Assembly: GCA_020137815.1 (NCBI GenBank)
Contig: CM035353.1
Coordinates: 124,001-188,000, forward strand
From: Hormiphora californensis
Taxonomy: Eukaryota; Animalia; Ctenophora
Reading direction: 5' to 3'
DNA: 64,000 nt
In this document: positions 1 to 64,000 of the stretch, piece after piece
Layout of the letters: each line of letters begins with the position of its first letter
Position numbering within the stretch: position 1 is the stretch's first letter
Notes under the pieces: generated by a model
Seen by the model: only the letters and a program-made list of their open reading frames with translations
The model's database searches: none
What the model was told of the DNA's origin: nothing
Translations under genes and position numbers: made by a program

Positions 1-1330
1 ACCTATACACGGTCGCTTGTAGTGGGAAAACGGTAATAGAAAACGGAGATACAGTAAGACGACGCGCAACCGTGGCCAATCAAGGCGCTAGTACGTGCCT
101 GTCTGGCGCCGCGACCCATCTGAGCGCACTGTCAAATGGGGTATGGCGCCGCCATACAGGTACGTGCTGAACACATGCACTTTTTGCCGTGCGTATGAAA
201 CGTGCGCGTCTCATGACTGTATTTCCATTACGGTAATACGAATACAAGCAGCACTGCAGTTAGGTACTAGGTAGGTAATACCGAGCAGATCATTTAAATA
301 AGTCATGGTTTTAGTAAATATATTTATTGGTGATGCTTCGCACCGCTGGTTATATGGCGAATATCCACAATCAATATCAATTTGTATCCATATAATATAT
401 GATATATAGTGAATAGATATCCATGAAAAATGTTTATGAACCATCGACATGTAGATATTCAATTTCATGGGTATTCATGGATATTCAAGTTATAAAGTTC
501 ATGTGTTGCCACGCTTGATATAAGTCTCATCTTCAGTAATCAGTAGTTAGTTATATTCATGGATATAATTCGTGGCACAGTCATGTGTGCAGACGTCGAA
601 AAAAATGGATATTCATGAATAGAAATGGATCGTAATGTGAATAATGAATTCTACCATCCATGGATATCCATTTTTGAGTGCAACGGTGAACTTGACCCAG
701 CGTCATATATACCGTTTATAATTTCAAACAACCATGATGAACGGCTGTTAGTGTTGATCATCTATTAATTACATGAAGTGACATGGTTCCATGGAACGTG
801 AGCCCATCATTTTACGGTCGGCCATTGTCGGTACAATTATATAATTTAGTGGGCTCACTGCAGTACCACAACTAGTTACCAAAACAATATCATTTTATTA
901 CCGGATATCATCATCTCATTCATTGTCACGATCCTGTGCCTTGTACGTTATATCTTCGTTGTTGAATCCTACAGTCATTGAAATCTACGTTGTTAACCCG
1001 GTGCAGAGATGGGAGAGGTAGATGGAAAGCAATGTGTTGAGTACCGAGTGGATGAAGAGGCAATGAAACTAAGACTACAGGTATCACATCTAATGTATTA
1101 CATCTAATGTATTTAATGTATTACATCTAATGTATTACATCTGCATCTCCAATTCCATTCTCTAGCCTGACCGAGTGACCGGTCGTGCAACCACTCTCTC
1201 CACGTCCATTCACCCAGCAGTACTTATAATGAATTGTTTAACACGCGTGCTGCAGGAATGAACCTGGAAACTGACATCAGTTTCCAATTTTGTAACTGGT
1301 CCCTTTCTAAAAGCCAACCAATTCCAGAAA

Positions 1331-2065
1331 TTGAACGAGATGATACTTGATACTCTGAAGGCTGAACCTGAGATTATCGACCAGGACTCCGTTCCCTCTC
1401 TCCTCACCCCTATTGGTGTAATTGACTCCCTCTATTCCATGCTTGATATCCTACATCAACTCTTTACTGGTGCGGGTATTTCCTACTGGTTAAACTATGG
1501 GTCCCTGTTGGGGTACTCCAGACATGGGGGTATTATCCCCTGGGATGATGATATAGATGTGTGCGTAGCAGAGGAGGATAGGGATAAGATATGGGATCTC
1601 CGGGAGAAGTTTCAGGAGTATGGCATGGACATAGAGCGAAACATAAAGGAGGGTGAAGGGGGCACGGCTATAGCTTCGGACGAGAGTTTAAAGATAATAA
1701 AACCACACACAGGGGACGGTCGTGAGGATAGAGGATTGTTTATTGATGTCTATTTCTACTCCACAAAAAAGGATTCCATACACTTTGCAGTTACATTTGG
1801 TGGGGAACCTGACTGCTACAACCTCCAATACATCCATCCAATCCAAGAGGTACAATTTGGTCCTATAACAGCATGTGTCCCGGCTGATCCAGGGGCAATC
1901 AACAGGCTGGTATTTGGAGAGGACTGTATGAGAGTGGCTAGATCTGGATTCTTCGATCACGTGGCCGCCGGCGGGGCTCTGATAATGAGGCGGAAGGTGT
2001 TCGACCCTGCTGATTATTTGGGAGTCCCAGCAAAGACGACTTACTCCCATGTGAAACTAAATTAA
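1331..2065 (+). CDS. LicD-family (fukutin/FKRP-like) phosphotransferase domain; probably the last exon of a longer gene, N-terminus unresolved
   Basis: The ORF contains [26 protein letters not shown] (LicD G-x-LLG...HGG.IPWDDD.D signature), FIDVYFY and FGP...VPAD. It starts at TTG. A plausible upstream exon (...EYRVDEEAMKLRLQ|GT) ends at 1080, but the frame between them is broken. Confidence 0.85.
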
Positions 2066-2519
2066 GCCCCCGTATAATCTGTCAAAGCATTGGTCATGGC
2101 CTGACCCTATTCTCGTTTCTTCAATTAGAAACTGCATGAGGTCAGCGCATTGGCCTGACAGCTTGGTGAAGCAGCAAACGAAGCCCGCGAAATGGGCTGA
2201 GGAAAAGGGGATGACATCACCGATTAAGTCCTAACAGCGTATAATTGATATACTGAAAAACATTGAGACACCTTCTATATAATTTATGTATGAGTATATT
2301 TGTTTTTGTTTTTACAAAATTCCGCATCATTACCAGAATTTATACCAGTTTATTATAGTATTTATTTGTTTTGTACAAAAAACAGTCTAACTTGGCAAGT
2401 ATTTATATACCCTCATGATCATGATTGAAATCAACAATGGCCCAGGCTCTGAGCACACAAAATTCAGTGCGGTAGTGGTTGACCTGTCCAGCTTTTCCTG
2501 TCCAGCTTTTCAATACCTT

Positions 2520-2815
2520 ATCTCTAAAAAAGTTTCCCATTTTGACCCTCCTAATCTCTAAAAAACTTTGCCATTTGACCCTTCTAATCTCTAAGAAAGT
2601 TTACCATTTTGACCCTGCTAGTCCATTAGAAACTTTCCCATTTTGACCCTATTAATCTCTAAGAAACTTTCCCAATTCCCACTTTGACCCTCCTAATCTC
2701 TAAGAAACTTTCCCATTTTGATCCTCCTAATCTCTATACTTTCCCACTTCGACCCTCATAATCCATTTAAAACTTTCGCATTTTGACCCTCCTAATCTCT
2801 ATGAAACTTTCCCAC
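2520..2815. repeat. Minisatellite, ~35-37 bp unit (CTAATCTCTAAGAAACTTTCCCATTTTGACCCTC), ~8 copies
   Basis: Imperfect tandem copies visible directly. Confidence 0.9.
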
Positions 2816-2908
2816 GTGACAACGTGACAAAAGTACCCGTACTTTTTGTAAGTTGCTCTGTTAATCACGTTGTTTTTTATTTCACTAAGTGTTATAAAAA
2901 ACAACGTT

Positions 2909-3186
2909 AGGGTCACCACACACCAAAGTTAAAATTAAAATTAAAATTTTGATTTTAAACCCGCACACACCAACGGCCGTTAAAATTTCTCTCCCCCATT
3001 CTAAAAGTAACAATCTCGCGCGCGATTTTGACGGCGTGTTAAAATTTTGTCATCCAACGTGACCGTCAAAATCGTACGTGAGATTGTTACTTTTAGAATG
3101 GGGAGAGAAATTTGAACGGCGATGGTGTGTGCGGGTTTAAAATCAAAATTTTAATTTTAATTTTAACTTTGGTGTGTGGTGACCCT
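2909..3186. mobile_element. Palindromic MITE, possibly PIF/Harbinger (Tourist-like)
   Basis: ~120-bp inverted arms AGGGTCACCACACACCAAAG... / ...CTTTGGTGTGTGGTGACCCT, with flanks TTA/TGA. A diverged relative lies at ~40358-40550. Confidence 0.8.
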
Positions 3187-3575
3187 GATTTTAAACTGTA
3201 AACGTGTTATTTTCACAATCGGACTTGGTACCATGCTTTACACCTGCAAGACTTGTGGCTCGAAAGTGTGTTGGGATTTTGAGTTATCGATCTTTAAATA
3301 CTTATAGTTTGAACAGAAACATATTTCCGTTTGAACAGATCTGCTTCATCAACTTCAAGGCTTGATTCAACTTGAATCATTCAATTCTTCATTATATTAT
3401 ATATGAGCTTTCAATTTTGGACTCAAAATCCCAGTTTAATTTGGATAAAAGTAAAACAAGCCGGCTTCATGATTTTATAAAAAAATCCAACTTGTAAATT
3501 TTCTACATTGTGTGCAATTGTTTGTATTTATGTAATATAATACAACCATTTATATACACAGTTTTCAGTCGTATA

Positions 3576-3624
<49 letters not shown>

Positions 3625-3736
3625 ACTCATTCTCTCAAGCGATCTACAATTAAAGAATTAAAAATCTGCACATAATGTGGTAAAAGGTCCGCATTAAAAC
3701 ATAGACTCTCTCAATCTGAACTATCGAGGGGCGTCC

Positions 3737-3794
<58 letters not shown>

Positions 3795-3797
<3 letters not shown>

Positions 3798-4926
3798 TCA
3801 ATGTTATTTTTGTCTGGCTCGCCGACCAAAATTTTCCATCGAGCTATAGTAAATATGCTACAACCCCCAAGGTTTTACTCAGCACCTCAAAAAATTGAAA
3901 AATTGTCAAAACTTCATTATTGTGAAAACGCGATGTCTCTAGCTCAATCCAGTGAGGTGCTAGACACTGAAATATCCCGTGAGGTGCCCACGTGAGGTGC
4001 TCTTGATTTACAGGAATACCGTTTGAGCAAAAATCTCGAAATTTTCGGAAAAGCTAGATTTATTTCTAACTTATCAGATGAGGTGAAAAGCTAAGACAAT
4101 TTTACTCATTTAGTGAGGTGCAAGCCGTTTTTAGAGCTAAAAGTTTACTCTTCAGGGGTCAAATGAGTGAATAATGATTTGAAACTTGGTATATAGCAAG
4201 ATTGGACAATTTCCCCCCTGATTTACCTAAAATTTAATCTAAAAATTACTCAGCGAGTGAGGTGCAGACCTTTAAAAAATTACATATTTTACCTACTTCT
4301 CAAGGGCACCTCACAGGTTGAGTAATGACATTGGAGTCGATTAGGTAGTGTTTGGGGATGTCATATGAGCAAATTAAGGCCACTTTTAGAACTATATACT
4401 CACTGAGTGAGGTGCAATTAGCGTTTGAAGAAAATACCGTTTTTTGGGTGCACCTCACTCATTGAGCAAAATTTTTGGAACTTTTTTGGTACAAATGATG
4501 GTTTAGAGTCTACTGCAAGTATCTAGCTAGCGAAAGTCGTGAAACGTGAGGTGCTACAGGCTTAAAAGTAGATGTAAGTATACAGTGTAACTTTAAACAC
4601 CGTTTGCACCTCATAGATTGAGTAAGTTTGCTTACATATTTTAATAGGTGTATATATTGGACATTTTTCAGCATATTTTCGAAAATTTTAGGAAAAATTA
4701 TTAAAAATTGACGGAACAGCACATGCTTTTGCAAACTATGTCACCGGCACCTCACGAAATGAGTTATTCAAATTTTAGAGTTGTAAAAGCGATTATTATA
4801 CATTTTTATTAATAAATTCGGAATATTTCGTTAATTTGGCATTATTTAGTTGTCCAAAAATGACTAAATGTAAAAGTGTCCATTTTTCGAAGTCAAAAAC
4901 GAACCAGACAAAAATAACATTGACCA
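3795..4926. mobile_element. Non-autonomous TIR DNA transposon inserted in a (TA)n microsatellite
   Basis: 23-bp perfect TIR TGGTCAATGTTATTTTTGTCTGG / CCAGACAAAAATAACATTGACCA with (TA)n on both sides. About 13 internal TGAGGTGC/GCACCTCA motifs. No transposase ORF. Confidence 0.85.
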
Positions 4927-5758
4927 TATATATATATATATATATCTATAATATAAACATATTTGGTCATATATGGACCGGATCTCTAATATCTATTGAT
5001 TGAAAATGGTAAATTTTATCACCATGACTCATAAACACCTGATAAAATCTACAAAAAACAGTATACCGGTACTTCGCTTCTGAATTCCATTCTTGCTATC
5101 TGTAAAGACAGCAGCTCAGATAACTATGGGTGGTAGCTATTGAAATTCAGAGTTCTTAGCGGAAACACACCGATATATAGCATTATGGTAGGAAGAAAGT
5201 AGATATATACAGACGATGTAATGAGACCCAGATCACATATACAATGCTAATTTGTACAATAATTATATCATTCATCTCTAAGAAAGGATTTTAGAATGTC
5301 CAATAGAAAGTAAAGAAAATCATCATTAATCGCACACTGGCTTCTTCTTTTTAGGACTTGATTAAAAGAAAGCACTAGAAAACTTATTAGAGATATCTCC
5401 ACCGGATACACATGTATAGTACTAAGTAAATTGAAAAGTACCCTCAGGAGCACCCTCTGAGACTGATCTTCAATCTTATTTCTCTCGGTCTAAACTCTAA
5501 TTAATCGATGTTATAAGATGTACATTTTCAACATTTAGCATTTTAAAAAGCTATCACAAGGATTACATTTTCACAACGTGTCCACAGTATAATAATTTTT
5601 TCTCTTTCTCAATGTCCCTTCATTGTCATTAATCTCTGAGCCACTGATCACACCACCCTTATTAACCAAGCTCTCTGAAATCACCCCCAACACAAAGATA
5701 CTTCCGCCTCGAAACTCCCCTCATTTCATTTCACTTGAAATTCATTCAATTGTCTGCT

Positions 5759-8700
5759 TCACAAAATGGAATTCCAATCGAAATTATCCTCGATCTCCTC
5801 TTCAGGAGGTCTCATGGGTGGATAGCCCAATTCGGATAAACCCTGAAATAAGATGCGACATGTGTTAGCAATATAACATGGTGGAATTGTTGAATTGTGA
5901 GGTATACTGTGAGAGACTGGGTTAATAAAATCGGAGGGTAACGTATAGTGTTATCCCATTACAATGAGAACTGAGGTATGTCTATAAAATTGGAAGAGAG
6001 AAGTAGTTCTCTTTCTTCCATGATGAACTTCATGAATCATGTAGTACATGATGTACCTGGGTTGGGTTGCTGGAAATGTATGTTGAGAAGGAGGCAGCTA
6101 GATCATTTAATTGTCCAGCAGAGAGGTTTAGACCGCTGTCCGTCTTGAAGCTCTCCATCAGGTGGTGGACCTGGAGGGGCAACATCTGTTCTCCGGTTAG
6201 TGCTCAATGGAGATGTATCATGGGGAGGGGGACAAGAGGAGGGTTAGTGCTCAATGGAGATGGAACCAGGAAGAGGGGGCAGGAAGAGGGGGCAAAAAAA
6301 AGGGGGACATGAATACAAAAAGGGACGGCAGAAGGGTCAAGGGTAAGTAGGGACTACGAAAGGGGGTCTGTGGGCCGTGGGGTCTATCGACATACCCTTC
6401 CGTCTTGACTGTAGTTAAGATTTCCCTTCGAACTGCTGGAATGCATCTGTGGCAAAGTCGGGTCTGTACCTGACAGAGTGACATGTGATAAATATCAAAC
6501 AGTACACTCAACTTATAACGATGCGAGTTATGTTGTAAGCCTCCTTTACATTGGTAACATACAAATAAAAGCATACTGTTAAATAGTTACAATATGTGTA
6601 TTACATACTTCCAATGAGTTGATTAGCCGTCTGACTATTGTTAAGATTCCTAAATTACTTCTTTAAAAAACCCGGCCGTTTTGTAACCCCCCGGGGGGGG
6701 GTTTTAACGGTTTTAAAAGTTAGGGTTGGTGAGGGGGGAAGGGGAAAAAAGAAAAAGGAGAGAAAAGGAGAGAGAGAAAAGGGAAAAAGGAGAAAGAAGA
6801 CGGAAAAGGAAGAAGAAGAAGGGGAAAGAGAAGAAAAGAGAGGGGAAGGAGAGAGAGAGAGGAAGAAGAGAGAGAAAAAAAAGAGAAAGAGAGAAGAAAA
6901 AGAGAAGAGAAGAAGAGAAAAGGAGAAAAGGGAAAGGGGGGAAGGAAAGAAAAAAAAAAGGAAAAAGGAAAAAGGGGGGGAAAAAAAAAAAAAAAGGGGG
7001 GAAAAAAGAGGGAATTTATGAATTATGTACTAACTGTTCAACCCTAAAGGCTAAAGTTTGGAATTTATTTGTAAAAGGGTTTCCAAAAGGGGGGTTCCCA
7101 AAAACGGGCCTTTTAAAAAAGAAAAAAAACACCCAAAAAGCCTATAAACTTTTTTTAAAGGTTACGAACTTTTTGACCGTTTAAAAACCTTTAAAAAAGC
7201 TTTTTGAAAGCGCTTTAAGGCAAAAAAGCGCTTTAAACGGACCCCCCAAAAACCCCAAAAAACCGCTTTAAAGCGCTTTAAAGCGCTTTAAACGCTTTTT
7301 TTAAAAAGCGTTTTAAACAGCGTTTAAAAAACCGCTTTAAGGGCCTTTAAAAACCGCTTAAACGCTTTTTTTTTCAAAATCCAAAAAAAAAACCTTTAAA
7401 GGCTTTAAAAAATCGCTTTAAAAAAGCGCTAAAAAAAAGGAAAAAAACGCAACCAAAGCCTTTTTAGCGCTTTAAGCGTTTTTTAAAATTTAAAAAATTG
7501 AATTGGTTTTAAAAAAAAGCGTTTTTTAAAAAAACCAAAAGCGGCAAAAAAAGCACTTTTTTAAATGTTTTAAAAAGCGCTACAAAGCGCTTTAAAGCGC
7601 TTTTTAAAGCGCTATAAAGCGCTTTATAGCGCTATAAAAAGCGCTAAAAAGCGCTTTTTATAGCGCTATAAAGTGCTTTTCAAAGCGCTATAAAGCGCTT
7701 AAAAGCGCTTTCGAAAGCGCTATAAAGCGCTTTTTATAGCGCTATAAAGCGCTTTTTATAGCGCTTTATAGGGTAGAAGGGCCACGGCCCTTGAACACCG
7801 CCACGTGGCGGTTTTAACCGCCACGTGGCCCCTGGACGTGGCGTCAATTCTCAGGACGTGGCGCCAATGAGCCTTTTTGGCGGTGTTCATGTGGCGTTAA
7901 TAGTCGAAATTGGCGCTTCGAATTGGCGCTTTTCTTTTTTGGCCCCAGGGACGTGGCGTTGGCCCCAGGACGTGGCGTCAATTTTTGAATGGCGGAGATG
8001 TCAAAATTTTTTGGCGCTTTCGGATGACGCCACACCCGAAAAATTCGAATCGCCAATTTGTTTTTTTGGCCTATCATTTGGCGCTAATTTTTGGCGCTAA
8101 TTTTTTGGCGCCATGTAAATTGGCGCCATATAAACTGATACTAGAAACCCCCTAGTGGCCCCTAGGGACCCCCCAGGAGGCGCTAGAGTCACCTAAAAGC
8201 CCCCTAGAAGGCTCCAAGAGACCCCTAGAGGCCACTAGAGTCGATTAGAGTCCCTTAAAAGCCCAGAAAGATCGCATGCAGCCCCAGTTGAGCACACAAG
8301 GCCCCCAAAAAGCCACCAGAGTTCTCTAGAGTCCCCTGAAACGCGCCAAGAGGACACCAGAGATCCCTGAATGCCCGTAGAAGTCCCTAAAGACCCAAAG
8401 AGGCCCCAAGGATTGAACTATTAAAAAAGAGCTGTGTTTATATGTTTATTATGTAAATATATCGCCATGTAAATGGCGCTAATAATTACTTTGGCGCTTT
8501 GATGTGGCGGAGTTTATGTGGCGCCAATTATGTGGCGTCAATTATTGACGCCACACCGAAAATTCAAAAAACCACGTGGCGCTAAAATCGACTAAAAATC
8601 CATTGGCGCCATCCTCTCAAATTGACGCCACGTCCTGGGGCCAACGCCACGTCCCTGGGGCCAAAAAAGAAAAGCGCCAATTCGAAGCGCCAATTTCGAC

Positions 8701-10075
8701 TATTAACGCCACATGAACACCGCCAAAAAGGCTCATTGGCGCCACGTCCTGAGAATTGACGCCACGTCCAGGGGCCACGTGGCGGTTAAAACCGCCACGT
8801 GGCGGTGTTCAAGGGCCGTGGCCCTTCTACCCTTTATAGCGCTTTAAAAAGCGCTTTATAGCGCTTTGTAGCGCTTTTCAAAGCACTTTTTAAAAGTGCT
8901 TTTTATAGCGCTATAAAGCGCTTTAAAGCGCTATAAAAAGCGCTTTATAGCGCTATAAAAAGCGCTTTTTAGCGCTATAAAAAGCGCTTTAAAGCGCTAT
9001 AAAGCGAAAGCGCTTTATAGCGCTAGAAAGCGCTTTAAAGCGTTTGAGAAAGCGCTTTATAGCGCTTTTGAAAGCGCTTTTAAAGCGCTTTAAAGCGCTT
9101 TATTTTTGGATTTTGAACAAAAAAAGCGCTTTATAGCGGTAGCGCTTTAAAGCGCTTTTGAAAGCGCTTTAAATTGCTACAAGAAACGCTTTAAAGCGCT
9201 TTTAGCGCTTTAAAAGCGCTTTAAAGCGGTGCGCTTTAAAGCGGTACCGCTTTAAAGCGCTTTATAGCGCTATAAAGCGCTTTCTCAAACGCTTTAAAGC
9301 GCTTTAAAGCGGTCGAAAATGTTCAGCCCAGAACTACCATATTACCACATTTAGTTACTCCTTTCCATCCAAAATATACTCTAATTTCCAGTCAAATTCC
9401 TTCCAACCCCTTCACTCACGGGATACAGAGAGTTTTTCCACGGTCACATTTCCATTACTCATAACAGGGGTGCTGTTGTTTCGTATTTTGGGAAGTCTGG
9501 GAGCTTTAGCGTGGTAGTTAACAAAATCTTCCTCCACCGGGGAATATGGGGACCGCTCCTGAGAAGGGGGACAAGGGGGTTAGTGAGATGGCAATGTAAT
9601 GGGGTTATGGGTGCTGATATATAGGATACGAATTACGAAGTTAGAGAGAGGGGGGAATGAATGGGATGATGGAAGTAATGTGTTAAGGGATGATGTCATA
9701 GTGTGTTAACACACAGCTTGGTATAACTACCACCAAGAGCGATATAATCCTCCTCCCATCCCGTGACTGTGGTTGTCAGGGCGACGCTCTAATCATGTAA
9801 TGACGTATGCACGATAACATTTCTACGCTTCTACACGGCATGACGGTACGTGATGGAGGTGCCAAGTGCGCGCGCCCGACTAGATGGTAGAATGGGAGGC
9901 TCGCGCGTTACATACATTCCACCGCCATCCAGGGAGGAGATGTTGGAGAGATGCCAAGACTCTGGCTTATAAGCATCGAACTATTAACTCTTCTTTCTTT
10001 CTCTCGTTCGGTGCGGAGAAAGAGAGAGCTGAGAGGGAGAGAGATAGATAGAGGGAGAGAGAGAGAGAGCAGTGT

Positions 10076-10112
<37 letters not shown>

Positions 10113-13100
10113 CAGTGTGAGAGAAAGAAAGAGAGCGACAGCTGGAGAATACCGGAAGATGTAGACCTGCTGCTAGGAGAGTAAAAAAAGATAGTAGACA
10201 CTTTGAGAACTTCCCATTTTAGCATCAAAGGACAATAGTGAAGTGTCTGACAAAGGATCCACAGAGCCTGCAATCCATTGTAACAGAAAATAGAAACAGA
10301 CACACAGTGATGGTTGCAGACAGCCAGGATCAATGTGGTGGCAATGCCACAGCCCCAAAAGTCACCGTGTTTTCTTGGATAATATGAAACCCTCTGGATC
10401 AAGAGAAGGAATAAGATGTAGTTTACTATGGCACTGTAAAAACGTCTGATACATGGTTGCAGTTATGTATGTGGTGTTCAATATGTTAGAAAATTGTTTG
10501 AAATTTAAAGAACCGAAACGGATGGGATGTTGGACGAGGATATGTAATGATAAATTGGTGTATTTGGTACTGTATACCGTGACCCCATAATCATACTTGA
10601 GGGTTAGAAAATAGCAACCATACTATTATTCCATATATGGCTATCGGAGGACTATCAGTATGCGAAATAAACGTCTACGAAGGGATAGATAGAGGAGCCT
10701 TTTTAGACTTTTGATTTCATAAAAACTGAAAAATGTGAGTTACACCACGGTTTTTTCTTCCAGTAAAAAACCCAGGAAGGTGGCTACTGTGAATTGTGAT
10801 GTTAGTATTGGAAGGTGGCTACTGTGAATTGTGATGCTAGTATTGAATTACCTTACTCAGATAAGTAGATCATTAGTAAGTCACCAAAGTCTATCATTAA
10901 TCATCGCTCATCTGTCTCCATGGCCTCCATTATCGATCACTCTCTAAAAGAGCCTACATTTCTCTCTCTCTCTACAGTAGTAACTGTCAAGAGCCAAGTA
11001 ATATTTATAGACGCTTACTACCTTTAACAGTAACATCTCTTCCCCTAATCGACTGTCAATATATTAAATATGACAACACAATGTCATGTAGTAATCTGTG
11101 GTGCTTAGAGAGAGAGATATGGAGAATTCAGAGGGGAGAGTCTAGAGAGATAGGAAGAGTCGACTACTGTATGAAGGGATAAACTGGAGGGAGAGTATTA
11201 GATAATGAACGATGTCAATTCTTTGTACAAAGGGCGTATATAAAGTTCCAAAAGTGATCAGATCTCGTTTAGTTATAACTTTCAAATGGGGCCCCCATGG
11301 TATGGGGTCATTTGTGTGTGTGTGTGAGAGAGAGAAAGAGAGAGAGAGTGAAAAGGAAGGAGATGTGTAACCAAAGAATTGTAAACTTATCGTTCCCTAT
11401 TTTGCCCTCCCTCCCACACAATCCTGCCTGTGTGCTGCAGTAGCAGTATCATGTTGTTATGTTCTAACACAGTCTAGCTAGGCAAGTACCATGATGATCG
11501 TCAGCAGATCTATACACTATCAATTCAAAACTTCATTTCACGTGCTCCCGGCTGATCCCGGTTCAAATGCTTTCAAATATCAGACTTACTCAGGAAGGAT
11601 TAAAAAATAGCTATTTGTAGAAATTTGGAGATAGATAATGTAAAAGGGACTGAGAACGGAAAGAGAGAAGAAATAGAAGGGGCGAATGATCTAGCACACT
11701 CGCTAAATTTGATTTTCTGTTCGGTCACATTATATAGATTATTAGGTAATGTAGGCGATTGTGGACATTGGCCAGACTTAATAAGAAGGTCCTACGTAGC
11801 TCAGCAGCTTGCTTAGGATATTTATGGTTAAAATTAGATAATTTGCTGCGACAGGATAACATAATTCTGGAACTTATTGGAATAATTGTTCTGAACCACG
11901 CTATAGGATACAGTCGTCTTATAAACGTTTCTGGTGCAGTCTACTACTATAACATGCCCCGTCATATTCATTGTAACACCACACCCGGGATAGGTTATTT
12001 CTCACCTCTCTCTCTCTCTCTCTACCGCGGGGCGTTTAACCTAGTACTATCTGAGTCTGCCGCTACCTACCTGTAGGAGCAATTCCCTCTTGTGGGTTTT
12101 GATAACCCTCTGCATAATTTACCTTTCTTCTCCTCTCTCTTTCTCTCCTTTTTCCTCGTCACCCCTCTTCCCCCCCCCCCGGGGGGGGGGGGGGCCCCCC
12201 CTTGGGAGGGAGGGAGGGACCATCTTTCATAGCGAAGGAGACCCCGGAAGTAAGAGAAAGAAGGAGAGAGAGAGGGAGAGAGAAAGAAGGAGAAAGAAAG
12301 AAGGAGAAAAAGTGAGAGGATGAGAGAGAGAAAGATAGCGAAGGGGAGAAAGAGATAGACAGATTATATAGAGAGGAGAAAGAGAGGGAAAGGATTGGAG
12401 ACAGAGAGTTTTAACTTGAATATGCTAAGTTGGACGAAGAAGATTGAAGAAACGGTCAGAAATACTGGCGTTTGATGGGAAAATATGTAGAAAGAAAGTT
12501 AGAAAAGAGAAAAGATTGGGGGATGATAGAGAGATGAACACGTGATTCATCTGTGTGATATTGATAAGCAGGAGGAAAGGAAAAGAGGATGGTGTTAAAA
12601 TTGAACACTGAGACTATCGCACTCATTGTCAGTTTTCATCTCTCTCTCTCTCTCTCTCTCTCTCTGCTCTCTCTCCTCTCTCTCTCCTCTTCCTCTTCTC
12701 TCTCTCTTTTCAGCTTTCTCTCTTTTTCCTCTCTCTCCTCCACTCTCTCTTCTTCTCTCTCTCTCCTCTCCTCTCCTTCATCTCCTCTCTCTCTCTCGTC
12801 ATCCTCTCTCTCTCCTCTCTCTCTCCTCTGCCTGCGTCTCTCTCGCTCCTCTCCTCTACTCTCAAATGCCGCCTGGTCTCCTCTCTCCTCCTCTGCCCCC
12901 TCTCTCTCTGTTCCTCCTCTCGCTGCGGGCCTATCTCTGAACCGCTCTCTCGTCCTCTCTCTCGTCTCTCTCTCCTCTCTCCCTCTCTCAGAAAGCTCCG
13001 CCCAACATGCATGCGATCAGATCACGTCACTTTATATGCACGTACTCTCATAAATGTGTGTATGTATGATAGAAGGTGAAAGAGCATCAATTTGATGCCA

Positions 13101-15744
13101 TTGAAACCCATTCTGGATCCCAGAGTCCAACCCCTAATGGCCTATATAATATCAAAAATTAAATCTGGTGTGTTGTCATTCTTGTTGTATCTTTGGTCCC
13201 TATGTAGCCTAAGTATCTCAATGTGATGACTTCATTCTTGGATTTTGACACCTACCCAGGCAGTTTGTCAACACGGCCTACTAATTAGTTTGTCACCTGT
13301 ATGTTTTACCATCATCTGTAGTAGTAGACCTCACAAAGGAGCCATTAGGCTCTGGGCTAACATTGAATATTTCTAGAGAAAACAGTGCAGATTCAAATGA
13401 GTTGACACGAACGGGGTGGTGCACTTCGTTGCGAAGTCACAGGGCACAATGTAATAATTTCATTACCAAGGGTTATACAGTATCGTGCGTGAATAAAAAT
13501 TCGTATTCGAGAATGCGGGAACGGAGAAACAACAATACAGTCGGACCCCGATTTACCGGGCAAAACCCTTCTAGCATCCCGGTAAATCGGGGGGGGGGGG
13601 GGGGGGGGGGGTGCCCGACTGTATATTATAACTTACCCCACAACTACTACTGCTACGTCTCTTCTTTTTGTGCGGGAAGGTAAACGAGACCCCTCTCCCT
13701 CCAGTTTGCTGTAATGATAGGTCCCGTTGTGGGGATAGTGTGCTTCCGTTCTACACCCTGATCCTCTGCCTCGCCAAGCATCCAATAGCACCCCTGAGAG
13801 AGAGGGGGATGTTAGCACGCACCCCTGTGTGGGAGAGAGAGGAGAATGTTAGGGATCCAATAGCACCCCTGTGTGGGAGAGAGAGGAGAATGTTAGGGAT
13901 CCAATAGCACCCCTGTGGGAGAGGAGAATGTTAGCAACCCTGTGTGGAAGAGAGAGGGGATCATGTTAGGGATCATAATAGCACCCCTGTGTGGGAGAGA
14001 GGAGAATGTTAGGGATCCAATAGCACCCCTGTGTGGGAGAGAGGAGAATGTTAGGGATCCAATAGCACCCCTGTGGGAGAGAGGGGAGAATGTTAGGGAT
14101 CCAATAGCACCCCTGTGGGAGAGGAGAATGTTAGGGATCCAATAGCACCCCTGTGTGGGAGGAGGGAGAATGTTAGGGATCCAATAGCACCCCTGTGGGA
14201 GAGGGAGAATGTTAGGGATCCAATAGCACCCCTGTGGGAGAGGAGAATGTTAGGGATCCAATAGCACCCCTGTGTGGGAGAGGGAGAGAATGTTGGGATC
14301 CAATAGCACCCCTGTGGGAGAGAGGAGAATGTTAGGGATCCAATAGCACCCCTGTGTGGGAGAGAGAGGAGAATGTTAGGGATCCAATAGCACCCCTGTG
14401 TGGGAGAGAGAGGAGAATGTTAGGGATCCAATAGCACCCCTGTGTGGGAGAGAGAGGAGAATGTTAGGGATCCAATAGCACCCCTGTGGAAGAGAGAGAG
14501 AGAGGGGGGATGTTAGGGATCCAATAGCACCCCTGTGGGAGAGGGGATCATGTTAGGGATCCAATAGCACCCCTGTGGGAGGGGAGAATGTTAGGGATCC
14601 AATAGCACCCCTGTGTGAGAGAGAGAGAGAGGAGAATGTTAGGGATCCAATAGCACCCCTGTGTGGGAGAGAGAGGAGAATGTTAGGGATCCAATAGCAC
14701 CCCTGCATGGGAGAGAGGAGAATGTTAGGGATCATAATAGCACCCCTGCATGTGGGAGAGAGAGAGGGGTTATCATGGTGGTACATTTTCGAAAGTTCTA
14801 GAACGGGAATCAATGACAAATATATCAGTGATCCCTTAGGGATCCTCGGCATAGCTATTATAGCAATTCCAAAAATTGAATTTAAGTAACTTGTGAATTG
14901 GACCCGAACTGTGCAGGAATAAACCATTTTATCATAATCTTATTTTTAACTTATTTTTTTAATTAAAAAAATATATAAATCACACAGAAAGACCTCAACA
15001 GTTTTAAAAATAAATCTTTGCCTCAGTTTTAAAGAGAACTGAGGGTTTAAACACACAGGGTGATGCGGATGAGAGTTTGGGGACCATCAAGTGGATGTAC
15101 ATGTACACCTTATAGCTTTCATGTACATCAGCTATTATCGGAAATTTATCTCTCTATAGTCCCTCGCTCTTGATCTCTCCTCTCTCTCCTCTCTCTCGTG
15201 GCTGCTCTCCCTTGGCTCTCGCTCTCCATCATCTTCTTCTGGCTCCCCTCCTCCTCCAATCGCGTCTCCCTCTCTCTCTCTTCTCTCTCTCCTCCTGTCT
15301 CTCGTTCTCTTCGGGGTCGCCATTGCCTCGCCTCGTTGTGCTCTGCCTGTCCTCAGTGCCTCTGGCATTTGCTGCTTTCTTTCGTTTCCTATCTGCTCGT
15401 GATCTTTTCTGTCTAATGTCCTGGTCACTGATCTCTCACTAGAATTGTGCCTCTCGTCTTCGGAGTTTCCGACCTCTACTTTTGACGTCAAAGACCACCA
15501 CCTTCAACTCAAGTACAGAGAACAGAGATCGAGATAGATCGCGATCGCGAGAGATAGCGCGTCTATAGATCGAGCGAGAAGCAGAAGAGAGAGAATATGA
15601 TAGATTTATCTCTTCTATCTTTCTCTCTCGAGCGCTCTCGCTCTATCTCCTCTATCTCGCGAGCTCTCTATCTCTCTCTCTAGCTAGCTCTCTCTTCGTT
15701 CTCTCTCTCTCTCTCGCTCCTCTCTATCTTCATCTCTCTCTCTC

Positions 15745-15775
<31 letters not shown>

Positions 15776-18034
15776 TATCTTCTCTTCTCTCTCCCTCGAT
15801 CTATCTCTCTCTATACTTCCTCTTCTCCTTTTTCTTCTCTTCCTCTCTCTCTCTCTACTCTTTCTCTCTTCTCTCTCTCTCTTTCTCCTCTCTCTCTTTC
15901 CTCCTCTCTCTCTCTCTCTCTCTCTCTCCCCCTCTCTCCCCCTCTCTCCCTAGTGAGATATTAGAGGAGAAGGAAATTATATGGGACGGTCTAAAGAATA
16001 AGACATGGAACGAAAAAAATGAAGAGGATTAATAATAATAAAGTTCTTTTGGTCCTGATTAACATGGTGAAATGGCTCTGTAAGTAGACCTCTTCCAAAC
16101 TAGATTTTGTATCGTACTACCACCAGGTGACGGTAGGATATTATATCAGCTGCATTCAGGGACCTTCATGACACCCATTATCCGGTCCCTTATCAGTGAG
16201 ATTCATGTTATAGCAGTGTGTGTATGTTATAAGATGAACATTATGTAGTGCACATGTTACATTAGAAGGTTGTAGTGCACATACCTTGAGGCGTGACGTA
16301 GACACAAAGAGGGCGTGTGTGTGTGCCTTATTGATAGTAAAGAGGGGTGCATAGGTTATAGGGGAGGAAGAGGAGAGGGGTACCATGTAGTATATCAAAT
16401 GAGGGTAGATTAGACATTATAGATATGACAGAAAGGAGGACCGGGGACTTCCAAAATCCAAGGAGAAACAAATATACAGTCGGAACCCGATGTACCAACT
16501 TGTTCATAATTTTAGCCCGAGATTAGTATATATAAAATTGGTGTCCGTAGTACATGTCAACACTAAATAAGGATCGTGATTTTTGCCCTATAGTGAGTTG
16601 GTTTCTCCCGCTGAGACTGTTTAAAACGTCTACATTTTCCGCCGAAGGAGAAAATCCATTCCCGTTACTATACATCTTGATTACTATTTTAATTCCATGT
16701 ATAATTCTTCTGGGAATGCCGGTAGGGAAACCTAACGAACTATCGCGACTTTCGTCAATACGATTTGGTCGACACTTTAGACCAAATACTCGTGAGTAGA
16801 ACCCATGTGAGTTTATATTCTATGTACAGTATCATTCGTATTCAAATCAAAAGTGAAGATAGGAAGTTCTTCTTTTTGAAGTGAGAGAGAGGTAAAGGGA
16901 GAAATAGAGGAAAAGTAGGAATCTGTAAATTCAGTTATCCAATTTAGTCCCCCACACACACACACACACCAAAGTGTGTGGAAGTGAGAGATATAGAAGA
17001 AGGAAAGAGGAGAGGAGAGAGAGAGAAAAGCAAGAGAGAGTGAGGAGAGAGAGGAAAAAGAGAGAAAGCTGCAAAAGAGAGAGAGAGAGAGGGAAGAGGG
17101 GGAGAGAGAGACGGAGAGAGAGCAGAGAGAGAGAGAGAGAGGGGAAATAGAGCTGAAAGAAAGATTTCGAGAGGGGGAGAGCTGAAGAGAAGAGGGACTG
17201 TGAGATTCAAGCATATCCTGCAAGATTGATGATCTATCGAAATAAGCTGGAACGCTGACAAACTTTTATCAATAACATATATGCTAGTATAACTTGTTGG
17301 TCAATATCTACAAATTTTGTACCTTGCCAGGGGTCGTTTTGTTCGGGGACCTTCTTAAGCAATTTGTTGAGAGTGCAATTATGTCTTATCGCTTCCCACG
17401 GGGGGAGGGGGTATAACGTTACCTTTGTGAACTGACTACTGGCGAAGCCCTCCCAACTCCCAGGGCCCCCCGAAGCTATAATTGCAGACGGTCACACCCC
17501 AACAGAGTAGCTCTTTGCAAGTTAATTTCTGTGCACAAATTCATTTCTTTAAAAACAATACAACTGTGTTGTCATATATATCTCACCTTCCATCCATTTC
17601 CAGCTCGTTTGTAGTAAGGGAAGTGGTGGAGTATCCAGCTGTAAATGTCACTCAGGGTTATCTTCCGTTTTTCCGAGGAGTTAATGGCAAAAGTAATGAG
17701 GTTAGCGTAGGAGTAAGGTGGCTTTACACCCGGGTTCTGGCTTTCTTTTGATGGCACGTATTTGGCGTTAATATCCACGATATGAGAACCGGATTTCCGA
17801 ACCTGACAGGGATCGATGCAATATTATACTATTTAATAAGATGATATGCATGTATACTAAACACCGTACAATGATCATACTGCAGTAGTACGTGGCATGA
17901 GGAAACAACCTGCAACAAACCTTGGGTGCATCTAGGACGTATTGTTGAGTTATATTATTGATTGGACCTCCAGCAGAGAGGCGCGGAAGCCAGTCCATGG
18001 CCGTAAGGCTCGCTGACAAGTCCGGGGCAGACAT
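5759..18034 (-). CDS. FoxJ2/3: Forkhead box J2/3 transcription factor; exons 18034-17921, 17802-17587, ~17397-17323, 13793-13637, 9558-9420, 6469-6396, 6170-6057, 5842-5759 (~323 aa)
   Basis: N-terminal DLSASLTAMDWLPRL. Forkhead domain KPPYSYANLITFAINSS...HFPYYKRAGNGWK | IRHN..LNK..KKVP...DPGK | GCYW. LMESF...DLAASFS motif and C-terminal EIEDNFDWNSIL*, matching FoxJ2/3 termini. Junctions are GT-AG and phase-consistent. Exon 3 is error-ridden and exon 4 has a 1-nt frameshift, both likely sequencing errors. Confidence 0.9.
7160..9329. mobile_element. Foldback-type element built of AAAGCGCTTT/TATAGCGC arrays, in a FoxJ2/3 intron
   Basis: Mirror-image arrays of the AGCGCT palindrome. Landmarks match in inversion: TTCAAAATCCAAAAA at ~7373 versus TTTTTGGATTTTGAA at ~9103. 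The left arm is degraded. Confidence 0.7.
7770..8833. mobile_element. Kolobok-like non-autonomous DNA transposon nested in the foldback array
   Basis: ~215-bp near-perfect TIRs starting AGGGTAGAAGGGCC and ending GGCCCTTCTACCCT. 4-bp TSD TTAT (7766-7769, 8834-8837). Removing the element restores the host unit GCGCTTTATAGCGC. RR..YY termini. Confidence 0.8.
13538..13621. mobile_element. Tc1/mariner (pogo-like) MITE
   Basis: TA|CAGTCGGACCCCGATTTACCGGG ... CCCGGTAAATCGGGG..CCGACTG|TA. Related ends at ~16477, ~18120, 25731 and ~54287. Confidence 0.8.
13780..14760 (-). repeat. Minisatellite, 38-44 bp unit, ~22 copies; the unit is the FoxJ2/3 exon-4 splice acceptor region
   Basis: Minus-strand unit CCCTAACATTCTCCTCTCTCCCACACAG|GGGTGCTATTGGAT. 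The last copy continues into the real exon (GCYWMLGE...). Confidence 0.92.
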
Positions 18035-18599
18035 TCCGAGTTTCTCACATAACTATGAGATATAGTTCAGTTTAATTAGACGATGGAAAGGACTGTTGAC
18101 ACAACCCTTCCCCCCGAGCTTCCCGGTAAATCAGTGTCCGACAGGGGTGTAGGGATCTCACATAACCCCCCACTTTTATTGTAAACTTGTAAAATAACCA
18201 AAAATCATGGACGTCCTTTTTGAATCGCCCCTAATAAATTACAAATTGGCAGTACTTTGTAACTTTTTAGGCCTCTCCAGCTTCTTTCAAATTCACGAAC
18301 CCCAACACCGATTGGCATCACTTTACAACAGCCGAGAAGAAGCTGCCGAAGAGAGATACTACAGTACAGCAGTGCGGGATAATGCAACTCTCCACAAATT
18401 AATGAATTTTAAAAACGCTGAGTGGATTTCAAAATTCTGGTGGACACGCAATTTTTTTTTCTCTTTTCACATTTGCATTTTTATTTTTACAAAAAGGGGT
18501 GCAACGCGCGGCAGAGCATGAAGAGGGTTATCCGCGCGTTACAGTAATAAAATGCGCGTAACACAAATTTGTTCGGTTTTTAAAAATGCGTTGGACACA

Positions 18600-18760
18600 A
18601 AATCTGCTCCAAGCACCAAGAAGGACTCAGTGAGACGATGTCTTTTATGAGACAAAAGCTCAGATTTAGCCTGTTGAGATCAACCTTGGTAGCATTGAGG
18701 GGCACTAAGAGGCGATGTATACCATTTATGCCGAGCGAAGTTGATTTTAGAGTGACGTAA
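18600..18760 (+). mobile_element. 3' fragment of a CRE-clade non-LTR retrotransposon (RLE-domain C-terminus)
   Basis: Translates ...SETMSFMRQKLRFSLLRSTLVALRGTKRR...*, resembling the CRE C-terminal R.RLSF.LLRS...CLRG motif. Confidence 0.7.
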
Positions 18761-19091
18761 TTTATTCTGTGTTTACTTTTATAAATCGCTAGGGACGTGC
18801 GTGGTGTACCAGGAGTGGTGAATTATGCAGCCATTCTTTATTGTGTCTCTACCTCTTTTCTCCGTGTCCTAACACAATATACCTATGGTACACCCGCACA
18901 CGTGTTCCTTCTTCTTATTTCGTCTTTTCAAGATGGCCGTTTTTAAAAACACACAATTTCAAGCCGTTCAAGATCGGGCGCCGTACGATCTGGGTGTTTG
19001 GACACTGAACTGGTGACCTGAGGAACAGAGGAACGAGAAGAACTTAGCATGAGGATCCGAGGATGAATTGATTTATTGTTTCCGTTTTTCG

Positions 19092-19345
19092 ATCTGGGTG
19101 TTTGGAGGCCTGTTTACAGGTGCGCGCTGCCAAAAAAGTTGATTCACTAAAATGGCTCTAACTGCCAAACCACTCAACCGTTTTGGCTGATTCAAAGTTT
19201 ATCTGGTAGGGAATGTCAAGGCCTAACCCCAACCCAAACCCCAACCCAAACCCCAACCCAAACCCCAACCCTAACCCTAACCCTACTTTAGCCCTAACCC
19301 TAAAAAACCGTTTGTCAGCAGTCAGCACTCCCAAAACACCCAGAT
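19092..19345. mobile_element. Non-autonomous element with short inverted ends and internal telomere-like (CCCTAA/CCCAAA)n; Helentron/HINE-like
   Basis: ATCTGGGTGTTTGG ... CCAAAACACCCAGAT ends with T-rich flanks. Hexamer array at 19222-19303. A third copy of the end motif lies at ~18988. Confidence 0.55.
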
Positions 19346-19394
19346 TTTAACGCTGGCCTTCAAGATCGTCTTTTCACGGTTCCTTATGAGATAA

Positions 19395-19724
19395 AGACTT
19401 CAAACCGGTGCAAAAAGTGGAGCAGGGTTCCTTCACGCGTGATGGTACCCTGCTCCACTTCTTGCACCGGTTTGAAGTCTGCCCCTCGTATTCTCCACAT
19501 CTGGAGGTTTTGCCGGAGAAGTAGGGAAGGTTTTGGAGCGAGCGGCCTGGCCAGGAAGATCTGTGACAGGCGTCAGGCACAAGGAATGTTACGCTGAAAC
19601 CATGTCCTTCATTCATGAAAAGACACGATTCAACTTATTGAGATCAACACTTGTTGCGCTTAGGGGCACCAAGAGACGTGTGATCCCAGTCAGAGTGGAA
19701 GATGTTGACTTTCGAGATACTTGA
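19395..19724 (+). mobile_element. Second CRE-clade 3' fragment, interrupted by an inverted duplication
   Basis: VEQGSFT | PLVFSTSGG...YAETMSFIHEKTRFNLLRSTLVALRGTKRR; the VE.G.FTPLVFST.GG motif is typical of CRE RLE domains. Confidence 0.75.
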
Positions 19725-19887
19725 GCAGAGAGAGGGAATGTCGGTAATTTATTGTAATTTATTGTTTTCACTTCAAACCGGCGCCATTCGATCAGCCTTA
19801 GAATTCTCTTTCCAACGGTACCAAAACGATTTTTGTAGGAGGTCAGAAACCAGAGATATGATCAATTATGCTAATAACCGACTCACA

Positions 19888-19925
19888 TTTCAAACTTTTA
19901 AACACTACTTTAAACAAATTAATTT
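19888..19925 (+). other. Spliced-leader-like sequence (ctenophore SL relic)
   Basis: TTTCAAACTTTTAAACACTACTTTAAACAAATTAATTT closely resembles a ctenophore SL exon as I recall it (...CACTACTTTAAACAAATTAATTTGAG). It lacks the terminal GAG|GT donor and an obvious Sm site. Confidence 0.5.
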
Positions 19926-21157
19926 CAAATAGTGAGCCTCTAGGTAGTGGTGGGAACGAAAGATCCAACGAGGGCGATAACCGGTAACCCTACGAATGAA
20001 CGATTGATAAAAGCAGTTAACGGCCATATTAAGAAATTATGAATTTGAGAATGGAGTTCGAGGATAGAGCTAACTTTTGAACCCGAGATGGTAACGAATA
20101 ACTACAACTTTATCAATTCCCTGAATCCCTGAGTCAAAACTGGCCCCCGATAGTGTTGGTGACGATATATGCCGTCCATACCAATTACACTCGCCGATTG
20201 CAGGCCCTCGACAGCTTTCGAACGCACCCTAGAACACCTTTGTAACCCTTCTAATTGCCGAGATATGCATGCCCGGATACCCCTACTTAAAGTGTTTTTC
20301 GCGTTCTACCCCTTCTGGGGTTGATACGGCCATCGCCAACGAGCCCTAGAAATACCTCTCTACGACTTCAAAACTTTCACTAGGGTTCATTTGGACTCTT
20401 TAATTACCCTTTAATTACATTTTGCCTTGCCAGGTCCCCAATACAAGACAAGAGGGAGCTGTGGGGGGCTAGATCATCATTAAGTGGTCTAAGATAACTG
20501 TTCTAACGGACCTAGAGAGAGAGCCACTAATATTTTAAAACTCTCTCTGGTGCAGCGCTTAATCTGTGCGTTGGGCTCAAGCACGGGGGAGAGAGCTGCC
20601 ATGTAATTGTAAGGGGGAGAGGAGCAGAGAACCTGTTGCTCTTGATAGGGAGAGAACTTGGAGTCACGAGAGGAGCGATTAGCTCGAGGAGCGCTTATCG
20701 TGACTTTGCTAAAACTCATCCTCGTAGTGATCTATAATTACAGACAGGAAAATATTGCACTCTCCCTCTCGGTAAAGCCCCTTACTAAACTCAGAGTCAC
20801 GACAGGAGCGATTAGCTCAAGGAGAGCTTATTGTGACTTTATCATTAGCACATAGAGTTATCTTGAATTCGTTTCTGTTATTCGTAAACTTTATATTCGC
20901 AAACCCTATTTATAAAATTGCCAGTGCGAATTTTTATTGAAGATTTAGATGGATGCATTAAGAGAAATTTTACTGCTACTAGTCAGATTTTTGAAGTTGT
21001 CACCCCCAAACTCACACGCATGTGATACCTACTGATAACAAATATGTACTGAGGAAAAAATCCGACGTTAGTGTATGAGACTTCAGACTATTATACCTAA
21101 CTTTTTTAAATTTTTCTAGTCGTGTTCAATGTTTGTGATTTGATCTAAAAAGGGAGT

Positions 21158-23167
21158 ATGCGATCGGTTCTGTTTCTGACCGTGGTTCTCCTTTGTCTGG
21201 GGACAGCTACAAAAACTGTATCAGGTTAGTAAAGCGCCCCCCTCCCCCCAGTAAAGCCAATGAAACTGTTAGGAAAGCCCGACCACTATAAAACATGGTT
21301 AACCACTAACAAATTCTAATGAGAAGGATGGATATGTAACACGATACTTTTGTTAGTGGTCGGGCTTTCCTGACAGTGCGAACCAATTTGTGATGATTCA
21401 GCCAAGCAAGAACTAAACCCCAGTTATTTCTTTACCGTTGGTTCCAAATTTCTCTCAGACTGGACAGCTGTAGAGCAGGGTGTGAAGATACCCTGGGACC
21501 TGGAGGGAACAGCTCTCCAGATAAAGACGGACTCTACACTGGGTAGTGGTGAGGAGATCAGTGTGAAGATGTACGACAAGGACGGCAGCTTTATCAGATT
21601 TGTGGCTGTGAAGTTCTCCTCTCCAATGCAGTATTATGTAGGCTGGTGCAACTACTTCACAGACCTGCCAGTGCAACCCCCGGTGGAGGTGGATAAGATC
21701 TGGACCATCACCAAAACAGAGACCGGCTTCATCATCACATGTAACAATGTGAAGGTGCTGAACTACCTGTTCGCAGATAGTTCAGAGAGCAACTGTGTTC
21801 CAAAGTGGGGTGGTGATGTTGTGGAGGAGATCAAGTTTAGCAGCACTTATGACAAAGCATCTGACTTCTACAGAGCAGGTAAGGGTCTTGGTATCGAAGA
21901 CACCTCATACTCTGTTTAGGCTTCACGGCCTTCGTTTGGTGCGCTTTGCACACCGGCAAGTGAGGGGTCTAAATTTAATGTATAGGTCTGCCAGCCAGGC
22001 ACAGCATGTAATGTGGGTTTTTAATATTATACATTACGCATTAAGCAACGTGGTTCAACTATAATAATGATGGACCACATCGTAATTAGCTTTCCATAGC
22101 ATGTCCCCTGCAAACTGCAATTAACTCACACCAATTACAATTTCCATTCAGAAGCTCATTGTCCTGCCTTTACTGTTGAGTGATCAACACAAGGAAGCTG
22201 GAATGCCTCACCAACCGGGACAACTGCAAATCGATGTGGCAGCTTGCCAACCTATCCTAAATCCTTCGGGAACTCTGATATCTACTGTCTTGGGGATCTG
22301 TCATGGGAGTGATGTACCACAGTGTGGTAAATCTGGTAAGTATATTTTGTAAAAGCAGCTCATTGGCCATATCATAAATCGTTCGAAAGGAACGATGTTG
22401 AGTACTGTTCTCCCCTCTGGTCACCATGCAAGATTGGGAAATGCAACGTTTGAGGAGTCCAGAGGTACTTCACGCGAAAGATTGAAGAGAGCTACGGCAT
22501 GAACTAGTACTGGGAACGCCTTCAGCACCTCAAGATTCTCTCACTGCAACGAGAGAAAGAGAGAGACGAAGACAATATCATCACGCCGTGGAAAATCATT
22601 CCGAAATGGCTCCCAAACTCCAGGATGACATATTCTATCGGGAAGAAGAGCGGGGGCGTGTAAAGCTACTCGACCAAAGCTATATACAGATGCACAGGAC
22701 TCCGTTCAATCGCTCAGAGATGAATCATTCAATATGAAAGCTGCTCAACTCTTCAACAGAATCCAAAAATCGTACGACGATCTACAACTCTAGAAAGGTT
22801 AAAGATCGAACTGGGAAATATGCTTGAAACCATTCCTGACTACCAGCTCCTGCTAAAGGAAGGCATATAGTAAAGCTCACTTCACAACCACTTCACGCGG
22901 ATACATTTGTTGAGTGCGTGGTATAAATTCTTGTGATATAAATATTTTTAAATCTTGTAAATCTTGTAAACTCTTGTAAACTCTATCTTTCAGTGTGCCC
23001 CGGGTTTACCGTGGATGGGTCAGTACAAGGAAGTTGGACCGAAATAGATCCAGGAGAGACAGTGACCATCAACTGTCAGAAGAAGCATGTTCTGGACGGT
23101 AGCTCTAAGAGGACCTGTAACGCTGACAGAGAGTGGAATATTGATGCTCCTCTCTGCAGGAAACTGA
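21158..23167 (+). CDS. Secreted protein: signal peptide + ~140-aa ctenophore-type beta domain + two Sushi/CCP-like modules; exons 21158-21224, 21459-21878, 22152-22334, 22994-23167; 3' end not found
   Basis: MRSVLFLTVVLLCLGTA signal peptide. All introns are phase 1, GT-AG. CPGFTV...TINC...SSKRTC...W...PLC Sushi pattern. Exon 3 has a TGA and frameshifts (sequencing error or pseudo-exon). Confidence 0.75.
21266..21378. mobile_element. Small MITE in intron 1
   Basis: ACTGTTAGGAAAGCCCGACCACTA / TAGTGGTCGGGCTTTCCTGACAGT inverted repeat. Confidence 0.65.
22360..22860 (+). mobile_element. Degraded CR1-group LINE RT C-terminal fragment in an intron
   Basis: Fragments EYCSPLWSP, VQRYFTRKI and YWERLQHLKILSLQR, with frameshifts. 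Confidence 0.75.
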
Positions 23168-24123
23168 GTGAGTATTCTGCAGGAAACTGAGTGAGTATTC
23201 TGCAGTCAGGAAAGGGTTTGGTTACACGTAATGGGCGCCGGCAAGGGGTAATTCTCGTGCTAGTATAGTCCAATCGATTAAAGAATGTCAAATGAGCCAT
23301 ATAGTGAATAAGATTGATATCTCCTTCCGGCTGGATAAATTATAAACGGGTATTTTATTGTAGAACGGGTATTTTAATGCAGGACAATCAACCGATCCTT
23401 TATCTCTGAACCATATAATTTAGCTGTAAAAAGTTGGGCAACTTTTTGCGGTTATTTATTATAAATTTTGATTTTTGGTGTCAATTTAACGGGACAGACT
23501 CTACTACGCTGGAATGTAGTGTAATGATACATTATCGCTCACTGCTCAGTTCCATTCTAAGGCTGACATTTCCAGTGTTTTTCTGCGGACACGTCTTTCG
23601 TAGCTCTCGTGGGAAAAATTAGGAAAGTTGAGGCTAAAAGATTGTATCGATTTGCGGGGGCGTAGTAAGAACTTCACCATGTAAAATCCACTACAAGAAA
23701 AAACCGTTGCATTTTTTAGCTGAGCCGATAACTAGATCTACGCCTCTCCCAATTCATAATCGCGCCTTTTTTTATTGCACTTGATACAACATCTGAAGTC
23801 TGAATGGGCTCTGAATATATTATGTTACTTTTCACAAACTGTTTTGTGTTGTTATCGAACAGTTGGAATCATTTCACAGATTTTTTGTCCGATTTTGATG
23901 AAAGTTTGTACAAATTAGGATCGTTTCGTGTGATTATAATGATCATTTAGATGGTTTTCCCGTAATCAGTTATTATATCCCGTTGGAGAAGATATAAATG
24001 TAAATGCAGAGCTTGCACGTTACATGCTACGTTTAAGACACTGACAGCGATACGTTCATCGTTCATATAATTTCCTCTAGCAGGAACTCTGATCCAGAGT
24101 GTTTTAATAAATATGATATATAT

Positions 24124-24468
24124 ATATGCCAAAAACTAACAGAAATTAGTTGGCTGAAAAGTTACCACTTTTTTTGTCAAATTGACACTTGCCCTCCTCC
24201 TGGGTTTCATCCTCAATCTTCCATCCTCTATTTATATCTCTCTCTTTCTCTCTCTAATCTCTCTCTCTACATTCCTCTCTTCGTCTCTCTCTCTCTCTCT
24301 TCTCTTTCTCTTCCTCCATATCGCTCTCTATCTGCTCTCTAAACTCCCTGATTTAACCCCCTGATTTACCCAATCGAATGATCCCTAACCCGGGCCGGGC
24401 CAAGTGTCATTTGACAACAAAAGTGGTCACCTTTCAGCCAACTAATTTCTTGTTTATTTTTTGGCATA
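24124..24468. mobile_element. MITE with ~65-bp TIRs enclosing a (CT)-rich core
   Basis: TATGCCAAAAA...AGAAATTAGTTGGCTGAAA...TGACACTTG / CAAGTGTCA...TTTCAGCCAACTAATTTCT...TTTTTGGCATA. Confidence 0.75.
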
Positions 24469-25619
24469 CTTGGGGTACATTTTTGGAGGTTCGGATGTGA
24501 AATCAATGTAAGAGACACGTGTAAAGACCGCAGGATCGCTAAATACGAAAATTTTTAATTTTGACGTCTTGTTACGTCATACGTGACGTCACGACTTTCA
24601 CGTCATGATAAGGGAATAGTGGATCATGCTCCTGTAGATAAAGAGGCTTGACCACCAAAGGCGACCTCAAATCTTTGTCCAAATCGCTCTCAAAACTTTT
24701 CAACCAAGTTTGAGACGATTGACACGATGTTAGGTCGCTATGCGAAAAACGCACTATCGTCATATCTATTTTCATACAGTCTTAACACGTCAGACGTCGA
24801 TTTTGAGACCCTTAGAAATAGAGTTTTCCAAATTTCGCCATATAGTTTTCTGAAAGTTTTTAGAACGATTATCGTTATAAGTGTGTCTCCGTTTTTCAAA
24901 GTCAGAAACCGTCTCAGGGTGTAAATGGAGCTCCAAGAAAATTTGGTTGGTTTGAAACATGTCTTAAATTCTTTATGAAGTTTGTCCAGAGTTCTGAATT
25001 GGACCCTAAACTAAAAACTATTCGTCTACACATTAACGATTATCTTTTCGAATGCAAACAACCAGAATGTGTCCTATCTATGATGTCGTTTTTCTCTCTC
25101 AAAAACATTATAATTTGGTAAAATAGCGTCTATCCATAGATAGATAGAGAATAGATGATAGATAGATAGATGATACATAGATACAATGACCCGGGACACT
25201 TAATTGCTTTTTTCACGATGCCATAATCTCTAAAACTAAAAGAGATAGAGACTTGCCCTTTTAAACTATAGTAAGATCGACGATTGAACCTGATACCAAA
25301 TTTCAGACTGAATTGGTGGATGGGGGGCCCCCATCGCTATGGGCGTCGCAAATGCCATTTTTTTGGCTAAAACGGAAAAAAAGTTATTACTTACACTGCA
25401 TTCTGGCACGCGCGGCTGGGGGGAAGGAATGGTCCCTTTGCGCTTGCCAGCGCAGTGATATTCCTAGATTTTAACCTTTCTCTCAATGTGTAGCTGATAC
25501 GCTAGTAATTGGAAGCTGTATAAAAACAAGATATGAAGTTTGCACGGCTGGATAAAAAGATTTACATATTCCTGCAAATTGTGGCGGGGGCCCTTGTAGT
25601 GGCCTATCTTGTCCACGAT

Positions 25620-28600
25620 ATGAGTTTCGAACTAACTCGGACGTAAGTAAACATGCACAATGTGGAGGAATATGGAGGATGAAGTACGTGTGCTGTTGCA
25701 AATATCATAATTCATGACCCAATCAAGGTACAGTCGGACCCCTATTTAACGGCCCCCGATTTAGCGGCAACCCATTTAACGGCAGGATAAATTTCCCCAA
25801 CTATGTTTTTAATTTTTTTTTGAAAATTGTTTGAAATTTTTTAAGGTGTTTCAACCACGTCCCGAATCGTGTTTTCGAATCGTGCATCTTATTGCATGTC
25901 TTGCCTGTTAATTAGACGTTCGAAACGAACAGATGTGATCCCCATGAAGGCCCTCGATGCAATTTGAGACAGCTTGTTTAAACTGGCCCCATGGGGATCA
26001 CTGTATCGTTCGTTTCGAACCGTCTAATTATCGACAGGACGTCGATAAGATCACCGATTCGAAACACGATTCGGACGTGGTTGATATATCGTTGAAAATT
26101 TCAGAACTTTTTTTTTGCAAAATTTTACAGAATGATTGTCAATGCTTTTGATCGTTTGCTCCCCATGAATTTTTAGAGAAAAAGATATGTTTGAAATTCC
26201 GAATCTCCTCACCCCGATACGCATGGTCTCACTTATCGGTTCGTTTCGAACCGGCTAATTAGCACAAGAATGCGATAACAATGCAAGAAACACTGATTCG
26301 ATAAACGTTCGACGTGGTGATATAGTACTCGTACCTTTTTTATACCTAATTTTATAATTTTTAAATTGTTTTAAAAAATTACTTTCTTTTCTAATCAAAA
26401 ATTCAATATCATGTATCATACATAGACATTGCATTGACTTAAGTGTTTAAGTATAGTAATTTTGGACAAAAATATGGTTTTAGGGCCCAAATATGCTCTA
26501 CCCCCAACCCAGCCGATTTAACGGATCACCCCAGTACGGACAAAACCCTTTCCTTTCCCCCGAGGGTGCCGTTAATCGTGGTCGAACGTAGTACCCATTG
26601 GTCCCATTGGTTGGTTTTTACTTATTTTGGTCGGTTCATAAATATATGATCCCTCCCTAGGTTTATTTACAACTACGGAGTTATTGGTGGTATCTTTATG
26701 GCGGCTCTAGCAACTGCTTTCACCTATATAGCTGATACTTTGGCGATCCACCGACAGTTCAAGAACTACCCCGGACCACCTAGGACATCTCTGTATTTTG
26801 GAAATTATGATCAAATGGCGAAGGCCCAGAGCCAAAACAAGTTGGTTTTATTCGAGTGCCTCGCAATGACTAGATCACACCATGTTCTTTCTAACCTCCA
26901 AAGCTTTGCAAAGTTCAAGTCTCTATCGCATCAGAACCGAATATTTTATGCTCGAAATAAGCAAAACCCATGTAATCCTATAAAGTATCCTATGCCTGCA
27001 GGTTGTTTGATCTACTAGGTGATTGGATCAATGAACACGGTGACACTATAGTCATCTGGAGGAACAATGTTCCAAAGGTACAACTCTAAAGGCATCTCTT
27101 CAAGGCATCTCTCAAGGTCCAGCGCTCTCACCTTTTCAGCATCCCAAGTCTCTCTAAGTCATCTTACATCTTCTCAGGTGTCTCACTCTCATCAAGTCAT
27201 TCTCAATCTTAGCATCGCTGCATCTCTGGCATCTCCAGCATTTCAATCTCTCTTAGTTTTATCTTCAAGTCATCTTCTGCCCCAAGATCTTAATATCATC
27301 CAATCTCTCAAGTCATCTCTCAAGGTCTCTACAAGCACTCTCAGTCATCTTCAAGTCATCTCTCAAGCATCTCTCAAGTCATCTTACAAGTCATCTCTCA
27401 AGTCATCTCTCAAGTCATCTACTCACTTACAAGTCATCTCTCAAGTCATCTTCCCTCAAGTCAAACCCCTGTCCCCGTGCTGGCGATTATGACACGTAGA
27501 ACACTCAACAAACACCACCGAATCAGCAGGAACACACCACCAATCAATCCGCACGTGCATGGTATCCACCCACTCTCCCCACCGTGAATCCCCTTGTCCA
27601 CCAACTATACAGCACACCCATTAACACGTAGAAACATTTTATATGTTTGGATTTTATGTTGTAAGACTATTACTATCCAGTTTAAACTCTTATACTAATT
27701 AATATACCCTCTTTAGTTCTTCACGGCTGATCCCGATGTCATCAGGAACATGCTAACAGACATTGTTACATTCAAGAAGATGGTAGCAATCCCTAACAGG
27801 TATTTAATAATAGTCAAAACATCAACATTTCCTGATTTATAACGTATCAATATTGTGTAGTGACATGATATAGTGCAAGCTTGAGCTTTTTGCGATCTTT
27901 GGAAGAGACTGGTGCAGATGGGGAAATGAATGAATTGTATCTGTAACAGTAAAACAACTAGTAGTATCTGTAGCAACTATAATAGCAGTAGAACAATGTT
28001 CTAAGAGCACGGAAACTCGTCATTGCTAATGAGTAACCCCAAATTACATAACAAGGCTTGCTAGCTGTTCTTGATATATCTGCCTATCTCATTTTCAAGT
28101 GGCCTTTTAGATTGTGCTAGTCCGATCTTTTCCCTTCGAAAACTGTATACGATACGCCTGGCTGATCCATACTAAGATATTTGCCCCTTTACAAATAAAA
28201 TGTAAAGGGAGGGTTAGAACATAACAATGAGATATTGTACTATCTCACTTTTTTTTCTCACGATACCTGCACGAGTGGTGTTTGCTAGCACATCCTACAC
28301 TCGATCATACTTCTAAAACAACTTATAGTGAAACTCTGTAAAGTAGTAGGCTTACAACATGATACAGATCGATCTAAACTTGAACTTCCTGCACAGGACG
28401 CTGTTTGGCCAACGAATAACAGGGAAATCTTCTTTCTTAACAGTCTCAGAAGGGCAGTCATGGGCCAGCAAGCGGAAAGTAATGTCCCCTTATTTTACCA
28501 AGATCCGCCTTGCTGAAATATTCAACAGGTATTTCAAGGGGGGTCGGATGTGTTCCTAGAATTTCTAACGACTCGTAGATTCTATTCAGGACAAGATTTA

Positions 28601-31600
28601 CAAGTCATCAGAAGTCCATAATAAAATATTCAAAATTCAAACTTGTAACAACAAAACATCATTTAATTATATCAGGAGCAATGATTTCATTACACGTGGC
28701 ATTGACAAGCAGATGAAGGAAGTGACATGTGGGGAAACTGTGGTCGACCTAGTGGACTTTTATGGGGAACTCTATCAGTTCTTCTTGGGTGAATTTCATA
28801 TTTAGAATTTTGTTTCATATTTGATGTTGAAAATATAAAGCTCTAGCCTAATAACTTTTACCTGTAAACCGTGTAAAAAAATCTAATACGGCAGGTCAGA
28901 AGAATCTCGACACGCTCCCCTACACCCCTGTATTGTTCAACCCTAAATATTTCGATCGATACCCACTTTTTTGGTAAATCGAAACTTAATTTCGAAGTTT
29001 TTCGAAGTTTAAAGTGAGAGTGGACCGAATCAGAATTGGACAAGTTTGTTGTAGGTGGTAGAGATTAGCTTTCTGAGCATTTTGCGTTTTTGCCGCTCAA
29101 AATCGACCCACCCATCACTGAGATATTTTTGTTATGTTGGCAGAATTCCTGCTGGATCAATATTTATCAAACAGGATAGAAACAATCCTTGTGTTTTACT
29201 AACACATTCTTTAAATTTTTAATATGCTAACTTGCATCGTTCTGCTTCTGTGAATGAGCATGTCAACCTCACTCCTTATATTCAGAATGTGTTAGTAAAA
29301 CACGACGATTGTTTCTATTTTGTTTTTTACATACTGATTAAACAGGAGTTCTCCCAACATAACAAAAATATCTCAGTGATGGGTGTGTCGATTTTGAGCG
29401 GCAAAAACGCAAAATGCTCAGAGCACTAATATCTACTACCTACAACAAACTTGTCCAATTCTGACTCGGTCCACTCTCACTTTAAGTTCGAAAATTTTGT
29501 GGAATCAAAATCGAAATTTTTATGCTGAAACCCCCTCCCCCTCCATTTTGACGTGTAGTAACACCCCATGTGTAATTATAGGTGCTCTTGGGTTTGATCT
29601 GGATTGTGGGTTTGTGTCGACCAATGCCAAGTTCCATAACACGGTGATCCAAGAACTACTTAAGTGGATACCCCAACAGTTCCAGGGATTCTCTAAACTC
29701 TTTCAAATGAGGGTATGTGACATTAATTTACAATAATTAATTAATTAATTAACATTGTCCCATTTCCAGTGTCCCATTCTATAGGGCTCCGATATATAAC
29801 AATAATAACCGACCCTTTCTTCGTGCTCATAAATTAATTAACCTAACATGATAACCGACCCATTCTTCGTGAATATAATGCAGTGCTCATGAATTAATTA
29901 ACCTAACATGATAACCGACCCTTTCTTCGTGAATATAATGCAGTGCTCATAAATTAATTAACCTAACATGATAACCGACCCATTCTTCGTGAATATAATG
30001 CAGTGCTCATAAATTAATTAACCTAACATGATAACCGACCCATTCTTCGTGAATATAATACAGTGCTCATGAATTAATTAACCTAACATGATAACCGACC
30101 CATTCTTCGTGAATATAATGCAGTGCTCATGAATTAATTAACCTAACATGATAACCGACCCATTCTTCGTGAATATAATACAGTGCTCATGAATTAATTA
30201 ACCTAACATGATTTAACCGACCCATTCTTCGTGAATATAATACAGTGCTCATAAATTAATTAACCTAACATGATTTAACCGACCCATTCTTCGTGAATAT
30301 AATGCAGTGCTCATGAATTAATTAACCTAACATGATTTAACCGACCCATTCTTCGTGAATATAATACAGTGCTCATGAATTAATTAACCTAACATGATAA
30401 CCGACCCATTCTTCGTGAATATAATGCAGTGCTCATGAATTAATTAACCTAACATGATAACCGACCCTTTCTTCGTGAATATAATGCAGTGCTCATAAAT
30501 TAATTAACCTAACATGATAACCGACCCATTCTTCGTGAATATAATGCAGTGCTCATAAATTAATTAACCTAACATGATAACCGACCCATTCTTCGTGAAT
30601 ATAATACAGTGCTCATGAATTAATTAACCTAACATGATAACCGACCCATTCTTCGTGAATATAATGCAGTGCTCATGAATTAATTAACCTAACATGATAA
30701 CCGACCCATTCTTCGTGAATATAATACAGTGCTCATGAATTAATTAACCTAACATGATTTAACCGACCCATTCTTCGTGAATATAATACAGTGCTCATAA
30801 ATTAATTAACCTAACATGATTTAACCGACCCATTCTTCGTGAATATAATGCAGTGCTCATGAATTAATTAACCTAACATGATTTAACCGACCCATTCTTC
30901 GTGAATATAATACAGTGCTCATGAATTAATTAACCTAACATGATAACCGACCCATTCTTCGTGAATATAATACAGTGCTCATGAATTAATTAACCTAACA
31001 TGATAACCGACCCATTCTTCGTGAATATAATGCAGTGCTCATGAATTAATTAACCTAACATGATTTAACCGACCCATTCTTCGTGAATATAATACAGTGC
31101 TCATGAATTAATTAACCTAACATGATAACCGACCCATTCTTCGTGAATATAATACAGTGCTCATGAATTAATTAACCTAACATGATAACCGACCCATTCT
31201 TCGTGAATATAATAGCAGTGCTCATGAATTAATTAACCTAACATGATAACCGACCCATTCTTCGTGAATATAATACAGTGCTCATGAATTAATTAACCTA
31301 ACATGATAACCGACCCATTCTTCGTGAATATAATACAGTGCTCATGAATTAATTAACCTAACATGATAACCGACCCATTCTTCGTGAATATAATACAGTG
31401 CTCATGAATTAATTAACCTAACATGATTAACCGACCCATTCTTCGTGAATATAATACAGTGCTCATGAATTAATTAACCTAACATGATTTAACCGACCCA
31501 TTCTTCGTGAATATAATGCAGTGCTCATGAATTAATTAACCTAACATGATTTAACCGACCCATTCTTCGTGAATATAATGCAGTGCTCATGAATTAATTA

Positions 31601-34120
31601 ACCTAACATGATAACCGACCCATTCTTCGTGAATATAATACAGTGCTCATGAATTAATTAACCTAACATGATTTAACCGACCCATTCTTCGTGAATATAA
31701 TGCAGTGCTCATGAATTAATTAACCTAACATGATTTAACCGACCCATTCTTCGTGAATATAATGCAGTGCTCATGAATTAATTAACCTAACATGATTTAA
31801 CCGACCCATTCTTCGTGAATATAATGCAGTGCTCATGAATTAATTAACCTAACATGATTAACCGACCCATTCTTCGTGAATATAATACAGTGCTCATGAA
31901 TTAATTAACCTAACATGATTTAACCGACCCATTCTTCGTGAATATAATGCAGTGCTCATGAATTAATTAACCTAACATGATAACCGACCCATTCTTCGTG
32001 AATATAATACAGTGCTCATAAATTAATTAACCTAACATGATTTAACCGACCCATTCTTCGTGAATATAATGCAGTGCTCATGAATTAATTAACCTAACAT
32101 GATTTAACCGACCCATTCTTCGTGAATATAATACAGTGCTCATGAATTAATTAACCTAACATGATTTAACCGACCCATTCTTCGTGAATATAATGCAGTG
32201 CTCATGATTAATTAACCTAACATGATAACCGACCCATTCTTCGTGAATATAATACAGTGCTCATAAATTAATTAACCTAACATGATTTAACCGACCCATT
32301 CTTCGTGAATATAATACAGTGCTCATGAATTAATTAACCTAACATGATTTAACCGACCCATTCTTCGTGAATATAATACAGTGCTCATGAATTAATTAAC
32401 CTAACATGATTTAACCGACCCATTCTTCGTGAATATAATGCAGTGCTCATAAATTAATTAACCTAACATGATAACCGACCCATTCTTCGTGAATATAATG
32501 CAGTGCTCATGAATTAATTAACCTAACATGATTTAACCGACCCTTTCTTCGTGAATATAATACAGTGCTCATGAATTAATTAACCTAACATGATAACCGA
32601 CCCATTCTTCGTGAATATAATGCAGTGCTCATAAATTAATTAACCTAACATGATAACCGACCCATTCTTCGTGAATATAATGCAGTGCTCATGAATTAAT
32701 TAACCTAACATGATTTAACCGACCCTTTCTTCGTGAATATAATACAGTGCTCATGAATTAATTAACCTAACATATATTTCCAGTTTAACTCAGAGGTAAA
32801 TGACACCATTTGTCATTTGACGAAACTCCGAAACCTATGCGAGGAAATCCTTGACTTTAAGATAGCGGAAATAAAGAAGCGTGGAAGTGCAGATCCTACT
32901 GACATCCTGCACCATGTAGTGGAGGCTGGTATCGCTACTGCCTCCGTCAATAAGGGAGGGTACAGTGAGGAGGATATGAGGATCAACGCCATGGATGATA
33001 TCATGACGATATTCCTCGTTATCGTAAGTAGTTGCAGATCTGATATCAATAGATAATCGTAATTGTTCTATTACTGTAATTATAGGGGGCCGGTACTGCA
33101 CCTTCTCTCTCTCTTGCAAGATCTTGTTGAGTAATAATACACAACAACATATCTCTCACGATAGCATATAATATACCTCCAATCTCTCTTATCTTAAATC
33201 AACACCTACACCCCATAGGATAACATGGCCAAGACGATGGCAACGATTCTAGTTCGCGTCATTCGAGATGAACAGATCTACAAGAAGGTGTGTGAGGAAG
33301 TGAGGCAGGCTAAAACTGATGATCTCCTGGCCATGGATAAGAGTCTAAAATACACAGAAATGGTATGTTACACGCAGAACTAATTGATAATTACCATGGT
33401 AATCTGGTTACCATGGTAACCACATTGTGAAATGGTAACCATACACCCACATAACAGTATACATTTTTCCTCTCAGGTAATTCTAGAAGCTTTACGACTC
33501 CATCCCACCCTCATGAGAGGCATCCGTAAAACTGGACCCAAGGCTATAACCCTAACTAATGGAATGGTGGTTCCGGAGAAAACGATGATCTTCTTTGGGC
33601 AACTTGTTCTACACAGGCACCCCAAATATTGGGCGGATCCACTTGAATTCAAACCAGGTCAGTTAATCGAACTTAGAATATAACATTATCCAGAATAGGA
33701 ATCCTTGTCGTGACAATAGATCCTTCTCGCACTAAAGATCTTTCCGAACCGCATGTGACATTACAGTATAGTAGTATTAACATGTTATACCATGCCTTTC
33801 CAAACCGCATGTGACATTACAGTATAGTATGGCTTAACATGTTATACCATGCCTTTTCAGAGCGCTGGGAGAACGGATCGCGTGACGTCACACCCTTTAC
33901 ATATCTTCCATTTGTTGCGGGACCCCGTGTTTGTATGGGGAAACATCTCGCGATGATGAGTATGAAAATGGCCATGATTCACACCCTCAAGAACTACAAT
34001 ATTAGACCTGTACCCGGGACGGAGAAGGAAATGGATTGGGATTATAGGTTTACTATTGTTAAGCCAACAAAGGGGCACAAGGTTATATTTGAACCTGTTC
34101 AACAACCAACTGAAAGTTAG
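25620..34120 (+). CDS. Cytochrome P450, clan-46-like, 520 aa; exons 25620-25642, 26661-26840, 27002-27077, 27717-27799, 28397-28528, 28676-28788, 29582-29712, 32784-33023, 33219-33362, 33477-33657, 33861-34120
   Basis: All ten introns are GT-AG and phase-consistent (1563 nt). N-terminal TM followed by PGPPR, then WxxxR (WASKR), ExxR (EALR), PERW and heme motif FVAGPRVCMG. GPPRTS and TLFGQRITG resemble CYP46A1. Confidence 0.93.
25731..26588. mobile_element. pogo/Tc1-like non-autonomous element in CYP intron 1
   Basis: TA|CAGTCGGACCCCTATTTAACGG start and a degenerate inverted end. Internal inverted block at 25850-26085. Confidence 0.6.
27080..27465. repeat. 12-bp minisatellite (CAAGTCATCTCT)n starting at the donor of CYP exon 3
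   Basis: Tandem copies, degraded at the 5' end. It explains the spurious Ser/Leu-rich ORF 27067..27492. Confidence 0.8.
29003..29490. mobile_element. Foldback MITE with ~200-bp inverted arms in CYP intron 6
   Basis: AAAGTGAGAGTGGACCGAATCAGAATTGGACAAGTTTGTTGTAGGT... / ...ACCTACAACAAACTTGTCCAATTCTGACTCGGTCCACTCTCACTTT. Confidence 0.85.
29804..32773. repeat. Homogeneous 60/62-bp satellite, ~49 copies, filling CYP intron 7
   Basis: Unit GTGCTCATGAATTAATTAACCTAACATGAT(TT)AACCGACCCATTCTTCGTGAATATAATRCA. It ends ~10 nt before the exon-8 acceptor. No unique spacers. Confidence 0.97.
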
Positions 34121-34762
34121 GATACTTTTTGTTTTCTTTTCCTCTGTCATTGAGATGAGGATGAGGGTAGAGTTCAGTATATCCCAGCTGACAATTCTTA
34201 TAAACATTCTGATCTGCTTACTTTTTCCGAGACCCGATCGGAGCTGTATTAGTGTATAATATTGAATGGTCGAGCATTGATTATTTTTTAATTTCATAAG
34301 GGAAAACTATTTTATTAGCTGAATAAGAATTGATTAAATTTATTTGTTGAATCTAAATTAAGGAATACTTTTAATAATTGTACTTTACAGTCAAAACATT
34401 TACCGGAACCCCAATTGACCGGATGAAAGAAATGTATCTCGATATAAAGTGCATACCATATTTGAGTCACAATTCACACTACTGTCCGGGCCATGTAACT
34501 TAGGGCTATGTACTATCAATTATCATACTAATGTACTTTATGTAGTTAGTATGAATTGAGTCAAAGTTCAAGGAAAATCAAAAACGTAAATACATTGTCT
34601 GTCCTGTGATAGATTTTGAAGGGTTAATCAGATTTCGAATAGATGTTCTAGCTTCAGATCGCACTACAAATTGGCTGTGTAGCAGCCCCTCTACGAAGAA
34701 TGGGCGCGACGTGCCCTGCAATACTTCACAAAATGAAAAGGAGTATAATCATGTTTTCTGAT

Positions 34763-35899
34763 TCATTGGTTATCATCGGAACTGTTATTCCGCAAAAGAC
34801 ACCGATTAAAATCCTTTAGACACTTCATTTGGGCCTCGGAGAACTGGAGGTTCGGCTGAATGTCCACTAGCGTTCTTATTGCCTGTGGGGAAATGTATTT
34901 TTATGTGGCGAAACAGGGTCGCAATGGGAAATGTCACAGAGAGGGGGAAATTTACAATTCTATGTACGACACAGGGGGGGTGAACACTGAACAGTTGAAA
35001 TGGACCTGTTTGATGGATTTGCTGTGGTTGCTCATCAAATAACACGCCATGAGTACTGCGCTTCTACAGGCCCTACTGTAACACCGAATGAAGGTCTTGC
35101 CTCCGTTATCAGCAGTCTCTTCAATGAACTCTAGAGCACCAAATATCTGGGCCATGTTCGGAGGAGTCTTTGGGTTCGGTGTGTGGTACTCCAAATGCCT
35201 CCTCCCATCTCTCGTCCACCTGCAATATTTCGTGTGATAAAACCGGAGTACAAAGCCTACTACTAGCTAGGAACGGCTGCTGATGTCAGTATATTCCCTA
35301 ATCCAGCTACCATTTCCCCGAAAGTCGCCCGTAGGGCGCGGCGAACGGGTTTACTAGTAATCTAAAAAGGGCCCGAAGGACCTTCAAGTACCTGTGTTCG
35401 CGATAGCAGGTATGTTGGCAGGGAATGTTAAAGCTAACTACGGAGCTACACCCATAATCCGTGCTGAACTCTGTATTAGGGGTAAAGAACACGGTATCAT
35501 CATCTATATAGAGCTGAAACAAGGGTCAGTTAATTTGAATTGAGACGTCCCCTAGATAAGTCGTTACGTTCGGCAAACTATACAAATTATGTATACGCCA
35601 CGCCACGTGTAGGTACCTTTGCTTTGGGAGTTAGATTATGAAAAACTTTTTGTCAACACAACTTATTATATGGATATCATGGATATCTAGCCCGACTCTC
35701 TTTCCATGCTCATTTACAAAAGATCAGGGTTAGAACTTCACAAGATATATCTCTCTACACAGCTGCAACTTACTGGTTGTCTTGTTACGATGGTTTTCGT
35801 GGAATCAGTTCGGGAAAGTGCGCTGGACACCATGGTTGAGGTGCTGCTAACACTAGCCCTCTTCATCAATAGGGCATGCTTGTCCCCGGCGATATTCAT
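34763..35899 (-). CDS. PTPMT1-like dual-specificity phosphatase-fold protein with degenerate active site (~193 aa); exons 35899-35774, 35513-35392, 35219-35006, 34882-34763
   Basis: Phase-consistent GT-AG exons. W...G..HL.YHTPN...P....I..ALEFI......G.KTFIRCYSRACRSAVLMACYLM..H..S..QAI..L..I.P.....Q..CLKDF follows the PTPMT1 layout. The exact 3' end is uncertain. Confidence 0.78.
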
Positions 35900-35963
35900 T
35901 TGAAAAGTACTACAAAATTTAATATGTTACAACGGTGAAAATGCAAAGTTAAGTACATACAAT

Positions 35964-36847
35964 TGTGCGGCAAAAAAAAGCCCCCCCCCCCTAGACCACC
36001 ATAGTTGCCGATGTGGTGGAGAGCTGTAACTTGGCAGGGTTGCTCCACTATGTCTATCTTGATCCTGACAGAAAAATCAGAGCTCTAGCTCAAAATTCAT
36101 TTTTTTGATAGGAATGAACATTGTCATTCATTCCAAGAAAAAAATATTTTCGGTCCAGAATTCAAGCAATTATCTTTGGCCATCGATTAGCTTTCCAATG
36201 TGACCAAGATCATCTAAATTGGGCAACCACAAGAGACACAGTGTCATGTTTCTTAAAGTTAGTCAGGTCATGTGATCTTCACCGAATCGTTGATTATCCG
36301 GGATTGCTAATCGAGCCAATGGGCAGAGGAATCTCGTATCACGGCCGCTAATGAGGTATGTGTACCAATACAGGGTAATGTGATTCGAGGAAAGAGGACA
36401 TTTATCAAAGAGCTACAGATCTCATGACCAATCAGCATCGTCATCCCTCATTAGTAGCCGTGATACGTGATTCTCTACCACTTAGACCGATTCGTAATAC
36501 TGAACACTCAACGATTCGGTAAAGATCACATGACCTGATTAAATTTAAGAAAGATGACACTGTGTCTCTTGTGGTTGCCCAATTTAGATGATCTTGGTCA
36601 CATTGGAAAGCTAATCGATGGCCAAAGATAATTGCTTGAATTCTGGACCGAAAATATTTTTTTCTTGGAATGAATGACAATGTTCATTCCTATCAAAAAA
36701 ATGAATTTTGAGCTAGAGCTCTGATTTTTCTGTCAGGATCAAGATAGACATAGTGGAGCAACCCTGCCAAGTTACAGCTCTCCACCACATCGGCAACTAT
36801 GGTGGTCTAGGGGGGGGGGGGGGGCTTTTTTTTGCCGCACACGGTAG
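35964..36847. mobile_element. Large foldback element (~400-bp inverted arms, outer ~280 bp essentially identical), Mutator-like
   Basis: Mirror ORFs 36121+ and 36441- share an identical N-terminal translation. GTACATACAA occurs on both flanks (35953-35962, 36848-36857), a possible 10-bp TSD. Confidence 0.85.
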
Positions 36848-37417
36848 GTACATACAAAAATCAGAGGAAATCACACCTATACAGAATCATATTTTGCACC
36901 ATTATCAAAAGGGCACCATTATCAAAAGGGTAAATTATTACAAAAGGGTAAATTATGACTTGTCTGCAGAACTTAGAACCAGCTGATCTGTCTAGCAAGA
37001 AGGCTTAACGTCAATTAAATTTAAACAAGAAATGACGCAATGAATCATACCCACGAATCATACCCACGAAAAACACGCTATGTATAACCTTCCCTAACAA
37101 AATATGTATAGAGCTCGCCACTACTAGGCAAAGAAATGTCACATCTTCATGGATTATATGGAGATTAATCGAGAATTCTACACACCACTGAGGTGTAAAA
37201 TGTAGAAATAATAGAGAGGGCAAGCCCCCCACACTTTTGAAAAATGTTTAGTCCTCAGCTGATTCAACTCAACTGAACTCAAGAAGTAAAAAGATGCGGC
37301 ATAAAAGCTATGTAGTTATTATATAGCTACAGCGATATTCAATAAAAACACCCAACAAAGCTATTGGTTATTAGCAGTACACAAACAGTATATAACTTCA
37401 GGAACAGGCTTTCTGTA

Positions 37418-37456
<39 letters not shown>

Positions 37457-40357
37457 ATCTCTCTCTTTCTCTATCTCTCTCTACCTATCTATCTTTCTCT
37501 ATCTTTCTCTATCTCTATCTCTCAATTTTCTCATAACACACTTTAGTGTTTCTCTTGCTCTATGTTATGGTATTTTGACTGAAGGTTGATGCAAAGTCTT
37601 TACATTTTCATGACATAATACGTTATGTTAAACACAATATGATCACTCGAACATGTTCAAAATAAGTACTGGTCACTGGATACGCCAGAAGCAATCCCTT
37701 TGTAAAACTAACATGTCTATAAAATGGCTAAATGTAGTATATTATCAAAACGGGAATATGTTGTTGTGTGTGGGTACCCCTTACTTAGTATCCATATTCC
37801 TTGTTGGGTCTCAACAAGGAATATGGATACTAAACAACCTAACAAATATTATAAACGAAGACAGCAAATAGCGCTTATTATTCATTACAATTTACAATAT
37901 TTGAAATTAGAAATTCTCTGAAAGCAAACCACAAATGTATGTGATACAGTGAAGCCACTTTTAGTTGAGACTGACTGGAGTTTTATAAAAAATTACAAAC
38001 AACAATTCTGTTACAATAGCGTAATCTAGTAATTTTTTCAAAATTTTATAAAACTGGATGTTTGACAGTCGTAATTAATGGTTTTAATTAATGACTGCAT
38101 TATAACTGCGGTTTGTTATTCCATTCAGCCGGCCTCTCTTAATTTTACTTATATATATTACATATATTTTCTCTCTCCCTTACAATATACTACTTCCCTT
38201 GGCCTTTTCTCCCTTTCAAAGAACTTGTAGATTGTATGAGTACCTACTTTACAAATAGTTATATGTGCTCCAAGTTAAATAATCAAAGACGTGCTCAAAT
38301 ATTCCCAAACATCCATGTGCCTCTCCTTCCCTATGTTGGCTTGTTATGTTCTAACCCGGGGCGCGAAATAGAGTCTAGCTAGACAAATGTTGGCACCAGC
38401 GCAGCAATTAAGAATTGTTGTGGTGTGTGGAGGAGAGGAAACTGGCATATATTGTGGGTGGCTATATCGGGCAGGCAATTGCATGGAACAGTTGTTCACT
38501 AATTCTCCCATTGTAACAAAACATGTACGTCGTATTTAGTTGGATTCAATTAAATCTGGTGGAGTATATTACCCGGGTACTTTTTATATAAGTTATGGCA
38601 GTTAAGATCAGTATCACTGATCAGCACGGTGTGACAGTATTATTTCTTTGCAGTTAAATCTCGCAATGTACAGGACCTCAACTTACCGGACCTGACCGAG
38701 TTACCGGACCTCAACTTACCGGACCTACCGATCATTTTCCCCTGAAATATTTGGGGTAACTGAAATAATTAACGAAGTTTATTTCATCAAACCTCGACCG
38801 TAATTTGGATCCATTGCAACCTATTCTCGCTCCGCGAGATAATATGTGAGATCGATCGACGAAAGACGCTAAATGGGTTCAAAGTACTGGGTCACCTGTG
38901 ACCCAATCGTCTAGATGATATCAGTTTTATGGGGAACGTAGCTGCCTGAGCTACATCTCGATCCATCACAACCCCTAGATAATATCAGTTCTGAAGACCT
39001 ATAGATAAATACCAAATATATTTATCTTCCTTATAGGCAAGCTGCAGGTCGAGCAGCTGCATTTTAATGAAAGTTCCGTTAAATATAAAGTATTTATATC
39101 CCCTTTTATCGAAATCAATTAAAATGAAATCCCAGTAGAACTTGGAGCTCCAACAAGATCGCCTGATGATTGGTTTCCCGTCAGGGATTCCATGAAACAT
39201 GTGTTGCGTCCTAAATACTTAATACAGCTGTATTATTTCGTTAAAATGAAATCCCCGAAGTTCAATACCGGATTGTTGGAGGTATATATAAGAGGCAGAT
39301 CACACCAAATGGAATTTAGCACACGGAATGATCCCAGCAGAGTATATGGCAATTTGCGGGAGTCGCACTATAGACACAGTACCCACGTACTATAGACGCA
39401 TTATAGACGCATTATAAACTTGATCAGTTATAATGGTTTGTTTGTTAGGTTGTTAGTGTGTGAGAGAAGAAGCTGAAAAATCGCTATTTTGATACAAACA
39501 TACCCGAGTGCTTATAGTTAACATACCATGTTAATTTGAATAATTTGGACAATTTGAATCTTGTTACTTTTATAATTTGGTCCCTTAGAATTATATTTTA
39601 GTTGCTTGCTGAGAGCTGAACAAAGGAATCCATTACGAAGAGAGAAAGTAATAACAACAGCCAACCGGAGATAAGATCACTGGACTAAGGAGAACATGAA
39701 CTACCTACGCCAGGGCGCCTCATCCAATCACGATCAGACGAGTTGGGAGAACGAGAGACCGCCACGTAGAGGTGCTCGGATCATTTGGTGACATAGACAC
39801 CTGGCGCGACCGAGATTGAGCTCACACATGCAGGTGCCCGCTCCGCCCCAAAAATGGTCGTTTCTGTCAAGGGATGTTGCACGCGATCCACTGGACCGAT
39901 TTGCATCCGGTTTGTCGCAAACGACTACAATCCTGCTTAATATATAGCACGTTATATAATACAGTGTGTCACGTGACTTAACATTACGCACTCTCTGGTC
40001 TGAGAGGTCCTTTTTACAACAATATACTTTGTCAAAGAATCCATTTGACTCAAATTTGAGCCATAAATTCATAAAGTCCATTCTTGTAAAAAAGGTACTT
40101 CTTTGAATATGCATCTTGATCATCGAGTGACTTTACATATTCCCTACCTGTGTGGTCGCTAGCACCATGGTATGCCATATTGTTATCTCGTCTGCTTGTT
40201 CTTGTGACGAGCGGCCTTCTATACCTTCTGAGACGGGTCATTCAAAAAGGACGTATGGTATAACATGGGTAGGGGGAGGGGTATCTGCAATTTCGGACAT
40301 CTCTGTCAGGGGAGGGGGTTTCTTTCGCGGGTTTGAACAAAACAAGCTGGGAGAGTT

Positions 40358-40550
40358 GGGGTCAGGACACACCAACAACGTAAAAATCAAAATTAAAATT
40401 TTGATTTTAACGACGCACACACCATCGGCCGTTAAAATTTCTCTCCCCCATTCTAAGTAACGATCTCGTGCGACATCGTTTATACCGATGGTGTGTGCGG
40501 CGTTAAAATCAAAGTTGTACTTTTGATTTTAACGTTGGTGTGTGCTGACC
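40358..40550. mobile_element. Diverged copy of the 2909-3186 MITE family
   Basis: Shares AAAATTAAAATTTTGATTTTAA..CGCACACACCA.CGGCCGTTAAAATTTCTCTCCCCATTCTAA and the inverted end. Confidence 0.75.
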
Positions 40551-40569
40551 AGCTTGGTTCTCTTGCCAC

Positions 40570-40800
40570 CTTGTGTGAAATCGATCTCGGTCGTGCACGA
40601 CACATCTATTCTAGCTTGTGTGAGATCGATCTCGGTCGTGCACGACACACCTATTCTAGCTTGTGTGAGATCGATCTCAGTCGTGCACGACAGTCGACAC
40701 ACCTATTCTAGCTTGTGTGAGATCGATCTCAGTCGTGCACGACAGTCGACACACCTATTCTAGCTTGTGTGAGATCAATCTCGGTCGTGCACGACTTCGA
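40570..40800. repeat. Minisatellite, 43-51 bp unit (CTATTCTAGCTTGTGTGAGATCGATCTCGGTCGTGCACGAC), 5 copies
   Basis: Direct tandem copies, with an inverted copy of the core at ~39807. Confidence 0.85.
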
Positions 40801-40887
40801 TCTCTCACATGATGTGTCCATATGTCACCAAGGGGAAGGGGGGTTGATGAAAATGGGTTGAATTCGAGTGCAGTCGTGGCTTTAATC

Positions 40888-42230
40888 CTTATTATAAAGT
40901 ACAAATGAACGTCGTGAGGAGTAGTGATGTAGTATCCACACGTGCAAATGGTGGGGGGTTGCCAAGGAGGTGGCTTAAGCCAGGAGGTTTTGGGGATACT
41001 GCACGTGCATGTTGTTGGTTGTTTGTTGCGTGTTGCTGTGGTGTTTCGTGGTGTTTTGGGATCTACCGCCATGATTGCCAAAGCCTTTCTACCTACGTAC
41101 CCCGTTGATTCTCTACACAGCTACAATTCTACGGATCTTTACCACCTGATTCTACATGTTATTCAGCGGGATTTCCCTTGATGTTTATCACCGGCGCTCT
41201 ACCACTACCAACCTCCGTATTCTTTACCACGACATGGAGAGACGAAGAGTGAGAGGGGGGGGGCATAGAGACGGGTGGGGGGGGCTGTTGTAGTACTTCA
41301 ATGGGCTTTCTAGTCTATATTATAAAGTACAAATGAACGTCGTGAAGGTGATGATGTAGTATCCACACGTGCAAATAGTGGGGGGTTGCCAAGGAGGTGC
41401 TCTGAGAGGGGTATTGGAGGTAGTGGGGGGATACTGCACGTGCATGTTTCCTGTGGTTTTCCTGTGGTGTTTTGGGATCTACTGCTGGGGCCCCCATGAT
41501 TGCTAAAGCCTTTCTACCTACGTACCCCGTTGATTCTCTACACAGCTAAAATTCTACGGATCTTTATCACCTGATTCTACATCTTATTCAGCGGGATTTC
41601 TCTTGATGTTTATCACCAGCGCTCTACCACTATAATACCAACCTCCGTATTCTTTACCCCGACATGGAGAGACGAAGAGTGAGAGGGGGAGATCGGGACA
41701 TAGAGATGGGTGGGGGGGGGGGGTGTTGTAGGACTTAACAATGGGCTTTCTAGTCTCTATTATAATAAGCAAATGCGTGGCGTGATGATGATGGAGTATC
41801 CTAGCTTGCAACACTAGCGTGCAACAATTTGCCCCATTTGCCCGTGCAAATCAAGGGGTTGTTATGGTTGGTGGGCAAGGGTTTGAATACTGCACGTGCA
41901 TGTTGTTGGTTGTTTGTTGTGTGTTTCTGCGGTGTTTTGGGATCTACTGTTGCTGCCCCGATGAATGCCAAAGCCTTTCTACCTACATACCCCGTTGATT
42001 ACTCTACACAGCTACAATTCTACGGATGTTTATCACCTAATTCGACACGTTTCAAGCCGACCTCTTCTGATCACCCTTGATGTTCAGAGAGAGAGAGAAA
42101 AGACAGAGAGAGAGAGAGAGATGGAGGGAGGGAAAAATAGAGATAGAGAAAGATAGATAGATATCAACGGGGTTCACCCAACGGGGTTCACCCAACAGGG
42201 TCAAACCAACGGGCTTTCTAGTTCACTTAT
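40888..42230. repeat. Three diverged direct repeats of ~430-470 bp
   Basis: ATACTGCACGTGCATG...TTTTGGGATCTAC...AAAGCCTTTCTACCTAC.TACCCCGTTGATT recurs at ~40996, ~41431 and ~41887. GGGCTTTCTAGT closes each unit. Confidence 0.85.
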
Positions 42231-42372
42231 AATTTGCAGTTAATACGTGTCTCCAACAAAATGTACTATGAACGTTTGTAGCAATTGGCGTGTTATATAA
42301 CAGTTGGCTGTTCCCAGCGCGAGCGACACTCAATTGCAAATCATAGTTTAATAATTTCCTCCCCCAAGTATC

Positions 42373-43323
42373 ATGGCACTTCTACTTTATGTTTTACTCA
42401 TGATCCCGGCCTCTCCCACATCTGACTTTGTGGGAGGCGTGGCCCCGCGGATAGAGCCCTACAGCATCCTTCTCAATGTCACATCTAACTACTGTGTTCT
42501 GACATGCCTCGCAGATCTTTGTCAGGGTGTTTGGTATTCTCGATCTCGCAGTCTCTCAACCTGTAACTTGTACCATGATACCAGGGTGGAGTACACCACC
42601 AAGTGGGACCAGTGGGTGTATCTAACTAGAGACTGCATGGTCTTAACAAGCCAGGATACACCCCCTGCAGTTCCACTAGGGGTTAGTTCCCATGGTTACC
42701 TTTACGATAACGCGACAAAAAAGTACCTCCGTATGATACAGGGTTCCACTATGTGGTCTACTGAACCGGAGATATGGGAAGTTATTTCCACACCGAGAGG
42801 AAAGATTAAACTACGAATCGGGGAACACTGTTTGTATGCTACCGGTAAGACATTAAACACGCTTGATTGTGATTCACACCTGGTAGAACTGAATCCTGAA
42901 CGCCGCATACCATGGTCCGATCTCATTACCTTCAACACCCACGACCAAAACGTGGGAATTTGCTGCAGGACTGCCCACTTGATTTCAGAGGTTGCCCATG
43001 GTAACGTTGCTAAAAATAGACGGATACCAATGATTCGTGTCGGAGGGGAATTGACAGTTGTGTGTCATCGTGGTTATCTCACTGCGGAGAAGGAGAATAG
43101 TTACCAAGCTGTCTGCCAGGAGAATCATACCTTCCAAAGACTTGGTGACTGTGCAGGTATAAAGAAGGAGAGTGATGTGAACGATATAAAGGAGAGTGAA
43201 GTGATGAACGAGACAAAGAAGGGGATGGGAAACATGCCGCCTTCTCATAAACTGATGCTCATGGCTGCTGTTTTAGTTGGACTAGTTGTGATTGTACTTG
43301 GAGCAAGAGTCCGCACAGAGTAA
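42373..43323 (+). CDS. Intronless type-I membrane protein (signal peptide, PAN/Apple-like, ricin-like and Sushi-like Cys modules, C-terminal TM), 316 aa
   Basis: ATG-started 951-bp ORF with non-repetitive composition. Hydrophobic N-terminus, CVLTCLADLC...CNLY, LTVVCHRGY...AVC...GDC, and TM LMLMAAVLVGLVVIVLG. Domain names were assigned by Cys pattern only. Confidence 0.75.
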   Translation: MALLLYVLLMIPASPTSDFVGGVAPRIEPYSILLNVTSNYCVLTCLADLCQGVWYSRSRSLSTCNLYHDTRVEYTTKWDQWVYLTRDCMVLTSQDTPPAVPLGVSSHGYLYDNATKKYLRMIQGSTMWSTEPEIWEVISTPRGKIKLRIGEHCLYATGKTLNTLDCDSHLVELNPERRIPWSDLITFNTHDQNVGICCRTAHLISEVAHGNVAKNRRIPMIRVGGELTVVCHRGYLTAEKENSYQAVCQENHTFQRLGDCAGIKKESDVNDIKESEVMNETKKGMGNMPPSHKLMLMAAVLVGLVVIVLGARVRTE

Positions 43324-43560
43324 ACATGGTAACCATGATGGTGACATGATAACCATGGTAACGCATTCAGAACGAATTTAATTGAATTTTAAGAAAACTT
43401 ACAAATGATGATGAATGGCTTTACAAGCATTTTTCAAATATAGTTTATCATTTTATACACCTTTAAAAACATTGCACTCCACTGAAAAAAACAACAATAC
43501 AACTCCTATCTGTTTCCTACGCACATCATCTTCTGACATCCTCTACAATACAAATCATCT

Positions 43561-45836
43561 TTATTTACATCCCTTGTGAACGAAATCTCCGTTCTCCAGA
43601 ATGATAATTTCATCGTGCTCCTCCTCCTTGAATGGCTGACCTGCACGTACAAATATTGTGGATTATAATCTATCTAGATCATCTAGCAGCTACTGAGCAG
43701 CTACTGAGCTGCAGAGAGACAATTATGGGGGGGGGGCAGTCGTGCCTGAATCTCAGGTTCAGGTAACGGCTATTTACCCCTGATACCTGAGATCTCAGTG
43801 GCCAGGGCTACTCTTGGCTATTCCCTGAAAGTTTCCCTGAAATAGCCGTCACTGACCCCTGCAAGATCTTGCAGGGGTCAGGGTAACTCGGTACTATAAT
43901 GTCCTACGATCCGTATGGCGGGAGACACACTGAAGTTGGGCGCACTCGTTCAAATCTCAACCTCGCGACACACACTGAAGTTCGAAGTTCGAAGTTTCGA
44001 GAAAACCAATTTTCGGCTGAGAAATCATTTGTAAGAGTCTAACTTATTTACTGGTACATCTCTCGAGGTGTCCTTTATCCATACTGAGTCAATTTCACGG
44101 TTTTTGAAATTTTTGGCCAATCCGGTCACTGCAGTTGTCGGTAGGCGGTAAATGTTAACCAGATCTGAGAGAAAACGTACGTGCAAAACCACGTTTTTGT
44201 CCATAACTCAGTCATTTCTTGACCAATTTGCAAAATCTTGGGCGCGTTGGAAAGAGGACATTGAGCTCTTTCAAATGAGCCCAATAAAACTAAAATCGGC
44301 GCAAAATGCGCGGCGTCATGGCGCAAAACGCGCGTTTTCGCCACCACGCCGCGCAATTTGCGCCAATTTTAATTTTCTTCAGCTCATTTGAGAGATCTCA
44401 ATGTCCTCTTTCCAATGAGCCAAAGATTTTGCAAATTGGTCAAGAAATGGCTGAGTTATGGGGAAAAACGTGCGAAATTCTCACAGATCTGGTTAACATT
44501 TACCGCCTACCGCAGTTGTCCGGGTCCCAATTCACCAAAATTTTTAAAAACGGTGAAATTGACCCGGTATTGATAAAGGACACCTCGAGAGATGTACCAG
44601 TAAATAAACTAGCATCTTACAAATGATTTCTCAGCCAAAAATGGGTTTTCGCGAAACTTTGAACTTTTCCGCGAAACTTCGAACTTCAGTGTGTGTCGCG
44701 AGGTTGAGAGTTGAACGCGCGCGACCAACTTCAGTGTGTCTTCCCCCCATCAGGAACCGACCAACACAAGTAAACAACCAATCAGAACTAGTGATTTAGG
44801 TCACGTGACTGGTTATCAGCCAATCAGGGACCAGTATTTCCTGATCCGAATCACCTACCGCACTTCTTGCAGTTGACACAGGTGTAATGGTAGTGAACAT
44901 CCTTGTAGATGAGCCTGTTTCCAATTATCGGCTCCCCGCACACTCCACACTTTGCAACAAAGTTCTTGGTCTGGCATCGGTGGCAGACTGGTCGGTCTAA
45001 TGGGAGAGAGGTGTTTCATTATAGGTAGTGGCAGACTGGTCGGTCTAGCAGATATATGGGAGTGAGGTGTGTGTCGTTATAGTGGCAGACTGGTCGGTCT
45101 AATGGGAGAGAGGTGTGTCATTATAGGTAGTGGCACACCGGTCGGTCTAATGGGAGAGAGGTGTGCCATTATAGGTCGGTCTAATGGGAGAGAGATGTTT
45201 GTCATTATAGGTCGGTCTAATGGGAGAGAGATGTTTGTCATTATAGGTCGGTCTAATGGGAGAGAGATGTTTGTCATTATAGGTAGTGGCAGACTGGACG
45301 GTCTAATGGGAGAGAGGTGTTTCATTATAGGTAGTGGCAGACTGGTCGGTCTAATGGGAGAGAGGTGTTTCATTATAGGTAGTGGCAGACTGGTCGGTCT
45401 AGCAGATATATGGGAGAGGTGGGAGTGTCATTATAGCTGTAGTTTCTGGTTTGGCAATTAGAATAAGAAGAACATTTGGTGTTCAAACAATTCACAATTG
45501 TTAATTAAAGTAACCTTACCATTTTTCACGTAGAAGGTCTCCTTGGCATCCACGACCCTGCTACAGACTCCACAAGTGAAGCAATCCTGGTGCCAAAAGT
45601 GGTCAAGACCTATGACCCAGTGGTTGGCAATGGTCTCATTGCAGGCGTGACAAATCCTGAAATTAGTTGTTTGATAATTAACAAATAACACGACAAATTC
45701 TTTCATAAAAGATCGACAATGATCCAGCTCGATGCTGAATGCTCATATTTAGTCCACGATCGTCGATCATAACCATGAAAACAAAAAATGTTTTCTTCAA
45801 GTATAATGATTTTACTCACTTCGGTCCTTCAGACAT
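43561..45836 (-). CDS. Small two-LIM-domain-only protein (123 aa); exons 45836-45820, 45656-45520, 44996-44859, 43640-43561
   Basis: CHAC...WHQDCFTCGVC...VCHRC and CGVC...YHYTCVNCKKC...VHKGC LIM patterns. GT-AG junctions are phase-consistent. Confidence 0.9.
43915..44750. mobile_element. Foldback MITE with ~400-bp inverted arms in LIM intron 3
   Basis: GACACACTGAAGTTGG...CAACCTCGCGACACACACTGAAGTTCGAAG mirrored at 44675-44742. Mirror ORFs 44126- and 44306+. Confidence 0.88.
44751..44848. repeat. Short dispersed repeat (CAGGAACCGACC...AAACAACCAATCAGAAC...TAGGTCACGTGACTGGTTATCAGCCAATCAGGGACCAGTATTTCCTG)
   Basis: Recognised from recall as an abundant Pleurobrachia-type repeat. Only one copy in this window, and not verified by search. 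Confidence 0.55.
44980..45420 (-). repeat. Minisatellite, 36-48 bp unit, ~10 copies; the unit is the LIM exon-3 splice acceptor region
   Basis: Minus-strand unit ...CACCTCTCTCCCATTAG|ACCGACCAGTCTGCCAC. The last copy runs into the exon (DRPVCHRC). Confidence 0.9.
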
Positions 45837-47039
45837 AGCTGTGTACAGAAATGCTAAACAAAGGGAATACGAGAATCGAGTGACAACGATATATCTGCTA
45901 GGCTAGGCCGGGGTATTTTTCTCTATTTCTATCTAGTATCTATCTCTCTCGACTCGATGAAAGATTCTATCGTCACTTCAAGAAGTAAGATCTGAGAAAC
46001 GGAAAACTGAGGCCAGGTAAAAAACTCCAACCGGGCACTACCTATAAACTGTCCCGGAATTTCTATATAAGAAAGGTTGGATATTTTTATAATTGGCGGA
46101 TAAAGGTCAAGCAAACAATTGCAATTTCGGGATAAAGTTTCTATGTCATCCGCGTATGTCACACTAAATCCTCAGTCATTCACACACGCCTTGACGTACG
46201 ATGAAATCTTACAAAGTACAACGTGACATTGTCATATTATGACAAATCTGATCATGGTTTGGTAATGAAGTCAACAGGCCGCATGATCGTGGCCACGATT
46301 TAGCGGAAACAGTTTGAAAACAATGTGTTGCCCTACAAATTGTGACAATTTCTCCCAGCGTATGTTGCCTGTATTTATACCTTTTATTTCTCTTGTGGCG
46401 TGGCTGGGGCCGGGCTTGTTTCTCTCTCACATATAATTAATAATTCTTCCCCGCCCAAATTAGCTCGTGGCAAATAAAACTCTTTTCTTCCCTTTCCAGT
46501 TTCCGGTCTTGGGCCGAGAAACAAAAAAGTGAGATAAAAATAAAAACGTATGGGAGACAAAGGGGCATGATTTGTGGTGGAACTATTATACGTCAGAGGG
46601 ACATGTTACGTTGTACAGTGTAAGAGCTGTGTTTCACTTTCGAGTTCCGCCGTGAGGAAACTTCGCTAAATTAGCATCGACCACCGCTGGCAACCGCTGC
46701 GGCAGTGATCTGTTTTATGTAATTCGCTTCACGTCTACACGGGCGCTTGTAGTGGAGAAACGATGTCCGAACACCGTTTCTTCACGGCAAGCGACAATAC
46801 TGAAACTTGGATGGTGAAATAGAATTTGATAAAAGGAAAACAAGAAATTAGTCGAGTAAAAATGATTATAATACTTCCGTCTGCCTGACTGCTTTTCAGA
46901 AAATATATTTTGAACACTAGATCAAAAACTCTTTATCTAAAAACAAGGAATCATTTGAATTTTTCAGATTTCGTTTTAAAATCCCACTGGTTAATCAGTA
47001 CACCCAGAATTAATTAACTCACTATAATTTATGCCAGTT

Positions 47040-48252
47040 TTAATAAACATAATTATACTCGTCATCATCTTCATACCATCCCTCTTCCTCATCCCCCTGA
47101 TCATCCCCAAAGTCCCTCACAACGATATCATCGACAGTGACGACATCGTATGTTTTACCAGCATGACGGAAGAGCACCCTCTGATTGTCACCTTCTGCAG
47201 CTGTAGAGGTCTCTGATACATGGTAGGCGGGTTTATTTCTGGGTGCAGCAAGGGGCTTCACAACCTGGGAGAGAGACCACGGGGCGGGTTTGGTAGACTT
47301 AACAGGTTTTTCAACAGGAGACTGGAACAAGAAGAATGGGAGGGGGGACTCCTTGATCTGATCTGCAGAATGTTTCTCATCCTCTTGATCCCACTCAGAG
47401 CAATGATAGTAAACCTGAGGCAGGGGCTCACCACAGTACTCTTTCATAACATCTTCCTGGGGTCCGTTGAGAAGGTAGTCAAACTTTCCATTCATAAGAT
47501 CATCCAAGACTGGGCTGTTTTTCAAGTACCCTAGTGCGGAGAAGGAGATAAATAGTAGATAAATTGAGGGTCACAATTCAAAATTGTAAAATTTAGTCGA
47601 CTGCAGTACTACAGTCTGTAGAATTAATGACATCTTATTAATTTGGTTGAATCTAAACTAAATTACCTTTTTTGAGGAGGCGATCAAACTGGTTTTTGAT
47701 ATCATCCATCTTGTTCTCCTTCTTCCTTTTCACTCTGTTCACCTGCTCCTCCACAACACTCTCATTAACCTCTTCAGTCTCCTCCTCTCCCACGGGGGGT
47801 TTAACAGAACTAGAGAAATATCTAAACTGGGGCTCCAGCTCGACCCAAGTATCCTGAGGTTCAGTCATCCAGGAAGTTGTGTCCTCCTCGCCATCGAAAT
47901 AGAGGGACGCGGTTTCCTCCTCTTCCTCCTCACCTGACACGTATCTCAGGTCCTCCATCTCGTACATGGGTCCCTCCCAGGTCCACCGGCCAGTCTCAGA
48001 GTTAAACCTCATTTCTCCCTCACCACTCACCTCCTTGTCCCAGTTAACCTCCTCCTCTACATCTCCATCCATCATGTCATGCTCCCACTCGTTACAGGGT
48101 CTCTCCCGACCGGTCTGAGTGTCGTAGTAAACACAATCTGTGTCGTAACCGTAGTCAATGGTGGCGTGGTAGTATTGTGGTTCCTGTTCTGATACTAGTT
48201 CTGTGTGCGCCAGGAACTGACAGACAGCTAACACGATAGCTTTGGACATCAT
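47040..48252 (-). CDS. Acidic, Trp/Tyr-rich putatively secreted orphan protein (~358 aa); exons 48252-47667, 47530-47040
   Basis: Two long ORFs join in phase 1 across AAG|GTAATT...CTAG|GG. Hydrophobic N-terminus MMSKAIVLAVCQFLAHT. No recognisable domain. Confidence 0.75.
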
Positions 48253-49000
48253 TGTAGTAGAACAAGTTCCTCAAGTGCTCAAGATATCTGGCAAAGAGGA
48301 AATGAGGGCTAAGGGTGCAAGCTGGTGGTGAAGAGCTGGCGGTGATTTAAGGGGTGTGATAATTTCCAGTTGTTTGCATGCTGAGTTAGCATATTGTGCA
48401 CCACTAGCTCCAAAATTAGAACTGGCAGGAGTTCTAACGAGCTACCACTCTTGGCAATGTTGGTTTTTGGATTAAACCCAGCAACAACAAACTTAGTGGG
48501 TTTACAAAATTCTGAATTATTTAGAGAATACCTATTATGTGTTCTGGAAGAAATATGTATAAATAATGGGAGACCGGAAAGTGGGGGAACCGGAACAGGA
48601 ATATGTAAACCCTGATCATGTCCGAATTCCGATGCAACTGCATCGATTCCCGAGTTCGCCAGGGGCGCCGGACGCGCCCGCCGAACGTTCCGACTCTAGA
48701 GTGACGCGCGCGATCGACCGCGCATTTATAAGAACGCGCAATAAGTTGGGTGCGCGGCGGCTTCATGAGTCCAAATTTAAGATTTTTCTCGGCCTGCTGT
48801 CTTCGCTTAAATTTTTCCAAGATGGCCGTTTTTGCACTTTTAAATTTCCGTTTCGATAAACGCGCGACTTAATTCGATCAGTGTTTAAAGAACAGAGATT
48901 AGATTTACGCTCAAGAATCAGAAATTGTGGTTCGCAATGATAAAATCTCTCTCGAAAAGTTTAGATACATCTCAATGAACCAACTTTAAAGGAGGATTTC

Positions 49001-63832
<14,832 letters not shown>

Positions 63833-64000
63833 TAAGTTTGGTATCCAAGACACCTCACACTCAGGCCGCTTCGGCAAGGGAGGGGTAACTTCGTTACCAA
63901 CAAGTAAGTGGGCCGTTATTATTTGACGGCCGTTCTCCCCGGAAGTGCCAGCTGCGATACTGCTACTGCAGTTTTAACTTGTTGAGTATTTCTACTTGTT

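Follow-up and report, generated by a model that had tools for sequence, protein, structure and literature searches.

Mirage minisatellites have been described in amphioxus, in the genes for Adh3, troponin C, the globins BflGb6 and BflGb9, and PGBD5. According to the accessible text of the two reports, the splice signals are kept and the copy number is variable, while splicing is reportedly undisturbed (PMC3087553, PMC3902484). The unit size is given as 10-160 bp in the accessible part of the first report (PMC3087553). Two human loci are also close relatives of this arrangement. A 37-bp VNTR in intron 7 of F7 contains pseudo-donors that are functional but silent, as stated in the available sections of its source (PMC1557585), and the CBS allele c.844_845ins68 is a duplication of an intron end (52 nt) together with an exon start (16 nt), as set out in the available part of the corresponding paper (PMC7490669). 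Our search of the literature, with most subscription papers lying outside its reach, found no mirage-type repeat in a ctenophore, and such repeats are unmentioned in the accessible portion of the Hormiphora genome paper.

We have analyzed a stretch of 64,000 nucleotides from the ctenophore Hormiphora californensis (hereafter the window, whose own numbering is used throughout). The intron-3/exon-4 boundary of its FoxJ2/3 gene has undergone tandem duplication, generating an array of the mirage type. The amphioxus mirages, in the accessible accounts of them, are likewise tandem repeats across an intron-exon boundary, many of whose units keep their splice signals.

Results

An array of acceptor copies at the start of exon 4

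The array lies on the minus strand at 13794-14764. It consists of 23 units, and also takes in the intronic part of the first acceptor. TRF matches the region 13819-14764 with a period of 44, 22.5 copies and a score of 1246. The assembly shows 24 AG|GG junctions, of which 23 belong to upstream copies and the last is the terminal acceptor of exon 4. The first junction is at 14746/14745; the terminal AG occupies 13795-13794, and exon 4 opens at base 13793. Each unit is made up of the start of exon 4, a branch-point word, a pyrimidine tract and YAG.

An earlier note on this DNA had described about 22 decoy acceptors, in units of 38-44 bp with the pattern CCCTAAC-pyrimidines-CAG, every one encoding GCYW. 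The array is indeed present, but the upstream copies number 23, and the quoted length holds for 18 of the 23 units within an overall range of 27-49 nt. The pattern was correct in outline but slightly too uniform: YAG terminates all 23 units and CTAAC is found in 22, but CCCTAAC in only 20. Nor does every copy encode GCYW. The codons at the start of the copy read GCYW in 19 of 23, GCYY in two, GC-stop in one and GCV in one.

The 23 units include 16 distinct sequences, with six identical 44-mers. Concerted evolution of the inner units, alongside divergent boundary units, is a trait of mirages; comparison of the FoxJ2/3 units, made without a tree, marks out 1 and 23 as divergent, but also 19 and 20. 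Rare unit variants have words in common with the native upstream flank; elsewhere in the window the core words of the array occur only as a single 9-mer at 9465. The last unit (13794-13824, minus strand), ending in the authentic acceptor, has the top acceptor score of the 24.

The host gene and its conserved acceptor

The host gene runs on the minus strand. Its first coding exon was located by tblastn at 17921-18034, and exon 2, which encodes the initial half of the forkhead domain (model positions 2-48 of PF00250, and tblastn), at 17587-17802. The 72 residues of exon 2 match the forkhead PF00250 with E=1.2e-16 and share 88% identity with a protein from Mnemiopsis that clusters with Bolinopsis records named 'forkhead box protein J3-like'; full-length matches in other animals are ~56-64% identical. 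Exon 3 (17323-17398, tblastn E=0.005, start approximate) spans helix 3 to wing 1. The homolog sequence here is NSIRHNLS...PGK, recognizable but garbled in the assembly, with a phase-0 donor after 17323. Intron 3 is 3529 nt in length, against a median of 227 nt in the window. Exon 4 (13637-13793; GCYWMLG...KKRRSSSSCG) has a strong donor after 13637, and exon 5 (9420-9558; ERSPYSP...) is in phase 0, which fits only if the length of exon 4 is divisible by three. Later exons, with the C-terminal acidic ...DNFDWNSIL motif, were matched by tblastn at 5762-6650. Homolog residues ~233-300 gave no tblastn match at the locus, where there is a low-quality stretch near 6700-7500.

The assignment of the gene to FoxJ2/3, already made in the earlier note, is upheld by the forkhead match, by FoxJ2 and FoxJ3 as its closest named relatives, by the conserved intron before G[S/C]YW and by the C-terminal acidic FDW motif, all assessed without a tree. 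GCYW lies towards the end of the forkhead domain as matched by Pfam (P0003, 66-142), and homologs and related loci agree that the acceptor of the array is the conserved junction before G[C/S]YW at this point of the domain, as had been proposed.

We compared 26 related loci, none of them from the source species. A phase-0 acceptor is found directly before G[S/C]YW in 11 of these, and none of these 11 genomic homologs that reach the acceptor, all from more distant animals, has a tandem repeat there. Five more, two of them ctenophore-like, are spliced at the G[S/C]YW point without insertion, and the remaining 10 do not display the junction. The one ctenophore-like genomic locus, L002, breaks off within exon 3, before the acceptor is reached; at 770-888 it has an additional intron within the stretch corresponding to the single exon 2 of the window. 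In ctenophore proteins, as in two ctenophore-like transcripts, GCYWM follows PGK immediately; these come from other species, which are not known to have the array. A 22-nt exon-4 pattern had no matches in metagenomes. Because the acceptor is conserved in 11 of 26 loci without a tandem repeat, the terminal junction would appear to be an old, conserved splice site to which the array was added later.

Other repeats in the window

A second acceptor-spanning array is present in a LIM-domain gene (44996-45420, minus strand), with 10 junctions in 44996-45398. Its units are ~34-54 nt and include up to ~17 exon bases, and all nine upstream junctions lead to a stop.

Several introns in the window have repeats adjoining the acceptor. 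In an intron of a cytochrome P450 gene (29823-32773, plus strand) a 60-bp unit, which includes a CCTAAC word as well as YAG sites, is repeated 48.5 times, and the array runs straight into the true acceptor at 32784. Three acceptor-side duplications occur in a coiled-coil gene on the plus strand (54764-55251, 55458-55584 and 55889-55956), comprising 10.8 copies of a 38-bp pyrimidine-CAG unit, 3.8 copies of a 33-bp unit with AG|GT junctions just before an acceptor, and a two-copy acceptor. Two-copy duplications of 47 and 56 bp lie just upstream of acceptors at 6195-6290 (minus strand, FoxJ2/3) and 33740-33856 (plus strand, P450). At a sushi-domain exon (23153-23205, plus strand) a 23-bp duplication crosses the donor, i.e., a donor-side mirage. 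A large inverted-repeat element at 7260-9311, inside an intron of FoxJ2/3, has AAAGCGCT-rich arrays at both ends and looks like a non-autonomous DNA transposon. A short telomere-like (TTAGGG-type) tract at 19222-19303 lies in a repeat element situated upstream of FoxJ2/3.

Are such duplications directed to acceptors? In the window, boundary-spanning duplications are found at 2 of 40 acceptors compared with 66 of 3008 background YAG sites (2.2%), p=0.22; on these window data a genome-wide targeting of acceptors is rejected. For intron-side duplications the figures are 4 of 40 and 21 of 1000, with p=0.013 when five large arrays are excluded from the background and p=0.62 when they are included. 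Tandem repeats are plentiful in this genome. That boundary-spanning duplications are not enriched over the YAG background speaks for a genome which is prone to repeats and puts up with copies of this kind, and not for a system aimed at acceptors.

Acceptor strength and sequence context

Acceptors were scored with a matrix trained on 39 other hand-annotated acceptors of the window; all our scoring matrices rest on 37-39 sites. The terminal acceptor scores 14.9, the highest of the 24, and the upstream copies score 8.4-13.1. All 23 copies thus outscore the median true acceptor (6.5), and the earlier view that they bear full acceptor signals is confirmed.

The sequences that follow are quite different. 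Over the first 50 nt the purine fraction is 0.30-0.42 after the copies, compared with 0.68 in the terminal exon and 0.44-0.80 in 37 other exons of the window, and the longest pyrimidine run is 11-23 nt after the copies compared with 3 after the terminal site. When donor-like sites were scored from the start of the array into the following intron the true donor was the best (9.2); sites in the array reached at most 3.5, apart from one of 6.8. Sequence strength therefore separates the terminal site from its copies little, but context does so sharply. Some leak to the upstream acceptors is nevertheless plausible, since the copies outscore the true-acceptor median and the nearest of them would make exons of ordinary size, 187-302 nt where real exons in the window are 38-420 nt.

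We also considered recursive splicing and micro-exons. Such use is judged unlikely, since the junction reads AG|GG with GT coming after it, and the unit donors score 3.5 compared with a true-donor median of 7.2. The single donor site of 6.8 would leave an intron of 29 nt, where the shortest annotated in the window is 100 nt.

Products of the upstream acceptors

The product of each upstream acceptor was translated in phase 0 for this haplotype. From 22 of the 23 a stop is reached after 2-112 residues, within the array or early in exon 4, and the nearest upstream acceptor (+31 nt) shifts the frame. None of the 23 opens into exon 4 by a stop-free, in-frame insertion in this haplotype, and the insertion isoforms that the earlier note envisaged are consequently rejected. 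Every stop in an upstream product precedes several later exon junctions. A premature stop upstream of later exon junctions is the usual signature of NMD. The truncated isoform that had also been suggested can be written on paper, as the forkhead plus 2-112 residues, but is unsupported, its premature stops having just this signature.

If the copies were used at a meaningful rate, they would form a field of poison acceptors, and the length of the array would tune the share of FoxJ2/3 mRNA that is lost to NMD. The elements for this are in place, with 23 of 23 copies above the true-acceptor median, CTAAC kept in 22 of 23 units and a stop or frameshift in every upstream product, yet the sequence past the copies is unlike that of real exons. 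The exon-proximal unit varies between short-read contigs (see below), but no such repeat occurs at this acceptor in any of the 11 genomic homologs reaching it, all from more distant animals. Moreover, a similar stop-ridden array exists in the unrelated LIM gene (nine of nine upstream junctions leading to a stop), this class of repeat is not enriched at acceptors, and the known mirages are described as silent in the accessible text of the reports (PMC3087553, PMC3902484). On balance we consider use of the copies at a meaningful rate to be unlikely. A broader proposal would have the array act as a heritable field of poison acceptors, variable in length, that sets the dose of FoxJ2/3 by NMD. In this view the mirages of ctenophores, with two arrays of 10 and 24 junctions within 64 kb, make a test bed for the choice among near-identical 3′ splice sites in one of the earliest-branching lineages of animals. 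The proposal seems to us decidedly doubtful.

Could the upstream acceptors instead yield a stable, forkhead-only isoform lacking the C-terminal motif and acting as a dominant negative? The 19 of 23 copies that complete GCYW, close to where the Pfam forkhead match ends, would add tails of about 18-112 residues before the stop, but these tails are heterogeneous and repeat-derived, and the basic KKRR stretch that ends exon 4 would go missing. The stops are upstream of several junctions, and such a tail is absent from 96 hits of 127-2000 residues, which do not include the protein of the source species itself. An isoform of this kind is thus very improbable.

The array in short-read contigs

Short-read contigs were taken from three DNA runs, X1, X2 and X5, of which X2 and X5 belong to different studies; run X8, RNA by guess, had no contig at exon 4. 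The head-to-tail joints 13860->13819 are present in contigs of both X2 and X5, i.e., in two studies. Read depth over the unit is raised in all three DNA runs, to ~4, 6 and 95 times that of the flank, values that are ratios and not copy numbers. The comparison spanned one and a half units next to the exon, and the number of copies is a figure from the assembly. Within this span the exon-proximal unit varies among the X1, X2 and X5 contigs, whose depth gives no copy number. The last unit is 4 bases shorter in an X1 contig, and in an X2 contig it shows 6 gap letters and differs in 4 further letters. With the shorter X1 unit, use of the preceding acceptor would give Gly-Cys-stop, as read by hand.

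As assembled, exon 4 is 157 nt long, its GCYW frame is interrupted by a stop, and its final codons match the homologs in another frame. The X1 and X5 contigs are one base shorter across the exon (142->141 and 183->182 letters), giving 156 nt, and differ from the window there by clustered substitutions and gaps at 13655-13707. Since both contigs have the shorter length, the break in the frame is most likely an error of assembly; an exon 4 of 156 nt is therefore in frame with exon 5. Stretches having the quality of raw long reads occur at 6700-7500, 12640-12990, 15150-15950 and 17320-17400, and gene breaks at these positions are suspect. Just past the exon-4 donor, at 13534-13630, there is a very abundant short interspersed element, with a depth ~1000 times that of the flank in the DNA runs.

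The patches of raw-read quality, the garbled exon 3, the frameshifted exon 4 and the one region not found might suggest an artefact of assembly, or an array in a dead gene, but this is scarcely credible given the head-to-tail joints and raised unit depth in short-read contigs from two studies, an exon-4 length that is in frame in X1 and X5, and an exon 2 that is 88-90% identical to its ctenophore homologs.

Discussion

We conclude that the FoxJ2/3 array is a mirage minisatellite whose 23 spare acceptors are probably skipped, the spliceosome probably using the terminal one. The CT-rich tract may have seeded the array, through slippage or through unequal crossing-over. The terminal acceptor alone leads straight into a real exon and its donor, and would be selected by exon definition across a purine-rich exon of 156 nt in the setting of a 3.5-kb intron. 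From what is generally known of splicing, purine-rich enhancers would favor the real exon and CU-rich sequence would disfavor the copies. Exon definition seems the simplest account of the choice of acceptor. Rare mis-spliced products would be removed by NMD, leaving the array close to neutral, and a near-neutral mirage at a conserved forkhead acceptor is the most likely state of affairs.

The importance of this is modest; the locus extends mirage-type repeats to the ctenophores by an unusually long acceptor-side case. As a natural substrate the array bears on how one acceptor among 24 is picked. There is also a warning for annotation, in that copies within the array mimic acceptors and encode GCYW. 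The array would carry more weight only if the copies turned out to be used in a regulated or allele-dependent manner.

How does the array compare with the systems already described? Judged by the accessible reports, its unit of 27-49 nt falls within the 10-160 bp range of the amphioxus mirages, and amphioxus BflGb6 similarly contains copies of an intron 3′ end and exon start, although with 3-6 copies in a cephalochordate compared with 23 in this ctenophore. Silence and length polymorphism have been demonstrated for the amphioxus mirages in those accounts, whereas the likeness of the FoxJ2/3 array rests on features defined by sequence. In the human F7 VNTR, going by the available sections, the exon-adjacent unit holds the authentic site, as it does here. 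That repeat is on the donor side, however, and is explained by 5′-to-3′ scanning, while the FoxJ2/3 array is on the acceptor side; the scanning rule is not directly transferable because the exon-adjacent site of FoxJ2/3 is the most downstream. The human CBS c.844_845ins68, from the available part of its description, is a polymorphic allele with two copies in which splicing was measured, compared with the 24 that we know from sequence in FoxJ2/3. The duplicated boundary is nevertheless of the same type, and there it is the downstream acceptor that is used, the upstream copy being excised (PMC7490669).
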